A stretch of 64,000 bases of DNA, taken from Sedimentisphaerales bacterium (GTDB lineage: Bacteria > Planctomycetota > Phycisphaerae > Sedimentisphaerales > UBA12454). Where the stretch lies: the NCBI GenBank assembly GCA_050014075.1, contig JBEKEA010000001.1, positions 53,764 through 117,763 on the forward strand. The letters run 5' to 3'. Shown piece by piece: positions 1-64,000 of this stretch. The notes beneath the pieces were generated by a model. It saw nothing but the letters and a program-made list of their open reading frames with translations. It was not told the origin of the DNA and searched no databases. Each line of letters opens with the position of its first letter. Positions within the stretch are counted from its first letter, which is position 1. The translations under genes were made by a program, and so were the position numbers.

Positions 1-2019
1 AAATTCATATTGGTTCGTAATTGTGGCAGGAATAGAACCAAAGACATTGTTTCCGCTATAAGTTTGCGACCATACCAGATTGCCGTCATTTGCATATGCC
101 TTAACAGAAACATCTCCCGTTCCATTGTTTAAAGCCGCAAAATACAACGGCTTATTCGGCTCATACGTTTCGGGCAGGATGCAATAATTTAAAGGGCACG
201 AAAACGAAACATTCTTTATTTTCGAGCAAGTAATATGTCCAGAATTATTAACTCCTATAAGTTTAAGCTGTCGTTCTTGACTACCAGATGTTGATATATT
301 TAATGCAACTGTATTACCATTTTGTAATGAGAATGCAAATATTTCTCCCACATATTTTCCATCAGCCAACAAAAAAACCTGTTGAGTGTCCGATGCGAAT
401 CCACTTACTCCGACATTAACATATCCGCTGTTGGGGTCGCCTGATATTGTCGGAAGGATATTCGGCTCCGCATCTCCCTTCTTTCTCCATTCATTCGCTA
501 AAATAGCAAAATCCTTAAAATTAACAATTTTATCATTATTAAGGTCTGCTCTTGAATCAAAATATCTCTCGTCAACTTTCTTCTGCCACTGATTCGCAAA
601 ATCGGCAAAATCATAAAAGTTAAATGCACTCAGCCAGTATTCCGATACTACCCGCAAATCAGGCATATCCACCTTTCCGCTGTTATCATAATCCCACGAC
701 CATGTTTGATACGCCTCATTATAATCAAAAAGCCAGTAATTGGCAAAGAAACACAAATCTTTATAATCTACCTTAAAGTTTCCATCAAAATCCGCCTGCA
801 AAGTTGTCGAACCGGCATTTGAATAATTCCAGTTCGGATAATGATAACCTATATCTATCTTATTACTGTCCGGCATGCCATTCACATTCGTTGTCATTCC
901 AATTAAAGGCGTTTCCTCAATATATTCCATTCCTGCATCTATAAACGGACAGCCTGCGATAAGATGCCATCCCGGTGCGTCAAAAGGATTCACAGTAGTT
1001 ACCACCGGATTATATTCTTCAAATTCCCAGTTCTTATTATTGGCATTACCGTAATATCCCGTACTCGCCACCACTGCATTCATATAGCCGGAAACAAGGT
1101 TAAGACCATACATATATGACCCGGACACAATATTATTTACCAGCATTACCTGTCCCGCACCGCTTTCATTGGAAGCACCATGCACCATAATACCAACATC
1201 CTGATATGAATCGCAGGTATTATTCTCAATTGTAATGACAGTATTGGCGTCGCCAATCTCATTTGCATCGCTCATCTTGACATATATGCCGTCATAATAA
1301 TTGTAAAAGCAGAGATTATTTTTTATATCTGTCAGCTTAGGGCCAAACTCCACAATTCCGTAAGCATTGCCGAACAGATGATTATTTTCGATCGGATGGT
1401 CCAGAATAATATTATTTATAACTATACCCTCCATCGCTCCCTCGACAAAACTATAAGTTATAGTTGTGGCAGGCGAGGCGGTTGTGTCAATATAAGCCGG
1501 ATAAAAGTATTGCCATTGGTAATATTCCAGATACTCAAAATAATATCCATAGTCCGGATACATAAAATCGCAGGTATAAATAATCGGTTTATCCGGCGTA
1601 CCTCTGGAAATCAGCGTGCCGCCATTATTAATAGTCAGACCGGCTTGATAAGCGAAATAAATAACAGTTCCTGGTTCGATAACTAAGAGTGCCGTTACAT
1701 TAATTAGGGAATTGATATGATAAATATTATTTGCCGTCCAAATCTGATTGGTTGTAATGTCGGAGTTTATCTCAATAATATTAGGTTCGCCGGAGTCCAT
1801 AAGTGTTAAATTGCCCGCGTTCATTGTTTTTAAATCTGTGAAAAGATTTTTGTCTAAGACTTGTTATTCAGGCCTGCTAAGTATTTGAGGGCTGTTGGAA
1901 TCCGCAGGACAGTAAATTAAATGTTTCTGCCGTTTTTCCTGCTGTTGTGAAACATTTGCATAAGTGATGCTGGCAATAGATAGAATTACACAGATAATTG
2001 AAAATTGTACTTTCTTCAT
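1..2019 (-). CDS. Large secreted protein, C-terminus runs off the window; likely beta-helix region plus three dockerin/EF-hand-like repeats
   Basis: Absent from the ORF track because no stop is in the window. ATG at 2019 with AGGAG RBS and signal peptide MKKVQFSIICVILSIASITYA. Repeats ADFDGNFKVDYKDLCFFANYWL, WDYDNSGKVDMPDLRVVSEYWL and ADLNNDKIVNFKDFAILANEW follow a DIGYHY motif. Frame spot-checked open at both ends and in the repeat region. Confidence 0.8.
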
Positions 2020-2224
2020 TTTCTTTCTCCTTTTCCTCAATGGCCGAAACCATCTCGATGAGGACTAAATAATTTTTATGCTGTGATTTTCAGTCCAATT
2101 GATATTGAACTTCTTACCTGATTTGGAATCAAGAGAATTTTTTATGATTTTTTCGCTCCAGTGACAGAAAAAGGCCTCTAACTGTCACTCTGAGAAAGAT
2201 TTTTTCGATATCGACACCTTCGGT

Positions 2225-2640
2225 AGCTGCTTTTCAGTGTCAGTCAGCGTTATCGGCCGCCTGTCGCGTCGAAGCTTTAGCGAAGACGGATGTCTGTCAG
2301 TGTGTTTTTGACGACAATCAAAAATCATCAAAAAACGGGGTAAAATCTGTGCAAATCCGTGTAATCCGCGGTTAAAAAATTCAAAAAAAATCAAAACTTG
2401 TCCGCCTCAGGCGGATTTAGACTAAAACTTGTGCCCGCAAAGACTTACGAAAAAACTCCCCTCGAAAACAAAGGACTTATCGGAGCGCAGCGTAGATCCC
2501 CACGCTTAGTTTTGTCCACCGACAAAACTGTGGGGACGTCCTCAAATCTTTTACTGCAAAGGACTTACGCCAAAAATAAACGAAAAAATTTTCAAATTTC
2601 CCGATTTTTCGCTCTTGCAGAGAGCTAAGTCCTTATTTTT
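2225..2640. repeat. Intergenic cluster of small repeats and palindromes
   Basis: Contains tcagtgtcagtcagcg-type repeats, gtcgaagctttagcgaagacgga, aaatctgtgcaaatccgtgtaatccgcgg, hairpin tccgcctcaggcgga (2401-2415) and four GACTTA/TAAGTC motifs. Confidence 0.55.
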
Positions 2641-2657
2641 CATTTAGTTTTTTTTCT

Positions 2658-3518
2658 TTATGAGCGTACCAGCCTGCTTTTTTTGTCCATCAGCAGAACC
2701 GACTTTTCATATATGGCGGGACTTAATTTCTCCTTCAGGATTTTTTTTGCGTCAAGGATATGCGTTCTCTGGCTTAAATGCGTAATGATGACATATTCAT
2801 TTTCAAATTCTGCGAGCATTTTCGCAAAATCATCGACATGCATATGGTCGCCGGCAAGTGCTCTGTCTGTATGCTCATCGGAAACAAACGTGCACTCTGC
2901 AATCAGAATTTTGCTTTTGGCGACATAATCCAATTTCGCGAAGTTGGAATATCGTGTATCGCCGAGGTACGTTACTATCGGCAGTTCGACCGGATAGTCT
3001 ATCGCTATATCTTTGCTTTTGAGTTTAACTATTTCGATGCCGGACAAGCCAAGATATTCTTCTTTCAGTTTTTTCTTTTTCTCGATAACGGTAAACCCCA
3101 ATGACCCCTTGCAGTGTTTGGTCGCGAATGTTCTGATAAAAAGATTAGGTTTGATTTGGTGTTCATCGTCTGCCCGCATTCCGACAAGTTCAGCCGGTAT
3201 TTTATTTCCGTCGAGTCTGCCCCAGCCGTCTATTATTTCCCGCATCGGCGGTATCATATTTTCCGGCGCAAACACTCGTCCCGGCTTTTGTCCGCAGAAT
3301 ATCCTGTGTGAAAGGTAGTAAGCGATGCCGGCAGAGTGGTCCATATGGCCGTGCGTCAGCAAAACATTGTTGATGCTTATAAGCTGGTCGGGTGCCTTGC
3401 CGATATCGAAGCATACATCCAGTTGCGGTATCCCCACGACCGTTTCTTCGCCCGCGACCGAATAGCCGATTATATCAAGGTCATCTATTTTTAATTTTGC
3501 CAGGTTATGACTTGCCAT
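2658..3518 (-). CDS. Metallo-beta-lactamase-fold hydrolase, short tRNase Z-like
   Basis: THGHMDH motif, GDT motif, ECTF and DHMH motifs, HLSQR near the C-terminus. Confidence 0.8.
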   Translation of the reverse strand: MASHNLAKLKIDDLDIIGYSVAGEETVVGIPQLDVCFDIGKAPDQLISINNVLLTHGHMDHSAGIAYYLSHRIFCGQKPGRVFAPENMIPPMREIIDGWGRLDGNKIPAELVGMRADDEHQIKPNLFIRTFATKHCKGSLGFTVIEKKKKLKEEYLGLSGIEIVKLKSKDIAIDYPVELPIVTYLGDTRYSNFAKLDYVAKSKILIAECTFVSDEHTDRALAGDHMHVDDFAKMLAEFENEYVIITHLSQRTHILDAKKILKEKLSPAIYEKSVLLMDKKSRLVRS

Positions 3519-3882
3519 AAGTCCTTAATTATAAAACCATTGCCAATCTTACTAAATTTTCGTATTATCGCAAATGCCTTTATTCAAAAATATGGTTTTT
3601 TTATGTCGCCAATATAGCTGGCCGTAAAGCACTTATCGGCACTTGGAAGACCTTAAAAGTCATAAAACTGGAACAACTAACGGTGTTGTTGTGACATTTG
3701 GCTTTTTTGATGGTATAGCCTTTGGTCAAGGGCGATTTTTTATGTCTTCTATTAGATGATTAATTAGCGGCATTTTGGCGGTTTAACCATTCCTTACAGT
3801 CCGTAAGACTATTAAAATCAGTACCGGTTTTACAAAAATGTCAAAAAATTACTATAAAATACTTTTGAACAATATTTTTTGC

Positions 3883-3912
3883 TTGACGTAATATAGGTAT
3901 AAACGTTATTCT
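3883..3912 (+). promoter_or_regulatory. Sigma70-like promoter
   Basis: TTGACG (3883-3888), 18-nt spacer, TATTCT (3907-3912). Confidence 0.5.
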
Positions 3913-3918
3913 TAACAA

Positions 3919-3995
3919 CCCACACGTACCTCCTCCTCTTTAGGAGGCGCACACGGCATGGCGGTTTCTCTCCTCGGCCGCCTGCCATTTTTTTT
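3919..3995 (+). ncRNA. Candidate small RNA 1 with CU-rich anti-SD loops
   Basis: Upstream promoter, hairpin cctcct-cctcttt-aggagg, then terminator stem ggcatggcggtt/ggccgcctgcc with loop tctctcctc and T8. Confidence 0.5.
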
Positions 3996-4040
3996 GCGCT
4001 TTTTTTGGCAAACATTTTGGGGAATCTCTCGTATAATTAA

Positions 4041-4115
4041 AGGGGAAGTTATTCCCTCTATTTGGCTTTCTGGGCAGACAGCCACATCCTCCTGTGCTGT
4101 TTGCCCATCTTTTTT
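4041..4115 (+). ncRNA. Candidate small RNA 2 with UCCUCC hexaloop
   Basis: TATAAT at 4032-4037, 5' hairpin gggaa-gtta-ttccc, long stem tgggcagacagc(c)aca/tgtgctgtttgccca closing loop TCCTCC, followed by a T-tract. Confidence 0.5.
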
Positions 4116-4263
4116 AGAGGGCCTTAAAACCATAAAATCGCATATTTTGCCTGTCTTTTTTCACACACAATAAATATCTAAAAACACTGTCATTTTTATA
4201 AAGGTGCGATAAAATACCTAAAATACGAACAATCTATACCGATTCTTTATAAGGAGATAAAGC

Positions 4264-5751
4264 ATGACGGCGAGTATTGTTGCACTGGCGATTTTTCTTA
4301 TCGCAATGGTAGTCATCGGATTCTGGGGGATGAAAAAAACCACAACACTGAATGATTTCTTCCTAGGCGGCCGTACTGTCGGGCCATGGATTTCAGCCTT
4401 CGCCTACGGAACAACTTATTTCAGTGCCGTTATCTTCATCGGCTTTGGCGGAAAAATCGGATGGGCATACGGCCTCAAAGGCATGGCGATAGCCTTCGGC
4501 AACGCTTTCATCGGTGCCGGACTTGCATGGCTCGTCCTCGCCGCAAAGACAAGAAGAATGACGCACAATCTCGACGCTATGACTATGCCCGAGTTTCTGC
4601 AGGAGCGTTTTGGAAGTAAATATATAAAGATGTTCGCCGCTCTGATTATTTTCGTTTTTCTCATTCCATATTCAGCATCAGTATTCAAAGGCCTGGGTTA
4701 TCTGTTCGAGGCAAATTTCCATATTCCGTACAATTACGCGCTTCTGATTATGGTTGCTATTACTGGTTTGTATCTGATACTTGGCGGATATTTCGCCGTT
4801 ACCCTGACGGATTTTGTGCAGGGCATCATTATGATTTTCGGTGCGATTGTTATGGTCGTCATACTCAGCAACAGAGCCGGCGAAATCGCGGCAGTAAACA
4901 GAATAGACGGCGGAGTTATTCAGGCCGCAGCGGAACGCTATAATCAATGGCATGCAGCTCTCCCGCCGGAAAAACAGCCCAGTATGTTGATGTTGGGTGC
5001 GCTTGTTTTTATGACATCTTTCGGCGTATGGGGTATGCCGCAAATGGTGCAGAAATTTTACGCCATTAAAAACGTCGCCGTCATCAACAAGGCCGCTCTG
5101 ATTACAACAATCTTTTCGGTGATAATCTCTTTCGCGGCGTATTATACCGGTGCGCTGACACATATTTTTTATGATAAGCTGCCTATGCTGGCAAGCGGAG
5201 CCGGACCCGACTTCGACAGAGTAATTCCTGAACTTTTAACGAAATATCTGCCCGGCGGACTTATGGCTATTATACTTCTGCTGATTCTCTCTGCCTCGAT
5301 GAGCACGCTCTCGTCGCTGGTGCTTGTTTCAGCCTCGGCTGTCGCTATCGACCTTTACAAGGGACATATCAATCCGAATGTTTCAAAGGAAAAATCTCTG
5401 CTTATGATGAGATTCCTCAGTGCCGTTTTTGTTGCGGTATCATATTTTGTCGCAAAATATCAGCTTACTATTATTGTCGAGCTTATGGCCCTTTCCTGGG
5501 GTGCGGTGGCAGGTGCTTTTATGGCCCCGTTCTTCTATGGCCTTTATTGGAAACGCGCCACTCACAGCGGTGTTGTAGCGGGAATGCTGACGGCCTTGGT
5601 TATAAATACTGTTCTGTATTATTATCTCGGCTCGAAAAATGCCCCGATTGCCGCAAGCATCGCGATGATTGTGCCCTTCGGCGTGATACCGCTGGTTAGC
5701 TTTTTCACAAAGCCGCCGTCAGAAAAAATTATCGACAAGGCCTTCGCGTAA
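4264..5751 (+). CDS. Sodium:solute symporter (SSS family, PutP/PanF-like)
   Basis: DFFLGGR N-terminal motif, TMPEFLQERF, TDFVQG, SASMSTLSS; about 13 hydrophobic segments; AAGGAG RBS. Confidence 0.9.
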   Translation: MTASIVALAIFLIAMVVIGFWGMKKTTTLNDFFLGGRTVGPWISAFAYGTTYFSAVIFIGFGGKIGWAYGLKGMAIAFGNAFIGAGLAWLVLAAKTRRMTHNLDAMTMPEFLQERFGSKYIKMFAALIIFVFLIPYSASVFKGLGYLFEANFHIPYNYALLIMVAITGLYLILGGYFAVTLTDFVQGIIMIFGAIVMVVILSNRAGEIAAVNRIDGGVIQAAAERYNQWHAALPPEKQPSMLMLGALVFMTSFGVWGMPQMVQKFYAIKNVAVINKAALITTIFSVIISFAAYYTGALTHIFYDKLPMLASGAGPDFDRVIPELLTKYLPGGLMAIILLLILSASMSTLSSLVLVSASAVAIDLYKGHINPNVSKEKSLLMMRFLSAVFVAVSYFVAKYQLTIIVELMALSWGAVAGAFMAPFFYGLYWKRATHSGVVAGMLTALVINTVLYYYLGSKNAPIAASIAMIVPFGVIPLVSFFTKPPSEKIIDKAFA

Positions 5752-5756
5752 GAGAT

Positions 5757-7772
5757 TTATACTTTTCTTAGATTTGCGACGACTTTGGCAAAGAGGGCAT
5801 TCATAATTTGCTGCTGCCAGGCGTCAACGACGCTGTGCTGCAAAGTGCCGTCTTCATCCCTAAAACGCAGTGAAACAGTAACACTTTTCTCTCCTGCCGG
5901 TATGGGTTTACCCCTGTAAATGCCGACGAATTTTATTTCTTCAAGTTCCTGAGGTGCTTTAGATTGAATTATCTCTTCTATTTGCCGCCATTGAATCGGC
6001 TCGGCGACTATCAGCGAAAGATCCCTGATTATCGCCGGGAATTTCGGCAAAGGTTTCATCCTCATTTGTGTAACTTCCAGTTCCGCAAGCACATCGAAAT
6101 TAATCTCAGCCGCGCAAACCATCGATGCCTTGATGCCCAGCTCGGATATTATCTGGTCTTTTATCACGCCTGCAGAGCCGATTTTTTGTCCGTTTAAAAT
6201 TATATCGGCGCCGGTTTTCGCCCAGAATACATCGGCAGGATTAAAAGAAACCTTCGCTCCTCCGTCAATCGCCTTAATCGCCCCTTCAATCGCTCCTCGC
6301 AAAATTCGAAAATCGCCGTCGCACAACTCCGCAAGACTGCTATTTTCCGTATGTTTGCCGTCTTCTGTTTTCTTGAATACGTTTGCTATTTCGTAAATTT
6401 TTATATTCTTACTGCCGGCGTTGTAATTTCGTTTGAGAACCTCAAGCAGCGAACCGATTAAAGTGCTCCTGAGCAGATTCGCCGTCCTGCTGCTTGCGTC
6501 CTGCACAACAAGATGGCCGTCTGCTGTTTTGCCGGTTATTAACTTCGCGACAGAATCCTCGTTAAAGCCCGGCGTTATCGTTTCATAAAATCCGCAACTA
6601 TTCAAAAAATCGCTTACCGCGGCGATTCTTCCTTGTCTTTTGTCAACCGCAACGACTTCAATATTTATTTTCTGGCGTATCCCGACTTTGTCATAGCCGT
6701 AAATTCTCGCAACTTCTTCAATCAAATCGACTTCTCTGGTAATATCCGGCCGCCAAGTCGGGATTACGCAAAGAATTTTATCCGTTTCATTTTTTTGCGG
6801 ACTGAAACACAGGCCGCGAAGTATCTCGAAAATCGACTGCTGCGGAACATCTATGCCGAGCAGTTTTTTTACTCTGCTCAGCCTCATAGAAACCATTCGA
6901 TGATTCGCCGTCTTGCCCGGATAAGCGTCAATAACGCCTTCGACGATTTTCCCGCCCGCGACCTGGGCGATAAGCTGTGCCGCCCTCTGCGACTCCCAGT
7001 CAATTTGCTCGATATCAACACCTCTGCCTAATCTGTATGCCGCTTCGCTGGGCAGAACAAGTTTTTGTGAAGTTTTTCTGACACTCACGGGACTAAAAGA
7101 TGCGTTTTCAAGCAGGATACAGGTCGTCGAATTACTTACTTCGGTTTCAATTCCGCCCATAACTCCGCCAATTGCCACCGGTCCGGCGGTATCTGCGATA
7201 ACCAGCATATCAGGCTCAAGTTTGCAATCTGTCCCGTCTATGCTGACTAATTTTTCGCCCTGCTTTGCGAGGCGAACGATAATTTTCGCGCCTTTGATTT
7301 TATTATAATCAAAAGCGTGCGGCGGCTGACCGGTTTCCATCATCGCGTAATTCGTCGCGTCAACGACGTTATTTACGCTGCGAAGTCCGACCGCTTCGAG
7401 CCGTTTAACCATCCACGCAGGACTTGTCCCGATTTTTACTCCCTCAATTATTCTTGCGGTATATCTGCCGCAAAGTGAAGGCTCCGCTATTTCTACGCTA
7501 ATAAGACTGGCTATGTCTTTTTTGACCGGCTCATATTTGACTTTCGGAACTGTTACTTCTCTGCCGGTCGCCGCGGCGATTTCGCGGGCTATACCGATAT
7601 GGCTCAGGCAATCGGGCCGGTTACTTGTAATTTCAAAGTCGATTACAGTATCATCGCCGACCTGCTCGATGCTTTCGGTATTAAACCCTATATTGCTCAA
7701 CAGAGCGCTAAGTTCCTGCGCCGTTTCGGTTATCGGTACATATTCCTTTAGCCAGTTCAGAGATATTTTCAT
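5757..7772 (-). CDS. pheT: Phenylalanyl-tRNA synthetase beta subunit, short form without the B2 OB-fold
   Basis: MKISLNWLKEY start, ITSNRPDCLSHIGIAREI, NNVVDATNY, RPDITREVDLIEEVARIYGY, C-terminal RDLS anticodon-binding domain. Confidence 0.95.
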   Translation of the reverse strand: MKISLNWLKEYVPITETAQELSALLSNIGFNTESIEQVGDDTVIDFEITSNRPDCLSHIGIAREIAAATGREVTVPKVKYEPVKKDIASLISVEIAEPSLCGRYTARIIEGVKIGTSPAWMVKRLEAVGLRSVNNVVDATNYAMMETGQPPHAFDYNKIKGAKIIVRLAKQGEKLVSIDGTDCKLEPDMLVIADTAGPVAIGGVMGGIETEVSNSTTCILLENASFSPVSVRKTSQKLVLPSEAAYRLGRGVDIEQIDWESQRAAQLIAQVAGGKIVEGVIDAYPGKTANHRMVSMRLSRVKKLLGIDVPQQSIFEILRGLCFSPQKNETDKILCVIPTWRPDITREVDLIEEVARIYGYDKVGIRQKINIEVVAVDKRQGRIAAVSDFLNSCGFYETITPGFNEDSVAKLITGKTADGHLVVQDASSRTANLLRSTLIGSLLEVLKRNYNAGSKNIKIYEIANVFKKTEDGKHTENSSLAELCDGDFRILRGAIEGAIKAIDGGAKVSFNPADVFWAKTGADIILNGQKIGSAGVIKDQIISELGIKASMVCAAEINFDVLAELEVTQMRMKPLPKFPAIIRDLSLIVAEPIQWRQIEEIIQSKAPQELEEIKFVGIYRGKPIPAGEKSVTVSLRFRDEDGTLQHSVVDAWQQQIMNALFAKVVANLRKV

Positions 7773-7876
7773 CCCGTTAGACCTCACTTCAATTCATTTT
7801 TTTATTATCTATCAATCCGTATAAAATACGATTTTTTCGCGATTCAACTATGTAACTTCAAAGAGGTCTAACGGGA
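7772..7876. mobile_element. 105-bp MITE-like element, 14-bp perfect TIRs, 4-bp target duplication
   Basis: TCCCGTTAGACCTC (7772-7785) and GAGGTCTAACGGGA (7863-7876), flanked by TTCA at 7768-7771 and 7877-7880. Confidence 0.7.
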
Positions 7877-7918
7877 TTCATTTCCGCTTCCTGTGTAAAC
7901 AAAAACTTCAGAGCCCAC

Positions 7919-7947
7919 TTTATACACCCCAATCTTGTCTATGTCAA
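7919..7947 (-). promoter_or_regulatory. Sigma70 promoter for pheT
   Basis: Minus strand TTGACA, 17-nt spacer, TATAAA. Confidence 0.65.
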
Positions 7948-8130
7948 CGTTTTACAACCTGTGATTTTAACGGCAGCGCAACAGAGCCCTCTTTAGAAAA
8001 AATGCTCTATTGGTTGAAAAATATCATAAAGGGCAAAAGGCAGGGATTGAAACACTTGCTTTGGAAGGTGTAAAATACCTTAAAACAGATGGAGTAAAAT
8101 ACAAAATCATCTGATTTATTTTCTGTTTTT

Positions 8131-8604
8131 TTACCAGGCGAAATGGGCGAAGGCTTTATTAGCTTCAGCCATTTTATGTATATTATCGCGGGTAGTCATA
8201 GCGCCGCCTTGTTTGCTGTAGGCATCGATGAGTTCGCTGGCAAGTCTAAAGCTCATAGCCTTTCCTTTTTTCCCGCGAGAAGCGGCCAGAATCCATCTGA
8301 AAGCCAGTGACTGCTGTCTTTTGGGATTAACGGGCATTGGCACCTGATAACTTGCACCGCCGACGCGTTTTGAGCGGACTTCAAGGTGAGGTTTTACATT
8401 GTTTATAGCAGTCTCGAATGCTTCGAGAGGACCGACATCTTTTATTTTTTCTGCGACTATATCCATCGCATCATAAAAAATCTGCTGAGCAACGCTTTTT
8501 TTGCCCTGCCACATCATAGAGTTAATGAATTTCTGAACCAGTTTGCTGCCGAACCTTGCGTCGGGCTTTAACTGTTTCACAGAAGCTGTAAACTTTTTTG
8601 CCAT
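8131..8604 (-). CDS. rpsG: 30S ribosomal protein S7
   Basis: [15 protein letters not shown] and [12 protein letters not shown]. Confidence 0.98.
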
Positions 8605-8637
8605 TTTTCTGCCTTTTTAACTTTTACTTTTTATCTT

Positions 8638-9003
8638 TTACGATTTCTTAGCGCCGTATTTACTCCGGCTTCGTTTCCGATTTGCCACGCCTGCCGAATC
8701 AAGGGTACCGCGGATAATATGATATCTGACGCCCGGAAGGTCCCTGACTCTGCCGCCCCTGATTAGAACTGTGCTGTGTTCCTGCAGGTTATGGTCGATG
8801 CCGGGAATATAGGCTGTTACTTCTTTGCCGTTGGTCAATCTGACACGGGCGATTTTTCGAAGAGCGGAGTTCGGCTTCTTGGGCGTTTGGGTTCTGACTA
8901 TCAGGCAGACTCCGCGTTTTTGCGGCGTACCCGAAATATCAGATACGCGCTTTTTGCCTTTTTTGCCTCTTCCATTCTTTACTAACTGGTTTATCGTTGG
9001 CAT
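8638..9003 (-). CDS. rpsL: 30S ribosomal protein S12
   Basis: [26 protein letters not shown]. Confidence 0.98.
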
Positions 9004-9035
9004 ATTTTTCCTTAATTTTTAATACTTAATTTTCT

Positions 9036-12000
9036 TTATTCAAGACCCAAAGCAGCCCTTGTTGCAGCTTCCTTCTCGGCCTCGATATCATGACTTTCTT
9101 TAAGTTCTGCAAGTTCTTTAGGCAGCGGAGCCTTGGCAAGATGTTTGACTCTCATTTCAAGGTGCGGCCTGAATGCCGTCCCTGCGGGAATCAAATGTCC
9201 TAATATTACGTTTTCCTTCAAACCGCGTAATTCGTCTACTTTACCACCAAGAGCCGCTTCAGTCAAGACTTTGGTTGTCTCCTGGAAGCTGGCAGCCGAT
9301 ATAAAGCTTTCCGACTGCAATGACGCTTTGGTTATACCCATAAGCAGTGTTTTTGCAGTTGCCGGCCGTGGTTTCTTGCCCTTAGCGGTTGCGCCGCCGA
9401 GTTTTTCGACCTTTTCGTTGGCCTGTTCAATTTCTGCTTTTGTATAAACTTGATTGACTTTAAGGTCCGTTTCGCCCGGCTCGGAAATCTTGAGACTTTG
9501 AGCAAGTTCTTCGTTAGACCTTCGGAACGCCTGTTTTGATATAATATCGCCTGGCAGGAAATTGCTGTCGCCGATATATTCAATCTCAACTTTCTGCATC
9601 ATCTGCGAAAGGATAACTTCGATATGTTTATCGTTGATACCTACGTTCTGTGAACGGTAAACATTCTGAACTTCTGCAAGCAGGTATCTTTGCAGGGCCT
9701 CTTCGCCCTTGATTCTTAAAATATCGTGCGGAACAAGAGGACCATCTGTCAGCGCTTCGCCGGCCTCAACAATGTCTCCGGTATGAACGTTCAAATGTCT
9801 GTCGCGAGGAACGTGATGTTCTTTTTCCATTTTTTCGCTGCGGATAATGATTGTCATTTTTCCGCGGCGTTTATCGCTTTTAAGCTCGACTCGTCCGCTG
9901 ATTTCAGCCATCGCTGCCGGCTCTTTTGGTTTTCTGGCTTCGAAAATTTCAGTTACACGCGGCAGACCGCCGGTAATATCCTGCGTGCCGGCCTGGCCGC
10001 GAGGCTGTCTGGCAAGAAGCTGACCTGCCTGAACCTTTTGGCCTTCTATAACTTCAATTCTTGCCTTGGCAGGCAAATAATGAACGTCGAGTATCTTGCC
10101 GCCGCTTTCCTCTTCTATAATAACCTGCGGATGTTTATCGCCCTTATGTTCGATAACTACAGGTTTGCCTTTCAGGCCCTTGCGTTCTTCTTCGACCTGC
10201 ATTGTTTCGCCTTCGACAACATCGACAAAGCGAATCAAGCCGCCGATTTCGGCTAAGATAGGAACTCTGTGCGGGTCCCAACTGAACAATCTGCCTCTTG
10301 CCTTGACATGTTCGCCGTCTTTTACAAGAACTATCGCGCCATAAGGCACTTTGAATTTATCATATTCCCTGCCCTTATCGTCAATCAGCGCCATTTCACC
10401 GTTGCGTTTAAGAGCTATCAATTGTTCGCTGCCGTCTTCCTGTTTTACAGGCACAACATTAATGTCGCGGTACTGTATAATGCCGTCTCTGGGCGATTTC
10501 TGGTCGTTTTCGAGAATAGCACGCGATGCGATACCGCCTGTATGGAATGTTCTCATCGTAAGCTGAGTACCGGGCTCGCCGATTGATTGTGCGCCAATGA
10601 TTCCGACTGCCATGCCTTCTTCGACTGGTCTTCCGGTGCTCAGGTCCCAGCCGTAGCACTTTCCGCAGATGCCCAACTCGCTGTCGCATGTCAAAGAGCT
10701 TCTTACACGGATAGACTCAAGACCGAGTGCTTCAATCTTTTCAGCCGCCTGATGCGAGATAACTTCGTTTTCACGAACAATCATTTCGTCGGTTATCGGG
10801 TTGCGGATATTGTCGCGTGCGGTTCTGCCGATAATCAACTCTCGCAGAGGCACTTCAACCTGCTCGCCTTTATACAATGTTGTCTTCGTTATACCCTGCA
10901 GCGTGCCGCAGTCTATCTCATTAACAATCACATTCTGCGCCACATCTGCCAGTTTCCTTGTCAGGTAGCCTGAATCTGCCGTTTTCAATGCCGTATCGGC
11001 AAGACCTTTTCTTGCACCGTGCGTCGAGCTGAAATATTCCAGAACGTTAAGGCCTTCGCGGAAGTTAGACTTAATTGGCGTCTCGATAATTTCGCCGCTG
11101 GGCTTAGCCATCAAAGCTCGCATACCTGCAAGCTGCTGAATCTGGTCAACGCTGCCTCTTGCGCCTGAATCGCTCATCAGGTAAATCGGGTTAAGATATA
11201 GTTTGCCATTTCGGGTATCGTTTTTCATACCCTGAAGCATCGCATTGGTTACCGCGACACGGGCATGAGTCCAGGCATCGATTACCTGGTTGTATCTTTC
11301 GCCTTCGGTTAGAACGCCTTCATTAAAGCTCTTATGAATGCGGTCGATAATCTTCTGTGTACGGTCAATAATATCCTGCTTTTCAGGCGGCACTCTCAAA
11401 TCTATCAGGCCGATGCTTAATCCCGCCAGCGTCGCATATTTAAAGCCGAGTTCCTTCAAATCATCCAGAAGCTTAAGGCTTTTCCTGCCGTCGGCCATTG
11501 CAAAGCAATCGTTGATAACATTTTTGAGCATTTTCTGCGCCATCAGAACATTATAGAACGGCAGTTCTTTTGGCAGCACCTCATTGAAAATGCATCTGCC
11601 CGGCGTGGTCACAACTACACCTGTGCTCTCGCTTGTCCCGTCTTCGCCGACAACCTTCCTGCCTTTTGCGATGCCTACCTTTACTTTTGCATGAATACCT
11701 ACTTTGCCTATTTCATAAGACGTTATCGCTTCGGAAGGAGTAGCGAAAAGCATTCCTTCGCCTTTTTGGTCCGCTCTTGCGACTGTTATATAATAATTAC
11801 CCAGAACAATATCCTGCGATGGTCCGACCATTGGCGCACCATTTGCCGGCGAGAAAATATTATTGGTTGACATTATCAGCGTATGTGCTTCGACTTGGGC
11901 TTCCACGCTTAGCGGAAGATGTACCGCCATTTGGTCGCCGTCGAAGTCGGCATTAAAGCCCTTGCATACCAGCGGATGAAGCATTATAGCGTTACCTTCA

Positions 12001-13310
12001 ACCAATACTGGTTCGAACGCCTGGATACCCATCCTGTGCAGAGTCGGTGCACGGTTAAGCATTACCGGATGCTGATGAATTACCTTTTCCAGTATGTCCC
12101 ATACCTGCTCATCGCGTCTTTCGAGCATTCGTTTTGCGCTCTTTATCGTATCAGCGAAGCCGCGGTCTTTCAGTTCACGAATTATAAACGGCTGGAAAAG
12201 CTCAAGAGCGATTTTTTTCGGCAGACCGCACTGATGTAATTTCAGGTGAGGTCCGACAACGATAACAGAACGTGCCGAGTAATCGACTCTTTTGCCCAGC
12301 AGGTTTTCACGGAATCTGCCTTGCTTGCCTTTTATCATATCCGTCAGACTTTTAAGCGGTCTGTTATTGCTTCCCAGAACCGGCCTTCTGCATCTGCCGT
12401 TATCAAATAACGAATCAACCGCCTGCTGCAGCATTCTTTTTTCGTTACGAATGATGACTTCAGGCGCATTAAGATCCATTAGTTTTTTAAGTCTGTTATT
12501 TCTATTGATGATTCTTCGATAAAGGTCGTTTAGGTCGCTGGTCGCGAAGTTTCCGCTTTCCAGCATAACCAGCGGCCGCAAATCAGGCGGGATAACCGGT
12601 ACGACATCCATCACCAGCCATTCAGGTTTGTTCGGACTGCTCCTTACGGCGTTTACAGTTTTCAGCCGCTTGGAAAGGTCTTTTATTTTCTGTTTGCTGC
12701 TGGTTTTGCTTATGCCGGCTTTAAGGTCGCCACTCAATTGTTCAAGATTCAAAACAAGAAGAAGTTCTCTTACGGCTTCGGCGCCCATTGTCGCTTTGAA
12801 TGAGTTTCCGTATTTAACCAAAGCTTCGCGGTGCTCTTCTTCGTTTAAAAGCTGTCTGAATTTCAGCGGGCTTTGCCCAGGGTCAGTTACAATATAATCC
12901 TGAAAATAAATTACTTTCTCAAGGTCAACCGTCTTCATCGCAAGAAGCGAACCGAGCCTTGACGGCATTGCTTTGAAAAACCATATATGAACAACCGGCG
13001 CAGCGAGGTTGATATGTCCCATTCGTTTTCTTCTAACTCTGCTGTGCGTAACTTTTACGCCGCATCGGTCGCAAATAATGCCTTTGAACTTTGTGCCTTT
13101 GTACTTTCCGCACGAGCATTCCCAGTCCCGTTCAGGACCAAAAATTCTCTCGCAGAAAAGTCCGTCTTTCTCCGGCCGGTAAGTTCGATAGTTGATCGTC
13201 TCCGGCTTGCGAACTTCGCCAAACGACCAGCTCCGGATATCATTCGGGCTGGCAAGACTTATCTTTACCGAACCGTAATCGTTTATTTTGTCGTAAATAC
13301 TTTCAGCCAT
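9036..13310 (-). CDS. rpoC: RNA polymerase beta' subunit
   Basis: NADFDGD catalytic motif, N-terminal zinc finger, [15 protein letters not shown]. Confidence 0.99.
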
Positions 13311-13360
13311 TTAAGCTTACTCCTGACTTTCGGTTATTACCGTTTATTTTGAAACAAACA

Positions 13361-16300
13361 TTACAGGCGTTTATTGCCTAATTGTTTTTTCTCAAGTTGA
13401 ATATTCAATCCCAGGCCGCGAATTTCGCTGCACAGAACGTCGAACGATATCGGCGTGCCGGCTTCGAGCGTATTTTTGCCTTTAACCATCGATTCATAAA
13501 TTTTAGTTCTGCCTTCGATGTCGTCGCTCTTGACTGTCAGCAATTCCTGCAGCGTATATGCCGCTCCGTATGCTTCCAGCGCCCAGACTTCCATTTCGCC
13601 GAATCTCTGGCCGCCGGTTCTGGCCTTGCCGCCGAGTGGCTGCTGCGTAATAAGACTGTACGGTCCTGTCGAGCGGGCATGAATCTTGTCGTCAACAAGA
13701 TGATGAAGTTTCATCATATATATATACCCAATCGTTACTGTCTGCTCGAATGGCTCACCCGTTCTGCCATCGTAAAGTTTTGTTTTCATATCGTCGCCGA
13801 TTTGAGCGAAAATCTCATCTGCCGGAGGTGCTTTTTTGCCGTCTTCCAGTTCCTTGGCTCGCTTTACTACATGTTCGTTTGTTTCCTTAAGAAGCTGTCT
13901 GATTTCATCTTCGGTAACTCCTGCAAAAACCGGCGTTACAGCATCGAAGCCCAGCACTTTAGCCGCCCAGCCCAGGTGCGTCTCAAGAATCTGTCCGACG
14001 TTCATTCTGCTTGGCACACCCAGCGGATTAAGACATATATCAATTGGCGTGCCGTCTTCCATATAAGGCATATCTTCTTCGGGCATAATTCTTGCGATAA
14101 CACCCTTGTTTCCGTGTCGGCCTGCCATTTTATCGCCGATACTCAGCGTTCGTTTGGTGGCAACATAAATCTTCACCATCTCAAGCACTCCGCTGGGCAA
14201 TTCATCGCCGTGCTTCATCCGTTCCAGTTTCGCTTTTGTCTCTTCGGCAAGTTCTTTAATTCTCGGCATATATTTATCGAGAATCTGCTGCGCCCCAGGC
14301 CGAATGTTGGCAGGTTTTACCCACGCAATATCGAAATTCTGAATCTGCTCATGAATAACTTCGTTATCTTCGCTGACGCCGACTTTCTGCCGTGTTGTCG
14401 GGTCAACTAATGCTACACCGTCAAGCTTTTCGGTCATCTCTGCAACCATTTGCTTGAAGAATGTGCTTTGACGGAGCTTCATTTCGGTTTCGTATTCCTT
14501 CATTTTCTGCTTCTGAATCTTTTTCAGATCTTCGCTGCCGGCGCCTTTGCGGGTAAAGCGGCTGGTCTTGATAACAATCCCGTTATATCCGCTGGGCATT
14601 TCAAGCGAATCGTTCTTTACATCTTCGCCTGCCCGGCCGAAAATCGCATGAAGCAGTTTTTCTTCAGGCGTAAGTTCGGTTTTGCTCTTTGGCGAAACTT
14701 TTCCTACAAGAATATCGCCGGCGTCCACTCGTGTACCTTCGCGCACTATGCCGGTTTCATCGAGGTTCCTCAGCATTTTTTCCCCGACATTTGGTATATC
14801 GCGGGTGAACTCTTCGCGTCCGAGTTTTGTCTCGCGAACTTCAACGCTGAACTCGTCGATATGTATGCTTGTAAAAGCGTCTTCTCGTACAAGTCTTTCG
14901 TTTATAAGAATAGCATCCTCAAAGTTGAAGCCGTCGAACGGAATAAAAGCCGCAAGCACATTCTTGCCAAGGGCCAGCACGCCGTCTTTTGTTCCGCCGC
15001 CGTCGGCGATAATTTCATTTTTCTTTACTTTTTGTCCCAGAGATACTATTGGCTCCTGGTTGAGACAGGTCCTTTCGTTAAGTCCGACGAACTTTTCGAG
15101 CTCGTAAATATCCGTATCGTTGATAACAATCTTTTTCGCGTCGACGACTGTTACTGCTCCGCTGCTTTGAGCCCGAACCACCATGCTCGAGTTCTGAGCG
15201 ACATAGGCTTCCATACCGGTCATCACTATAGATTGTTCAGTCTTCAGCAGCGGAACTGCCTGACGCATCATGTTTGAACCCATCAATGCTCTGTTGGCGT
15301 CATCGTGTTCCAAAAACGGTATTAATGCAGCAGACACACCGACAATCTGTTTGCTCGATATATCTACATAATCCACTTCTTTGCTTTCGACCTGAGCAAG
15401 TTCGCCAAACTTTCTGGCAAGAACAATCCCTTCCTGCAGTTTGTCGCCGCCTTTTTTAATGACGCTTGGCGGTGAAAACGTTAGTTCCATTTCCTCATCC
15501 GCTCTCAGGTAAACTACCTCTCCGGTAATTTTGCCTTTGTCCGCCTTTCGATATGGCGTCAAAAGGAATCCGTATTCGTCAACCTTCGAAAAAATCGCAA
15601 GAGATGCAATCAGTCCGATGTTGGTGCCTTCAGGCGTTTCAATCGGACATATTCTGCCGTAATGGCTTATATGAACGTCGCGAACTTCAAAGCCTGCGCG
15701 TTTGCGGTTTAATCCGCCCGGTCCCAGTGCCGATAGTCTTCGCTCATGTGTAAGCTGGCTTAACGAATTGGTCTGGTCGACAACCTGGCTCAATTCGCCT
15801 CTGCCGAAAAAGTATTCGATACTGCTCGATACACTTTTGGAGTTAACAAGGTCGGCGATTCGCTCGATTTCCTTCGGGTCCTTCATACTCATACGCTCCT
15901 GCACAGTTCTGCGCAGTTTCAAAAGACCCTTGCGTATTTCATCCGCCGCCAGCTCATCTATCGTTCTAAGCCTTCTATTGCCCAAATGGTCGATATCATC
16001 GATAACACCCTGACTGTTTCGCAATCCGACAATATATCGCATCGTATTGAGAAAATCTTCCGGCCTGAGTATCATTTCATTTTCTGCAACATTCTGTTTG
16101 AATTTGCGGTTAAGTCTGAATCTGCCTACTCTGCCGAGCCTATAGCGGTCTCCGTCATAGAATTTCTCATTAAATAGAGTCCTTGCTTTTTCTACATTCG
16201 GCGGATTTCCCGGCCGCAATCTCGCGTAAAGTTTCAGCAGTGCCTCGTCGTGGCTTTCACAATCGTCTTCCGCCAGGGTATTTAGCACCAGCGGGTCTGC

Positions 16301-17119
16301 CACTTTTACTATTACTTCAAGTTTCTTTATCGCGCTTCTTTCTATTTGTCCTATCCTGTCGCCGATTTGCGTCCCGGCTTCGACAATAATTTCGCCCGAC
16401 TCGGTATCGACTACCGGCCCGACCGCCCACATCGTTGGGTCAAGTTTATCTACAGATAATGTCTTTGTCTCATAGAACAGCCGGATAATAGCTTCCGCCT
16501 TGCCGTATTCTTCACTCATCGCCTTAAGAAACAGGGTCGCAGGAATCTTGCTCGACTGGTCGATACGAACAATCAGTACATCTTTTTTCGTAACAGAAAT
16601 TTCAATCCAGCTTCCGCGTTCAGGAATAATCCTGCCGCCGTGCAGAACTCTGTCGCCTTCCTTGCTTTCGATAAGAAAATCTACGCCAGGCGAACGGTGA
16701 AGCTGATTGACGATTACTCTTTCGGCTCCGTTGATAATAAACTCTCCGCCGCCAATCATTATCGGTATCTCGGCAAGATAAACGACCTGCTCAGCGACGT
16801 CTGCGGCGTCTTTACGCTTCATTCGGCAGCGTATTTTCATAGGATAACCGTATGTAAGACGCAGTTCTCTGCATTCATTTGGCGAATAGCGAGGCTTGTC
16901 AAGCTCATAGCCCAGGCATTCCAAGCTCACCGTTTTGTCATAGCTCTCTATCGGAAAAATTTCCTGGAACAGAGCTTCCAAACCGATTTTCTTCCTTTTT
17001 TGGAACGAAACACCTTCCTGCAGAAATCTTTCATAACTTGCCCGCTGAACCTCGATAAGATCCGGAATAGCCATTGCATCTGAAATCTTACCGAAATCGC
17101 GAATTGTCTTTGTGCCCAT
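13361..17119 (-). CDS. rpoB: RNA polymerase beta subunit
   Basis: [28 protein letters not shown] at 17119 has a GGAG RBS; alternative start at 17131. Confidence 0.99.
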
Positions 17120-17148
17120 TAGACACTCCATAAAAAATGTGTCAAAAT

Positions 17149-17222
17149 TAGTTATCAGTTATCAGAAACTCAGTTATCAGAAAAAATTTGACTGATAACC
17201 GATAACTGATAACTGATAACTA
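17149..17222. repeat. Inverted arrays of heptamer GTTATCA / TGATAAC
   Basis: gttatcagttatcag...cagttatcag, then ctgataaccgataactgataactgataac; forms a long hairpin between rplL and rpoB. Confidence 0.8.
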
Positions 17223-17228
17223 CATTAT

Positions 17229-17633
17229 TTATTTAATTTCGACAGTAGCGCCGGCTGATTCAAGCTGCTTCTTTGCTGCCTCGGCTTCATCTTTGCCAAG
17301 ACCTTCTTTAACAGCCTTTGGTGCTGCTTCGACAAGGTCTTTTGCCTCTTTAAGGCCCAGACCTGTAAGTGCACGTACTTCCTTGATGACCTGAATCTTT
17401 TTCTCGCCGGCTGCTTTGAGGATTACGTCGAAGCTGGTCTTTTCTGCTGCAACTTCTGCTGCTGCTGCCGGACCTGCCATCATAACGGCTCCGCCTGCTG
17501 CCGGTTCGATTCCGTGTACTTCTTTAAGATAATCGCCCAACTCTTTTGCCTGCATCAGTGTCAGCTTGACAATCTGGTCGCCTAACTGTGATATTTCAGG
17601 ACTCCACTGCTTTGTTGTTGTTTCGTCTGCCAT
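17229..17633 (-). CDS. rplL: 50S ribosomal protein L7/L12
   Basis: [24 protein letters not shown]. Confidence 0.98.
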
Positions 17634-17828
17634 TTTATTTACTCCTGTTTCTATCGCTTCGCGTCTGCCTCAGCTACACCGCTGTGTTTAACCCTTTTCA
17701 GGGACACCCGCAAAAAGCAAAAATTACCTTTTTTCGTTTACATCTTTTTAATCAGCGTAATCTGCGATTAAAAAAATGCTTTCCCGTTTAATTAATTCCT
17801 ATTTACATTTCAAAGTTCAGTATTTTAA

Positions 17829-17868
17829 GTTCGACGTTCAACGTTCAATGTTCGATGTTGGACGTTAA
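17829..17868. repeat. Heptamer tandem repeat, unit approximately GTTCRAY
   Basis: gttcgacgttcaacgttcaatgttcgatgttggacgttaa between rplJ and rplL. Confidence 0.75.
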
Positions 17869-17879
17869 ATAAATTTTCT

Positions 17880-18416
17880 CTAAGCTGCTGTTTTCTCAGT
17901 TGTCTCTTCCTTGTCCGCAAGCGTCTTTATGCAGCCTGCGATAATCCCTGCCGGTGCGCCAATCGCTGATGCCAGTCTTCTCGCCGGAGAATTGGCAAGC
18001 ATAATAATCTCGCCTTGAAGTTCGGCTCTGCTTTTCATCTTCGAAAGGCTCATTGCGCTCTCGGCGTTCAATACCGCGCCTTCGACGTATGCGCTTCTGA
18101 TTTTTACCGTGATTTTTTTCGGGATAGCGGCTACTTCTCTTGCGACATCGACGATATTATCGCCGCCGTATGCGACCGTGCATGAACCGGTTAGAAACAG
18201 GTCCATTGCATTCGTTTTATCGAGCGATTTCATCGCCTGACGCATCATCGCGTTTCTTACCATCGTAAGTTTGATGCCTTTGTCGCGAAATTTGCCGCGA
18301 AGATTATTATTGGTAATGCCGTCGACACCGGTAATATCAAGTACCAGAAAATCGCTGACGTTTTTAAACTTGTTCTCAAGTTCACTTATTAAAAGCTGTT
18401 TTACGTTTTTACTCAT
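17880..18416 (-). CDS. rplJ: 50S ribosomal protein L10
   Basis: Position between rplA and rplL; VRNAMMR and LSKMKSRAEL motifs. Confidence 0.95.
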   Translation of the reverse strand: MSKNVKQLLISELENKFKNVSDFLVLDITGVDGITNNNLRGKFRDKGIKLTMVRNAMMRQAMKSLDKTNAMDLFLTGSCTVAYGGDNIVDVAREVAAIPKKITVKIRSAYVEGAVLNAESAMSLSKMKSRAELQGEIIMLANSPARRLASAIGAPAGIIAGCIKTLADKEETTEKTAA

Positions 18417-18439
18417 ATTTGCACCTGTTAAATATCAGT

Positions 18440-19129
18440 TTAAAATTCAGAAACATCCACCATAACGCCCGGGCTCATTGTCGCTTTTATCGACACCTTT
18501 TTAATATAAGTGCCTTTGGAGCTCGCGGGTTTTATTTTCTTTATTACTTCCATAAATGCCCGGATATTGTCGATTAATTTACTATCATCGAAGCTGAATT
18601 TACCGACAACTGTATGAACATTTCCGCCGGTATCTGCTTTGAATTCCGACTTGCCTGCCGCAAATTCCCTCACAGCGGTAATAACATCCAGCGTAACCGT
18701 ACCATTTTTCGGAGATGGCATTTTACCTTGAGGACCCAGGACCTTGCCGAGTCTGCCTGCTTTGCCCATTACTTTAGGCGAAGCTACCGCTACATCGAAA
18801 TCCATCCAGCCGCCGGTAATCTTCTTTACCAGTTCATCGCAGCCGGCTTCGATAGCTCCTGCCTGTTTTGCTGCTTCGATATCGGAGTCTTCGCAGAATG
18901 CTATTACTTTCTTGCTCTTGCCGATTCCGTGAGGCAGTGAAATTGCGCCGCGAATAATCTGGTCGGCTTGCTTAATGTCGATTCCCAGCCAAACTACACA
19001 ATCGATGCTCTGGTCGAACTTCATTGGGGAAAAAGCTTTAACTTTCTTTACCGCATCGACCAGTTTAAACGGCGTTTCTGGCAAATCCTTTGCCGATGCT
19101 TTATACTTCTTACTTCTTACGATTTTCAT
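18440..19129 (-). CDS. rplA: 50S ribosomal protein L1
   Basis: KFDQSID, LPHGIGK, LGPQGKMPSPKNGTV; ATG at 19129 with GGAG RBS. Confidence 0.97.
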   Translation of the reverse strand: MKIVRSKKYKASAKDLPETPFKLVDAVKKVKAFSPMKFDQSIDCVVWLGIDIKQADQIIRGAISLPHGIGKSKKVIAFCEDSDIEAAKQAGAIEAGCDELVKKITGGWMDFDVAVASPKVMGKAGRLGKVLGPQGKMPSPKNGTVTLDVITAVREFAAGKSEFKADTGGNVHTVVGKFSFDDSKLIDNIRAFMEVIKKIKPASSKGTYIKKVSIKATMSPGVMVDVSEF

Positions 19130-19213
19130 TTTTTGTTCTCCGCAAAATTTACCCGCCTTTGGCGGGCTTTTTTTAAAATTTCGCTCCCACTGCAAAGCCG
19201 TGGTAAGCTCTTT

Positions 19214-19639
19214 TTATTTTTCTACTTCGATTCCCATACTCCTTGCCGTGCCTTCAATTATTCTGCACGCATGGTCTGTATCGAAAGCGTTAAGGTCTTT
19301 CATTTTCCTTTCGGCTATTTTCTTTACCTGTTCCTTGGTTACTTTGCCGACTTTTTCTTTATTTGGCGTTCCGCTGCCCTTTGCGACCTGTGCTTCCTGT
19401 CTGAGCAGGACCGCGGCAGGCGGACTTTTCACTATAAATTCGAATGTCCTGTCGGAAAATACTGTTATTTCCACAGGAACTGTCATTCCATTCAGCTCTT
19501 TTGTTCTTTCGTTGAACTGCTGAACGAACTGACCGATATTTACGCCGTGCTGGCCCAATGCAGGTCCTATTGGCGGGGCTGGTGTTGCCTGGCCGCCTGG
19601 TGCCTGTAATTTTATTTTACCTGTAATTTCTTTTGCCAT
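19214..19639 (-). CDS. rplK: 50S ribosomal protein L11
   Basis: [18 protein letters not shown] and GTARSMGI. Confidence 0.98.
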
Positions 19640-19652
19640 TTATAAACCTTTG

Positions 19653-20201
19653 TTAAACTTTTTCTATTTGCCAATATTCTATATCCAGCGGCGTGCTTCT
19701 TCCGAATATTGTAACTATTACTCTTACAACGCCGCGTTCTGTATCGATTGAATCTACTGCGCCTTCGAAGTTTTCAAAGGCTCCTTCGCGAATCTTGACG
19801 ATATCGCCCTTGGCGAAATCAACCTTGATATTTGCCGCCGTTTGTTCGCCGACTTTTTCTACTTCGCTCAATATCTTAGCGACATCTGTATCGCTCATCG
19901 AAACAGGCAATCCTTCCGTTCCGACAAAATCGCCTACTCCGATTGTTTCTTTTATGAGAAACCACGCCTTTTCGCTTATCTTGCCGTCGGCATCCGGTTC
20001 TATTTCCATAAAAACATAACCGGGGTAGAGTTTGCGCTTCTGCACTTTTTGTTTACCGCTGCGAATCCGCTTGACCTGCTCTACCGGCACAATGACTCTG
20101 CCGATAACACTTTCAAGGGCTTCCAGCGTAACCTTACGCACAAGCGTTTCTCTTACCTGCTCCTCCCTGTTGGAGGCTACTCTTAGTACATACCACCGCA
20201 T
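19653..20201 (-). CDS. nusG: Transcription termination/antitermination factor NusG
   Basis: RWYVL, YPGYV, KOW motif, IFGRSTP. Confidence 0.97.
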   Translation of the reverse strand: MRWYVLRVASNREEQVRETLVRKVTLEALESVIGRVIVPVEQVKRIRSGKQKVQKRKLYPGYVFMEIEPDADGKISEKAWFLIKETIGVGDFVGTEGLPVSMSDTDVAKILSEVEKVGEQTAANIKVDFAKGDIVKIREGAFENFEGAVDSIDTERGVVRVIVTIFGRSTPLDIEYWQIEKV

Positions 20202-20256
20202 ATTTTATTTTTCATCCTGAATCGTTTGTCATCCTCCGCCTGAGGGGGTAACAAAC

Positions 20257-20658
20257 TTAAATCCCAATTACGTTCGTGAAGAACAGATCGAAAACGAAGT
20301 CAGCCGCTCCGAGCATAAACGCCATAAAAAACATAACGATGATTACTATAAACGTTGATGTCATTATTTCTTTTCTCGAGCTGAAGCTTACCTTTTTCAG
20401 TTCGCCTTCTGCCGCTATCAAAAAGTCTGCCACTGTCGGCCGGTTTACAAGCCAGTAGAGAAACGCTGCAATTAATGCAAAGAGTCCCAGCGGTACTGTT
20501 GCGCTTATCCACAGGCCTGTTGCCTGGGTAACATCCAGCGTTCCCTGGAGTTTGTCATAAAGTCTCCAGCAGCCGATAGCTGCCAAAACTGCTATTGCCA
20601 CCGCGCTGTAAAGTCGGGTATCTTTACCCTGACCCCATTTATATTGTTCTATAAGCAT
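20257..20658 (-). CDS. secE: Preprotein translocase SecE, three-TM form
   Basis: FLIAAEGELKKVSFSSRKE motif; located between tRNA-Trp and nusG. Confidence 0.92.
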   Translation of the reverse strand: MLIEQYKWGQGKDTRLYSAVAIAVLAAIGCWRLYDKLQGTLDVTQATGLWISATVPLGLFALIAAFLYWLVNRPTVADFLIAAEGELKKVSFSSRKEIMTSTFIVIIVMFFMAFMLGAADFVFDLFFTNVIGI

Positions 20659-20781
20659 TTATGACCTCAAAAATTTTAACAAACGGTTCTACCGTCGCTT
20701 ATCTATTTCTTTAACTCTTACTTCGCTATTTCCTTTAGCCTCCTGTTTCCATTTTTTTCCGCCCCGCCGGCTTAAAAAAAG

Positions 20782-20854
20782 CAGGCCAGGGAGGAATTGA
20801 ACCCCCAACCTTTGGTTTTGGAAACCAACGCTCTGCCAATTGAGCTACTGGCCT
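20782..20854 (-). tRNA. tRNA-Trp (CCA), 3' CCA not encoded
   Basis: AGGCCAG acceptor stem, anticodon arm TTGGT-TTCCAAA-ACCAA, GGTTCAATTCC T-loop. Confidence 0.95.
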
Positions 20855-20908
20855 AATTTTATAACTCACAAGCGTCTCTCTTCGCTTCTAATTTGGTCGC
20901 CCGGCGAA

Positions 20909-21076
20909 CTATTTACGTCTTAACTTGTGAACCGTCCGCTTGCGCTCATGCTTGCAGAACTTCTTAAGTTCAAGCTTAGGAGTTCCCTGCGATACGTTAA
21001 TCTGCGTTCGGTAATTCCGCTGACCGCATTCTTTGCATTCAAGCCAGACATCTTCGCGTTTTTTCGCCTTGGCCAT
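20909..21076 (-). CDS. rpmG: 50S ribosomal protein L33
   Basis: LECKECGQRNY and LELKKFCKHERKRTVH; start at MAKAKK. Confidence 0.95.
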   Translation of the reverse strand: MAKAKKREDVWLECKECGQRNYRTQINVSQGTPKLELKKFCKHERKRTVHKLRRK

Positions 21077-21101
21077 ATTTATCCTGTCTAAACATTTATT
21101 A

Positions 21102-21133
21102 AACGGCAATCCCGGTTTATCGGGACTGCCGTT
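21102..21133. terminator. Hairpin between tuf and rpmG (possible terminator or stabiliser)
   Basis: aacggcaatcccg-gtttat-cgggactgccgtt; no strong U-tract. Confidence 0.45.
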
Positions 21134-21149
21134 CTAATTTCAAAATTAC

Positions 21150-22376
21150 TTATTTAATAACCTTTACTACAACGCCTGCGCCAACTGTTCTGCCGCCTTC
21201 ACGAATCGCGAAACGCAATCCATCTTCCATAGCAATAGGAGAAATAATCTCAACTTCCATCGCAATGTTATCGCCAGGCATACACATCTCAGCCGGTTTT
21301 CCTTCACGACTCTTTATGGCTTTTACCGAGCCGGTAACATCCGTGGTTCTAAAATAGAACTGAGGTTTATAGCCCGGGAAGAATGGTGAATGACGTCCGC
21401 CTTCATCTTTTGTCAAAACGTAAACTTCCGCCTCGAAATGAGTGTGAGGAGTAATAGAATTCGGAGCGGCAATAACCTGACCGCGCTCAAGCTCGTCCTT
21501 TTCAACGCCTCTCAAAAGGATACCGACATTATCGCCCGCCTGACCCTGGTCGAGAGTTTTGTTAAACATTTCAACGCCGGTTACAACCGATTTCCTTGTT
21601 TCCTTGTTCAAGCCGATGATAGCGATTTCATCGCCAACCTTCACAATGCCGCGCTCGATACGACCTGTACCGACCGTGCCGCGACCCTTAATGCTGAATA
21701 CGTCTTCAATCGGCATAAGGAAAGGTTTATCAATTTCTCTTACAGGAATTGGAATATATTCGTCCATAGCCTTGATCAGTTCAATTATCGGTGCACAGGC
21801 CGGGTCGTCAAGTTTGGTGGCCTTCATTGCTGTAATTGCTGTGCCGCGAATAATCGGCGTCTTGTCGCCGGGGAAGTCGTACTTGGTGAGCAGGTCGCGG
21901 ATTTCCATTTCCACAAGTTCTATAAGCTCAGGGTCGTCAACAAGGTCAACCTTATTAAGGAAGACCACGATTCTCGGCACATTTACCTGACGAGCGAGCA
22001 GGATGTGCTCTCTTGTCTGCGGCATCGGGCCGTCATAAGCACTGACGACGAGAATAGCGCCGTCCATCTGAGCGGCACCGGTAATCATATTCTTTACATA
22101 GTCGGCATGGCCTGGACAGTCAACGTGAGCATAATGACGAGTCTCGCTTTCGTACTCAACGTGAGCAGTCGAAATCGTAAGAATCTTCGTCGGGTCACGT
22201 CTGCCCTGCGACTCAGATGCCTTGGCAATGTCGTCATAGGATTTAAATTTGCTAAACCCCTTGAGTTCCATTACCTTTGTCATTGCTGCGGTAAGAGTGG
22301 TTTTGCCGTGGTCAACGTGTCCGATTGTGCCGACGTTAACGTGCGGTTTTTTCCTTTCAAATACTACCTTAGCCAT
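21150..22376 (-). CDS. tuf: Elongation factor Tu
   Basis: [39 protein letters not shown]. Confidence 0.99.
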
Positions 22377-22504
22377 TTTGTGTTAACCTCCAACTATGTT
22401 TTATGTTTTTATCTATTTGTCAAATACTTATATAGTTTATGTAAACAAACCGTTATCGGCTTTTAACCATTTTAAGCCTGCTACTTGCAAGCTATAGCAA
22501 ACTC

Positions 22505-22577
<73 letters not shown>

Positions 22578-22995
22578 AGACACGCGCTCAACACTGCCGA
22601 GGAAATAATTTTCTCTCTAATAATATTTAGAGAAAAATCATTTCGCCGTTTCATTCTAATGTATAACAACGCTCTTTTCAGTATTGAAACGCTCGAATTT
22701 AACGTCCCTTGATAAAAAATGCAAAGGGATTCCCTGCAATACTCTCGCCAAAAACGAATACGCAAGTATACGCATGCCCTTGGGAATTGCAATTAAGAAA
22801 CTAAGAAAAATATTTTTTTTAAAAATTTTTTATGGCTATTTTATCATATAATAAAGGTATGTTTTATATATTTACCTTTTTTGTCATATTAACAAAGGTT
22901 TTTTATACTATATATATGGTATGGCACTTCAATTTAAGGTTTAATATATCCATTATGGAAGATTTAAGATTTAAATAATTGTGAAAATTCCAGTA

Positions 22996-23445
22996 TTAAT
23001 TTATTCTACTTGCCATTTTCATAATTTCATCAATTTCACCATTTTTTAAATAAATCATCGCCTGAGAAATCAATTCCTTCTGTTTTAACTTTGAGACTTC
23101 TTTGGCTTTTAGCATTCTAACCAATCTTTCACATACTGTGGGTGAGCCCGTCCATTTAGTATAAATACATTTATGATATAATAATGTATTGCTTAATCCC
23201 TCCATTTTCCATTCTGGAACGGAGGCGCTTTGTATAACATTCAAATCTTTAGCCATTTCAGAAAAATTAGTTTTCTTTACGGTATCGGTCAGTTTAAAAA
23301 ACATTAAAAAATTTTGTTCTCTTATATCGCCACTATTTATATCTATATAAACTTTCGTACAGTAAACTTCATCAAAATTCAAATCCAATATAATCAGGGC
23401 AAGAACGACAATTAAAATTATGATTCCAATTAGATATTTTTTCAT
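22996..23445 (-). CDS. Hypothetical membrane-anchored protein, AT-rich
   Basis: N-terminal hydrophobic helix; 4-bp overlap with the upstream gene. Confidence 0.7.
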   Translation of the reverse strand: MKKYLIGIIILIVVLALIILDLNFDEVYCTKVYIDINSGDIREQNFLMFFKLTDTVKKTNFSEMAKDLNVIQSASVPEWKMEGLSNTLLYHKCIYTKWTGSPTVCERLVRMLKAKEVSKLKQKELISQAMIYLKNGEIDEIMKMASRIN

Positions 23446-24041
23446 TTGCTTTTCTCTACCTGCCTTTTCAAATTGTCATAGACAATATGATCTTTAAGAT
23501 CCAGATACATTAAGACTTGCAGCGTAGCAGCATTCATTAACTCACCTTTGGAATCATCATCTTCTGTTCCATAAAAGTGAGAAAGTTCATGAAAGTTCAG
23601 CACATCTAAATCTTCTTCGCGTAATTCATACCATTTTCGCCCCGAAGTGGTACTATTATACAGCAATTGAGGGGCGTATAAATACCATCTACCGGGTACC
23701 GCCTGGGCCAATGTATCCGGTTTTTTTAAAGCCACCTGGTATAATTCAAGGTTCTCGGCTGTAGAATTAATTCCCTGTTTAATTTTATTTAAAACGAACC
23801 TCAGGTTATTCAGTTCCCTGACCAGGGGTGCATATTTAGGGTGTTTTAACAAGTTTAATTCAACTGTAATCTGACCTAATAATTGATTAGTTCTTTTTCC
23901 AATTCTCTTAAAAGACCTCTCAATCTTTTGCTTTTGTGAATCAGTAAAATCTCCCTGCTTCCAAATCATTTCATACGCAGCCGAGCCGGAAGCTGCTATC
24001 GCCAATATAAAAATTATTGCTGTCAGCTTAACTGGTTTCAT
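23442..24041 (-). CDS. Secreted putative zinc metallopeptidase (M35/aspzincin-like)
   Basis: Signal peptide; HELSH followed by GTEDD. Confidence 0.65.
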   Translation of the reverse strand: MKPVKLTAIIFILAIAASGSAAYEMIWKQGDFTDSQKQKIERSFKRIGKRTNQLLGQITVELNLLKHPKYAPLVRELNNLRFVLNKIKQGINSTAENLELYQVALKKPDTLAQAVPGRWYLYAPQLLYNSTTSGRKWYELREEDLDVLNFHELSHFYGTEDDDSKGELMNAATLQVLMYLDLKDHIVYDNLKRQVEKSK

Positions 24042-24119
24042 TAGCGTTTCTCAAGATTTCATTCGTTTTTTCACGATTGATTTAACTATCATAACCGAAA
24101 GAAAACAAATGGACAATAG

Positions 24120-24600
24120 AAACGAATCCGCCGGGTAAACGGCAGGATTGCCACGGCCTGCAAAGCAGCCTCGCAATGACAACTAACCCTGCCATTGTGA
24201 TGGCAGGGCTAACCAGGAACCCCCCACCGAAACGGAGAACAGGTGAACAGTAGAGAGGGGAAAAACCATAATTTTTTACAAAAAGCGCATGGAAAAACTT
24301 GCGCGCTTGGAAAAAATAAAAAAATTTATATTCATATATAATAAGCACTTACGAATTGTGGACAAAATTTTATAGCTCAAATTTCGACAAAAACGCGCAA
24401 GTTCCGCCTAATGGTAGAGAGGCGTTATAGCCTAATAGCAGATAAGCGTTATAGCTACCAAGACACTAAGGCACAAAGACGTAAAGAGGTAAAGAGGTAA
24501 TGAAATAAAGAAGTAAGGATTAACGTCCAACATTGAACGTCGAACATCCAACTTCCAATGACGATTGGCTTTGGATGTAAATGGGTGGATGTGTGAATAA
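24120..24600. repeat. Composite of REP-like hairpins and 7-8-mer tandem repeats upstream of the HNH gene
   Basis: gattgccacg...cctcgcaatgac, ccctgccattgtgatggcaggg, then blocks of gcgttata, caagaca/aaggcac, taaagagg, aacgtcc/aacattg and ggatgt repeats. Confidence 0.65.
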
Positions 24601-24602
24601 GA

Positions 24603-25181
24603 ATGAATAAAAAACGACTTAATTATGTAATAAGGAAAGTTGGAGGGAGAGATGTTAAACTCGATGCGGATATTCTCTATAATCGGAAAATCATTAACTC
24701 AACGCTGATAGTCTCAAAAGACGGAGGAGTATTTGCGCGAAATCGAAAGACAAGAAAAACGGCCGCGCTGGCGAGAATAATCCTGAAAGCTAAAAAAGGA
24801 CAGATAGTAGACCATATAAACAGAAACCCGCTGGATAACCGCAGAAGCAATCTGCGAATCGTAACGCACCGGCAAAATATGCTTAACCGAATCCTGAAAA
24901 ATTCGACGGGATTTATCGGAGTGCACAAAATATCGCATAGAAAAAAACATAAGAAAAATAAAACGGTTTACTGTGCAGTATATATATCTGAAACAGGGCG
25001 GCATTACTTCAACAGCAGCTTTACGCGTAACGGGCTGATACTGGCGGCAATGGCGAGAGATAAATTCATTATAGAAAACGGAGATGAAGAATACGCACCG
25101 CTGAATTTTCCAATATTCAGGAAAGAGCCGTTCAAAACCTTTCTGCTGAAGAGCGATTTAAGAGCGATGAGAAAGAATTAG
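24603..25181 (+). CDS. HNH endonuclease with C-terminal AP2-like domain
   Basis: VDHINRNPLDNRRSNLR...QNMLN (HNH); STGFIGV...AAMARD...LNFP (AP2-like). Confidence 0.85.
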   Translation: MNKKRLNYVIRKVGGRDVKLDADILYNRKIINSTLIVSKDGGVFARNRKTRKTAALARIILKAKKGQIVDHINRNPLDNRRSNLRIVTHRQNMLNRILKNSTGFIGVHKISHRKKHKKNKTVYCAVYISETGRHYFNSSFTRNGLILAAMARDKFIIENGDEEYAPLNFPIFRKEPFKTFLLKSDLRAMRKN

Positions 25182-25186
25182 AAATG

Positions 25187-25211
25187 CAGTTATCGGTTAT
25201 CAGTTATCAGT
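25187..25211. repeat. Heptamer CAGTTAT tandem repeat
   Basis: cagttatcggttatcagttatcagt; same unit as 17149-17222. Confidence 0.7.
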
Positions 25212-25346
25212 ACGAACGACGACGCGGCAGGCAGGGCTTGATAATCTTCCTATTTTACCATATAATATGAAGTTTTATGTAACCCTGAACCCCCGGTAAA
25301 ACCGGGGGCTAAATAATATTTTATTTTTGGGAATTGAAAAAAATAT

Positions 25347-26249
25347 ATGTGGCTTTATCTTGGAGTTTTCTCGGCCCTGTTTTTGGGGCTTTACGATATC
25401 AGTAAAAAACATTCACTGCAAAAGAACGCGGTTTTGCCGGTGCTGTTTTTCTCTACCGTTTTCGCGGCGGCGATGGTGGTACCGGCGATAATCCTTTCCG
25501 GTTTTTATCCTGAATATATGGCAAAGGCAGGGATATATGTTCCAGCTATTTCATTAACGGGACATCTGCATATTTTCGCCAAGTCGGCGATTGTCTCGGC
25601 GTCGTGGGTGCTGAGCTACCTGGCACTAAAAAATCTTCCAATCTCGATTGCCACGCCGATATGGGCATCGGGGCCGCTATGGGTCCTGCTGGGAGCAATA
25701 GCATTTTTTCATGAGCAGCCTACGACGCTGCAATACCTGGGGCTGGGGACGATGATTGTATCGTATTACGCGTTTTCCGTGATAGGCAGTAAAGAAGGCA
25801 TAAGGTTTCATGCCGATAAATGGGTTATGTTTATGCTGCTGGGGACACTAATCGGCACATGCAGCGCACTTTATGATAAATACCTGATTCAAAAGCTCGG
25901 ATATTCGCCGCTGGCAGTGCAGGCGTGGTTTTCGATTTATCTTGTGGTGATACTCGGCGCGGTGCTCTCGGCGTTCTGGATTCCACAGCGAAAAAACCAT
26001 ACGCCTTTCGAGTGGCGATGGAGCATTCCTCTTATCGGCGTCTTTTTGATTATCGCGGATTTCGCTTATTTCAGGGCATTGACCTATCAAGGCTCACTTA
26101 TCGCGATACTCTCTACGCTTCGATGCAGCTGTATAGTAGTATCTTTTATGGGCGGAGTGATACTGTTTAAAGAGATGAGGATGATGCATAAGGCCTTTGC
26201 GCTGTGCGGAATATTGGCCGGGGTGGTTTTGATTTTAAGCTCAAAATAG
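25347..26249 (+). CDS. EamA/DMT family transporter
   Basis: About 10 TM segments in two repeats; ALKNLPISIATPI, FFHE and LFKE motifs. Confidence 0.88.
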   Translation: MWLYLGVFSALFLGLYDISKKHSLQKNAVLPVLFFSTVFAAAMVVPAIILSGFYPEYMAKAGIYVPAISLTGHLHIFAKSAIVSASWVLSYLALKNLPISIATPIWASGPLWVLLGAIAFFHEQPTTLQYLGLGTMIVSYYAFSVIGSKEGIRFHADKWVMFMLLGTLIGTCSALYDKYLIQKLGYSPLAVQAWFSIYLVVILGAVLSAFWIPQRKNHTPFEWRWSIPLIGVFLIIADFAYFRALTYQGSLIAILSTLRCSCIVVSFMGGVILFKEMRMMHKAFALCGILAGVVLILSSK

Positions 26250-26252
26250 AGA

Positions 26253-26283
26253 AGATTACAGATCATAGATTGCAGATTACAGA
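26253..26283. repeat. Heptamer tandem repeat (AGATTAC-like)
   Basis: agattacagatcatagattgcagattacaga. Confidence 0.6.
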
Positions 26284-26406
26284 ATGAGGAATTCACCTAA
26301 CAAGGCAGAAACCCTCTTATTATTAAAATGTACTTTTCAGCGGGTTTTGGTGGTATAATGCCCCGCTGTGTAATTTTTTTATTGTTTTGATTTTAAGGTT
26401 TCTAAT

Positions 26407-27651
26407 ATGCCATTTAAAACACTTGGTCTTTCAGACCCATTAGTGCGGGGTATTCTTGCCACCGGCTATACTGCTCCTACCGAAATTCAGTCTCAGGTAA
26501 TTCCGGCCGCCATTGAAGGCAAAGATATCATCGGATGCGCACAGACGGGCACAGGCAAAACAGCGGCTTTTGTGCTGCCGATATTAAACCGGCTCAGCCA
26601 TGAACACGCAGCCAAGAACAAACATATAAAAGCGCTGATTCTCACGCCGACCCGCGAACTGGCGGTTCAAATCGAACAGTGTGTCATCGGTTACGGACGA
26701 TTTTTGAATATGCGAACTCTTGCTGTTTATGGAGGCGTAAGTATAGGAGCGCAGTTTTCGGCGCTTCGGCGCGGCGTCGATATTATTGTCGCTACACCCG
26801 GAAGACTTTTGGACCATATGTATCGGAGAAGTATCGACCTGAGGCATGTTGAAGTGCTGGTTCTGGATGAGGCAGACCGGATGTTCGATATGGGCTTCAT
26901 TAACGATGTTCGCAAAATCATCGCCGCTGTGCCGGAGAACCGTCAAACGCTTCTTTTTTCAGCTACCATACCGCAGGAAGTAAAAAACCTCGCCGCGGGA
27001 ATACAGAAACATCCGAAAATAATTCAGATTGGTCAGCAGCATAATCCAATCGATACCATTACGCAGCACATCTACCCTGTAAGCAAAGAGCAGAAACTGG
27101 ATCTCCTGATGTATATGCTGCAGAAGGGCGGAATGTATAGCGTTCTTGTTTTTTCGCGCACAAAACACGGCGCGGATAAAATCAGTCATCGGCTTGACCG
27201 GGCAGGGATTAAATCCATCGCGATACACTCCGGCCGAACGCAGGGCCAGCGCAGCCGAGCGATGGAAGGTTTTAAAGCTAATAAATTTCAGGTTATGGTT
27301 GCGACAGATATCGCAGCACGAGGAATAGATGTTGAGGGAATTTCACACGTCGTAAACTTCGATGTGCCGGCATTCGCGGAGGACTATATCCATCGCATCG
27401 GCAGAACAGGCAGAGCCGAGGCCAAGGGCGACGCGATTACTTTAGTTTCGCGAGATGAAGACAAATATCTGCGCCAGATTGAAAGGTTCATCGGCTGCAA
27501 ATTTAAAATGGAAAGATGTCCCGGCTTTGGTTACACATCGCCGCCTATGCCGACTAGACAATCTGAAGAAAGACCTCATACGGCAGCGCACGGGCATAAA
27601 TTTACTACTCCGGGTAAAAAACGATTTCGCTCCAGCTGGCGGCGAAGATAA
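26407..27651 (+). CDS. DEAD-box RNA helicase (RhlE-like)
   Basis: AQTGTGKT, PTRELA, DEAD, SAT, HRIGRTGRA. Confidence 0.95.
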   Translation: MPFKTLGLSDPLVRGILATGYTAPTEIQSQVIPAAIEGKDIIGCAQTGTGKTAAFVLPILNRLSHEHAAKNKHIKALILTPTRELAVQIEQCVIGYGRFLNMRTLAVYGGVSIGAQFSALRRGVDIIVATPGRLLDHMYRRSIDLRHVEVLVLDEADRMFDMGFINDVRKIIAAVPENRQTLLFSATIPQEVKNLAAGIQKHPKIIQIGQQHNPIDTITQHIYPVSKEQKLDLLMYMLQKGGMYSVLVFSRTKHGADKISHRLDRAGIKSIAIHSGRTQGQRSRAMEGFKANKFQVMVATDIAARGIDVEGISHVVNFDVPAFAEDYIHRIGRTGRAEAKGDAITLVSRDEDKYLRQIERFIGCKFKMERCPGFGYTSPPMPTRQSEERPHTAAHGHKFTTPGKKRFRSSWRRR

Positions 27652-27660
27652 TCAATTTTT

Positions 27661-28446
27661 TTATTCTTCGTAGCCGCTAAAGGGAACCCACATACTTTTC
27701 TCAGTTCCAATTACGGTGCTGTAAGTATGGAGCATTCCAAAATTGGAGCAGCGAATCGAATACCAGTTTATATCCTTATTATGCGCCAGTTCCTCTTTGA
27801 TTTCATCTTCCACAACAACGCTGGACTTTTCCTGGGTATGCATCTTCTCGATAATATAGTCCTGGTCTGCGTCGGTCAGGAAAGAATACACGGGGCTTAT
27901 CGAGTGCCTGTCAACGAGGTCAACGATATCTTCCGGGAATATTTCCGCTTTGGGGTCAATTTCAATGTCCATTATGCTCAATTGGCCGAATAATCCTTTT
28001 TGCTGCTTACCCTTTGAAGAAGGATATGTAGTCAGGCAAGGCACTTCTATTTTAAAGATAACATCGGTCTGGGCCCTGACGGAAGGAGTTCGGACTGAAT
28101 ATCTGCACAGGTATCGGACGAGACATTTTTCATGAGATTTGGGCGTAATTTTTTCTATGAAGAAAGGATAATCGAAATCGATATTGACGCGCGAGGCCGA
28201 AAGCTTCGTCACATAGTCGGCGATATTGCTTCTGAGCGTTTTTGTTCCGATTCTTTCGCGGTGCTGATGCAAAACGCCGATGAATGTATCAATCCATCTG
28301 GCTTCGAATTCGTGCATAATCCTTGCGCTAATGGAAATATTGGCGATGGTCTGCTGGCCGTCAGGATTTGCTTTGGAAAGCACCTTCATCGGGAATGGAA
28401 GGTTTTTCATGCCGACATCGACGAGAAATCTTTTTTCTTCAGTCAT
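27661..28446 (-). CDS. GTP cyclohydrolase IB (FolE2)-fold protein with degenerate active site
   Basis: Family-like scaffold (DVGMKNL.FP, FDYPFFIEKITPKS, SPVYSFL). Canonical CPCS, AHNQ and ESIH appear as YPSS, LFGQ and GMLH. Confidence 0.75.
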   Translation of the reverse strand: MTEEKRFLVDVGMKNLPFPMKVLSKANPDGQQTIANISISARIMHEFEARWIDTFIGVLHQHRERIGTKTLRSNIADYVTKLSASRVNIDFDYPFFIEKITPKSHEKCLVRYLCRYSVRTPSVRAQTDVIFKIEVPCLTTYPSSKGKQQKGLFGQLSIMDIEIDPKAEIFPEDIVDLVDRHSISPVYSFLTDADQDYIIEKMHTQEKSSVVVEDEIKEELAHNKDINWYSIRCSNFGMLHTYSTVIGTEKSMWVPFSGYEE

Positions 28447-29518
28447 TTTTTACTCCTTTATTTTTCAGGGCTTCAATCTGTGAAGCCAAAATCCGCCATT
28501 TATTAATTTTCAAACCAAACACTTCTATATCGCTTGTTTTATCAGCAAAATTCCAAATCTGCTGTTTTTTATCTATTTCATTACCGAGTTTCAATCCGAG
28601 AAATTCAAACTTTTTACATACATCGCCGATAATCGGCTGGAACTGTTCCAGATTTTCGCTGAAAAACACAATCGCGTCAAGCCCGCCGAGCATTGAAATA
28701 AAGCTGCCGATGTATTTAACAACATTATACAGATAAATTTCCCGCGCGAAATCTTTTTTCACATTTCTTTTGCCGCTGATAACGTCAAATAAATCGGTTT
28801 TTTCGCCTGTCAGTGCCATAAAGCCGCTTTGGCTCGAAAGAAGCTGATTAATCTGCTCAAACCGCATTCCCATCGAATGCAGATAAAATATAATTGTCGG
28901 GTCAATATCGCCGCAGCTTGTGCCGGACAGTATTCCCTCTGTCGGAGTAAAGCCCATACTCGAATCAACGGGCAGGCCGTCTTTTACGGCTGTGATGTTC
29001 GTATGCTCATCCAGATGGACGCAAATAATCCTTTGCGAGCTGTTTTTAATCAGCGGCTTTATATGTTTTGATGCCCAGGAGTGAAAAAGACCGAATCTTC
29101 CGGTACGCCTTATGCCTTTGTCACTAAGCTGATACGGCACAGCGTAGCTGCTGACTTCGGCGGGCAAATCGAGGAAAAAGGCGGTATCGCAAAGAAGGAT
29201 ATGCGACAGGTTCGGCAGTATATCAATATAATAGCCGGCTGTTTTGGCGGTTACATCGTTGAATTCGGGCAGGAATCCAACGCATTTTTCCAGCTCTTTT
29301 ATGTTCTGTGCAGACAAAAAAGACGCGGGCTTTTTAATAATTTCGCCGCCATGATGTAAAAAATACCCGATTGATTCAATCTTTTCAAAGTTGTTTGTGC
29401 TTTTCTCAACGGCTTTTTGCCAATCCGACCGTAACGAGCATTTTCCCTCAGTGAGAATTTCTCCCTGGACCTTGCACCAATGTAAATTAACGGTATCGGA
29501 ATCAAAAAGCAGTATCAT
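28439..29518 (-). CDS. Degenerate acetate kinase-fold protein
   Basis: Retains HGG, DTAF and SMGFTPTEG...GDIDP; lacks GHR, YGFHG, HLGNG, GTR, GIGEN and the terminal EE. Confidence 0.75.
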   Translation of the reverse strand: MILLFDSDTVNLHWCKVQGEILTEGKCSLRSDWQKAVEKSTNNFEKIESIGYFLHHGGEIIKKPASFLSAQNIKELEKCVGFLPEFNDVTAKTAGYYIDILPNLSHILLCDTAFFLDLPAEVSSYAVPYQLSDKGIRRTGRFGLFHSWASKHIKPLIKNSSQRIICVHLDEHTNITAVKDGLPVDSSMGFTPTEGILSGTSCGDIDPTIIFYLHSMGMRFEQINQLLSSQSGFMALTGEKTDLFDVISGKRNVKKDFAREIYLYNVVKYIGSFISMLGGLDAIVFFSENLEQFQPIIGDVCKKFEFLGLKLGNEIDKKQQIWNFADKTSDIEVFGLKINKWRILASQIEALKNKGVKND

Positions 29519-30732
29519 CGGGTTTTATCTCCTGCTTTGTTGGACAAATTTAATCCCTCTAAACAAATAACCCTCTCCTCATCGGCGGGAATACAAAGAA
29601 CAGCCGCTGGAGAGTTTTCTTCACTAAGTCTGGCTATCTGCTTACCGTTATAATCGCGGTTTGCGGCGCTGTTCAATGCAATGCCGCACCAATCCATATT
29701 CTCACAAACCTTTTCTCTGACCTGCCAGTTATATACGCCAATATCATCTGTAAAAACAAGAACATCTGCCCCGCCGAGAATCGCGGCGTAACCGCCGATG
29801 TATTTTCTTATTCGATAAATATACATATTAAAGGCGAGGTCGGCCTGGTCTTTGTCCTCGGGCGAAGTGTTTTTCATAATGTCCCTGATATCGCTTGAAA
29901 AACCTGAAATTCCCAGTAGGCCGCTTTTTTTTGTCAAAAGGTCGAGTAAGTCATCCGGTCGATATCCATATACACTCATCAGATATACCGTAAGCATAGG
30001 GTCAATATCTCCGCAACGAGTGCTCATAACAAGACCTGTAAGAGGAGAATAACCCATTGAAGTATCAACCGAATGGCCGTCTTTGATGGCCGCAATGCTC
30101 GAGCCGCCAGTGCCGAGATGACAAGCGATGATTTTTAGTTTTTCCGGAGAGGTTTTAAAAAAGCGTCCCGTTTCGAGAAGAACATTCAAATAAGACAAGC
30201 CGTGAAAGCCGTATTTACGATAATTGAGTTTTTCCGTTACGACGGGGGGCAATGCATAAGTGTAAGCGACGGCAGGCAGAGAGGAATGAAAGGCCGAATC
30301 AAAAGTTACATATTGTTTTACATCCGGCAGCGTTCGCTGGCATTCATGAATAACACTAAGCGAAACGGGATTATGAATAGGCGCAAGCGGCAGGCACAAT
30401 TGCAGTTTTCTTAAAGTTTCATCATTAATAAAATCTGAATTTACGAAATAGTTCCCGCCGTGCACAAACCGATGACCAATAAGATCGATACCGATTTTGT
30501 CTTTTAAACTTTTTAATATAAAAGCAGCGGCGTCTTTATGAGTTTTAAGGGGAATAATATCCTTCACGGAGTTTGAGCCGATTTTGTGCTCGATAAAAGA
30601 AGGTTCTGTGCCGGTTACTCCTACGCGATGGGCTTTTCCTGATGCAATCGCTTCGATAGCCCCGGAAACAGATGCCTTATAAACTTTATAAGTGAGCGAC
30701 GAACTGCCGCAGTTAAAAACTAAAATGTTCAA
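29515..30732 (-). CDS. Acetate/propionate kinase family protein, atypical nucleotide-site motifs
   Basis: NCGSSS, GHRFVHGG, FDSAFH, YGFHG, HLGTGGSS, TRCGDIDP, FTDDIG, DEE; TTG start. Confidence 0.9.
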   Translation of the reverse strand: MNILVFNCGSSSLTYKVYKASVSGAIEAIASGKAHRVGVTGTEPSFIEHKIGSNSVKDIIPLKTHKDAAAFILKSLKDKIGIDLIGHRFVHGGNYFVNSDFINDETLRKLQLCLPLAPIHNPVSLSVIHECQRTLPDVKQYVTFDSAFHSSLPAVAYTYALPPVVTEKLNYRKYGFHGLSYLNVLLETGRFFKTSPEKLKIIACHLGTGGSSIAAIKDGHSVDTSMGYSPLTGLVMSTRCGDIDPMLTVYLMSVYGYRPDDLLDLLTKKSGLLGISGFSSDIRDIMKNTSPEDKDQADLAFNMYIYRIRKYIGGYAAILGGADVLVFTDDIGVYNWQVREKVCENMDWCGIALNSAANRDYNGKQIARLSEENSPAAVLCIPADEERVICLEGLNLSNKAGDKTR

Positions 30733-30869
30733 GTTTAAATCCCTATGAAAAATCCCGCTATCAGCCTTATAGAATAAGTGAATTTCCCGCTGACAGCAAA
30801 GAAAAAAAGGAAATCAGAAATGGTCCTGGTTTCATAAGGAAATAAAAAGGTTTTTCCCTGTTTGAATCT

Positions 30870-32357
30870 TTAGGCGGCGCGGAGACGGAATAATTGCATT
30901 AATCTATCGCTGATAGGAGTTTTTCCTGCCGGCAGGTCGCGGGTGAGCCACTTACCATTTCGCATCGTCAAAACCGCCCAAATGCTTATCCACCACAATC
31001 CCGACAGCCAGAACAGGCCATAGGCGTAAGACCAAATCGCTTCTGAACTTCGGCGTCGCAGCAAATAGAAAACGGCAGGCGCCGTTGATGCGATTACCGC
31101 TCCAAACAAAACCTGCGACAAATATACGCTGGGCTGCACAAGCATCCAGCCGGCAACAGCGAAAACAAGTATTCGCGACACGACGGGATTAATAAAAGAT
31201 ACTATGAAGTTGACTCTTGCCCCGCTTGTGTCTTTGCGGAATTTTTTAAACATAAATTTAACCATTACCCATGTTTCACGCACATTGCTCCTGGACCAGC
31301 GGAGCAGCATCTTGCACAACTGGCCGTATTCTGTCGGCACCATAGTATAAACTACGGCGTTAGACTGAAATCTAACATCGTAACCGTTTTTCAGGACGAT
31401 ATTGGTTATTGCCCTGTCTTCGCCGATGGTGGCGGGCTGACCGAGAAATGTCTGATGAACCCAGTCTTTGAGATCTTTTATTACAACGCTTTTTCGATAA
31501 GCGCTTAGAGCTCCGGGGGTGCAGAAAACGGTATTGACCATACTTTGGCTTGCGCGAATGAAATCAAAACTATATGCGAAAGAAACCTCTAGCATCTTCG
31601 GAATAATTCCATCTCTGCGGTTGAGAACGCGAACGCTGCCGGCCACTGCGCCTATTTTGGAATCGGATACAAACGGACTGACAAGCCTCCGAATAGTCTG
31701 TCGTTCAATTATCGAATCGCTGTCTATTGTTACAACAATATCTCCCCTGCCGCGAATTATGCCTTCGTATAACGCTGCGCGTTTGCCGCGATTCTTTTTA
31801 AAGTTTATCATTTCAATCCTGCCGGCGGATTCTGCGCAGGCTTTTTGAATCCATGAAAGAGTGTCGTCTGCGCTGCCATCATTGATAGCAATGATTTGAA
31901 GTTTATTGATTGGATAATCGCTTTTTAAAACGCTTCGCAGCGTTTTGAGCATATGTTTGCCTTCGTTGTAAGCAGGCACAATCACTGTGCATCGCGGCAA
32001 CTGTTCATCGGTGCAGCTTCGCACGGGTCTGTAACCCAATACAAGCAGAACTCGCCAGAGGAACACTATAACATTTGATAACAGGAGCGCACGGAAAGAA
32101 TAAAAAAACATCCAGCCTGTCCGGCTCATACGGAGTTCTTCGAGCATGGCCCTGAAATCCGCAAGAGTCAAAAAACCGCTGTATATAATCATCGCCGTTA
32201 TAAGCGCAATACAAATCTTTGCTGAAGAATCCGTTGTCAGCGGAAGACTTATACTGCTGCGATATGCACCGCCAAACCGCGGCGAATAAATTGCGAGCCT
32301 GCTGGTCGGAGTTGTAACTGCACCGTAACCCTGAAAAAACTTCTTAACATCAAACAT
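30870..32357 (-). CDS. Processive GT2 glycosyltransferase (hyaluronan synthase/NodC-like)
   Basis: VPAYNE, NDGS, GKR, DSD, GEDR, LLRW; N- and C-terminal TM segments. Start position uncertain. Confidence 0.88.
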   Translation of the reverse strand: MFDVKKFFQGYGAVTTPTSRLAIYSPRFGGAYRSSISLPLTTDSSAKICIALITAMIIYSGFLTLADFRAMLEELRMSRTGWMFFYSFRALLLSNVIVFLWRVLLVLGYRPVRSCTDEQLPRCTVIVPAYNEGKHMLKTLRSVLKSDYPINKLQIIAINDGSADDTLSWIQKACAESAGRIEMINFKKNRGKRAALYEGIIRGRGDIVVTIDSDSIIERQTIRRLVSPFVSDSKIGAVAGSVRVLNRRDGIIPKMLEVSFAYSFDFIRASQSMVNTVFCTPGALSAYRKSVVIKDLKDWVHQTFLGQPATIGEDRAITNIVLKNGYDVRFQSNAVVYTMVPTEYGQLCKMLLRWSRSNVRETWVMVKFMFKKFRKDTSGARVNFIVSFINPVVSRILVFAVAGWMLVQPSVYLSQVLFGAVIASTAPAVFYLLRRRSSEAIWSYAYGLFWLSGLWWISIWAVLTMRNGKWLTRDLPAGKTPISDRLMQLFRLRAA

Positions 32358-32730
32358 TAGAAACTTCCTCCAGCCTGCCAGCAGCTGGTTATATGGATAT
32401 ATGGCGTGAAATATATGTTGTTCTTAACAGGATATGAAATCCACTTTCTTCCTGCGGTTTCTTACATATATACGAAAAATAATATTATATCAAAAAATAT
32501 GCTAAAAATCAAACAAAAAAAACAGAATATCCTCTTTTTTTGATTAAAATTAAGCTTTTTACCATTATTATTACTGAATAATTGAGGATTGTGCCGGCAT
32601 TAATAAATACAAATTATGATTACTCCGCCGATATCGTCTGGCGGGTGAGGGTGGGAAAAAACGTGCATTGCAACCTGGAAGTGTTAAAATGTGGCGGAAT
32701 TGATTTTGAGACGGTGAATGGAAAACGATA

Positions 32731-33312
32731 ATGCGATTTATAAAATTTATCAGAGAATTCTTAAAAAACCCAAAAGAGGTCGGGGCAGTGGCTGAAAGTT
32801 CAGGGTTTCTGGCCAGGAAAATGGCACAGCAGATGAACGGAGCAACTAACGTAGTTGAATTCGGGCCCGGAACCGGTTCTGTTACAACGGAAATTTTGCG
32901 TCATCTGCCGAAAAACGGCAAGCTGACCTGCTTTGAAATCAATTCCAATTTCTGCGAACGCCTGAAATCAATAAAGGATTCACGGCTGAAAGTCATCAAT
33001 GACGATGTGCAGAACTGCGGCAAATATGTCGAACAATTCGATTGTGTTCTATCCAGCCTGCCTTTGGCGACATTTGGCAAATCAGATAGAGAAAAAATAA
33101 TTGCTTTGTCCAGCAGGAGCAAAACCTATATTCAGTTTCAATACAATCCATTCCTTAAGCCGAAACTGAAACAGTATTTTCATGACGTAAAAATGAAATT
33201 TGTTCCATTGAATATTCCCCCGGCATTTGTTTACATTTCAAAAAATCCAAAAAATAAAGCCGGGCAACCCAAATTTAACAATCAACAAAATATTGAAGCT
33301 AAAATTCTTTAG
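32731..33312 (+). CDS. Class I SAM-dependent methyltransferase, phospholipid/ornithine-lipid N-methyltransferase-like
   Basis: VGAVAESS..LA, VEFGPGTG, SSLP, QFQY, NIPPA. Confidence 0.8.
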   Translation: MRFIKFIREFLKNPKEVGAVAESSGFLARKMAQQMNGATNVVEFGPGTGSVTTEILRHLPKNGKLTCFEINSNFCERLKSIKDSRLKVINDDVQNCGKYVEQFDCVLSSLPLATFGKSDREKIIALSSRSKTYIQFQYNPFLKPKLKQYFHDVKMKFVPLNIPPAFVYISKNPKNKAGQPKFNNQQNIEAKIL

Positions 33313-34126
33313 CCAGCGCAATTCCCGCCGTCGGGCCATCGTGCAGTTCTGAGACAAGTGGGCGAACCTTGAAACCCGCAAGGTCAAGTTTATATTCGCC
33401 GGCGATTGTATGTCCGACAATATATCCTAAAACGCCGCCGAACAAAACATCGCTTGCCCAGTGGTCGCCGGAATCCATCATTCGATAGCCTACAAAGCCC
33501 GCCGCCAGATACGCGGGAATGCCGATTTGGGGGCCGTAAAATTCATCCAGCACTGAAGCGACGGTAAAAGAACTCGCTGTATGGCCGCTTGGCCAAGCCA
33601 AGTTGAAGCCGTTCGGCGTATGATTATGGACTATGCCTTTTAGTGCAATGGTCGTAACGCCGGTAACGGTCAGGGCTCTCATCATAATCCAGCTTCGCTG
33701 AACATTTAAATCGTCTTTATTGCTTGAAGCCATCCAATACCATATACCGGTAGCGGCAAAATGAGTTCCAGGATTACCCGCGATATCAGTGAAATTGTCC
33801 AGGTCCTTGGGCAGAGACCTGTGCTTATCAAAATGCTCGCCAACTTTATCATCGGCCCCGCTGTCGTGCAACGCGATGCTGCCGCCGCCGGCAAGGAGTA
33901 AAAGAAGTAAATTATCGCCATTAAAATATGTCATTTTCGCGTCGTCCCAGCAGACTTTCGGAAACACTTTGGCGTCCTTTAAGATATTTCCCGTCGCGGG
34001 AACGTACTTGCTGGAATTAGAATCATTAGGTTCTGCGGAAAAAACAGAAATATTAAATATGCAAATTAAGAACAAAAATTTTAAATTTGAAATTTTAAAT
34101 TTAAAATCCATTTTATTCCCATTCAA
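33299..34126 (-). CDS. PAP2 family phosphatase
   Basis: PSGH and R...GDHWASDV motifs; overlaps the guaA stop. Start may be 34111. Confidence 0.8.
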
Positions 34127-35654
34127 TTGTCGCCGGCGGTTTAGAACTTATATCGTAAACAACACGATTAATTCCCCTGACTTCGTTTATAATACGATTG
34201 GCAATAATAGCAAGTACATCGTAAGGAATCCGCGAAAAATCTGCCGTCATAAAATCAGTCGTATCGACCGAGCGGATAGCAATAACATTATCATAGCTTC
34301 TTTCGTCGCCCATAACCCCGACTGTCGCGACCGGGACAAGCACCGCCAAAGTCTGCGAGACTTTCCTGTAAAGCTGGGCCGCTTTAATCTCGTCTATAAG
34401 TATTTCGTCAGCTTCTCTAAGAATCTTAAGTCTTTCTTCTGTGATTTCGCCGATGATTCGCACGGCAAGGCCCGGGCCGGGGAAAGGATGCCGCCAGACA
34501 ATATTCTCCGGCAGACCCAGGTATTCGCCAACAAGCCGCACTTCGTCCTTGAACAAATCTCGCAGCGGCTCGATCAGCTCAAAGCCCAACTCGGCAGGCA
34601 GGCCGCCGACGTTATGATGAAGTTTTATATTGGCGGCAAGATTGCCGTCCTTGTTCCCTGATTCGATTACATCGGGATAAAGCGTTCCCTGGGCGAGGAA
34701 TTTGGCATCAGGAATTTTTTTCGCCTCCGATTTGAAGGCCTCGATAAATTCGTGTCCGATTATTATTCTTTTCTTCTGCGGGTCTGTAACGCCCTGAAGT
34801 TTTTCGAGAAATTGCCTGCTCCAGTCAACAACGTGCAAATCAATGTGAAAATGATCCTTGAAGGTGCTTTCGACCTGTTCTCTTTCATTTTTTCGCAATA
34901 AGCCGTTATCGACAAATATGCATTTAAGTCTGTCGCCGATTGCTTTGTGAATGAGTGTCGCGGTAACAGCAGAATCGACCCCGCCGCTAAGACCGCAGAT
35001 AACAGTACCTTTTGCTGCCTGACTGCGAATTTTCTCAATCGTCTGCTCGGCAAAATCTTTCATTTGCCAATCGCCGCGGCATTTGCAGATGTCGGACAGG
35101 AAGTTTTTCATCATTATATTGCCTTTGGGCGTATGGCTGACTTCCGGATGAAACTGCAAACCGTAGAATTTTTTGTTTTTATTTCGCACAGCCGAGTAAG
35201 GACAGGTTTTTGTTTTCGCAAGAACATCAAAATCTTTGCTCAAACTTTCGGCCTGGTCGCCGTGGCTCATCCAGACTGTCGCGGTATCGCCGACGCCTGC
35301 GAATAAATCTTTTGAATCTGTGATAGTAATAACCGCTCTGCCGTATTCTCTGCTTTTAGCAGGTTTTATTTTCGCGCCCAGCACCTTGCAGCCCCACTGC
35401 ATTCCGTAACAGATGCCGAGAATTGGAACGCCGAGGTCGAATATTTTTTCATCGCAGACAGGAGCATTAGGGGCATAGACACTGGCCGGACCGCCGGAAA
35501 GGATTATGCCTTTGAGGTTTTTGATTTGTGAAAGTTCTTTTGCGGTGATACCAGGCTGGTAAATTATCGAATAGACATTATGCTCACGAACTCTGCGCGC
35601 TATTAGTTGACCATACTGGCTGCCGAAATCAATGATAGCTATCGTTTCGCTCAT
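34113..35654 (-). CDS. guaA: GMP synthase
   Basis: [31 protein letters not shown]. Confidence 0.99.
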
Positions 35655-35667
35655 AGTGCCCGCTGTA

Positions 35668-37224
<1,557 letters not shown>

Positions 37225-37953
37225 TTATGCGTTTTCGGAGCAGACTTTTATCGCCTCGGCAAGATTCATAGTTCCCTCGTAAAGCGCCCTGCCGACAATG
37301 GCTGCGGAAATAACCTTAGTTTGGGCCAGTTTCTGTATATCCTCAATTGTCGTAACTCCGCCGGCGGCGATTACAGGAAATTTTATCGCTTCGGCTAAAG
37401 CCTTTGTCCTCTCGATGTTAGGCCCGGCAAGCATTCCGTCTCGGTTTATATCGGTGTAAATAATCGCTGCAAGCGGCAAATCCGCCGCCTTTTTAGCAAG
37501 CTCAATCACTTCCTGAGAACTGTCTTTTTTCCAGCCATCTGTGGCAATCTTACTTCCTCTGGCATCAAGACTTAACACGATTTTGCCGGCAAATTCCTTC
37601 GCTACAGCGCTGAACCATTCGAAATCACTGACGGCCTTAGTTCCGAGTATCACACGAGTTACGCCCATATCGAGCATAGTTGTGATGGAATCCCTGTCGC
37701 GAATTCCGCCGCCAACCTGGATTTTTAAACCTTTTGCTGTTGAAACAATTTCACGAACCGTGTCGCAATTCACGCATCTGCCAAGCTTTGCGCCATCGAG
37801 GTCAATAATGTGCAGCCATTCTGAGCCGGCAGCGCGAAATTCAATGGCTTTTTTTGCGGGGTCGTCCTCGTAATTTATATAACGGTTGTATTCGCCCTGG
37901 ATTAGACGAACACATTTGCCGCCAAGTAAATCTATGGCCGGTATTACATACAT
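37225..37953 (-). CDS. hisA: ProFAR isomerase
   Basis: IPAIDL..GKCVRL.QG, QVGGGIR, TDINRDGML.G. Confidence 0.97.
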   Translation of the reverse strand: MYVIPAIDLLGGKCVRLIQGEYNRYINYEDDPAKKAIEFRAAGSEWLHIIDLDGAKLGRCVNCDTVREIVSTAKGLKIQVGGGIRDRDSITTMLDMGVTRVILGTKAVSDFEWFSAVAKEFAGKIVLSLDARGSKIATDGWKKDSSQEVIELAKKAADLPLAAIIYTDINRDGMLAGPNIERTKALAEAIKFPVIAAGGVTTIEDIQKLAQTKVISAAIVGRALYEGTMNLAEAIKVCSENA

Positions 37954-38073
37954 TTCAAGTCCCTTAAAGGATTTAGGCGAATTTTAGAGAGTTACCCAAC
38001 AGGTTTCAAGGACAAATTATAGCCTTTTAAATATTAATATATAAAAACACGAAAAAAAAATTTAAAAATATTG

Positions 38074-38117
38074 TTGACAAATATAAGGCCTTATATTACT
38101 ATGTCTATAGGAATAGT
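38074..38117 (+). promoter_or_regulatory. Promoter with overlapping candidate Rrf2/CymR operator
   Basis: TTGACA at 38074; actatgtctataggaatagt. A similar ccataggaata lies upstream of the YezD-like ORF (about 38614-38624). Confidence 0.45.
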
Positions 38118-38148
38118 GATAATGAAAGCAGTATTTGTAACACCAAAA

Positions 38149-38586
38149 ATGATTTCGCAAAAATGCAGGTATGCATTGCGGGCCATATTTGAATTGGCTA
38201 GTCACGAGAAGTCAGACGTGATGAAAATTGCTGAAATCGCCGCTGCGCAGAGTATACCGCCGCGATTTTTGGAAAATATTCTCTTGGAACTTAAACAGGC
38301 GGAATTTGTAGCATCGAGGCTCGGCAATGCCGGCGGATATATGTTAAAAAGGCCTGCTTCAAAGCTGACGGTAGGTGAAGTAATTTTGTTCGTGCAGGGT
38401 TCTCTAATGAATAAGTTTGCGATGTCCGAGAACATAACTTTTAGAAACGGCGATTACGCTTTTTCAAATCTCTGGCAGCGATTAAATGATTCAATATCCG
38501 ACATTTATAACAATACAACATTTGCTAATCTTGTTGAAGAAGAATTAAATTCGACAAAAGAATATGTGCCGGATTATATAATTTGA
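38149..38586 (+). CDS. Rrf2 family regulator, CymR-like (no Fe-S cysteine triad)
   Basis: YALRA, IPPRFLENIL, SRLGNAGGY; C-terminal DYII; sits upstream of cysK. Start uncertain. Confidence 0.88.
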   Translation: MISQKCRYALRAIFELASHEKSDVMKIAEIAAAQSIPPRFLENILLELKQAEFVASRLGNAGGYMLKRPASKLTVGEVILFVQGSLMNKFAMSENITFRNGDYAFSNLWQRLNDSISDIYNNTTFANLVEEELNSTKEYVPDYII

Positions 38587-38635
38587 TTTTTTTTAGGAAC
38601 ACTATAAGTAAAACCATAGGAATAATAGGAATAAA

Positions 38636-38830
38636 ATGAGTTCGAAAAATAATATAAATGATGCATCTATAACTAATGCCATTATACGCGATATTGCAAC
38701 GGCTGTAGCCGGTCTGGAATTCGGAAGCGTTTTAATCAAAGTGCACAACGCACAAATAGTGCAAATTGAAGTGACACAACGAAAACGATTCGATGAATCC
38801 TGTAATGTCGAGAAAGGAGGCGGCATTTAG
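38636..38830 (+). CDS. YezD/DUF2292 family small protein
   Basis: LEFGSVLIKVHNAQIVQIEVTQRKR matches the family pattern; sulfur operon context. Confidence 0.8.
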   Translation: MSSKNNINDASITNAIIRDIATAVAGLEFGSVLIKVHNAQIVQIEVTQRKRFDESCNVEKGGGI

Positions 38831-38960
38831 TTAAATAAAAGTTTTTCCGGGCGGTCATGCCGCAGGAACGGATATAAATAAATATTAAAGACGGGTACAA
38901 CCAGACATCTGGAAAATCCTGCTTAAAAAAGAACAAAAAATATTTTAAGGAGATTTTCCA

Positions 38961-39794
38961 ATGAAAAAGCTGGTTATAATTGTATTGGTCGGCCTGGGAC
39001 TAGTGTCAGCAAACACTCTCTCATACGCCGGCGTCCCGCTAATTAACCTTGAAGGAGTTGGAGGCATTGCTTTTAACCCTCTGGCTTATACTGCCGGCGA
39101 GAAAATCGAAGAGTCTAATAAGCCGAGTAAATTTTCTCTCGACAATGTCGTCACCAGTAAACCGCAGATTGGCACCTGGTATGTAAATCTTAAACAAAGC
39201 AAAATAGACTGGTCAACAGTTGGTATTGCGCAAACCTTTTTTAACCGTTTAGAGCTTTCTTACGGTTATGAACATATTTCAACAAGCTTCCAGAATAATA
39301 TAGAGAAACACAACTTCGGCGCAAAATTGCTTGTGCTGGAAGAAAAGGAATATATCCCTGCTGTTTCAGTCGGCACGGTCTTTAAACATACAACCTACGA
39401 TGGCGCTAAAGACAGTACCGATTGGGACTATTACATAGTGGCAACAAAACTTATCAAGAAAACTTTCCCCAAGCCTGTGCTGATAAGCGGCGGTTTGCTC
39501 TCCACAAAAGGAAAAGTTCTTGGAGTTCTTGGCTTCGATGACCAACGCGATGAAGTGCTTTTCGGAAATATCGATGTGCTGCCTCTTGAGAATGTGGCCG
39601 TTGGCGTTGAATACCGGCAGGGAGCGAAATTCAGCGATTTTAAGAATGCCGACTACTGGGATGCCCATATTGCCTGGTTTGTAAATAAAAACTTTTCATT
39701 GGTTGCCGCTTATGTAATCACCGGCAATCGAACGGGAAGTCCCGCTGTCGGACTCGGCGACGGAGTTGTTTTAAGCGCTCAATATGCATTTTAA
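38961..39794 (+). CDS. Putative outer-membrane beta-barrel protein (DUF3034-like)
   Basis: Signal peptide, EGVGG..NPLA motif, amphipathic strands, terminal YAF. Confidence 0.7.
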   Translation: MKKLVIIVLVGLGLVSANTLSYAGVPLINLEGVGGIAFNPLAYTAGEKIEESNKPSKFSLDNVVTSKPQIGTWYVNLKQSKIDWSTVGIAQTFFNRLELSYGYEHISTSFQNNIEKHNFGAKLLVLEEKEYIPAVSVGTVFKHTTYDGAKDSTDWDYYIVATKLIKKTFPKPVLISGGLLSTKGKVLGVLGFDDQRDEVLFGNIDVLPLENVAVGVEYRQGAKFSDFKNADYWDAHIAWFVNKNFSLVAAYVITGNRTGSPAVGLGDGVVLSAQYAF

Positions 39795-39803
39795 AGGAGT
39801 TAA

Positions 39804-41099
<1,296 letters not shown>

Positions 41100-41121
41100 A
41101 CAGTTAGATTGGAGATAAAAA

Positions 41122-42051
41122 ATGGGAAAAATATTTGAAGATATCACAAAAACAATCGGCAATACGCCTTTGGTAAAACTCAACAGGATTACTAAAGGGA
41201 CAAATGCAACTGTGCTTGTAAAGATAGAATCATTTAACCCTCTTTCCAGCGTCAAGGACCGAATAGGCGTAGCGTTAATTGAAGATGCGGAAAAGAAAGG
41301 TCTGCTGCGCAAGGATTCGATAATAATAGAGCCGACAAGCGGAAATACGGGCATTGCTTTGGCGTTTGTGGCCGCGGCAAAAGGATATAAATTGATTCTT
41401 ACTATGCCCGAAACAATGAGTATCGAAAGGAGACAGCTGCTGAAAATCTTCGGCGCAGAACTTGTGCTTACCGAAGGGCCGAAAGGGATGAAAGGAGCAA
41501 TTGAAAAGGCAGAGGAGCTTGCCAAACAAACGCCGAACAGCTTTATACCGCAGCAATTCAACAACCCGGCCAATCCCGAAATACATCGCAGAACCACAGC
41601 AGAAGAAATATGGAAAGATACCGACGGCAAAGTCGATATTCTCGTTTCCGGCGTCGGCACAGGCGGCACCATTACCGGCATAGCCGAGGTAATCAAAAAA
41701 AGAAAAAAGACATTCAAGGCGATTGCGGTCGAGCCGGATGCTTCGCCAGTCCTATCGGGCGGAAAACCAAGTCCGCACAAAATTCAGGGCATAGGCGCCG
41801 GTTTCGTTCCGAATGTGTTGAACAGAGAAATAGTCGACGAGATTGTTCGCGTTAAAGACGCAGATGTCGGCGAAACCGCAAGGCAACTGGCAAAGTTAGA
41901 GGGCATTTTGGCCGGTATCTCCGGCGGCGCCGCATTATGGGCCGGACTCGAGGTTGCCAAACGCAAAGAAAACAAAGATAAATTAATAGTCGTTATTTTG
42001 CCGGACACGGGAGAACGGTATCTCTCGACATGGCTGTTCCAGGAGTCTTAG
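41122..42051 (+). CDS. cysK: Cysteine synthase A
   Basis: [43 protein letters not shown]. Confidence 0.97.
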
Positions 42052-42126
42052 ATGAAGTATATCACCCTTAAAGAAAATAACATATTTTATTGTTGCTGTC
42101 CTATTTATTTCGCAGTCGGATTATAA
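42052..42126 (+). CDS. Candidate Cys-sensing leader peptide MKYITLKENNIFYCCCPIYFAVGL
   Basis: ATG abuts the cysK stop; AGGAG RBS at 42041-42045; three consecutive Cys codons pair with the downstream RBS. Confidence 0.55.
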   Translation: MKYITLKENNIFYCCCPIYFAVGL

Positions 42127-42162
42127 ATTTTAATTAAAATTTAAATAAATAGGATACGACAA

Positions 42163-42315
42163 ATGGAAAATATTGAAGCATTTTACACATTAGCATTATT
42201 GTATGGATTCATCAGTCTGGAAACATACGGACAGATTATTTCGAAGAATAATATCAGCCAGGAAAATACTGAGGAACTAATATCTTCTCAAGCCGAAGAA
42301 TATCTATACGTATAG
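42163..42315 (+). CDS. Small hypothetical protein, 50 aa, ends EEYLYV
   Basis: AGGA RBS at 42151-42154; open frame MENIEAFYTLALLYGF...AEEYLYV before the terminator. Confidence 0.5.
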   Translation: MENIEAFYTLALLYGFISLETYGQIISKNNISQENTEELISSQAEEYLYV

Positions 42316-42387
42316 GCGGAATATTTATTGTAACTGAGCCGAATCTTTCAACGTGGTTATTTGACGATTCATAATCTGTGAATTAAT

Positions 42388-42417
42388 AAAAAAGGCTCGC
42401 CGGAGGGCGAGCCTTTT
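42388..42417. terminator. Bidirectional intrinsic terminator
   Basis: aaaaaaggctcgcc-ggag-ggcgagcctttt between the cys operon and the convergent csp gene. Confidence 0.85.
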
Positions 42418-42435
42418 GTGTGCAATTCTTTGTTG

Positions 42436-42639
42436 TTAGACAGGCGTTACATTGTTTGCACAAGGGCCTTTCTTGCCCTGGCCAACCTCAAAGTTAACCT
42501 TCTGGTTTTCATTGAGTGATGCATAACCTGCGGTCTTGACTTCCGAATGATGGACAAACAAATCGCTGCCGCCGTCATCTGGAGTAATAAAACCATAACC
42601 CTTTTCCGAATTGAACCATTTTACTGTACCTGTACTCAT
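42436..42639 (-). CDS. Cold-shock protein
   Basis: GTVKWFN.EKGYGFI and DLFVHHS. Confidence 0.97.
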
Positions 42640-42906
42640 TACTAACTCCTTGGCCTGTTTAAAGGCGATAAAAAATACTATCTCTCGATTTTAATTTACT
42701 TTGGAAATATACTCTTGAGAGATGAAAAAATATACACCAAAACAACTAATTTTCATAAATTATACGAAATAGACCTTTAAAAGTCTATAAAAATATTAAA
42801 TAAATTATTAAATTGAGCCAATTATGGCTTTTTTGGCTAAATTATTGAATAGGCCGAAAAATTCTGCTCACCTTTGTTTTAATGCCGCATTTCAGACAAT
42901 TTTCCC

Positions 42907-43209
42907 CTATAGGCCTTTTGAAGTTTTAATTATCAGTTTAAGTGCGGCAATATGTTGAGTAAACGCATCCCGGCCTTTGTCCGAAACACTGATAAAAGTG
43001 CGCGGTTTTTTGGCCACAAAAGTTTTTTCAATCCTGACGTAACCGGCACCTTCGAGTTTTGCCAAATGAGCGCCGAGATTGCCATCGGTCGCCTTTAAGA
43101 GGTTTCGCAGAAAAATAAAATCCATCTGGTCGGCAGGTTCAAGCACAATAAGCGCGGCCATAATTCGCAATCTGAGCGGCTGATGAATAATGTTATCAAG
43201 TTCAGACAT
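42907..43209 (-). CDS. Winged-helix transcriptional regulator
   Basis: IIHQPLRLRIM, TDGNLGAHLAKLE; GGAGGT RBS before ATG 43209. Confidence 0.88.
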   Translation of the reverse strand: MSELDNIIHQPLRLRIMAALIVLEPADQMDFIFLRNLLKATDGNLGAHLAKLEGAGYVRIEKTFVAKKPRTFISVSDKGRDAFTQHIAALKLIIKTSKGL

Positions 43210-43211
43210 CT

Positions 43212-43793
43212 TTACCTCCACCGCAATCTAATATATAAGCCTGTGCAGAGAATTGTGCCGCCGCCTGTAATAGCCATCCAAATACAATAGTAGTGCGGAA
43301 AAAAATAAAAGCCTGTCAGGGTCGTCGCTGTTACCGCTAGTCCGAGCCAGACCATAAAGTAGCTGCCAAACCAAAGCCCCATTACAATATACCCAAACAT
43401 GGCCGCTGTGGAAAAGACGGCGTTGATCTGCAGACCATTGAAAGGTGCCAATATTTTAAGCCAGATAAAAGCGTAAACAAACAACAGAATCCAGAACCAC
43501 CCTAGACGCCGACTTGTCTTTTGCGAAAGAAAAGTCCTAACCCAAGGCTCGGTATGAGAAATATGGTGGATTAGAAATGTGCCAAACATGCCGACTGCAA
43601 CAAAACCCCAACTTATATAATGGGCATAATCAGGATAAAATTGAAGCACAGTATTATTAACTACCCAGATAACACCCCAAAGAATCAGTAAAGAATTTGC
43701 ATGGGAGGAAGCTATGGCCTTGCGAGTCTGTTTCATAATTTCTTCAATCACTGCCAGCGAATCCTGAGCATTTTCGCCATCTAACTTATCCAT
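43212..43793 (-). CDS. Integral membrane protein, about 6 TM, coupled to the regulator
   Basis: Hydrophobic segments; tight spacing to the wHTH gene. Confidence 0.8.
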   Translation of the reverse strand: MDKLDGENAQDSLAVIEEIMKQTRKAIASSHANSLLILWGVIWVVNNTVLQFYPDYAHYISWGFVAVGMFGTFLIHHISHTEPWVRTFLSQKTSRRLGWFWILLFVYAFIWLKILAPFNGLQINAVFSTAAMFGYIVMGLWFGSYFMVWLGLAVTATTLTGFYFFPHYYCIWMAITGGGTILCTGLYIRLRWR

Positions 43794-43948
43794 TAATTGT
43801 TCCTTTCTAATTAATCTTCACTGTAACATAGAGTACTCTACGATACAGAGTTGATTTTGTCAATAAATTTTTCAGAATTTTTGAGAATTTTTCAAAAAAT
43901 GCCAATTTTTATGCTAAAAAATGGGTTTTTAGGATTAAAAACATATAC

Positions 43949-45172
43949 TTAAATAAAAAAGGTGTCAGGAACCTTTTTTTCTACTCTTCGCAAAATCGAA
44001 TATGCAGACAGGTTCTGTTCGAGAACGATCCTTTGCGGGTTGTTGATAAATTCAACAGATTCACCATCGATGGTTTTTAAAGGATTCGGCATTGTGATTT
44101 CTGAGATTTCGCCTGCCGGTGTTAAGGTCTCAAGTTTTTCGCCTGCGAAAATTTTGTTTCGCACAAAACAAATACTGCCGGTCTCAACTTTTTCATCAAC
44201 GATATCTCCCACAAAGACGGCTCCTGATTTTGACTGACTTTTTTCATAGCTATAATCATCAGGCGTAATTGAACCTTTGATAAAGCCTGCCGAGTAGCCT
44301 CTATTTTTTACGCGGCTTAAAAGTTTCATACAATCTTCATTACTGATTTTTTTGCCGTCGATTAACTGTCTGTAAAGCGAAACGACAGAAGCGATGTAAT
44401 GCACCGATTTCATTCTGCCTTCGATTTTGAATGAAGAGACGCCCGCCTGTGCAAGAGGCTCGACATATTCAACCAAGGCAAGGTCTTTGGAGTTGAAGAG
44501 GTATTGGCCCCGCTGGTCTTCGAATACAGGAAAAAATTCATCCGGTCTTTTCTCCTCAACAAGAGAATACCCCCATCTGCACGGATGAGTACATTCGCCC
44601 CTGTTTGCTTTCCGGCCGGTGAGGTAGTCGCTGATTGCGCATCTGCCGGAATATGAAAAGCAGACTGCTCCGTGGATAAAGACTTCAAGCTCAACGCCGC
44701 TGTGCTGAGTATCTTTGCAAATTTGTTTTATCTGCGCCAAAGACAGTTCTCTTGCCAGGTTTACCCTTGCCGCTCCGAGTTGTCTATATGCAAGGACGGT
44801 TTGACTGCTTGTGGTGTTTGCCTGGGTGCTGATGTGGATTGGGATTTTTATGCCGGCTTTTTTCAGCTCAAAAATAAGCCCGATATCGGCGATAATCAGG
44901 GCATCGGCTTTGGCGTCCCGGAGATTTCCGGCGATATCGAGCAGTTTGGCGTATTCATCGCTGAACGGATAAATATTTAGAGTAACGTAGCCTTTTTTAC
45001 CGTTTTTATGAAGATAATCGAGGCCTTTGGCGGCATCGTCGAGGGTGAAATTGCCGGCGTAAGCCCTTAAAGAGCCGAAATCTGTGCCGAAATAGACGCT
45101 GTCTGCGCCATATTGGGCGGCCCAAATAAGTTTTCCCAAAGTGCCCGCAGGGGCTGTAAGTTCAGGTTTCAA
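43949..45172 (-). CDS. Peptidase U32 family (TrhP-like tRNA hydroxylation protein)
   Basis: KPELTAPAG, HISTQAN, HGAVCFSYSGRC, NRGECTHPCR, KIEGRMKS; TTG start with AAGGA RBS. Confidence 0.9.
   Translation of the reverse strand: MKPELTAPAGTLGKLIWAAQYGADSVYFGTDFGSLRAYAGNFTLDDAAKGLDYLHKNGKKGYVTLNIYPFSDEYAKLLDIAGNLRDAKADALIIADIGLIFELKKAGIKIPIHISTQANTTSSQTVLAYRQLGAARVNLARELSLAQIKQICKDTQHSGVELEVFIHGAVCFSYSGRCAISDYLTGRKANRGECTHPCRWGYSLVEEKRPDEFFPVFEDQRGQYLFNSKDLALVEYVEPLAQAGVSSFKIEGRMKSVHYIASVVSLYRQLIDGKKISNEDCMKLLSRVKNRGYSAGFIKGSITPDDYSYEKSQSKSGAVFVGDIVDEKVETGSICFVRNKIFAGEKLETLTPAGEISEITMPNPLKTIDGESVEFINNPQRIVLEQNLSAYSILRRVEKKVPDTFFI
43956..43980. repeat. REP-like palindrome AAAAAGGTGTCAGGAACCTTTTT, copy 1
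   Basis: Identical core at 55801 and 62513; variant at 55739. Confidence 0.8.
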
Positions 45173-45321
45173 AAGCAGTTCCTTAATCCTTAACTGACAG
45201 TAAACTACAAGTAATTGGCAGAAAATGGGAGAAAAAAACAAAATTTTTTGTTGAAAATGGGGAATTTTTGCTGATAATGTATGGTTCATTATTTTTATCT
45301 TTAGCAATTTAAGGAGCGTTC

Positions 45322-46056
45322 ATGGGAACAGTACTCAATGCTCTGGTAAAACTACAAAGCGTTGAAAACAGCTTAAGGGCAGCTAAGGCAAAGCTAACGC
45401 GCTGTCGACGAAATGTTATTGTAAAAGAAAACCAACTCCGTACACTTCAAAACTCTCTTCAGGCCAAGCAGGAAGAAATCCAGCTAACGAAAATCCAGGC
45501 GGACAGGTTCGAACTTGAGATAAAAAGTGTGGACCAGACGCTTGCCAAGTACCGCGCGGCTTTGAACGTCGCCAAGAGCAACAAGGAATACGCGGCGATA
45601 CTTACGGAGCTTAATACCACCAAGGCCGACAACAGCAAAATAGAAAACCAGGCTCTTGAACTGATGAAAAATATCGACGCCGACCAGGTTCTGTGCGACC
45701 AGATAAAACAACAGATTGAACTGGCCAAGAACGAGCTTAATGAAATTCGCAAACAGACCGAAGAGCAGGCGAAAAAATTCGAAGGCGAGATAGCAGATAT
45801 CGAACGGCACTGGCAGCAGGCAGCTCGCGATGTGTCGGCCGAGGCGCTGGAAGTTTTCAAACGAGTTGCCGATACTTATGACGGCGAGGCAATCGCGGAA
45901 ATCGAAGTACAGGATAACAGAAGCGGAATTTATACCTGCGGCGGATGCTTTATGTCGCTTACCACAGAGACGGCAAACACTCTGATGAGCCGCGATGAAA
46001 TAATTCGCTGTCCGAACTGCACCCGTATTCTGTATATGAAGGACACGGAGAACTGA
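45322..46056 (+). CDS. Coiled-coil protein with C4 zinc ribbon (zf-RING_7/CT398-like)
   Basis: Long heptad region followed by CGGC...CPNC.RIL. Confidence 0.88.
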   Translation: MGTVLNALVKLQSVENSLRAAKAKLTRCRRNVIVKENQLRTLQNSLQAKQEEIQLTKIQADRFELEIKSVDQTLAKYRAALNVAKSNKEYAAILTELNTTKADNSKIENQALELMKNIDADQVLCDQIKQQIELAKNELNEIRKQTEEQAKKFEGEIADIERHWQQAARDVSAEALEVFKRVADTYDGEAIAEIEVQDNRSGIYTCGGCFMSLTTETANTLMSRDEIIRCPNCTRILYMKDTEN

Positions 46057-46060
46057 AGGT

Positions 46061-47113
46061 TTGGCCGAAACCATAACCATTTACACAGATGGCGGAAGCA
46101 GAGGCAACCCCGGCCCTGCCGCGGGTGGGTTCGTTATCTTCGATTCGGCGGGAAAACAAATCAGCGCAGAAGCGAAATTTCTGCCCAACGCCACGAATAA
46201 TATCGCCGAATACACCGCGCTTTTAACGGCACTGCGAAAAGCAAAATCTCTCGAAGCAAAGAATGTAAAAATCTTCAGCGACAGCGAGCTGATGGTCCGA
46301 CAAATCAACGGCGATTACAAAGTCAAAAACGATAATATCAGGGAGCTTTTCAGCCGGTGTTTCGAGCTGCTCGACGGATTCGAGAATTGGCAGATTAATC
46401 ATATCCCGCGGGAGAAAAATAAAATCGCAGACAAACTCGTGAACCGTTCAATCGACGCAGCAGGCGATATCGAACAGAAACAGCAAAAAGAAAAAACAAA
46501 ACATTTGCGGCTGGGGCTTCTTATCAGCGGCTCGGGCAGAACAATGATTAATATTAATGAGCTGATAAAACAAAAACAGTTAAACGCAGAGATTGTGGCC
46601 GTTATATCGTCGAGGTCCGAGACGGCGGGAGTCGAAAAGGCAATGGCGGCGAAATTGCCGCTGGAGATAATCAGGAAAAAAGATTATCCGGATATCGATG
46701 GCTTCAGCAAACAAATAAGCAAAGTGCTTCTTGCGGCGAAGGTTGACCTTGTTTTGCAGGCGGGCTGGCTGTGTCTTTGGAAAATCCCTGAGGGACTGGA
46801 AAATCGAGTAATGAATATTCATCCTGCGCTTTTGCCGGCATTCGGCGGACAGGGAATGTGGGGACATTTCGTGCACGAGGCGGTTTTAAAAGCGGGTTGC
46901 AAAGTAAGCGGCTGCACGGTACACTTTTGCACAAACGAATACGACAAAGGACCGATTATTGTCCAGCGAACCTGCACGGTTATGAATGACGATACGCCGG
47001 ATAGTTTGGCGGCAAGAGTATTCGAGCAGGAATGTATCGCATATCCTGAAGCAATAAGGCTTTTCGCAGCAGATAAACTGGTTGTCAAAGGCAACCGGGT
47101 TCTGATAAAATAA
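46061..47113 (+). CDS. purN: RNase HI-PurN (GAR transformylase) fusion
   Basis: N-terminal YTDGGSRGNPGP, TNNIAEY, SDSEL, NKIADKL; C-terminal LISGSG, NIHPALLP.FGG, GCTVH, DKGPII. Confidence 0.9.
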   Translation: MAETITIYTDGGSRGNPGPAAGGFVIFDSAGKQISAEAKFLPNATNNIAEYTALLTALRKAKSLEAKNVKIFSDSELMVRQINGDYKVKNDNIRELFSRCFELLDGFENWQINHIPREKNKIADKLVNRSIDAAGDIEQKQQKEKTKHLRLGLLISGSGRTMININELIKQKQLNAEIVAVISSRSETAGVEKAMAAKLPLEIIRKKDYPDIDGFSKQISKVLLAAKVDLVLQAGWLCLWKIPEGLENRVMNIHPALLPAFGGQGMWGHFVHEAVLKAGCKVSGCTVHFCTNEYDKGPIIVQRTCTVMNDDTPDSLAARVFEQECIAYPEAIRLFAADKLVVKGNRVLIK

Positions 47114-47129
47114 AAAATATTTTAAGGGA

Positions 47130-47621
47130 ATGTTGTCTTTGAATCGCAAACAGAAAAAACTTTTAGCAAATGTTGTAATAGTTGTGGCTTTTACTACAGC
47201 TATGGTTGTAGGCTTTGCAAATATAAAGAATGTCATCAACCGCTCTGAAGCAACAAGGGCTATAGGAATTTTGGGCAAAGAAATTCTGCAGTATCGTCAA
47301 AAATACGGCTCTCTTCCGCCGGAAACGTATGTAAAACAGTATGAAGAAGCAATAGGCGCTGTGCGGCTTTCGGATTTACAATATCGGGCGCAATGGATTG
47401 AATACGGTGCAGACCCCAATACAACTATTCTTGCCTATTCTGAAAAAAATTATAGGGGATTCGTAAAGGGAGGATATCTCGTGCTGTGGCTTAACGGTAA
47501 GGTTGAATGGATTAGCAACAAAAAGCAATTCGAAAAAATACTTGCCGCACAGCAGCAACAGCAGGAACTTCAATGGCTGCAGGAGCATCTGCAAAAAAAC
47601 AAAGATAACCTTTTGCAATAA
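47130..47621 (+). CDS. Hypothetical protein with N-terminal TM (pseudopilin-like layout)
   Basis: Single TM helix, YRQKYGSLP segment, VLWLNGKVEW reminiscent of planctomycete H-X9-DG tails. Confidence 0.65.
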   Translation: MLSLNRKQKKLLANVVIVVAFTTAMVVGFANIKNVINRSEATRAIGILGKEILQYRQKYGSLPPETYVKQYEEAIGAVRLSDLQYRAQWIEYGADPNTTILAYSEKNYRGFVKGGYLVLWLNGKVEWISNKKQFEKILAAQQQQQELQWLQEHLQKNKDNLLQ

Positions 47622-47645
47622 AACTACCGGCCGGCGGCAGTGTAC

Positions 47646-49076
47646 TTACTCAAGATAAATTACATCCCCTGATTTGATTGGCGGGATTTTAGCTTTCTTT
47701 TTCGCTATATCTTCTTTGCATATCGCAAAGGACGGAGCAATTTCGATTTTGCAGCCTGCTGAACCGTTGGATTTCCTTGGAATTTTTACTCCCGCCTCTC
47801 GGAGCCAGTTGGCCGCACAGGCAATCATCATCCGCTTTGTAACCTTAGGATTGTCTGCACCGCTTTTGTCCTTCACAGGCGCAAATTCCTGGCTTCGAAT
47901 CGTCTCAAGAATAATTGATTTTTTCGCAAGCGGCAAGGCATCAAAAACAAAAGTTTCAAGTTTTATACCGTTTTCTTTTTTCGGCTTTATAATTCGGCCG
48001 TTTTGTAAATTAACATAAGAAATTTTCTTGATTGCCCTGTGGTAAGGCAGCGCAAAACCTTTGACATTAATACGCTCAACAAAATTGCGGCTGATAATAT
48101 GAATCGCAGTACTGCCGAGCGAAAAAACAAGCGAACTATCGGCGTTTTTCTTAACCGCAAGCTTTTTAGGCAAATCGCTGTATTCGATTACCGTTACTTT
48201 GCCGTCAACCAGACAGAAGTTGCCGACCTTTTCGAACTGCTGTGCTTTTGTCAGAGCCTTTGAGGACATTTCGGCTTTGTCCATCGCGTGCAGACCAATA
48301 AAAAGCGGGTCAAAAATATTTATCAGAGGATTGTCCACCTGGAAATAGCTGATGTATTCTATGCCGGTCTTTTTCATATCCGCAATAGCGCCGCTTTTAT
48401 AAAGAGCCTTTAAGCTTCCTCCGTGGCCGTCGGGGGAATTTGCCAGTGTATCTTTTTGGTCAAGCAGGATTTTACCGTCGGTTGAAAAGTTTACTTCAGT
48501 ACCCTGCTGAAAAATAAATATATCTTTGGCTTTAAGCCCGTAAAAATTGTTATCTTTGAAAATTTTGCGGGTTTGCTCAAAGTTCAGGGGACTTGTCATT
48601 ATGTACCATTTCGGCTTAAAGCCGTATTTAATGCCCGCTGCTTTTATCATTTCGGCAAAAAGCTGAAACAAAGTTTTGTTTTTGACGGGACTGACAGAAA
48701 AATCGCCTTTGGGTCCGTCAAAGCCAAGCCGAGTGCCCTGACCGCCTGCGACAATAAAGGCCGCGACTTTACCTTTTGATATCAGATTTGCGCCGAGTTG
48801 TTTCGCTTTTTCGTATTTCTTTTTTTGCTCTGCGTTTTTTGGCAAAGCAGGATAAACGCCGGCAGGCTTAATTTTAGCAGGCAATTTCACGGGGGATGGA
48901 TTTTTAACGTAATGGCTGATTTTTTCATCGAGAGATTTAAAATTCAGCTCTTCAATCTGTTTTAAAAGTTTATCCTGAACATTTTTGTCAAGCCGGTTAT
49001 AGAAAGTCAAAAGATGCTGCTGATTATATTTTTGCAGTAACTGACTGCATTTTTTATATCTCTTTTCAAGTTCCAT
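47646..49076 (-). CDS. UDP-N-acetylhexosamine pyrophosphorylase (UDPGP type 1/UAP-like)
   Basis: AGGQGTRLGFDGPKG, PDGHGG, QVDN, IEYSD, KLETFVFD, EFAPVK. Confidence 0.92.
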   Translation of the reverse strand: MELEKRYKKCSQLLQKYNQQHLLTFYNRLDKNVQDKLLKQIEELNFKSLDEKISHYVKNPSPVKLPAKIKPAGVYPALPKNAEQKKKYEKAKQLGANLISKGKVAAFIVAGGQGTRLGFDGPKGDFSVSPVKNKTLFQLFAEMIKAAGIKYGFKPKWYIMTSPLNFEQTRKIFKDNNFYGLKAKDIFIFQQGTEVNFSTDGKILLDQKDTLANSPDGHGGSLKALYKSGAIADMKKTGIEYISYFQVDNPLINIFDPLFIGLHAMDKAEMSSKALTKAQQFEKVGNFCLVDGKVTVIEYSDLPKKLAVKKNADSSLVFSLGSTAIHIISRNFVERINVKGFALPYHRAIKKISYVNLQNGRIIKPKKENGIKLETFVFDALPLAKKSIILETIRSQEFAPVKDKSGADNPKVTKRMMIACAANWLREAGVKIPRKSNGSAGCKIEIAPSFAICKEDIAKKKAKIPPIKSGDVIYLE

Positions 49077-49086
49077 TTGTTGTCCT

Positions 49087-51555
49087 TCAGACTGATGCTT
49101 TTCTGTTTTTGGCGCAGAACTGGCCCATAAGTTTCATCGCTTCGGTAAGTTTTTCACTTGAGCCGTCATTATTCGCGAACGCCTCGACGAGTGTTACAAG
49201 TTCCGGGTCCGCAGGCACTATGCCGAGATGATGCGAAACATTTACTATCCCGGCGTCAAGGCCGTAACGCATCGCCACTTCGACATAGGCACGGGTAACG
49301 CCGATTTTCCTGGCCGGCAGGTCGCGGACGCTATTCGTAACACCAAGCGAGAAATGACACTTCTTTAGCAGGGGGTCGGTCTTTATGCGTTTTATGGTAT
49401 TAAACGTTCTGTAAGTATAGCTCGGCACGCCGGGCATCATCGGCATATCTATCGCAAGCGGGAAAACCGTCGAGTCGAAAAATATTTCTTCGGGCGCAAA
49501 ATCATATTTGTTTATCGCTGCATCGTAAATTGTTTTTGCCAGGCTGAAAAGGTCGTCGATACTGTCGGTCCTGCCCGGTTCTGTGACTTTGGCGGTGCCT
49601 CCGCTGATAAGCAGGCCGATAAATTTAAAATCGAAATGCTTTTTGAGCGGCATTATATTTTCGATAGTGTAGGTTTTAATCGAGTTAATCAAAAGCGGCG
49701 CGACTTTTTCACTCGTGTTGAACCATTCCTTCATGCCCGCGATAAGGACATTATCATCACTGCTATCGATACAAATCGGCACGCCTCTGCCAAACTTTCG
49801 CACGAGTCTGACATATTCTATTATGAGTTTGACTGCCAGTGCCGGGCCGGATTCGCCGAACTGGTCGATATTGACCGCGATATAGTCTGCGCCGTCGGCA
49901 GCCTGCGACTCAATCAGGGCCTTTATGTAATTCAACTGGGGGCTGATGCGGGTAAAAGCATCATCGCCGAGTTCGAGCAACTGTTTCATTATTTGGCCGG
50001 TTTTAGGAATCGAAGCGTGCACAAGCTCTCCGACTGAGATAAGCGGGCTGCGCTGGGTGTGGTCTCTGCCGAAAAGATAATTCAGAATCGAGGATGTATG
50101 CTCAAGTGCGGAATTTCTGGGTTTGTTGATAATTTTTCGCAATTCCTTTAGCCCTTTTTCCTTGGCAGCGGCAGCCTGGTAAATCCTGTCTCCGATGCAG
50201 ACCCTGTCAAGATTATTTCCGCATTTGCCTTCGGCGGTCGAATCGCCGCAGGGAGCGTTGTCCATTCCTTTTTCACATCCGCCGATTGTGCACAGGCTGA
50301 AATTTTCAGGAAGGAAGCAGTCGCCGCATTCCTCGCAATCAAACAGCGGATATTTAGTTGATTTTTCTAATGTGTTAAAACTTTTATAGACAAAGCCCTT
50401 GTTTTTATCAGCGCCGAGAAATTTCATTGTCTTTTTAAACCAGCCAAAGCCCTTGTGCTTGGGGTCAAGAACGGCAGCGTGCATAACGTCGAAGAAACTA
50501 TGCTTAAATGTCTTCTCAAAAGCGGAAAGTTTCGTTCTTTTGCCTGCATCATCATAAAGATAAAAAGCTTTTTTCGCCGGCCAGCAAAGATTGTCCTTAA
50601 ATTGCTGCCAGTTTTCACCGATTTCGGTGGCGCGTTTTAGAATTTTAATAAACGTTTCATAATCAGGCACTCCGCCGACATCGGCACCTGCGGCGCCGAT
50701 TGATTTATACATCGCAATCTGCTGAGCGGCGCGTTCAATATGGTCGCTGACGCTTTCGGAATAAACTTTTTCAAGAAGCTCATCGCTGACAAAACAGCCC
50801 GGCAGTTTAATATCGTGCATCAGCCGGGGAGCGGGAGTAATTGTGCTTAATAAATATACGTTTCCAATTACAGGTATATCAAGATTTGTCTCTTTCAGAT
50901 AGCGCACAAGTTCAAGACTCTTTTTCCAATCCCAGCCGACCTGCGTAATCAGGAATTTTGCTCCGCAGGCGATTTTCTTCTCCATCTTAAAATACTGCTG
51001 CACCTGGGATTCTTCGTTATATTTAAACGGCGAAACGGCGGCTCCGGGGAAAAACTGTTTGACGGCAGCAAGCTCCTGGGCCTTTGCCGACATATAGGCC
51101 TCGTTGTTCAGGCGGTTTACCATCGCAAGCAGATTCACCGATTCAAGCTCAAAAACTCCTTTTGCGGAAACCGGCTTATCGCCCGTAAGAGCAAGAAAAC
51201 TTTCAACGCCTGCCGATTTATGTGCCGCCAGAAGACTGATGATTGCGTCTCTGTTCATATCCTTGCAGCTAACGTGAGGGATAAAATCAAGTCCGCCGAG
51301 TAGATTTTTGCTTACGACGTAACGGTGGGCTTCTGCCGGCTCGATATTCGCCACGCCGCCGGGGCTTTGCGGGCTTGTGATACCGACAAAGTTAAATCCA
51401 GCCGGTATATCTTTGCCGCCGCTACTGTTAAAAGCCGTAAGAAATTTCTGAATCGGTGCAAAGCTGAAGTTTGGCCCGCCGGTCAGTTCGGCCACGATAA
51501 CGAAACTATCTCTTTTTTGCAGTGCCTGACTAAGTCTTTTGCCTGTCATATCCAT
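49087..51555 (-). CDS. Methylenetetrahydrofolate reductase (MetF) fused to a MetV-like Cys-rich domain and a pterin-binding methyltransferase domain
   Basis: HVSCKDMNR, LALTGD, KIACGAKFLITQ; CEECGDC...C...CEKGMDNAPCG...C; IDSS, INS, FFD..VFPL, LGVTN. Confidence 0.82.
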   Translation of the reverse strand: MDMTGKRLSQALQKRDSFVIVAELTGGPNFSFAPIQKFLTAFNSSGGKDIPAGFNFVGITSPQSPGGVANIEPAEAHRYVVSKNLLGGLDFIPHVSCKDMNRDAIISLLAAHKSAGVESFLALTGDKPVSAKGVFELESVNLLAMVNRLNNEAYMSAKAQELAAVKQFFPGAAVSPFKYNEESQVQQYFKMEKKIACGAKFLITQVGWDWKKSLELVRYLKETNLDIPVIGNVYLLSTITPAPRLMHDIKLPGCFVSDELLEKVYSESVSDHIERAAQQIAMYKSIGAAGADVGGVPDYETFIKILKRATEIGENWQQFKDNLCWPAKKAFYLYDDAGKRTKLSAFEKTFKHSFFDVMHAAVLDPKHKGFGWFKKTMKFLGADKNKGFVYKSFNTLEKSTKYPLFDCEECGDCFLPENFSLCTIGGCEKGMDNAPCGDSTAEGKCGNNLDRVCIGDRIYQAAAAKEKGLKELRKIINKPRNSALEHTSSILNYLFGRDHTQRSPLISVGELVHASIPKTGQIMKQLLELGDDAFTRISPQLNYIKALIESQAADGADYIAVNIDQFGESGPALAVKLIIEYVRLVRKFGRGVPICIDSSDDNVLIAGMKEWFNTSEKVAPLLINSIKTYTIENIMPLKKHFDFKFIGLLISGGTAKVTEPGRTDSIDDLFSLAKTIYDAAINKYDFAPEEIFFDSTVFPLAIDMPMMPGVPSYTYRTFNTIKRIKTDPLLKKCHFSLGVTNSVRDLPARKIGVTRAYVEVAMRYGLDAGIVNVSHHLGIVPADPELVTLVEAFANNDGSSEKLTEAMKLMGQFCAKNRKASV

Positions 51556-51659
51556 TATTCACATCCTTATAACTAATTTGATACCGGCAAGGCCGATATC
51601 CTGTTCATTTACATCCAACGATACTATAATAATTTTACGCAAAACGGCCATATATAAAT

Positions 51660-52090
51660 ACAAGGCTTTTTTAACACAATCCTGCTGATATAAAAACTGC
51701 TATTAAAGAAAAATTTAGTCTTTTATCCTGTGGATAAAGTGTTGATAACACAACCGTATTGTTAAAATAAACACTTTGCACAATTAAGAGAAGATAATGC
51801 AAATATCTGTCATTCCCGACCGAACAAAAAAACTATTATTAAACCCACAATTAAAAGCTCATAAGTGCTTGTGTTATAATAAGTTAAAATAACAAAAATA
51901 GGGACAATAAACGATAATACGTCTATAGTAAATTTTTAATAATAAATTTGGTTCAAATTCTATGCCAAAAAACAAAAATCTATTATTTTGGTAATTAAGT
52001 GGAAAACTGTTTATTTTGAATTCAGTTATAGCCCGTTTTAAATAAAGAACTTATATTCGGACCTAAAATAATAAAATTATTTTTTCACAT
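51660..52090. promoter_or_regulatory. AT-rich intergenic region with DnaA boxes
   Basis: Perfect TGTGGATAA at 51729-51737; one-mismatch boxes near 51670, 51740, 51774 and 51999. Confidence 0.4.
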
Positions 52091-53129
52091 ATTTAAGGAT
52101 TTTTTCTTTCAGTTTTTTGCATATATCGGCGGGATTTTTTGCTTTACAGACACAGGATGAGACAGCGATTCTCGTTGCGCCTGCCTGAAGAACTTTTTCT
52201 ACATTTTCCGGAGTGATGCCGCCGATAGCAATCATTTCGATGTGTTTGTTCTTAAGTCTTTTCAATACTCCAGATACATACTTCAGACCCGAAACTTTCG
52301 CTTGGGGTTTGGTTGGTGTCGCAAAAACTGCTCCTGCCCCGACATAATGAGGCCCCTGTTTAACTGCTTTATCTAGTTCACCAGTCGAATGCGTGCTGAC
52401 ACCAATAATTAGTGGTCTAAGCTGGCATTTTATAACAACTTGGGCAGACAAGTCTTGTTGGCCAAGATGAACGCCATCGGCATCGACAGCGACCGCAATG
52501 TCAATCCTGTCATTGATTATGCTGATGACATCTTTTTGTTTACATAAATCAACAAACCTGCGGCCAAGAGACAACAACTGGTCATCAGGGATATTTTTGG
52601 CTCTTAATTGCAGGCAATCGGCGCCTCCTGCCGCACAACCCTTAGCAATTTTAAGAACATCGATGCCATCTTCTACAGTGATAATGCAGTAAAGCCTTGT
52701 CTTTTTGAATCTTAAGGCAGGATAACCCTGTAAAGAAATATCTTTTTCAAGAATGTAGCAGTCATATCTGAGTTTTTCGAACTCGGCTGATATTTTATTA
52801 TCGACAGCACAAGCCGATTCGGCAAGGGTTCTCAGCGCTTCGGTAGTCCTTGCAAAACCGGCAGTTACGCAATCCTCGAAGTTTTGCCGTTTCATCTGCC
52901 CTGCCACCCGCATCCGGCAGCCGATATCATTTTCGGTATCGCGTGCGGCGATAAGTTTTTGCATACCAAATTTCGTTACGGCGGCAGTCAGCCTGTGACG
53001 AAGAGCCTTGCATCGGCCGGACAACTGTTCATTATCGAGTGCAAATCTGCAGAATTCCTCCGCTATCCGCAACCCTTCGCGCCCGCGGTTAAAATTGGCA
53101 TCTATAATTCTGTAAATCGCATGCTCCAT
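52077..53129 (-). CDS. thiE: Thiamine-phosphate synthase with N-terminal helical extension
   Basis: RIIDANFNRGREGLR N-domain; QLRAK, INDRID, GVHLGQ, STHS, TPTK, AIGGI. Confidence 0.93.
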   Translation of the reverse strand: MEHAIYRIIDANFNRGREGLRIAEEFCRFALDNEQLSGRCKALRHRLTAAVTKFGMQKLIAARDTENDIGCRMRVAGQMKRQNFEDCVTAGFARTTEALRTLAESACAVDNKISAEFEKLRYDCYILEKDISLQGYPALRFKKTRLYCIITVEDGIDVLKIAKGCAAGGADCLQLRAKNIPDDQLLSLGRRFVDLCKQKDVISIINDRIDIAVAVDADGVHLGQQDLSAQVVIKCQLRPLIIGVSTHSTGELDKAVKQGPHYVGAGAVFATPTKPQAKVSGLKYVSGVLKRLKNKHIEMIAIGGITPENVEKVLQAGATRIAVSSCVCKAKNPADICKKLKEKILKYVKK

Positions 53130-53249
53130 AATTAGACAAATCTAAATGCCATTTCTCTTGAGCACAAGTGAAAATTTGTTATTTGACTTGTCGTTTATTA
53201 TCGTTATAAGTGGTTTTTCAATGTTTTTGTCAAAATAGGATACATAGTA

Positions 53250-54440
53250 ATGAAAATTCTGGTTATTAACGCCGGCAGCAGTTCAATCAAGTATCAGTTA
53301 TTTGAAATGCCCGCCGAAAAAGTCATCGCAAGAGGTTTGCTGGAAAAAATCGGCGAAGAAACCTCGAAATTGACCCATAGTTACGATTCGAAAGTCCATA
53401 AAACCAAGGCAAAGGCGGCAGACCATTTGGCCGGCATGAAAATAATTCTCGACACTCTCACTGATCCGCAGATTGGCGTGATAAAAGACATATCCGAGAT
53501 TTCAGCGGTTGGGCACAGAGTCGTTCACGGCGGAGAAGCGTTTACAGACTCTGTCGTCATCAATCAGAAAGTTATAGATTCAATTGAAAAATTCGCCGAC
53601 CTTGCGCCGCTGCATAATCCGCCTAATCTGACCGGTATCAGGGCCGCCCAAAAAGACCTTCCCAATGCGATACAGGTTGCCTGTTTCGACACAGCCTTTC
53701 ATACAACAATTCCCAAAGTGGCTTATATTTATGCGCTGCCTTACGATATTTATGAAAAATTTCGCGTCCGGCGATATGGTTTTCACGGAACCAGTCATAA
53801 ATATGTTGCCCGCAGGTGCGCCGCGATAATGGGCAGAGATAAATATGATATAAATGTAATTACCTGCCATCTGGGCAACGGCTGTTCTATCACCGCGGTA
53901 AAAGCCGGCAAAAGTATCGATACTTCGATGGGACTTACTCCGCTGGAAGGCCTTGTGATGGGAACCCGTAGCGGAGATTTCGACCCAGCGATTTTGTTTT
54001 ACTTGGCTGAAAAAGGCTACAGCGTCGAGCAGCTTAATAATATGTGCAACAAGCAAAGCGGACTGCTCGGCATATCAGGTGTTTCGAACGATATGCGAAA
54101 CTTGCGCGAGCAGGCACAGGCCGGAAACGAAAGAGCGCAACTTGCTTTCGATATTTTCTGCTACAGGATAAAAAAATACATCGGCGCATATACCGCCGCG
54201 CTGGGCAAACTGGATGCAATAGTTTTCACCGGCGGAATCGGCGAAAACGCTCCCGATGTCAGGGCACAGTGCTGCAATGACCTCGAACAGATTGGCGTCA
54301 GCATAGACCCGGCCGCGAACGTGGAAACAAATCGCGTCGAAGGGCTTATAACATCCGCCGACAGCAGGGTAAAAGTTTTTGTTATTCCCACAAATGAAGA
54401 ATTGGCGATAGCACAGGACACATTCGCACTGGCAAAATAA
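53250..54440 (+). CDS. ackA: Acetate kinase, canonical ATP type
   Basis: NAGSSSIKY, GHRVVHGG, FDTAFH, YGFHG, HLGNG, GTRSGD, GGIGEN, TNEE. Confidence 0.97.
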   Translation: MKILVINAGSSSIKYQLFEMPAEKVIARGLLEKIGEETSKLTHSYDSKVHKTKAKAADHLAGMKIILDTLTDPQIGVIKDISEISAVGHRVVHGGEAFTDSVVINQKVIDSIEKFADLAPLHNPPNLTGIRAAQKDLPNAIQVACFDTAFHTTIPKVAYIYALPYDIYEKFRVRRYGFHGTSHKYVARRCAAIMGRDKYDINVITCHLGNGCSITAVKAGKSIDTSMGLTPLEGLVMGTRSGDFDPAILFYLAEKGYSVEQLNNMCNKQSGLLGISGVSNDMRNLREQAQAGNERAQLAFDIFCYRIKKYIGAYTAALGKLDAIVFTGGIGENAPDVRAQCCNDLEQIGVSIDPAANVETNRVEGLITSADSRVKVFVIPTNEELAIAQDTFALAK

Positions 54441-54465
54441 GACTATGTACTGAAGGAGCGGTAAA

Positions 54466-55104
54466 ATGAAAAAATCGGCGATTATCATAGCCATTCTGTT
54501 ATTCACCGCAGGCTGCGACAGTCTTTATTACGCCACAATGGAAAAATTAGGCAAAGCCAAACGGGACATTCTTGTTGACCGTGTAAAAAGTGCCCGCGAC
54601 GCGCAGGAGCAGACAAAAGAACAATTCGCCTCGGCATTGGATAAATTTCGAAGCGTCGTAAACGTCCCTGCCGGCAAACTGCAGGAAAAATACGACCTGC
54701 TCAAAGGCGAGCTTGATAAAAGCGAAGCAAAAGCCGCCGCAGTTAAAAAACGCATTGCCGATGTTGAAGATGTCGCCAACGCCCTCTTTGACGAATGGAC
54801 AAAAGAACTCGACCAGTATAAGAACGCCGACTTGAGAGCCGAAAGCAAAAAGAAGCTGGACCAGACCCGCCAGAAATACACGCTGTTAATCAACGCAATG
54901 AAAAAAGCCGACAGCAAAATCGAGCCGGTTTTATCGGCATTTCGCGACCAGGTATTATTCTTAAAGCATAATCTCAACGCACAGGCCGTCGCTTCACTTC
55001 AAAGCGAAGTAACTACAATGGAAGCCGATACAGGCAAATTGATAGAGGAAATGGAAAAATCAATCGCCGAAGCCGATACCTTCATCAAAACTATGCAGGA
55101 ATAA
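54466..55104 (+). CDS. DUF2959-like lipoprotein
   Basis: Lipobox TAGC; YYATMEKLG..KRDILVDRV; FLKHNLNAQA. Confidence 0.85.
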   Translation: MKKSAIIIAILLFTAGCDSLYYATMEKLGKAKRDILVDRVKSARDAQEQTKEQFASALDKFRSVVNVPAGKLQEKYDLLKGELDKSEAKAAAVKKRIADVEDVANALFDEWTKELDQYKNADLRAESKKKLDQTRQKYTLLINAMKKADSKIEPVLSAFRDQVLFLKHNLNAQAVASLQSEVTTMEADTGKLIEEMEKSIAEADTFIKTMQE

Positions 55105-55140
55105 AAAACCGATTACTCCATATAAGGTGAAGATTTAGAA

Positions 55141-55593
55141 ATGGGAAAGATTGTAACTAAGCAGACGGGTCTTTGCTTTGTCCTTGGAGTGATAAATTTA
55201 TTTTATGTATTGTTTATAAGCAACGAATTGGATATATTTGCGGGCAAGTTCAGCTTTAAGATTTTATATTTACCTGGTTTAGTTCTTGGACTGTTGATAT
55301 TACCTGCAATGAACTATTTTCTTTGGAATATCAGAAACAAAATCAGTCAGATTGATTATACACTAATAGCAATTCCACTACTATTATGGCTATTGATAAT
55401 TCCAGGGGGATCTTTTACAAACTTTTTATTCATAAATTTCCCGTTGATATGGACGGTTTCATTATTATATCTCTTTAGATTTAGCAACATGACAAAGAGA
55501 GTAAACATTTATGTAGTAGTTTCATTTTTATGGGCGCTTGTTGCCGTAATTTCTTTTGGGGTAAATTATTTTATACCAATTCTTCCGGAATAA
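55141..55593 (+). CDS. Hypothetical membrane protein, AT-rich
   Basis: About 5 hydrophobic segments; AAGGTG RBS. Confidence 0.65.
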   Translation: MGKIVTKQTGLCFVLGVINLFYVLFISNELDIFAGKFSFKILYLPGLVLGLLILPAMNYFLWNIRNKISQIDYTLIAIPLLLWLLIIPGGSFTNFLFINFPLIWTVSLLYLFRFSNMTKRVNIYVVVSFLWALVAVISFGVNYFIPILPE

Positions 55594-55738
55594 TAAATAG
55601 AGACTGCTACATTTTTAATTTTTTTGTGTCTTCGTGCCTTCGTGGCTATAAACCGTATCTTTTCCTCAAATAAATCTGAATAATCATAATATCTGCCGGC
55701 CTGACCCAACGTCGCAGCACTAAAGAAAAAAGCAAGGG

Positions 55739-55825
55739 AAAAGGTTCCTGGAACCTTTTCGCATTTTAAATCATCATAAGTCCTTGTCAATAAAGGGCAA
55801 AAAAAGGTGTCAGGAACCTTTTTTT
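55739..55825. repeat. Pair of REP-like palindromes at the mnmG 3' end
   Basis: aaaaggttcctggaacctttt (55739-55759) and aaaaaggtgtcaggaaccttttt (55801-55825). Confidence 0.75.
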
Positions 55826-57633
55826 GTTCCTTGACACTTTCGCAAATAGATTTGAATAATCATAATATCGGCAGGCGTAATTCCGCCGATTCTGCCGGCC
55901 TGGCCTAATGTTGCGGGCTTGAATTTATTTAATTTCTCTTTCGCCTCGGCACGGAGATGATCGACTTTGTCATAATCCAATTCATCTGGCAGTTTTAATT
56001 TCTCTATTTTTTGTAACTGCGCCACCACCCTTTGCTCTTTAACCAGATACCCTTCGTATTTAGCGTCCGTCATTACGCTTTGGATAACATCGCCCCGAAG
56101 GCCCAGCGCCTTAACTTCCGCAAGAGCTGCAATTCTTTCGCCGCCCGTTTCCTCGGGCCGTTTGAGATGTTCCCAAAGCGATTTCCCTTCTTTGCGCGTA
56201 TTCTTTAAAAAATCGGCAAAGGTATTAACCTGTTCAAGAGTCTGCTGAAATTTTTCCCAGCGAATATTATCGACAAGGCCTATTTCTCTTCCGATTTGCG
56301 TAAGTCTCCTGTCTGCGTTATCGCTTCGCAGGCTCATTCGCCATTCGGCCCTTGATGTAAACATCCGGTAAGGCTCGTCAATTTCTCTGGTCAGCAAATC
56401 GTCAATCATCACGCCGATATACGCCTGGTCGCGCCTTAGCACCAGCGGCTCTTTTTCGCCGATAAGCCTCGCGGCGTTAATCCCCGCCATAATTCCCTGC
56501 GCCCCGGCTTCTTCGTATCCGCTTGTTCCATTGATTTGGCCGGCAAGAAACAAACCCTTGATTTTTTTTGTTTCCAGACTTGGTTTTAGCTGAATCGCGG
56601 GGCAATAGTCGTATTCGATTGCGTAGGCGTAATGGATAATTTTCGCGTTTTCGGTTCCTGCCATCAGTTTTATCATCTGCTCCTGGACATCCTGCGGCAC
56701 GGATGTGCTTATACCGTTGCAGTAAATTGTCGTTACGTCCGCGTCCTCCGGCTCGAGAAATACCTGATGTTTGGTTTTGTCTGCAAAGCGGATTATTTTT
56801 GTTTCGATGCTCGGACAATACCGCGGGCCGGTCGAAACAATCTGACCGGTATAAAGCGGCGCACGCCCAAGATTATCTCGCAGAAGTTTATGAATTTTTT
56901 CATTGGTAAATGTTATCCAGCAGGGAACCTGTTTGCCGATGACTGATTCGGTCATAAATGAAAAAGGCGAAGGTTCTTTATCGCCATATTGAATTTGCGT
57001 TTTGTCGTAGTCGATTGTCTTTGCGTCGAGCCTCGGCGGCGTGCCGGTTTTTAATCGCTTTACTTCAAGTCCCAACTTTGCCAGACAATCCGACAATTCA
57101 TTTGCAGCAGGTTCATCGAGTCTTCCGCCCGGCCATTGTTTGTCCCCTGTGTGCATTATGCCTTTAAGAAATGTTCCGGTAGCGACAATAACTGTTCGGC
57201 AATTAAAAATTTTGCCGTCTGTGCAAAGAATGCCTTTAATTTGATTGCCCTCTGTTAGAATTTCAGCGACGAGTCCTTCAAAAATTTCAAGGTTTGGTGT
57301 TTTCTCAAGTTCGCTGCGGATGAAATCAGAATATTTATATTTATCTATTTGCGCTCTTGGCGACTGCACTGCTGCGCCTTTGGAGCGGTTAAGAAGCCGA
57401 AATTGAATACCTGTCGCGTCCGTCGCAAGGCCCATTAGTCCGCCCAGCGCATCGATTTCCCGTGCGATTTGGCCTTTTCCAATGCCGCCGATGGCAGGAT
57501 TGCAGCTTGCCTTTGCGATAGTATTTTTGCTGATGGTTACAAGAAGAGTTTTTGCCCCGATTTTCGCCGCCGCGTGCGCCGCCTCAGCTCCTGCGTGTCC
57601 TGCGCCGATTACTATGCAGTCGAAAACGTTCAT
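55810..57633 (-). CDS. mnmG: tRNA uridine-5-carboxymethylaminomethyl synthesis enzyme MnmG (GidA)
   Basis: GAGHAG, SCNPAIGG, LKTGTPPR, GPRYCPSIE, GQINGTSGYEEA. Confidence 0.98.
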   Translation of the reverse strand: MNVFDCIVIGAGHAGAEAAHAAAKIGAKTLLVTISKNTIAKASCNPAIGGIGKGQIAREIDALGGLMGLATDATGIQFRLLNRSKGAAVQSPRAQIDKYKYSDFIRSELEKTPNLEIFEGLVAEILTEGNQIKGILCTDGKIFNCRTVIVATGTFLKGIMHTGDKQWPGGRLDEPAANELSDCLAKLGLEVKRLKTGTPPRLDAKTIDYDKTQIQYGDKEPSPFSFMTESVIGKQVPCWITFTNEKIHKLLRDNLGRAPLYTGQIVSTGPRYCPSIETKIIRFADKTKHQVFLEPEDADVTTIYCNGISTSVPQDVQEQMIKLMAGTENAKIIHYAYAIEYDYCPAIQLKPSLETKKIKGLFLAGQINGTSGYEEAGAQGIMAGINAARLIGEKEPLVLRRDQAYIGVMIDDLLTREIDEPYRMFTSRAEWRMSLRSDNADRRLTQIGREIGLVDNIRWEKFQQTLEQVNTFADFLKNTRKEGKSLWEHLKRPEETGGERIAALAEVKALGLRGDVIQSVMTDAKYEGYLVKEQRVVAQLQKIEKLKLPDELDYDKVDHLRAEAKEKLNKFKPATLGQAGRIGGITPADIMIIQIYLRKCQGTKKGS

Positions 57634-58019
57634 TTTTCATCCGTCAGCGCTGTCGCCGAAGCCATAACGAAATTGGCGGTATGGCTGATACTTAAACTTA
57701 TTTCGCCGACGCCGAGTTTCGATGCAATTTTTTTTACTTCGCCGCTGAGCTTAACCTGCGGCCGGCCAAGTGAATTATTAACTATTTCAATATCCGTCCA
57801 GGCAATTTTGCCCCGCCATCCTGTGCCCAGAAGTTTCAGCACCGCTTCTTTTGCCGCGAACCTGCCGCAAAGTCTTTCCACACGGTTTTTAATTTCATTT
57901 GCCTGCTGCTGCTCTGTCGGCGTAAAAACCCTGTCGAGAAAATGACTGCCGTGCCGCTGGAGCATTTGTTCAATCCGCGGACAGTCAACCAAATCTATGC
58001 CGTGCAAAATTTTCGTCAT
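57630..58019 (-). CDS. acpS: Holo-ACP synthase
   Basis: HGIDLV, RFAAKEA, LSISH; start at MTKIL. Confidence 0.95.
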   Translation of the reverse strand: MTKILHGIDLVDCPRIEQMLQRHGSHFLDRVFTPTEQQQANEIKNRVERLCGRFAAKEAVLKLLGTGWRGKIAWTDIEIVNNSLGRPQVKLSGEVKKIASKLGVGEISLSISHTANFVMASATALTDEK

Positions 58020-58035
58020 AACCGGTAATTCTCTT

Positions 58036-59169
58036 TTAACCCTGAATTTCGCGATAGGCTTTTTGCATACAATATTCGATAAAATCATCCGCGTAAGACA
58101 AATCGACCTGCGCAATTATTTTAGCCATCATATCGTCAACTAATTTTTTGCGTTTCTCAAACATTAATCTGCCCTCGACCTCCGACTGAACTTTTTCGAA
58201 AGGCTCGCAGCTTTGAATCTGTTTATTTTCAAGTCTTATGAGAAAAATATGGTTTCCGGCAGCGATAGGTCCGGCAAACTGGCCGATAGCCATATTTTCA
58301 GTCGCTTTTTCTATCGCATCGTAAGGCTCAGCCAGCGAACCGGGCCGGATTGGCTTCCACAGGCCGCCGTTTTGCGCCGCCTGGTCGTTCGAATATTTTT
58401 TCGCAAGCTCGCCGAAATCTTCGCCTTTCCTGATTCGTTCAGAAACTTCCATAGCGAGTTTCATAGCTTTTTTGCCGGCATCGGCGTTCGGGTCGTTGGG
58501 GTCTTTGAATTTTCCAACTTCAAGGTCAATAAGGCGAAATTCTATCTGGCCTTCTTTTGTATAAAATTCGCCTTTTATCTTGTCATAATATTCTATCAAT
58601 TCAGAATGTGTAATCGGTTTTTGAATTTTGACTTCATCGGAGACGAACGACTGTATAAGTATTCCTCTTCTGGTCTGCTTATAAAAGTCCTGCCAGTTTG
58701 TGTGCATAGTCTTGAGCATTTTCTCGACGGTCGCGTAATCTCCGCCGTATTGTGAGATAAATCTCTGCACTTCCTGCTCGACGATTTTGTCTATAATAGT
58801 CTGGTCGATATTTTCAGGCAGCGCCTCCTTGGCTTTTTCATAAAGCCTGATATCTCCTATTTTCTGCAAAAGTATATTTATAAGCATCGGTTTGGCTGTA
58901 GTCCTGAAATGCTCGTAATCTGTTTGTTTTGCAGCCTCGGCAAGAGGCTCGCGAATCGGCTCTATGATTTCATCTGCGGTTATGGCTGTCGAGTCAATCG
59001 ACAATGCCAGTCCACCTGACGGCTTGGGCAGAATCGGAGGCGTTGCCGGGGGCTGTATTTTATCCAGAGCTTTCACGTCAATATCGCTTTTTTTTGTCTT
59101 TTCACAGCCGCTAAACAAGATGAGCATACAACATACAGCCAATAGTCCGGTCTTAATTTTCATATTCAT
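58036..59169 (-). CDS. Parvulin-type peptidyl-prolyl isomerase lipoprotein (SurA/PrsA-like)
   Basis: Lipobox FSGC; GEDFGELAKKYS...GG. Confidence 0.85.
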   Translation of the reverse strand: MNMKIKTGLLAVCCMLILFSGCEKTKKSDIDVKALDKIQPPATPPILPKPSGGLALSIDSTAITADEIIEPIREPLAEAAKQTDYEHFRTTAKPMLINILLQKIGDIRLYEKAKEALPENIDQTIIDKIVEQEVQRFISQYGGDYATVEKMLKTMHTNWQDFYKQTRRGILIQSFVSDEVKIQKPITHSELIEYYDKIKGEFYTKEGQIEFRLIDLEVGKFKDPNDPNADAGKKAMKLAMEVSERIRKGEDFGELAKKYSNDQAAQNGGLWKPIRPGSLAEPYDAIEKATENMAIGQFAGPIAAGNHIFLIRLENKQIQSCEPFEKVQSEVEGRLMFEKRKKLVDDMMAKIIAQVDLSYADDFIEYCMQKAYREIQG

Positions 59170-59208
59170 AATACTTCCTGTAAATAATAAAATCCTTTTA
59201 GGATATGA

Positions 59209-62200
59209 TTATAATTTGGATTGGCCTTTTTTGCGAAGTATTTTTCTAAGAACCGCACAGATTGTATCAGGCTGCAGATAATTCTTTTCAAGCCTTATAT
59301 GCACTGTCAGCGGGTCGGGAATCCTTACTTTGCCCGGTGCGCCGGCAAAAATGTCGTAAATCTTCTTGCCACTGTCTTTTTCGAATGAAAAAACGATGTC
59401 ATTGCCGCTAATGGTAATCGCGCGTATCCCATGCGCCGAGGCGAGGATTCTTATCTCTGCAAGCTCTATCAGTTTCTGCACCTCCGGACTAATATGGCCG
59501 AACATATCATTAAGCTCGTCCTCAAGCCGGGCCAGGTCCCGCGATGTTCTGGCCGCGGCAATTCTCCGATAAACATTCATCCGCTGCGAATCGGATTGTA
59601 TATAATTTCGGGGTATATAAATTGAAAAACCAAGGTCGATAACAGCAGCCGGGACTTTTTCCAGCGGTTCTTTTCTCAGTCTTTTCACCGCATCAGCCAG
59701 CAATTTACAGAAAAGCTCAAATCCGATTGTGTTGATATGGCCCGACTGCTCGGGGCCGAGTATATTTCCTGCCCCGCGGATTTCAAGGTCGCGAAGAGCG
59801 ATTTTAAAACCGGCTCCGAGCTGCGAATATTCTTCTATTGCCTTTAGCCTTTTGACCGCTACCGGACTGATAGTCCTTGTTCGCGGCAGCAGAAAATAGC
59901 CGTAGGCCCTGTGTTTGAACCTGCCTACTCTTCCGCGGAGCTGATGAAGTTGGGCAAGGCCGAAACGGTCTGCGTCATTTACGATAATGGTATTGGCGTT
60001 TGGAATGTCAATGCCCGATTCTATTATCGCCGAGCAAACAAGCACATCAACTTTGCCGAGCACAAACTTAATCATAGTCTTTTCAAGCTCATGTTTGTGC
60101 ATCTGGCCGTGCGCGATTGCGATTTTTACATCGGGCAGCAGCCTTTGAATCTCGTCAGCGATTTTTTTTATCGATTGCACCCTGTTATGAACGAAAAATA
60201 TCTGTCCCTGCCTGTTAAGTTCGAGGGTTATCGCTCTTTTTATAAGCTCATCGTCATATTTTTTTACCTGCGTAACAATCGCCCGCCTGTCTAAAGGCGC
60301 GGTAGCAAGAGAGCTTATATCCCGCAGACCGAGAAGGGCCATATGAAGCGTTCTCGGAATTGGCGTTGCCGTCATTGTCAGTATATCGACGTTGATGCGC
60401 ATCTTTTTCAGTTTCTCTTTGTGCTCGACACCGAACCTTTGCTCCTCATCTATAATCAGCAGTCCCAAATCCTTAAACCCGACATCTTTACTCAGCAGCC
60501 GGTGAGTCCCGATGAGGATATCGACCTTTCCCTGTTTGGTGCGTTTGATAATTTCAGTTGCCTGCTGCTTGGTTTTAAAACGGTTAACAGATTCGACAGT
60601 AACCGGAAAATCCGCGAACCGCTGACTGAATGTTCTTTCGTGCTGAACGCACAAAACCGTCGTCGGCACAAGCACGGCAACCTGTTTGCCCGCCTCGATT
60701 GCTTTAAACGCCGCCCGCATCGCAAGCTCCGTTTTTCCATATCCGACATCGCCGCACAGGAGTCTATCCATCGGGACAGGTTTTTGCATATCGATTTTGA
60801 TTTGTTCGCTGCACGATTCCTGGTCTGGCGTTTCCTGGTAAAGAAACGATTCTTCGAATTCTCTCTGCCAGTTCGAATCCGCACCATAAGCGATGCCCTG
60901 TATGCTTTGCCGTTTAGCCTGTATTTCGAGCAGTTCCGCTGCGAGGTCTTTAACAGCAGCCGCGATTTTATTTTTCTGGCTCTCCCATTTTTTTGTTCCG
61001 ATTTTGCTGAGTTTTGGTCTGACAGCGGTTGTGCCGATATATTTCTGCACAAAGCCAATATTCTGCACCGGCACATGAACCAAAGCACTATCGGCATATT
61101 GAATCGTCAGGAATTCGCTCCTTCCCCCGTCTTTTTCTATCGTTTCTACGCCTTTGAATTTTCCTATGCCGTAATTTATATGAACGACATAATCGCCTTT
61201 GTTCAGCTCTGCAGACGAATCGACGGGGACCGCTGAGCTTATTGGCCGGGTCGTTCGGCGGATAATCGCCTGGCCGAACAGTTCGTGATGGGTTGCGACA
61301 ATTGTTTTAAACTCTTCGATTATAAATCCCCGATGAACAAAACCGACCGGCAGGTGAAAATTGGCGGGTAATTGTTTCGTGTCCTCTTGCGCGATGATTT
61401 CCCTGACACGTTTTACTTCGGCATCCGTTTCGCAATACAAATAAACATCCCAGCCGTCTTGCGCCATTTGCGTCAGTTGCTGCAAACCCGCTTTGTGTCC
61501 TGACCACAACGGCCCGCTTTTCGCCTCGAACTGCTGAACGCTTTTTATTCTAAGCTCGATATTGTCCGGCTCGGAGGCCTGCGGCGAGCTGGTCGAATCC
61601 GCAAATCTGCTTATTGAAACCTGTTTAAAAGCAGAAATTTTTTCAAAAATCCTGCTCCAGTTGTAAAGATTTTGCGGCCTGTCCACCCTGCGGATAAAAA
61701 CATCAGCGACTTCCTGAACTTCGGTCGGCTCCTGGATAAAAATGATGGTGTCAGGGTCTATTGTTTCCAAAAAGTTTGTCTGGTTATCCGAATTATTATC
61801 GAGAACCGCGGCTGTGATTATAATACTATCGATATGTCCGCTTGACCTTTGAGTATCGAGGTCTATCGTTCTTATGCTCTCGATAGTATCGCCGAAAAAT
61901 TCGACTCTAACTGCTATCGGCTGGTTTGAGTGTGCCGTCACCGGCGCGAAAATATCTATTATGCCGCCTCTTTTGACAAACTGCCCCGGCAAATCAATCT
62001 GCGCAACCGCTTCGAACCCGTTATCAACAAGCCACTCCGCCGCCTTTTCCATTTCAATAGTTTTTCCGGTTTCGAGCACCAGCCCTTTTTCGAAAAGTTT
62101 ACTCGGCTTCGGCAACGGCTGCATAATCGCCTGTATCGAAGCTGAAATAATTTCCGGATACTGCCCACTGCCTGCGCTTGAGGCAAGTTTGAGAACGAGT

Positions 62201-62514
62201 CTTGCTCTTGTTGAGCTGATTTCATCTGTCGCGTCGATTAATTCTTCGCCCGCCCAGCCGGGCAGAGTCTCAATATTTTTCCCGCCAAATGCGATAAGGT
62301 CATCGACAACATTGTCAGCGTCGTCGAGATGTGGGCTTATATAAAGAATTGGTTTTTTAAGCTGCTGTTGAATATGCAGGGCCAATAAAGGCGCAAAGCT
62401 TCCCCACGTCCCGGCAATTTTTACCGCCCCGTGGTGAGCTTGTCGAACCGACCTGTTGTCGGTTTTTAATTGCGAGATTATTTCCTGAACACTATTTAAT
62501 TTACCTATATTCAA
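59209..62514 (-). CDS. mfd: Transcription-repair coupling factor
   Basis: RGGIID, GDYVVH..GIG, GDVGYGKTE, DEEQRFG, QLRGRVGR, DLEIRGAG. Confidence 0.98.
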   Translation of the reverse strand: MNIGKLNSVQEIISQLKTDNRSVRQAHHGAVKIAGTWGSFAPLLALHIQQQLKKPILYISPHLDDADNVVDDLIAFGGKNIETLPGWAGEELIDATDEISSTRARLVLKLASSAGSGQYPEIISASIQAIMQPLPKPSKLFEKGLVLETGKTIEMEKAAEWLVDNGFEAVAQIDLPGQFVKRGGIIDIFAPVTAHSNQPIAVRVEFFGDTIESIRTIDLDTQRSSGHIDSIIITAAVLDNNSDNQTNFLETIDPDTIIFIQEPTEVQEVADVFIRRVDRPQNLYNWSRIFEKISAFKQVSISRFADSTSSPQASEPDNIELRIKSVQQFEAKSGPLWSGHKAGLQQLTQMAQDGWDVYLYCETDAEVKRVREIIAQEDTKQLPANFHLPVGFVHRGFIIEEFKTIVATHHELFGQAIIRRTTRPISSAVPVDSSAELNKGDYVVHINYGIGKFKGVETIEKDGGRSEFLTIQYADSALVHVPVQNIGFVQKYIGTTAVRPKLSKIGTKKWESQKNKIAAAVKDLAAELLEIQAKRQSIQGIAYGADSNWQREFEESFLYQETPDQESCSEQIKIDMQKPVPMDRLLCGDVGYGKTELAMRAAFKAIEAGKQVAVLVPTTVLCVQHERTFSQRFADFPVTVESVNRFKTKQQATEIIKRTKQGKVDILIGTHRLLSKDVGFKDLGLLIIDEEQRFGVEHKEKLKKMRINVDILTMTATPIPRTLHMALLGLRDISSLATAPLDRRAIVTQVKKYDDELIKRAITLELNRQGQIFFVHNRVQSIKKIADEIQRLLPDVKIAIAHGQMHKHELEKTMIKFVLGKVDVLVCSAIIESGIDIPNANTIIVNDADRFGLAQLHQLRGRVGRFKHRAYGYFLLPRTRTISPVAVKRLKAIEEYSQLGAGFKIALRDLEIRGAGNILGPEQSGHINTIGFELFCKLLADAVKRLRKEPLEKVPAAVIDLGFSIYIPRNYIQSDSQRMNVYRRIAAARTSRDLARLEDELNDMFGHISPEVQKLIELAEIRILASAHGIRAITISGNDIVFSFEKDSGKKIYDIFAGAPGKVRIPDPLTVHIRLEKNYLQPDTICAVLRKILRKKGQSKL

Positions 62515-62535
62515 AAAGGTGTCAGGAACCTTTTT
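62513..62535. repeat. REP-like palindrome AAAAAGGTGTCAGGAACCTTTTT, copy 3
   Basis: Identical core to the 43956 and 55801 copies. Confidence 0.8.
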
Positions 62536-62550
62536 CCTGTCTTTTTAATT

Positions 62551-63672
62551 TTAGTTCCCAAAGTAGGTATTGACTGCTCTTGCCGCTTTTATCAGAGGTG
62601 AATTTATCGGCACAGTCCTTGTCTTGCCCGCAACCTGCGATAATGGAACGCTCGAAAGTTTTCCATTTTTCATAACTACCAGGCGATTTTTAATTCCGTT
62701 TACAAGCAATTCCATCGCCTCAAAGCCGAAACTCGTCGCCAGTATCCTGTCGTAAGGTGTCGGCGTTCCTCCTCGCTGGATATATCCTAAAGTTACGCTT
62801 CTCGCCTCAAGTTTTGTCGCCTGTTCAATCTGCCCCGCAAGTTTATTTGCGATTCCGCCAAGTCTTATCGGTTCGGGGCTATACGCAATTGTTTCCCTGA
62901 CGACCATTTTCCCGCCGAGTTCTTTTGCGCCTTCAGCGACAACTATAATGCTGTAGCTTTTGCCCCAGCTATTTCGTTTCATCGCAAAGTCGCAGACCTT
63001 TTCGAGTCTGTATGGAATTTCAGGAATAAGAATAACATCAGCGCCGCTTGCCACTCCCGAATGCAGAGCAATCCAGCCGGCGTATCTGCCCATCACTTCG
63101 ACAACCATAACGCGATGATGTGAGCTTGCCGTAGTCCGTAGTTTATCAATTGCCTCGGTTGCGGTTGTTACTGCCGTATCAAATCCGAAAGTAACCTCGG
63201 TGCCCCAAAGGTCGTTATCTATTGTTTTTGGCACGCCCATTACTGTCAGTCCTTTTTTCGCCAGCCCCGCCGCGCAAGTCTGCGTCCCATCCCCGCCGAT
63301 ACAAACGAGTGCGTCAATATTTTTGCTCTTCAAAGTTCGAATGCACGAATCCGATACGTCTTTTAATATTACTTTGCCCTGCGGTGAGCCTGTCGAACCG
63401 CCTGTTCTGCTTTCAACCGGATATTTAAACGGATTAGATGTATTATTTGACCCGAGAATTGTTCCGCCCAATGAAAGAATATGGCTGACATTCTCATAGC
63501 TCAGCGGATGGAGTCTTTTTTCGATAAGTCCCAGGAATCCGTCTTCGATTCCCCATACTTTTATGTCGTATTTTGATATCGCCGCCTTTGTTACAGCGCG
63601 GATAACGGCGTTTAGACCCGGACAATCCCCGCCTCCCGTCATTACCGCAATTGTTTTAATTTTATGCACCAT
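62551..63672 (-). CDS. pfkA: 6-phosphofructokinase (PfkA family)
   Basis: TGGGDCPGLN, GGDGT, PKTIDND, EVMGR, GYIQRGG; start at MVHKI. Confidence 0.95.
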   Translation of the reverse strand: MVHKIKTIAVMTGGGDCPGLNAVIRAVTKAAISKYDIKVWGIEDGFLGLIEKRLHPLSYENVSHILSLGGTILGSNNTSNPFKYPVESRTGGSTGSPQGKVILKDVSDSCIRTLKSKNIDALVCIGGDGTQTCAAGLAKKGLTVMGVPKTIDNDLWGTEVTFGFDTAVTTATEAIDKLRTTASSHHRVMVVEVMGRYAGWIALHSGVASGADVILIPEIPYRLEKVCDFAMKRNSWGKSYSIIVVAEGAKELGGKMVVRETIAYSPEPIRLGGIANKLAGQIEQATKLEARSVTLGYIQRGGTPTPYDRILATSFGFEAMELLVNGIKNRLVVMKNGKLSSVPLSQVAGKTRTVPINSPLIKAARAVNTYFGN

Positions 63673-63676
63673 ATTA

Positions 63677-64000
63677 TTACTTATTCTGAATAGACTTTTT
63701 CGCTGCCGCGGCAACCGCATCAGCCGTAATACCGAACTTTTCGTAGCAGACTTTATACGGTGCCGAAACGCCGAATCCGCTCATACCGATAAATTCGCCT
63801 CTATCGCCGATATATTTCTCCCAGCCCATTTTAATTCCCGCTTCGACCGCCACTCTTGCCTTAACACTTGGCGGCAGCACAGAATCTTTATACGCCTTAT
63901 CCTGCTGCTCGAACAATTCCCAGCTCGCAAGATTAACGACCTGCGCCTTTATATTTTCAGCCGCAAGTTTCTCCGCGGCCTTCATCGCGATTTCAAGTTC
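63677..64000 (-). CDS. tkt: Transketolase, C-terminal part (N-terminus outside the window)
   Basis: ELFEQQDKAYKDSVLP, VAVEAG, FGVSAP. Confidence 0.9.
   Translation of the reverse strand, partial: ELEIAMKAAEKLAAENIKAQVVNLASWELFEQQDKAYKDSVLPPSVKARVAVEAGIKMGWEKYIGDRGEFIGMSGFGVSAPYKVCYEKFGITADAVAAAAKKSIQNK

What the first reader, a model, noticed from the sequence alone, without database searches (positions are those of the whole stretch)
27661..30732. Coupled operon: atypical acetate kinase + acetate-kinase pseudoenzyme + FolE2 pseudoenzyme
Seen: three co-directional genes overlapping by 4 and 8 bp. All are full-length open frames, yet two have lost most family catalytic motifs. A canonical ackA lies at 53250, so this operon is unlikely to be the housekeeping route. 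Known: acetate kinases are homodimers and FolE2 is a T-fold oligomer that binds purines/pterins. Inference: a heteromeric complex in which an active and a dead kinase subunit pair, while the T-fold protein acts as scaffold or ligand sensor. I know of no described system with this composition.
Basis: partly seen in the sequence, partly recalled or inferred. Interest (0 to 1): 0.85.

Follow-up and report, generated by a model that had tools for sequence, protein, structure and literature searches.

The report
Acetate kinase trio with dead partners
Three tightly coupled genes encode an unusual acetate kinase resembling the pyrophosphate-using enzyme of Entamoeba, a catalytically dead copy of such a kinase and a remodelled FolE2-like protein; the set recurs in many bacterial phyla and has not been described.

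Summary
Three minus-strand genes overlap by 4 and 8 bp: Ack1 (29515-30732), Ack2 (28439-29518) and FolE2L (27661-28446). A canonical ackA lies at 53250-54440.

Ack1 keeps the phosphoryl-transfer residues. It carries the PHOSPHATE2 and ADENOSINE changes of the Entamoeba histolytica PPi-forming acetate kinase, which is its best solved match (4H0O). Ack2 has lost the catalytic residues across its whole family. FolE2L keeps the FolE2 fold, but the motif blocks of solved FolE2 proteins are replaced by other invariant residues.

- **Conservation:** of 80 Ack2-centred metagenome loci, 71 have Ack1 directly upstream and 70 contain FolE2L.
- **Spread:** of 80 FolE2L-centred genome loci, 41 carry the Ack1/Ack2 arrangement, under 15 phylum labels. 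Twelve more have FolE2L beside a canonical Pta-AckA operon.
- **Selection:** dN/dS is 0.15-0.19 for Ack2 and 0.04-0.07 for FolE2L.

The two degenerate genes are therefore maintained partners, not decay. FolE2L is linked to acetate kinases in general.

A physical complex is not shown. The phosphoryl donor of Ack1 and the ligand of FolE2L are unknown. I found no description of this module in print.

The parts
29515..30732 (-). Ack1: full-length acetate kinase of the Entamoeba (EhACK)-like clade; the presumed catalytic subunit
   Evidence: PF00871 357.8 bits and TIGR00016 362.6 bits, above the cut-off. The best solved match is 4h0o at 352.3 bits, against 296.6 for the next. 4H0O is E. histolytica ACK. 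Family residues, n=34: T 100% at the N211 position; D 100%, D 97%, I 97% in the ADENOSINE motif; N7, R91, H123, D148, H180 and R241 equivalents kept.
28439..29518 (-). Ack2: catalytically dead acetate-kinase paralogue, always found with Ack1
   Evidence: PF00871 183.9 bits covering profile 75-360 only. The N7, S10-12, R91, H180 and R241 equivalents and the ADENOSINE motif are lost across 34 family members. Ack2 forms its own clade (SH-aLRT 100) with a mean within-clade distance of 2.64, against 1.14 for Ack1. dN/dS is 0.15-0.19. Ack1 lies directly upstream in 71 of 80 Ack2-centred loci, and the other 9 end within 184 nt upstream.
27661..28446 (-). FolE2L: FolE2-fold (bimodular T-fold) protein in which the motif blocks of solved FolE2 proteins are replaced
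   Evidence: PF02649 87.8 bits. NF010200 scores 69.3 bits against a cut-off of 215. Foldseek top hit is 3d2o, TM 0.68-0.72. In the profile alignment to 2r5r, 3d2o and 8g6c the FolE2 blocks are replaced by invariant TTYP, LFGQLS, DQ and NxGMLHxYST. dN/dS is 0.04-0.07. 80 of 261 positions are at least 90% identical in all three genomic contexts.
29515..29518 (-). 4-bp stop/start overlap between Ack1 and Ack2
   Evidence: The same 4-bp overlap occurs in 14 of 20 other trio loci, and all 20 junctions lie between -23 and +2 nt.
28439..28446 (-). 8-bp overlap between Ack2 and FolE2L
   Evidence: In 20 other trio loci this junction lies between -34 and +16 nt. In L027 the two genes are one 623-aa ORF.
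53250..54440 (+). Canonical ATP-type ackA. It is context, not part of the module.
   Evidence: PF00871 529.6 bits. Best solved match is 2iir at 492.5 bits; 4h0o scores only 223.9 bits and ranks 18 of 19. Pta lies on another contig, C4, at 405.1 bits.

Best explanation
The three genes form one conserved, translationally coupled module of acetyl-phosphate/acetate metabolism. It has spread patchily, probably by horizontal transfer, among bacteria known almost only from metagenome-assembled genomes.

Shown:
- Ack1 is an intact acetate kinase of the clade that contains the Entamoeba histolytica PPi-forming enzyme. It keeps the phosphoryl-transfer residues and the acetate-pocket residues.
- Ack1 carries the EhACK-type extended PHOSPHATE2 loop (GTGGSS) and a TDDIG ADENOSINE motif.
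- Ack2 is a dead paralogue that is never seen without Ack1.
- FolE2L has the FolE2 fold, but the FolE2 motif blocks are replaced by another invariant set.
- FolE2L is genetically linked to acetate kinases of either type.
- All three genes are under purifying selection.

Inferred:
- Ack1 transfers the phosphoryl group of acetyl phosphate to a non-adenylate acceptor. The most likely reaction is acetyl phosphate + Pi -> acetate + PPi. This would feed the PPi-using enzymes that the genome also encodes.
- Ack2 pairs with Ack1 in place of the second subunit of the usual acetate-kinase homodimer.
- FolE2L acts as a non-hydrolytic, ligand-binding accessory or regulator of the acetate-kinase step.
For: Gene structure and families.

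EhACK likeness:
- Ack1 against 4h0o scores 352.3 bits, the next chain 296.6.
- The canonical AckA shows the reverse pattern: 2iir 492.5 bits, 4h0o 223.9 bits.
- 4H0O is EhACK. EhACK has an extra Gly203 in PHOSPHATE2. Bacterial look-alikes from Anaerolineaceae have Asp at the Gln323 position (PMC5517563, passages).
- The residues that occlude ATP binding in EhACK are T201, D322, Q323, M324 and E327 (PMC5931981, passages).
- In the Ack1 family (n=34), T is 100% at the T201 position and the ADENOSINE motif reads D 100%, D 97%, I 97%. N7, R91, H123, D148, H180 and R241 equivalents are kept at 94-100%.
- The positions I recall as the acetate pocket (V93, L122, F179, P232) are V 88%, I/L 93%, F 100%, P 85%.

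Dead Ack2.

Synteny:
- Of 80 FolE2L-centred genome loci, 38 have Ack1+Ack2, 2 have Ack2 at a contig end and 1 has Ack1 plus a fused Ack2-FolE2L ORF.
- Of 80 Ack2-centred metagenome loci, 71 have Ack1 directly upstream and 70 contain FolE2L.
- Junctions are tight in 20 of 20 loci examined.

FolE2L with canonical AckA:
- 12 of 80 loci have this arrangement. In L076 the genes annotated were Pta, AckA, FolE2L and DUF4954.
- That AckA is the only full-length PF00871 match in each of the 5 such genomes checked. One of them also carries a 193-aa fragment with an internal stop.

Selection: dN/dS is 0.11-0.16 for Ack1, 0.15-0.19 for Ack2 and 0.04-0.07 for FolE2L.

Not needed as a cyclohydrolase: the genome has a canonical FolE at 262.2 bits.

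PPi users present: H+-PPase at 802.2 bits, and two PPDK_N matches in open frames of 886 and 917 aa.
Against: - No test of binding succeeded, so no physical interaction is shown.
- FolE2L has almost no context-specific positions. It is equally conserved where no Ack2 exists: 12 loci with canonical AckA and 27 with no Ack neighbour, 19 of which have at least 2.5 kb on both sides. Its core job therefore cannot depend on Ack2.
- Four Ack2 loci lack FolE2L downstream despite 661-3982 nt of room: L107, L153, L168 and L172.
- Ack1 differs from EhACK at 3 of the 5 residues that occlude ATP: D, not Q323; I, not M324; Y in the window and variable in the family, not E327. The 2017 authors left open whether such enzymes use PPi, ATP or neither.
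- The many invariant polar residues in the former FolE2 active-site region would also fit a new enzyme rather than a regulator.
- The single natural fusion could come from one indel in overlapping genes.
- PPi-using enzymes are common and give no specific support.
Confidence: 0.55

Rival explanations
1. FolE2L is not a subunit or regulator. It is a neo-functionalised enzyme or small-molecule binder that shares a metabolite with acetate kinases, such as acetyl phosphate, acetate or the phosphoryl acceptor. Ack1/Ack2 would be only one of several kinase partners of that step.
For: - 80 of 261 positions are at least 90% identical in all three contexts, with only 4 context-specific positions.
- The replaced FolE2 motif blocks are themselves invariant, and there are new invariant C108, C114, H60 and H62.
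- FolE2L occurs next to canonical AckA, which is the only full-length Ack match in the 5 such genomes checked.
- It also occurs alone in genomes that carry a canonical-type Ack elsewhere, 23 of 26.
Against: - No substrate can be named.
- Tight translational coupling to Ack2 and one natural Ack2-FolE2L fusion suggest stoichiometric co-production.
- No other enzyme gene recurs next to FolE2L. The class c neighbours are heterogeneous.
Confidence: 0.3
2. Ack1 is neither PPi- nor ATP-dependent and does not act on acetate. The trio would then phosphorylate or dephosphorylate a different acyl or other substrate with a different donor.
For: - Asp and Ile stand in place of EhACK Q323 and M324, and the E327 position is variable.
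- The 2017 paper raised this possibility for the Anaerolineaceae sequences.
- The genome already has a canonical AckA and Pta.
Against: - The residues I recall as the acetate pocket, and all phosphoryl-transfer residues, are conserved in Ack1.
- Ack1 passes the acetate/propionate kinase model TIGR00016.
Confidence: 0.1
3. Ack2 and FolE2L are decaying duplicates or relics with no function. The operon-like look would be chance or recent duplication.
For: The family catalytic motifs are lost in both.
Against: - dN/dS is 0.15-0.19 for Ack2 and 0.04-0.07 for FolE2L.
- Frames are intact in most of the 160 loci listed.
- The gene order is conserved under 15 phylum labels.
- The Ack2 family has its own invariant residues.
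Confidence: 0.02
4. FolE2L is still a GTP cyclohydrolase I that uses different catalytic residues.
For: It has the FolE2 fold, it passes the Pfam gathering score, and database records name it a GTP cyclohydrolase.
Against: - The FolE2 blocks SLCPCSK, GAHNQRSH, PDEKY and ENFESIHNHS are replaced by TTYPxS, GLFGQLS, EDQ and NxGMLHxYS. That these blocks carry the metal and catalytic residues is recalled, not tested here.
- It scores 69.3 bits against a cut-off of 215 for the FolE2 equivalog.
- The genome has a canonical FolE.
- Its linkage is to acetate kinases, not to folate or queuosine genes.
Confidence: 0.03

Closest known systems
Entamoeba histolytica PPi-forming acetate kinase (EhACK, PDB 4H0O; EC number 2.7.2.12 recalled)
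   Same: - It is the best solved match of Ack1, at 352.3 bits.
- Both share Thr at the N211/T201 position, the one-residue-longer PHOSPHATE2 loop (GTGGSS) and Asp at the D322 position.
- The phosphoryl-transfer residues are kept in both.
   Different: - Ack1 has Asp-Ile where EhACK has Gln323-Met324, and Tyr (variable in the family) where EhACK has Glu327.
- EhACK is described as acting alone, and its crystal entry holds two chains of one sequence. Ack1 always comes with a dead paralogue and nearly always with FolE2L.
- I could not test whether Entamoeba has Ack2 or FolE2L relatives.
Putative PPi-ACK sequences of Anaerolineaceae and digester metagenomes (Dang & Ingram-Smith 2017, PMC5517563, passages read)
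   Same: They have the extended PHOSPHATE2 loop, the conserved Asp next to the Q323 position and Asp at the Q323 position. This is the pattern of the Ack1 family.
   Different: The paper mentions no neighbouring genes. The supplementary alignments were not available to me. I could not reach those genomes to check whether they carry Ack2 and FolE2L.
GTP cyclohydrolase IB (FolE2; PDB 3D2O, 5K95, 8G6C; DUF198 structure 2R5R)
   Same: The same bimodular T-fold: Foldseek TM 0.63-0.72 and profile matches of 82.6-110.7 bits.
   Different: - The motif blocks of solved FolE2 proteins are replaced by other invariant residues.
- FolE2L has an extra invariant C-terminal tail of about 17 residues.
- It fails the NCBIfam equivalog.
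- It is linked to acetate kinase genes.
Pta-AckA pathway (phosphotransacetylase plus ATP-dependent acetate kinase)
   Same: The chemistry centres on acetyl phosphate. In 12 of 80 loci FolE2L sits next to a canonical-type AckA, and in L076 the order is Pta, AckA, FolE2L.
   Different: No Pta gene belongs to the trio; Pta lies on another contig. The kinase is EhACK-like, and two non-catalytic family members are added.

Membership tests
Acetate/propionate kinase (PF00871, TIGR00016): Ack1 | Full-length match above the curated cut-offs | tested here: met
   PF00871 357.8 bits (cut-off 22) over profile positions 2-391 of 392. TIGR00016 362.6 bits (cut-off 293.4).
Acetate/propionate kinase (PF00871, TIGR00016): Ack1 | Phosphoryl-transfer and substrate residues. 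The M. thermophila numbering N7, R91, H123, D148, H180, R241 is recalled. | tested here: met
   These are 94-100% conserved in 34 Ack1 sequences. The C-terminal D/E-E-E of the PTNEE block is present in the 4 Ack1 rows shown.
ATP-dependent acetate kinase: Ack1 | Gly-Ile/Val in the ADENOSINE motif (G331-I332) and Asn211 in PHOSPHATE2 | tested here: not met
   Asp 100% and Asp 97% stand where the 12 canonical sequences have Gly-Gly. Thr is 100% at the Asn position. One extra residue lies in the loop. The motif definitions come from PMC5517563.
EhACK-type PPi/Pi-dependent acetate kinase: Ack1 | T201, the extra G203 in PHOSPHATE2, and D322 | tested here: met
   HLGTGGSS and FTDD align without a gap to 4h0o and with a one-residue gap to 6ioy. 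T is 100% and D is 100% in the family.
EhACK-type PPi/Pi-dependent acetate kinase: Ack1 | Q323, M324 and E327, which occlude the adenosine pocket | tested here: not met
   The family has D 97% and I 97%. The third position is variable, with Tyr in the window. The Anaerolineaceae sequences of the 2017 paper show the same deviation at Q323.
EhACK-type PPi/Pi-dependent acetate kinase: Ack1 | Activity with Pi/PPi and none with ADP/ATP | not testable with these tools
   This needs an enzyme assay.
Acetate kinase (as an enzyme): Ack2 | Catalytic residues and the PHOSPHATE1, PHOSPHATE2 and ADENOSINE motifs | tested here: not met
   N7 is D in 61%. S10-12 are P/P/F-Y. The R91 position is L or V. The H180 position is Y in 47%. 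The R241 position is G in 52%. The ADENOSINE positions are variable. TIGR00016 scores 178.1 bits, below the 293.4 cut-off.
GTP cyclohydrolase IB (FolE2): FolE2L | The bimodular T-fold | tested here: met
   The model has mean pLDDT 71.6. Foldseek against 3d2o gives E 1.3e-13 and TM 0.68/0.72.
GTP cyclohydrolase IB (FolE2): FolE2L | The conserved FolE2 motif blocks. That they carry the metal-binding Cys/His/Glu and other catalytic residues is recalled. | tested here: not met
   In the profile alignment to 3d2o, 2r5r and 8g6c, SLCPCSK becomes TTYPxS, GAHNQRSH becomes GLFGQLS, PDEKY becomes EDQxF, and ENFESIHNHS becomes NxGMLHxYS.
GTP cyclohydrolase IB (FolE2): FolE2L | A score above the NCBIfam equivalog cut-off | tested here: not met
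   NF010200 scores 69.3 bits against 215. The MptA model NF010204 scores 24.4 bits against 468.

The most novel reading that the evidence does not exclude
FolE2L is a new T-fold enzyme that makes or consumes acetyl phosphate. One possible route is an acyl-enzyme on the invariant Cys108/Cys114 that is resolved by phosphate. Together with the Ack1/Ack2 pair it would form a previously unknown energy-conserving branch that turns an acetyl donor into acetate plus PPi. This would also point to where EhACK-type kinases get their acetyl phosphate; that this source is unknown in Entamoeba is recalled, not checked here.
Probability: 0.1. Interest if true: 0.9.

Novelty: new variant of a known kind. Interest (0 to 1): 0.7.

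Why it matters
PMC5931981 (passages) describes the PPi-forming acetate kinase as found only in Entamoeba histolytica. PMC5517563 (passages) flags a few bacterial look-alikes of unknown donor specificity.

This work adds three points:
- The bacterial look-alikes form a large family. More than 120 protein clusters share 57-92% identity with Ack1.
- In the loci I could examine, these kinases never stand alone. They come with a dead paralogue and nearly always with a remodelled FolE2-like protein.
- The FolE2-like protein is a conserved companion of acetate kinases in general, a link not found in print.

Characterising the bacterial enzymes without their partners may therefore mislead. The module is a concrete, testable entry to two questions. 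One is how phosphoryl-donor choice is set in this kinase family. The other is how acetyl phosphate and PPi are managed in bacteria known almost only from metagenomes.

Tried and rejected
**Complex prediction.** Complex prediction on Ack2 plus FolE2L, each as an alignment, returned 'no answer' with score 0.10 against a mark of 0.32. It is neither for nor against binding.

**Fold of the natural fusion.** AlphaFold2 on P0241 gave pTM 0.42. The junction (residues 337-377) and the FolE2L tail (603-623) had pLDDT below 50. This is uninformative about domain contacts.

**Second 'fused' protein.** P0242 is an Ack1 N-terminal part joined to FolE2L from about residue 80. It is a deletion or assembly chimera and was rejected as evidence.

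**FolE2L as a replacement for Pta.** Rejected. The genome has a Pta, and the L076 operon has Pta next to AckA and FolE2L.

**A conserved third partner where FolE2L stands alone.** The neighbours are heterogeneous: three CBS proteins, three GNAT proteins, two receiver-only response regulators, two SDRs, and CorA, rhodanese and others. No partner emerged.

**Ack1 standing without Ack2 where FolE2L stands alone.**
- Four second Ack genes scoring 371-427 bits are closer to the canonical AckA than to Ack1 by BLASTP.
- One partial gene, L090, is also closer to the canonical AckA.

**Other blanks.**
- Promoter and terminator scans around the operon showed nothing beyond chance.
- The ESM Atlas returned only FolE2-named clusters.
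- No RNA holder was listed by the look-up of sequencing runs.

**Literature.**
- 'FolE2' with 'acetate kinase': 2 papers, irrelevant by title and abstract.
- Five phrasings of PPi-dependent acetate kinase: 9 papers, none on partner genes by title and abstract.
- 'acetate kinase' with 'T-fold': 2 papers, irrelevant.
- 'acetate kinase-like' with 'GTP cyclohydrolase': 0 papers.
- Supplements of PMC5517563 (the full alignments) were not seen.

**Not done.**
- No tree containing the EhACK sequence, because it was not available as a stored protein.
- No search of Entamoeba or Anaerolineaceae genomes.


Full report
**Observation.** One search lists three co-directional minus-strand ORFs.
- Ack1: 29515-30732, 405 aa, TTG start.
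- Ack2: 28439-29518, 359 aa.
- FolE2L: 27661-28446, 261 aa.

They overlap by 4 and 8 bp. Pfam assigns Ack1 to Acetate_kinase over the full profile at 357.8 bits. Ack2 matches the same family at 183.9 bits, over profile positions 75-360 only. FolE2L matches GCHY-1/FolE2 at 87.8 bits.

NCBIfam accepts Ack1 as an acetate/propionate family kinase (362.6 bits, cut-off 293.4). Ack2 stays below that cut-off (178.1 bits). FolE2L is far below the FolE2 equivalog (69.3 bits against 215). The genome is 2.36 Mb in 81 contigs. It has exactly three PF00871 matches: the canonical AckA at window 53250-54440 (529.6 bits) and these two.

**What Ack1 is.** Among solved structures, Ack1 matches 4h0o best (352.3 bits). 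Next come 6ioy (296.6) and 2iir (287.2). The canonical AckA of the same window shows the opposite pattern. It scores 492.5 bits against 2iir and 223.9 bits against 4h0o, which ranks 18 of 19.

4H0O is the Entamoeba histolytica acetate kinase. It uses Pi/PPi instead of ADP/ATP (PMC5517563, passages read). That paper and PMC5931981 (passages) name the EhACK peculiarities.
- T201 stands in place of the PHOSPHATE2 Asn.
- An extra Gly203 lengthens that loop.
- D322, Q323, M324 and E327 lie in the ADENOSINE motif.

Ack1 reads HLGTGGSS and FTDDIGVY. I aligned 34 Ack1 sequences from trio loci against 12 canonical ones.
- Thr is 100% at the Asn position.
- The ADENOSINE positions are Asp 100%, Asp 97%, Ile 97%.
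- The phosphoryl-transfer residues are kept at 94-100%. These are the N7, R91, H123, D148, H180 and R241 equivalents (numbering recalled).
- The positions I recall as the acetate pocket are also kept.

The Asp at the Q323 position is exactly what the 2017 authors noted in four Anaerolineaceae sequences and some digester metagenome sequences. They called these 'other possible PPi-dependent ACKs' and left the donor open. Ack1 therefore belongs to that EhACK-like clade. It meets three of the six EhACK sequence marks and misses three. Its donor is unknown.

The family is large. The 120 best clusters listed share 57-92% identity with Ack1 and are labelled with several phyla.

**What Ack2 is.** In 34 family members the following are lost.
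- The N7 equivalent is Asp in 61%.
- The Ser triplet of PHOSPHATE1 is Pro/Pro/Phe-Tyr.
- The R91 position is Leu or Val.
- The H180 position is Tyr in 47%.
- The R241 position is Gly in 52%.
- The ADENOSINE motif is unrecognisable.

About 40 residues of the N-terminal domain are missing. The family nevertheless has its own invariant residues. It forms a separate clade with SH-aLRT support of 100. Its mean within-clade distance is 2.64, against 1.14 for Ack1 (quick tree of 45 rows, subsampled from 34 + 34 + 12).

**What FolE2L is.** A 20-sequence alignment gave an AlphaFold2 model with mean pLDDT 71.6. Its best Foldseek matches are GTP cyclohydrolase IB structures (3d2o, TM 0.68/0.72). In the profile alignment to 3d2o, 2r5r and 8g6c the FolE2 blocks are replaced as follows.
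- SLCPCSK becomes TTYPxS.
- GAHNQRSH becomes GLFGQLS.
- PDEKY becomes EDQ.
- ENFESIHNHS becomes NxGMLHxYS.

That these blocks carry the metal ligands and catalytic residues is recalled, not tested here. The replacements are themselves invariant, and there are new invariant C108, C114, H60 and H62. An invariant C-terminal tail (T244, E249, K250, W253, P255) is modelled with pLDDT below 50. The genome has a canonical FolE (262.2 bits). FolE2L is its only PF02649 member.

**Conservation of the trio.** A scan of one genome per species found 195 FolE2L relatives, and the best 80 loci were kept. I classified them by BLASTP against the window's proteins.
- 38 have Ack1 and Ack2 directly adjacent and co-directional.
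- 2 have Ack2 at a contig end.
- 1 (L027) has Ack1 followed by a single 623-aa ORF that joins Ack2 and FolE2L.
- 12 have a canonical-type AckA directly upstream.
- 27 have no Ack neighbour; 19 of these have at least 2.5 kb on both sides.

The Ack1/Ack2 arrangement appears under 15 phylum labels. The caveat is that all are metagenome-assembled genomes.

An independent Ack2-centred scan of metagenome contigs found 113 relatives, with the best 80 kept.
- Ack1 is directly upstream in 71 of 80. The other 9 have 184 nt or less of contig upstream.
- FolE2L is in 70 of 80.
- Of the 10 loci without FolE2L, 6 end within 130 nt after Ack2.
- The other four, L107, L153, L168 and L172, have 661-3982 nt of room without it.
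- In L107, L153 and L168 the contig ends within about 600 nt upstream of Ack2. The alternative order FolE2L-Ack1-Ack2, seen in L163, L067, L069 and L070, cannot be excluded there.

In 20 trio loci with clean gene calls, the Ack1/Ack2 junction is the same 4-bp overlap in 14 and lies within -23 to +2 nt in all. The Ack2/FolE2L junction lies within -34 to +16 nt in all.

Nei-Gojobori dN/dS against three close relatives is 0.11-0.16 for Ack1, 0.15-0.19 for Ack2 and 0.04-0.07 for FolE2L. dS is saturated for the most distant pair.

**Distribution.** In 300 other genomes drawn evenly from the window's phylum, one had a match at E 1e-40 or better. It scored 144 bits, against 497 for the window's own gene, so it is probably an ordinary FolE2. 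The module is thus rare and patchy. In the FolE2L tree, phylum labels are intermixed. Together with 58-68% identity between phyla, this fits horizontal spread, although binning errors could contribute.

**FolE2L beyond the trio.** The 12 loci with a canonical AckA form one starred clade inside Planctomycetota (100/89). In L076 the genes annotated were DUF5107/TPR, Pta (353.7 bits), AckA, FolE2L and DUF4954/DUF6819. In each of the 5 such genomes checked, this AckA is the only full-length PF00871 match. One of them also has a 193-aa fragment with an internal stop.

Genomes in which FolE2L stands alone have a canonical-type Ack elsewhere in 23 of 26 cases (4 of 5, 19 of 21). None shows an Ack1/Ack2 pair. 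The five ambiguous genes are closer to the canonical AckA than to Ack1 by BLAST.

Across the three contexts, 80 of 261 FolE2L positions are at least 90% identical, and only 4 positions are context-specific. FolE2L is therefore a companion of acetate kinases in general, and its job does not depend on Ack2.

**How it most likely works.** What is shown: a conserved, coupled, selected three-gene module built around an intact EhACK-like kinase. The rest is inference.
- Ack1 moves the phosphoryl group of acetyl phosphate to a non-adenylate acceptor, most likely Pi, giving PPi. The genome has a membrane H+-pyrophosphatase (802.2 bits). It also has two PPDK_N matches in open frames of 886 and 917 aa that could use PPi. 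This is consistent but not specific.
- Ack2 takes the place of the second subunit of the acetate-kinase dimer. That acetate kinases are homodimers is recalled.
- FolE2L binds a ligand in the remodelled pocket and modulates or assists the kinase step.

The main rival is that FolE2L is a new enzyme sharing a metabolite with acetate kinases. The context-independent conservation and the many invariant polar residues favour it. The tight coupling to Ack2 and the single natural fusion favour a subunit. I cannot decide between them.

**Comparison with what is known, and novelty.** The closest known items are EhACK, the Anaerolineaceae look-alikes flagged in 2017, FolE2 and the Pta-AckA pathway. None of the four literature searches found a description of an acetate kinase accompanied by a dead paralogue and a FolE2-like protein. 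PMC5931981 still describes PPi-ACK as found only in E. histolytica. I rate this a new variant of a known kind: an acetate-kinase system with two undescribed, conserved, non-catalytic family members. The function of two of its three parts remains open.

- Paper supplements were not seen.

Noticed in passing
window 49087-51555 (-): An 822-aa ORF combines MTHFR (PF02219), DUF5981 (MTHFR C-terminal) and Pterin_bind (PF00809) domains in one protein.
   Followed up: no
window 52077-53129 (-) and 54466-55104 (+): The canonical ackA is flanked by a ThiD2 + TMP-TENI (thiamine phosphate synthase) fusion and a DUF2959 protein. There is no pta next to it; Pta is on contig C4.
   Followed up: partly
window 22001-25181: A low-GC stretch (0.365 at 22001-24000, against about 0.45 around it) lies next to an HNH_3 endonuclease-like ORF at 24603-25181. 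It may be a mobile insert.
   Followed up: no
window 30870-32357 (-): A NodC/PgaC-like family 2 glycosyltransferase lies 137 bp upstream of Ack1 on the same strand. By BLASTP it is found upstream of the trio only in the closest relatives, L004 and L005.
   Followed up: partly
L044 7520-7942, L045 7361-7720; also L053, L056, L079: Receiver-only response regulators lie directly upstream of FolE2L in L044 and L045. ORFs of the same BLAST cluster lie near the trio in L053, L056 and L079. Acetyl phosphate is a known phosphodonor of receiver domains (recalled).
   Followed up: no
P0242 (483 aa): This protein joins about the first 305 residues of an Ack1 in frame to FolE2L from about residue 80. It skips the end of Ack1, all of Ack2 and the start of FolE2L. 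It is a deletion or an assembly chimera.
   Followed up: partly
L076 8855-10879 and the equivalent gene in 8 other loci with a canonical AckA: A 674-aa DUF4954 + DUF6819 protein follows FolE2L in L076. ORFs of the same BLAST cluster follow it in 9 of the 12 Planctomycetota loci with a canonical AckA. Its function is unknown.
   Followed up: no
L150 6685-7377: A second Ack2-like fragment (32% identity over 190 aa) lies downstream of FolE2L in one metagenome locus.
   Followed up: no

Follow-up and report, generated by a model that had tools for sequence, protein, structure and literature searches.

The only acetate kinase (ACK) known to use PPi or Pi is that of Entamoeba histolytica, EhACK (PMC5517563), and PPi-dependent ACK has been found only in this organism (PMC5931981). 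It has so far been treated as one parasite's curiosity. The source of PPi in bacteria with PPi-dependent glycolysis is an open problem. A PPi-dependent ACK was considered and dismissed for C. thermocellum, for no other reason than that its one ack is ATP-dependent (PMC8863071).

In EhACK, Gly203 is an extra Gly residue of the PHOSPHATE2 motif whose deletion inactivates the enzyme (PMC5517563), and five occluding residues have been published, Thr201 and Asp322 among them (PMC5931981). Mutagenesis converted the specificity in neither direction, as EhACK Q323G/M324I and other variants gained no use of ATP and MtACK G331Q/I332M gained no use of PPi (PMC5517563). Thus, motifs shared with EhACK are correlates of PPi use rather than proof of it. 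More than the named motif residues is needed to set the choice between Pi/PPi and ADP/ATP, and the determinants have not been found by mutagenesis.

We analysed a stretch of 64,000 nucleotides, hereafter the window, from an uncultured bacterium, probably an anaerobic member of the Sedimentisphaerales/Phycisphaerae. It encodes an ACK of the Entamoeba clade, called ACK1, next to two further proteins, called ACK2 and FolE2L. On balance, the explanation that we favour is that ACK1 would make acetate and PPi from acetyl phosphate and Pi, with ACK2 and FolE2L as partners.

ACK1 among the acetate kinases

The ACK1 gene (29515-30732, minus strand) starts with a TTG codon and codes for a protein of 405 residues that matches PF00871, TIGR00016 and the solved structure 4h0o. 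With 357.8 bits for PF00871 (cut-off 22, profile positions 2-391 of 392) and 362.6 bits for TIGR00016 (cut-off 293.4), ACK1 is a full-length member of the acetate/propionate kinase family, above the curated cut-offs. Its catalytic set, N7, R88, H120, D145, H177, R239 and E385, is invariant across the 68-sequence alignment of its clade, in line with the initial claim that the catalytic Arg, Asp, His and Glu are kept. These residues correspond to Asn7, Arg91, His123, Asp148, His180, Arg241 and Glu384 of MtACK. The acetate-pocket positions are ordinary and acetate-sized in both the pairwise and the 68-sequence alignments. Together, the complete catalytic set and the acetate-sized pocket point to a working enzyme.

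The AlphaFold2 model of ACK1 (pLDDT 89.3, pTM 0.89) shows the ASKHA two-domain fold, with query-normalised TM scores of 0.80-0.84 to the best-ranked ACK structures (0.84 for 1g99). Acetate and propionate kinases all matched the model about equally in a PDB fold search (TM ~0.8), and 4h0o, which had the highest identity (44-46%), ranked only sixth by E-value. The fold is thus silent on the phosphoryl donor.

The window also harbours an ordinary ackA gene (53250-54440, plus strand; 396 residues, 538.5 bits for TIGR00016), whose product is the presumed ATP-forming counterpart of ACK1 at the same metabolic node. The two proteins share 40% identity in a pairwise alignment, in which the three motif changes described in the sequence-only reading are all present. 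From the ordinary protein to ACK1, the PHOSPHATE1 motif changes from NAGSSSIKY to NCGSSSLTY; the PHOSPHATE2 motif changes from CHLGN-GCS to CHLGTGGSS, with Thr for Asn and one inserted Gly; and the ADENOSINE motif changes from FTGGIGEN to FTDDIGVYN, so that the Gly-Gly pair of the ATP-type motif is lost. A functional divergence of ACK1 from the ordinary AckA is plausible.

The best solved relative of ACK1 is 4h0o_A (352.3 bits), followed by 6ioy (296.6 bits). 4H0O is the E. histolytica ACK (Figure 1 legend, PMC5517563), as also named in the cluster listing. BLASTP aligned ACK1 with EhACK over 399 residues at 47% identity (E 2e-118), a likeness far beyond chance. At the aligned places, 4h0o_A reads HLGTGGSS and FTDQMG..WQVR. 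The HLGTGGSS-type phosphate loop, which the sequence-only reading had attributed to the amoebal enzyme, is therefore real and identical in the two proteins. The likeness of the Asp-led adenosine motif was borne out in part only: Asp322 is kept, but Q323, M324 and E327 are replaced by D, I and Y, respectively, so that only two of the five occluding residues are identical. ACK1 thus retains the extra PHOSPHATE2 Gly, Thr201 and Asp322 (EhACK numbering), together with the residues at the D272 and R274 positions of EhACK. Position 323 is not Gly, and position 324 is Ile as in the ATP enzymes.

In trees with E. histolytica ACK and ATP-type ACKs, all of them quick searches with SH-aLRT support, ACK1 falls outside the ordinary ACKs and within a clade that includes the enzymes of Entamoeba, Mastigella and Mastigamoeba; the window ackA sits in the canonical group in every tree. 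A single branch separates the canonical ACKs from this Gly-insert clade, with supports of 93 (74 rows) and 98 (44 rows), and the clade is supported at 96 when ACK2 rows are added. This large clade includes members of many bacterial phyla. Its only characterized member is the Pi/PPi-dependent E. histolytica enzyme (EC 2.7.2.12), which is no more than 47% identical to ACK1.

The suggestion that ACK1 comes from a lineage related to the amoebal gene holds as regards the clade. Nevertheless, ACK1 is not a sister of the amoebal enzymes but sits in a bacterial subclade, in which the gene for a degenerate paralog always follows, and usually a FolE2-like gene as well, which is not so in Entamoeba. The acceptor or the regulation might thus differ between the window subclade and Entamoeba. 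The clade would also fix the origin of the archamoebal gene as bacterial.

Among the 120 best ACK1 homologs, 119 harbour HLGTGG[SA]S and all 120 harbour FTDx[IVLM]G, whereas HLGNG, FT[GA]G and the PHOSPHATE1 Lys occur in none. In 117 of them, Asp-Asp stands in place of the Gly-Gly pair of the nucleotide-binding FTGGIG. The whole clade, with all three archamoebal genera, has the inserted Gly, Thr201 and Asp322. These features, and the presence of an ordinary ackA in the genome, argue against ACK1 being a second nucleotide-dependent acetate/propionate kinase isozyme that takes ATP or a different NTP, for instance GTP, in an unusual nucleotide site. For such an isozyme, the likeness to EhACK would reflect ancestry and not donor specificity, and PPi use may belong to the amoebal branch only. 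The ordinary catalytic and acetate-pocket residues, the Ile at position 324 and the outcome of the mutagenesis (PMC5517563) speak for this explanation, as does the long branch of Entamoeba (0.73-1.29 changes per column). Altogether, we consider it unlikely.

The ACK1-ACK2-FolE2L unit

ACK2 (28439-29518, minus strand) is a degenerate ACK paralog of 359 residues, and its gene shares the first 4 nt with the end of the ACK1 gene. The fold family of ACK2 is still recognized by PF00871 (183.9 bits, profile positions 75-360), but the protein falls short of the TIGR00016 cut-off (178 against 293 bits). None of the PHOSPHATE1, PHOSPHATE2 and ADENOSINE motifs and of the equivalents of R91, H180, N211, R241 and E384 is retained, either in an alignment of five ACK2 sequences with ACK1, EhACK and ackA or anywhere in a 28-row ACK2 alignment. 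The latter also reveals conserved motifs specific to ACK2. In the tree, the ACK2 proteins group together (support 100), and their long branch lies outside the two groups of ACKs. As judged from its residues, ACK2 is catalytically dead, and it is probably a non-catalytic partner subunit.

The FolE2L gene (27661-28446, minus strand) shares its first 8 nt with the end of the ACK2 gene and codes for a protein of 261 residues of the FolE2/GCHY-1 (T-fold) family, with 87.8 bits for PF02649. This protein aligns over its full length with the solved FolE2 chains 2r5r and 3d2o, and it scores 69.3 bits for the NCBIfam FolE2 model NF010200, below the cut-off of 215. The LCPCSK, HNQR and ESIHxH motifs are present in all 11 ordinary FolE2 genes and in none of the 36 FolE2L genes. 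The lost Cys and His residues are presumably those of the metal and catalytic site of FolE2. With these motifs lost and a canonical FolE encoded elsewhere in the genome, FolE2L as the GTP cyclohydrolase I of the host was ruled out. A Protein Atlas look-up of FolE2L returned only generic FolE2 clusters. FolE2L harbours strongly conserved motifs of its own, including an invariant C-terminal stretch, and it is the most conserved member of the trio, at 57-69% identity over 80 metagenome loci and with a mean column identity of 73% in 36 sequences. A complex prediction for ACK2 and FolE2L with 28- and 36-row alignments, run without controls, scored 0.24, for a mark of 0.32, a value that favours neither binding nor its absence.

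ACK1, ACK2 and FolE2L form a conserved three-gene unit that recurs across phyla. ACK2 lies directly downstream of ACK1 in all four genome loci, L001 to L004, which belong to four phyla. In the metagenomes, ACK2 is directly upstream of FolE2L in 43 of 80 FolE2L loci; further upstream of it, ACK1 is found in 34 of these 43 loci and the contig edge in the other 9, and in no case is ACK1 missing. FolE2L is not strictly tied to the two ACK genes, as the flank lacks any ACK gene in 17 of the 64 assessable FolE2L loci and has an ordinary ackA instead in 2. Without ACK1 and ACK2, it is found beside pta-ackA in two loci and beside a gene for an acetylating acetaldehyde dehydrogenase in three. The genome-collection scan, based on the ACK1 alignment, used peptide patterns that also fit ordinary ACKs, and its counts are minimum numbers rather than a census; among the 80 loci listed, the Gly-insert group comprises L001 to L004 (55-57% identity) and L005 and L006 (45-48%). 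These last two, more distant genes stand alone, without the trio partners.

The glycosyltransferase (GT2) gene upstream of the unit (30870-32357) had no tblastn match in the genome loci L001 to L080 at E <= 1e-5 and >50 bits, and it was therefore excluded from the module. In a promoter scan of positions 27300-32800, the 137 nt that precede ACK1 held nothing that resembles a promoter. Since the counts of the promoter and terminator scan were near those of shuffled sequences, the scan is uninformative on the transcription unit.

The loss of catalytic motifs in two of the three conserved proteins raises the question of whether the true substrate or purpose of the unit lies outside the turnover of acetate and PPi. 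One possibility is that ACK1 adds phosphate to, or removes it from, a different small acid; another is that the complex is a sensor, of acetyl phosphate or of a nucleotide bound to FolE2L, that controls the flux at the acetyl-CoA node. That FolE2L is the most conserved member, and that it occurs beside pta-ackA and acetaldehyde dehydrogenase genes without ACK1 and ACK2, would fit such roles. Nevertheless, ACK1 has every catalytic residue and an acetate-sized pocket, and the conserved surroundings of the trio include neither a transcription factor nor a signalling domain. We deem these roles somewhat less probable than that of a nucleotide-dependent isozyme. Finally, that ACK2 and FolE2L are decaying duplicates, i.e. 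pseudogenes in the making, with ACK1 acting alone like EhACK, would account for the loss of their family motifs but is already disfavoured and highly improbable, given the intact frames, the order and orientation kept in four named phyla and dozens of metagenome loci, the 57-69% identity of FolE2L across loci, the conserved motifs specific to ACK2 and the overlapping start and stop codons preserved in the window.

PPi metabolism of the host and proposed reaction

The genome encodes one Pta in addition to the separate, ordinary AckA, and we found no match above the cut-off for a phosphoketolase as a source of acetyl phosphate. It also codes for a membrane H+-PPase (802 bits), a PPi-type phosphofructokinase (NF010675, 468 bits, cut-off 273) and a pyruvate phosphate dikinase (PPDK; 1268 bits). 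No family-I soluble PPase was found in this 95%-complete genome. Elsewhere, three of four other trio genomes have an H+-PPase and two of the four have a PPi-type phosphofructokinase above the cut-off, although there is no proper background for comparison and this context is only suggestive.

Our preferred reading is that of a PPi-forming ACK1, for which the most likely reaction would be acetyl phosphate + Pi <-> acetate + PPi, with PPi use and direction predicted from sequence. ACK1 retains the acetate pocket of its family and the machinery for in-line phosphoryl transfer. The nucleotide site is altered, with a PHOSPHATE2 motif one Gly longer, Thr in place of Asn and Asp-Asp in place of Gly-Gly, and we propose that these changes lead to Pi rather than ADP being the acceptor. 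Pta would supply acetyl phosphate, which might be split between the ordinary AckA, to give ATP, and ACK1, to give PPi. The PPi could then be used by the PPi-type phosphofructokinase and by PPDK, or else by the membrane H+-PPase. ACK1 would not act alone. It would be translationally coupled to ACK2, which is probably the second subunit, in a putative heterodimer, of a normally homodimeric enzyme. FolE2L, which would be coupled as well, may be an accessory protein, perhaps regulatory or ligand-binding, of the acetyl-CoA/acetyl-phosphate/acetaldehyde node.

If the bacterial clade shares the activity of EhACK, the formation of PPi from acetyl phosphate at the substrate level would be common in anaerobes with PPi-dependent glycolysis, and the bacterial enzymes would provide dozens of natural variants in which to find the determinants of Pi/PPi versus ADP/ATP use. 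The two co-conserved, motif-less partners represent an untouched case of pseudoenzymes on a central metabolic kinase.

A bolder proposal, which we make tentatively and consider possible rather than probable, is that ACK1, ACK2 and FolE2L compose an undescribed heteromeric enzyme that would use acetyl phosphate to form PPi, or to phosphorylate another non-adenylate acceptor on the FolE2-like subunit. If so, this enzyme would be widespread in anaerobic bacteria of many phyla and would be where bacteria with PPi-dependent glycolysis obtain, at the substrate level, the PPi whose source has been missing. The Entamoeba enzyme, which stands alone, would then have arisen in bacteria and have been simplified after its transfer.

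Comparison with known systems

Dead-paralog partner subunits of enzymes are known as pseudoenzyme 'prozymes'. ACK2 resembles them in being a dead paralog beside, and co-conserved with, a live enzyme of a normally homo-oligomeric family; its binding to and activation of ACK1 are, unlike theirs, putative only. With GTP cyclohydrolase IB (FolE2, PF02649; 3D2O, 2R5R), FolE2L has in common the Pfam family and an alignment over the full length, but the LCPCSK, HNQR and ESIHxH motifs of FolE2 are replaced in FolE2L, which has conserved motifs of its own instead.

The ordinary AckA proteins, i.e. those of Methanosarcina thermophila (1G99/1TUY) and of the window, share with ACK1 the fold, the catalytic Asn, Arg, His, Asp, Arg and Glu and a similar length. 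In contrast, their PHOSPHATE2 motif is one residue shorter, with Asn in place of the Thr of ACK1; they have FTGGIGEN where ACK1 has FTDDIGVYN, and a Lys in PHOSPHATE1 where ACK1 has Thr; and they lie on the opposite side of the main tree split.

EhACK (EC 2.7.2.12, PDB 4H0O) belongs to the same family and clade as ACK1, with which it has in common the HLGTGGSS loop, SSSLTY in PHOSPHATE1 and the WQVR stretch, although it is the enzyme of a eukaryotic parasite and ACK1 is bacterial. The cellular setting of EhACK, as described in PMC5931981 and PMC9983610, includes a PPi-dependent phosphofructokinase and PPDK, like the genome that encodes ACK1. According to PMC9983610, Entamoeba has neither PTA nor XFP, whereas the ACK1 genome has Pta as an obvious source of acetyl phosphate. 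In the same paper, recombinant EhACK was purified and assayed on its own, whereas the gene of ACK1 is coupled to those of ACK2 and FolE2L.

ACK1 and its resemblance to the Entamoeba acetate kinase

The ACK1 gene (29515-30732, minus strand; TTG start, 405 aa) codes for a full-length acetate/propionate-family kinase (PF00871, 357.8 bits; TIGR00016, 362.6 bits, cut-off 293.4). In a pairwise alignment, ACK1 is 40% identical to the product of the ordinary ackA gene (53250-54440, plus strand; 396 aa; TIGR00016, 538.5 bits), the comparator of the sequence-only reading. The three motif changes described in that reading, SSSIKY to SSSLTY, HLGN-GCS to HLGTGGSS and FTGGIGEN to FTDDIGVYN, were all seen in this alignment. 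The catalytic Arg, Asp, His and Glu that it considered intact were likewise found; the full catalytic set, which comprises Asn, Arg, His, Asp and a second His and Arg besides the Glu, is invariant across relatives in a 68-sequence alignment. A 212-aa ORF with no NCBIfam match lies directly 3' of ackA (54466-55104, plus strand). On the same strand as ACK1 and 137 nt upstream of it, a gene (30870-32357, minus strand) codes for a 495-aa, NodC/PgaC-like membrane GT2 glycosyltransferase (TIGR04242, 167 bits, under the cut-off), which had no tblastn match in genome loci L001-L080. The strongest promoter-like site (32512-32484) precedes this gene; the promoter scan around the three-gene unit was uninformative.

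Among all solved structures, ACK1 best matches 4h0o_A (352.3 bits, E 3e-104), followed by Porphyromonas 6ioy (296.6 bits), Thermotoga 2iir (287.2 bits) and Methanosarcina 1g99/1tuu (279 bits). 4H0O is the Entamoeba histolytica enzyme (EhACK), according to the Figure 1 legend of PMC5517563 and to the cluster listing. In BLASTP, ACK1 is 47% identical across 399 residues to the E. histolytica protein P0271, with residue numbers matching those used in PMC5517563. The HLGTGGSS phosphate loop, described as Entamoeba-like in the sequence-only reading, is identical in the two proteins, including Thr201-Gly202-Gly203 of EhACK. As described in PMC5517563, Gly203 is an insertion that extends PHOSPHATE2 into the active site and whose deletion abolishes activity; the adenosine pocket is constricted by Gln323/Met324, and possibly also by the Asp272-Arg274 pair. 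Asp and Arg are present in ACK1 at the positions of that pair.

The Asp-led adenosine motif of ACK1 is like that of Entamoeba only in part. EhACK Asp322-Gln323-Met324-Gly-Leu-Glu327 aligns with ACK1 Asp329-Asp330-Ile331-Gly-Val-Tyr334. Of the five occluding residues of EhACK named in PMC5931981 (T201, D322, Q323, M324 and E327), Thr201 and Asp322 are kept in ACK1, but Q323, M324 and E327 are replaced. In ACK1, Asp stands where the ATP-type motif has its first Gly. A rival reading, of ACK1 as a nucleotide-dependent isozyme, we regard as unlikely. The structure model of ACK1 is confident (pLDDT 89.3), and in Foldseek it matched all ACK structures alike.

A word-indexed homolog search scored 7,999 candidates, 6,537 of them at E <= 0.001. 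Among the best 120, identity to ACK1 is 57-92%; those with a named source include Phycisphaerae, Sedimentisphaerales, Omnitrophota, Kiritimatiellae, Bacteroidota, Ignavibacteria, Elusimicrobia and Brevinematales MAGs and are all annotated merely as acetate/propionate family kinases. HLGTGGSS occurs in 106 of these 120 proteins and HLGTGGAS in 13, FTDD[IVLM]G in 117 and FTDx[IVLM]G in all 120, while HLGNG, FT[GA]G[IVLM]G and a Lys after GSSSx occur in none. When 1.84 billion cluster representatives were searched exhaustively, 14,498 proteins matched at E <= 0.001. The Gly insert is found in 18 of the best 150, including those of E. dispar/E. histolytica (P0126/P0271), Mastigella eilhardi (P0127) and Mastigamoeba balamuthi (P0141). 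Proteins P0132, P0135, P0138, P0140, P0142, P0145, P0148 and P0155, of 570-776 aa, harbour an ordinary-type ACK domain at residues ~165-565 preceded by an N-terminal extension, with ~200 more C-terminal residues in some.

Three quick IQ-TREE runs (LG+C20+F+G4, SH-aLRT support only, no outgroup) agree on the grouping of the ACKs. One branch separates 36 canonical rows from 38 Gly-insert rows in the 74-row tree (support 93); the split recurs in a 44-row tree (support 98), and the Gly-insert group is still a single clade with nine ACK2 rows added (support 96). ACK1 thus sides with the Entamoeba clade, apart from the canonical rows. In the 74-row tree, a 36-row clade (support 97) contains both Entamoeba and ACK1, the latter inside a subclade of 22 bacterial rows (support 96). 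In the tree with ACK2 rows, Entamoeba, Mastigella, Mastigamoeba and a metagenome protein group together (support 85). The proposed kinship of ACK1 with the amoebal gene stands at the level of the Gly-insert clade, but the amoebal genes are not sister to its subclade. Based on the groupings in the three trees, the amoebal genes are nested among bacterial ones, in agreement with the listing of acetate kinase as an ancestral gene acquisition of Archamoebae in PMC8136499.

ACK2, FolE2L and the three-gene unit

ACK2 (28439-29518, minus strand; 359 aa) immediately follows ACK1 with a 4-nt overlap and is still recognisable as an ACK (PF00871, 183.9 bits, profile 75-360). It is devoid of PHOSPHATE1, of equivalents of Arg91, His180, Asn211, Arg241 and Glu384, and of the ADENOSINE motif, and a deletion of ~28 residues shortens its N-terminal domain. 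These losses hold in five ACK2 rows aligned with ACK1, EhACK and ackA and throughout a 28-row ACK2 alignment, and ACK2 has conserved motifs of its own. As ACKs are homodimers, ACK2 is probably a non-catalytic dimer partner of ACK1.

FolE2L (27661-28446, minus strand; 261 aa) shares 8 nt with ACK2. It belongs to PF02649 (87.8 bits) and scores 69 bits on the NCBIfam FolE2 profile, for a cut-off of 215. Relative to the solved FolE2 chains 2r5r/3d2o, LCPCSK is replaced by TTYPSSK, AHNQRS by LFGQLS and ESIHNHS by GMLHTYS. These motifs, which we take to be the metal and catalytic site of FolE2, are present in 11/11 ordinary FolE2 genes of other Planctomycetota versus 0/36 FolE2L sequences. Even so, FolE2L shows the highest conservation in the trio, with 57-69% identity over the best 80 of 177 metagenome relatives and a mean column identity of 73% (36 sequences). 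The source genome harbours a canonical FolE elsewhere (262 bits), and no other PF02649 gene was found in it. Among 300 other Planctomycetota species genomes there was no FolE2L-type match (24 other matches at <=128 bits, against 524 bits in the source genome), and the module is thus patchily distributed. Complex prediction for ACK2 and FolE2L with their own alignments (28 and 36 rows) scored 0.24 for a mark of 0.32, which favours neither binding nor its absence.

In all four genome-collection loci with ACK1 at 55-57% identity (Acidobacteria, Phycisphaerales, Anaerolineaceae and Myxococcales MAGs), ACK2 directly follows ACK1. FolE2L is adjacent in three (on the downstream side in two, on the upstream side in the third), and the flanking neighbours vary. 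The more distant loci L005 (48%) and L006 (45%) have neither ACK2 nor FolE2L. In the Acidobacteria locus L001 (2828-5011 and 10643-11863, both minus strand), the order is FolE2L-ACK1-ACK2, with an ADP-forming acetyl-CoA synthetase-like gene (CoA_binding, Succ_CoA_lig, ATP-grasp_5) divergently upstream and an additional ACK-like gene, 35% identical to ACK1, on the opposite strand.

In the best 80 of the 177 metagenome loci, which include near-duplicates from related samples and are hence not independent, ACK2 lies directly upstream of FolE2L in 43, with ACK1 further upstream in 34 of them, a contig edge in nine and ACK1 absent in none. ACK1 lies directly downstream of FolE2L in two loci, long-form pta and ordinary ackA lie upstream in two, no ACK gene is near in 17 despite at least 600 nt of upstream sequence, and 16 are too short to judge. 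The two pta-ackA loci (L135:1593-5786 and L151:1492-5786; AAA_26-DRTGG-PTA; ackA TIGR00016, 540 bits) have neither ACK1 nor ACK2, and FolE2L directly follows the pta and ackA genes, which ties it to the acetyl-phosphate node in general. In three of the 17 loci without an ACK gene (L172:1023-3517, L175:3335-5774 and L178:3335-5774), the gene directly before FolE2L codes for an acetaldehyde dehydrogenase of the acetylating type (AdhE N-terminal half, 572-580 bits). We read FolE2L as a conserved, putative accessory of the acetyl-CoA/acetyl-phosphate/acetaldehyde node. That the trio is instead a unit acting on some other substrate or serving in sensing seems to us quite improbable.

Some loci show further particularities. 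Phosphoglucose isomerase comes next in L135, and a Mrp/complex-I-type antiporter-like subunit lies downstream of FolE2L in L172, L178 and L167. L168:34-1637, on a 1.9-kb metagenome contig, has two FolE2L genes tail to tail, the second 55% identical to that of the window. ACK1 is divided between two frames in L114:2731-3929 (frameshift or assembly error), and ACK2 has a 23-residue insertion in L117:3865-4989. L127 (3938-5005 and 6700-7260) has a stop codon within the ACK2 stretch and a second ACK2-like fragment downstream of FolE2L.

Metabolic setting and known PPi-dependent acetate kinases

The source genome (2.36 Mb, 81 contigs, 95% complete) has three ACK-family genes, one pta, a membrane H+-PPase (802 bits) and PPDK (1268 bits). 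Its two phosphofructokinase genes share a contig: that at window 62551-63720 (minus strand) falls in the ATP/mixed subfamily (NF002872, 396 bits), and that at L089:1264-2475 (minus strand), ~17 kb ahead of the window, in the PPi subfamily (NF010675, 468 bits, cut-off 273). In this genome, no phosphoketolase matched over the cut-off and no family-I soluble pyrophosphatase was found. H+-PPase is present in three of the four other trio-bearing genomes and PPi-PFK over the cut-off in two, versus four and none of 14 control genomes, a comparison that is suggestive only.

We lean, by a modest degree, towards ACK1 being a bacterial acetate kinase of the Pi/PPi type that works beside AckA, with ACK2 as partner and FolE2L as accessory. 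Pta would supply acetyl phosphate, from which ACK1 would make PPi while ordinary AckA forms ATP, in an organism whose glycolysis consumes PPi. In the main texts of open-access papers and in bioRxiv, no description was found of ACK1-type enzymes from bacteria, of the catalytically dead ACK2 or of FolE2L; relevant material may lie in the gene-transfer tables of PMC8136499 and in Supplemental Figure S2 of PMC5517563. PMC5517563 (2017) presents EhACK as the only known ACK using PPi/Pi, PMC5931981 (2018) states that PPi-ACK is found only in E. histolytica, and PMC8863071 (2022) names Entamoeba as the organism in which a PPi-dependent acetate kinase has been suggested as PPi supplier.

Follow-up and report, generated by a model that had tools for sequence, protein, structure and literature searches.

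The locus lies in a 64,000-nucleotide stretch of DNA, referred to as the window in the following, from the 2.36-Mb metagenome-assembled genome (44% GC) of an uncultured peat bacterium of the Phycisphaerae within the Planctomycetota. It holds a plus-strand operon with the gene order DUF2292-DUF3034-metY-cysK-leader ORF-ORF50, whose context is related to sulfur-containing amino acids, and the gene for an Rrf2-family regulator adjoins it on the upstream side (38071–38586, plus strand; Pfam PF02082, E = 9.9e-28). The probable first cistron encodes a DUF2292 small protein (38636–38830; PF10055, E = 1.5e-12), followed by a DUF3034 gene (38961–39794; PF11231, E = 9.6e-26), a metY-like gene for a PLP enzyme of the O-acetylhomoserine/cystathionine type (39807–41099; PF01053, E = 2.1e-136) and a gene for a cysK-type cysteine synthase (41122–42051; PF00291 (PALP), E = 1.9e-75), which ends in the stop codon TAG at 42049–42051. 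A 15-nt motif on the plus strand (TAAAACCATAGGAAT, 38609–38623) is common to this operon and the rrf2-cysK2-cysE operon on contig C4; it occurs in exactly two exact copies genome-wide, each 13–14 nt ahead of a start codon, and represents a candidate operator or 5'UTR element. Downstream of cysK follow a 24-codon leader ORF and the 50-aa ORF50 (42163–42315, plus strand), and 74 nt 3' of the latter a GC-rich terminator hairpin (42390–42417) is common to the cysK operon and the convergent cspA gene. This hairpin has a perfect stem of 12 bp, was called by the terminator scan on the minus strand and is present in the centroid fold. Scanning the plus strand between cysK and ORF50 for sigma-70-like promoters returned none. 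A preliminary description had placed a regulatory element at the 3' end of the operon; that position is real, and the element is better termed a gate within the operon before its last small cistron.

The leader ORF (MKYITLKENNIFYCCCPIYFAVGL, 42052–42126, plus strand) follows cysK with zero gap, its ATG starting at the base immediately 3' of the cysK TAG, and its frame begins ATG AAG TAT. A Shine-Dalgarno (SD) sequence AGGAG is located within the last cysK codons (42041–42045) and is separated from the start codon by a 6-nt spacer; it begins at −11, inside the genome-wide SD peak, and its predicted unpaired probability of 0.36 is ordinary. Codons 14–16 are three consecutive Cys codons, TGT TGC TGT (42091–42099), and the frame closes with TAA at 42124–42126. 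Both the 24-codon ORF with its own AGGAG directly after the cysK stop and the placement of the Cys codons had been described before and agreed base by base with our coordinates. By a rough estimate from base composition, an open frame of 24 codons would arise by chance about once in eight times in sequence of 28% GC. The Cys-Cys-Cys run itself was found in 13 of the 7030 short ORFs located outside long ORFs in the whole genome, and the cysK leader is the only one of the 13 that adjoins a sulfur gene, where the neighbours of the other 12 were judged unrelated from translations read by eye, without a family scan. None of the others directly abuts the stop codon upstream of it.

RNA folding revealed a hairpin that involves the Cys codons directly. 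The segment TCCTATTTATTT (42099–42110) is the exact reverse complement of AAATAAATAGGA (42143–42154), as had been claimed for this 12-nt pairing, and the complete stem comprises 19 pairs between a 5' arm at 42091–42110 and a 3' arm at 42143–42161 (both plus strand), with C42096 bulged and two G-U pairs. The Cys codons lie wholly inside the 5' arm, the leader stop codon is situated in the loop, and the UCCU at 42099–42102 pairs with the SD of ORF50, an AGGA at 42151–42154 in the 3' arm. In longer contexts the pairing reaches 42085–42168 and thus extends over the ORF50 ATG at 42163, in line with the earlier proposal of a stem with G-U pairs and one bulge that spans the Cys codons up to this ATG. 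The hairpin appeared in every fold run, in minimum-energy as well as centroid structures of 86-nt, 146-nt and 391-nt contexts, with an energy of −20.2 kcal/mol over 73 nt. Over the 86-nt stretch the energy amounted to −21.9 kcal/mol, where shuffles averaged −9.75 (z = −4.75); none of 200 dinucleotide shuffles was as stable, while the wider contexts gave weak z values (−1.62 for 146 nt, −1.85 for 391 nt). Perfect hairpins of at least 12 bp with loops of 3–40 nt number 64 in the 2.36-Mb genome, and contig C1 carries 7 perfect hairpins of at least 12 bp versus 2, 0, 0, 0 and 0 in five shuffles.

The loop holds a perfect 20-nt AT palindrome (TAAATTTTAATTAAAATTTA, 42124–42143), which is off-centre to the main stem and invariant in all variants seen. 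A genome search for this palindrome returned no further copy with fewer than 3 mismatches. Other identities considered for the hairpin were discarded: a genome search without a second copy spoke against a repeat or mobile element, and an intrinsic terminator was rejected because a T-run is absent after the stem, the terminator scan also making no call there. Scanning against Rfam, we found that the hairpin matches no family.

The genome makes use of SD-led initiation, with a core SD at −17 to −5 in 33% of 1227 long ORFs versus 6% in a control window, and the 3' end of its 16S rRNA carries CCUCC. The AGGA of ORF50 begins at −12, within the genome-wide SD peak, and its predicted unpaired probability is as low as 0.0003; among 250 sampled long ORFs with an SD, the median was 0.39 and the 1st percentile 0.002. 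The claim that the stem hides the 50-aa ORF's ribosome-binding site is reproduced by this prediction, which places its accessibility below the 1st percentile of 250 genes. To model a stalled ribosome, pairing was forbidden over 42076–42103 or 42082–42109 with a Cys codon in the A site. This blocked footprint lifted the predicted unpaired probability of the SD to 0.37–0.76; the AUG of ORF50 was still largely or partly paired (unpaired probability 0.08–0.59).

ORF50 encodes a two-helix small protein of an unnamed family and, judging from its homologues, is most likely a real gene. A word-indexed search yielded seven clusters of near relatives with 78–94% identity, each of exactly 50 aa, and a profile search of 1.84 billion representatives returned 10 proteins at E ≤ 0.001. 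One of these is the representative of a near cluster, and seven are distant small proteins of 47–79 aa (E = 1.2e-17 to 6.9e-4; 42–66% identity), all singletons on contigs of 320–8454 nt; the remaining two, long repeat proteins matching a short stretch many times, were put aside. The relatives have the first ~31 residues in common and diverge beyond, with the N-terminal pattern M-E/K-N/D-I-E-A-F-Y-x-L-A-x-x-Y-G-F-...-T-Y-x-x-I-I and, in alignment A4, the invariant residues M1, Y8, A11, G15, F16, T21, Y22 and I26. An AlphaFold2 model predicts helices at residues 2–13 and 19–47, with an overall pLDDT of 74 and values of 85–95 for residues 1–20. The GC content of the gene is 33% compared to 44–48% in neighbouring genes. 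Public pipelines have called ORF50 as a hypothetical protein, which contradicts the preliminary description in so far as it had considered this ORF to be below gene-calling size.

Searches for a functional relative were negative across the resources covered. The best Pfam match was YetF_N (E = 0.042, below its cut-off), PHROGs gave no match, the best sequence-profile match in the PDB had E = 0.97, a Foldseek search of the model against the PDB gave no match at E ≤ 0.001, and the best score in the ESM Atlas was 0.83, under the lead level of 0.9. With neither a family nor a fold relative recognised for ORF50, a connection of this protein to cysteine lacks support. Prediction of a CysK-ORF50 complex scored 0.01 against a mark of 0.32, a result that counts neither for nor against binding.

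The distribution of the element is narrow. Its DNA is present only in this genome (G000), in the sister species G005 and in two metagenome contigs, of which X4 is ~5% different and covers the whole stretch and X6 is G005-like. Among 40 relatives, G005 is the sole one with matching DNA after cysK (92% identity over 541 nt); four others (G004, G018, G021 and G012) match at the cysK end only and carry unrelated DNA after cysK, three match the terminator/cspA end only, where the neighbourhood differs among members of the genus, and two more matches are short and at chance level. Whole-genome searches with the single ORF50 protein retrieved 2 of 301 genomes (G000 and G005), the other 29 of the matches listed having E ≥ 0.03. 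Further ORF50 searches matched 4 of 401 genomes at the level of the order, 2 of 401 at that of the class and 1 of 401 at that of the phylum, of which only G000 and G005 were retained; the weak order-level matches in G008 and G306 were dropped, since other long frames enclose them or run opposite to them. A scan of genome contigs found only the G005 record, a scan of viral contigs found none, and a metagenome scan with the ORF50 protein alignment produced 468 pattern matches, none of which was confirmed. The single metagenome match to a 20-nt hairpin pattern lay in a glmS-like, GC-rich gene and was discarded as fortuitous.

Comparison with G005 revealed that changes are unevenly spread over the region. 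The block 42084–42162 differs by 1 substitution in 79 nt and one inserted T, the preceding leader segment 42052–42083 by 4 in 32 nt and a 15-nt insertion, ORF50 by 8 in 153 nt and the segment 42316–42389 by 5 in 74 nt, while cysK carries 52 substitutions in 930 nt, distributed 7/4/41 over the codon positions (41 in 310 third positions). The eight substitutions in ORF50 fall 3/2/3 on the codon positions without third-position bias, two of them in the first 31 codons (the conservative I17L and one synonymous change) and six in the last 19. Among the differences listed for X4 and X6, a listing that omits 10 more, the stretch 42084–42157 is unchanged, including the Cys codons (42091–42099), which are unchanged in G005 as well. 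With 28 pooled variable sites from the differences listed, of which those of X6 and G005 do not come from independent lineages, the longest invariant run (42084–42157, 74 nt) had P = 0.021 in 100,000 random placements; regions without cover in runs X3 and X23, together with unused small-share runs among X8–X24, were left out of the evidence. The hairpin block is the most conserved stretch, but no compensatory double change was seen anywhere among G005 and the metagenome variants, lineages 5–8% apart, so that covariation gives no support.

The few changes within the element can be described individually. The sole stem substitution, G42158A in G005, X6 and a contig of X23, converts a G-U pair into A-U, and the extra T in the 3' arm of G005 forms a bulge in the 12-bp core; the hairpin is still predicted for G005 (z = −3.09; 2 of 200 shuffles as stable). 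Loop and stem are equally invariant, for which a plain sequestering hairpin offers no explanation. In the leader, the frame stays open through the 15-nt in-frame insertion of G005 and X6, giving 29 codons, and three of the four substitutions to G005 alter a residue, the N-terminal residues varying freely. Such changes would be expected of a leader in which nothing but the frame and its Cys codons is important, and lend weak support to this view, since by a rough estimate the chance of an in-frame, stop-free insertion is ~0.2.

One hint at expression came from a peat metatranscriptome library, in which a single 163-nt contig (depth 2.5, G005-like letters) spans 42064–42213 and covers both stem arms and the start of ORF50; it is taken as a hint because libraries of this type can contain DNA. 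The cysK end is not covered by any contig of this organism in the RNA library, which is a weak observation. Elsewhere in the genome, 60 short ORFs containing consecutive Cys residues (CC) lie upstream of long ORFs, and of the 17 CC short ORFs on contigs with located sulfur genes none was within 1.5 kb upstream of such a gene. As a Cys leader is likewise absent from the main cysteine operon (rrf2-cysK2-cysE, contig C4), we see no sign of a wider Cys-leader regulon.

Taken together, we consider a cysteine-sensing translational attenuator that gates ORF50 to be the best single reading of the locus, with a probability of roughly 0.45 that rests on predictions and on conservation of little depth, and a physically coherent, plausible variant of a mechanism known from mycobacteria. 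Since the leader begins at the base following the cysK stop codon and brings an AGGAG of its own, it would probably be translated whenever cysK is translated. Its ribosomes would encounter Cys codons 14–16 in the 5' arm, immediately ahead of the UCCU, the pairing partner of the ORF50 AGGA. With plentiful charged tRNA-Cys, they would run on as far as the loop, where the stop codon is located, so that the stem would re-form and ORF50 would remain mostly untranslated; under a shortage of charged tRNA-Cys, a ribosome would pause on the Cys codons and hold the 5' arm, the SD would be freed and ORF50 would be made. Leader translation, stalling at the Cys codons, dependence on cysteine and a role of ORF50 in sulfur metabolism are what we infer. 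The earlier proposal that stalling opens the ribosome-binding site as a translational attenuator accordingly stands in part: SD spacing, the buried SD, its predicted release by the blocked footprint and the mycobacterial precedent speak for it, while the narrow distribution and the lack of a compensatory change and of a known link between ORF50 and cysteine speak against it. A further extension, in which ORF50, and not a biosynthetic enzyme, would be released as a starvation-only effector of an undescribed small-protein family, made when the operon is transcribed and charged tRNA-Cys is scarce at the same time, combining Rrf2-type transcription control with a translational Cys sensor as a ribosome-read gate outside Actinobacteria, appears doubtful to us.

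The main rival to this attenuator is a structure-mediated translational coupling independent of cysteine, which we regard as unlikely but the closest competitor. The hairpin would silence ORF50 until ribosomes coming off cysK translate the leader and melt the stem, ORF50 would track cysK translation, and the Cys codons would merely happen to pair with ACGACA. Such coupling would draw on the same features, namely the hairpin with its hidden SD and the SD-bearing TAG-ATG junction. Every elongating ribosome has to unwind 42091–42110, whether it stalls or not, and passage through the 5' arm should open the stem in either case, so that the gate may do no more than link ORF50 to translation of the leader. 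Moreover, the (YTG)3 repeat TTGTTGCTGT encodes Cys-Cys-Cys in one of its three reading frames only, and no further Cys leader was found near the sulfur genes of this genome. Set against this, a Cys-Cys-Cys run directly before the anti-SD and beside a cysteine synthase gene would be an unlikely coincidence, given its frequency among short ORFs and its single occurrence next to a sulfur gene. In mycobacteria, a cysteine response requires no more than two to three consecutive Cys codons, according to the accessible part of the report by Canestrari et al. (10.1101/834739).

Less probable still is a non-translational role of the hairpin with a fortuitous and untranslated 24-codon frame, be it in stabilising or processing the metY-cysK message at its 3' end or, through its AT-rich palindromic loop, as a site bound by a protein or a promoter region from which ORF50 would be transcribed separately. 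The invariance of the entire block, including the 32-nt loop with its perfect palindrome, suggests a constraint beyond simple pairing and would suit such a role, as would a GC content of 30%, similar to that of other non-coding DNA in the genome, and, weakly, an RNA-library contig over 42064–42213 with none over the cysK end. That same contig, however, spans both arms, no sigma-70-like promoter was found on the plus strand between cysK and ORF50, the stem lacks the T-run of an intrinsic terminator, the palindrome has no second close copy and the hairpin no Rfam match, and the leader start codon and SD stand at the spacing of real genes. We consider it improbable that the element has no function at all and consists of a chance hairpin and chance ORFs in a young, variable cysK-cspA intergenic stretch. 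Such an origin would agree with the narrow distribution of the element, the variation of the cspA terminator neighbourhood within the genus and the low GC content of ORF50 relative to its neighbours, but hardly with a hairpin that is far stronger than its shuffles and forms the most conserved part of the region, or with distant protein relatives of ORF50 that retain a conserved N-terminal domain.

If the attenuator reading is true, cysteine-responsive translational attenuation would extend from mycobacteria to Planctomycetota, and such a device could be SD-led, sit within an operon behind a stop codon and gate a small effector instead of an enzyme. It would also provide the first functional handle on the unnamed ORF50 small-protein family and a compact natural cysteine-sensing RNA module of ~110 nt. 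Should the Cys codons prove irrelevant, the locus would still be a clean case of hairpin-mediated coupling of a small gene to an upstream gene. Our literature search retrieved no description of a comparable element from Planctomycetes or from the 3' end of a cys operon; a paper on Planctomycetes, leader peptides and attenuation (PMC4833913) concerns, in its accessible part, reinitiation distances and not cysteine.

The presumed signal at the cysK leader, a shortage of charged tRNA, distinguishes it from ermC- and cat-type attenuation, and no resistance gene lies downstream. Stalling in ermC- and cat-type systems needs an antibiotic and a specific nascent peptide. The architecture is similar in that the leader ORF and the 5' side of a stem overlap, the downstream ribosome-binding site is on the 3' side of this stem and a stalled ribosome opens it, as these systems are portrayed in the accessible text of 10.1101/834739. 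With the trpL and hisL attenuators and the Cys leader peptides predicted earlier for Actinobacteria (Seliverstov et al., PMC1262725, as far as its accessible text goes), the element has in common a short leader peptide with a run of codons for the amino acid made by the adjoining genes. Unlike these transcription attenuators and predicted leaders, it consists of a single hairpin without a terminator/antiterminator pair or U-run, and it is placed after the biosynthetic genes, not before them.

The closest parallel is found in Mycobacterium smegmatis, where polycysteine short ORFs attenuate downstream genes (Ms5788A, 'Cys ribulon'; Canestrari et al., 10.1101/834739). In the portion of that report accessible to us, the Cys-codon tract pairs with the SD region, ribosomes stalled by a shortage of Cys-tRNA free the SD, and compensatory mutants support this pairing. 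The planctomycetotal element resembles these attenuators in having a short ORF with at least two consecutive Cys codons, in the RNA duplex, here predicted, by which the Cys-codon tract hides the SD of the next gene, and in control at the level of translation without a terminator, the release of the SD by a paused ribosome being proposed here and shown there. The mycobacterial ORFs, as described in the same text, are leaderless, located at the transcript 5' end and precede genes of cysteine metabolism, whereas the cysK leader is SD-led, abuts the cysK stop and stands at the 3' end of its operon. In further contrast to the mycobacterial attenuators, it would gate an orphan protein of 50 aa, has only three Cys codons and occurs in a member of the Planctomycetota.

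The 15-nt motif TAAAACCATAGGAAT occurs in exactly two perfect copies in the 2.36-Mb source genome (G000), each upstream of a sulfur operon. One (window positions 38609-38623) precedes the DUF2292 gene heading the DUF2292-DUF3034-metY-cysK operon, while the other (contig C4:73447-73461) lies upstream of the Rrf2 gene that heads an rrf2-cysK2-cysE operon, and both are separated from the respective start codon by 13-14 nt. Two further copies carrying one mismatch were located on contigs C16 and C39, upstream of ORFs of unrelated appearance. TAAAACCATAGGAAT may represent a candidate operator or 5'UTR element common to a sulfur regulon.

Genome-wide, the sulfur genes include two cysK paralogues, one cysE-like gene and one gene with a NIR_SIR domain, and no match to the PAPS-reductase family PF01507 was obtained in this 95%-complete genome. 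As judged from its gene content, the organism may rely on uptake of reduced sulfur, with sulfate reduction possibly absent.

Within the window, a gene for an Rrf2-family regulator (38071-38586, PF02082) is positioned immediately 5' of the DUF2292 gene (38636-38830, 64 aa), and the operon is therefore bounded by an uncharacterised small protein at both ends, with DUF2292 as the first and the 50-aa ORF50 as the last gene. The hairpin preceding ORF50 contains a perfect 20-nt AT palindrome (42124-42143) in its loop, off-centre relative to the main stem and without change across all variants seen (sister species G005 and two metagenome contigs). A model in which the hairpin sequesters the ORF50 ribosome-binding site leaves this palindrome unaccounted for.

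Another CCC run was observed in an 11-codon ORF encoding MMYIICCCGPD (contig C8:55459-55494, minus strand), which has the gene for a giant secreted protein on one side and a prepilin-like gene on the other; a connection to sulfur metabolism was not apparent from these neighbours.

Downstream of ORF50 lies a cspA gene (42436-42639, minus strand) with a conserved terminator, and the DNA adjoining this terminator is not the same in other members of the genus (loci L007, L008 and L009 of G010, G002 and G009, respectively): G002 carries a 95-aa GIY-YIG-like ORF, G009 and G010 short GC-rich repeats (CCCCGCAC...). This junction has the appearance of a variable site. Comparison of cspA and its flanks (42387-42788, minus strand) with the Rfam cspA thermoregulator gave an E-value of 9.9e-11 at 49.4 bits, under the 78-bit gathering score.
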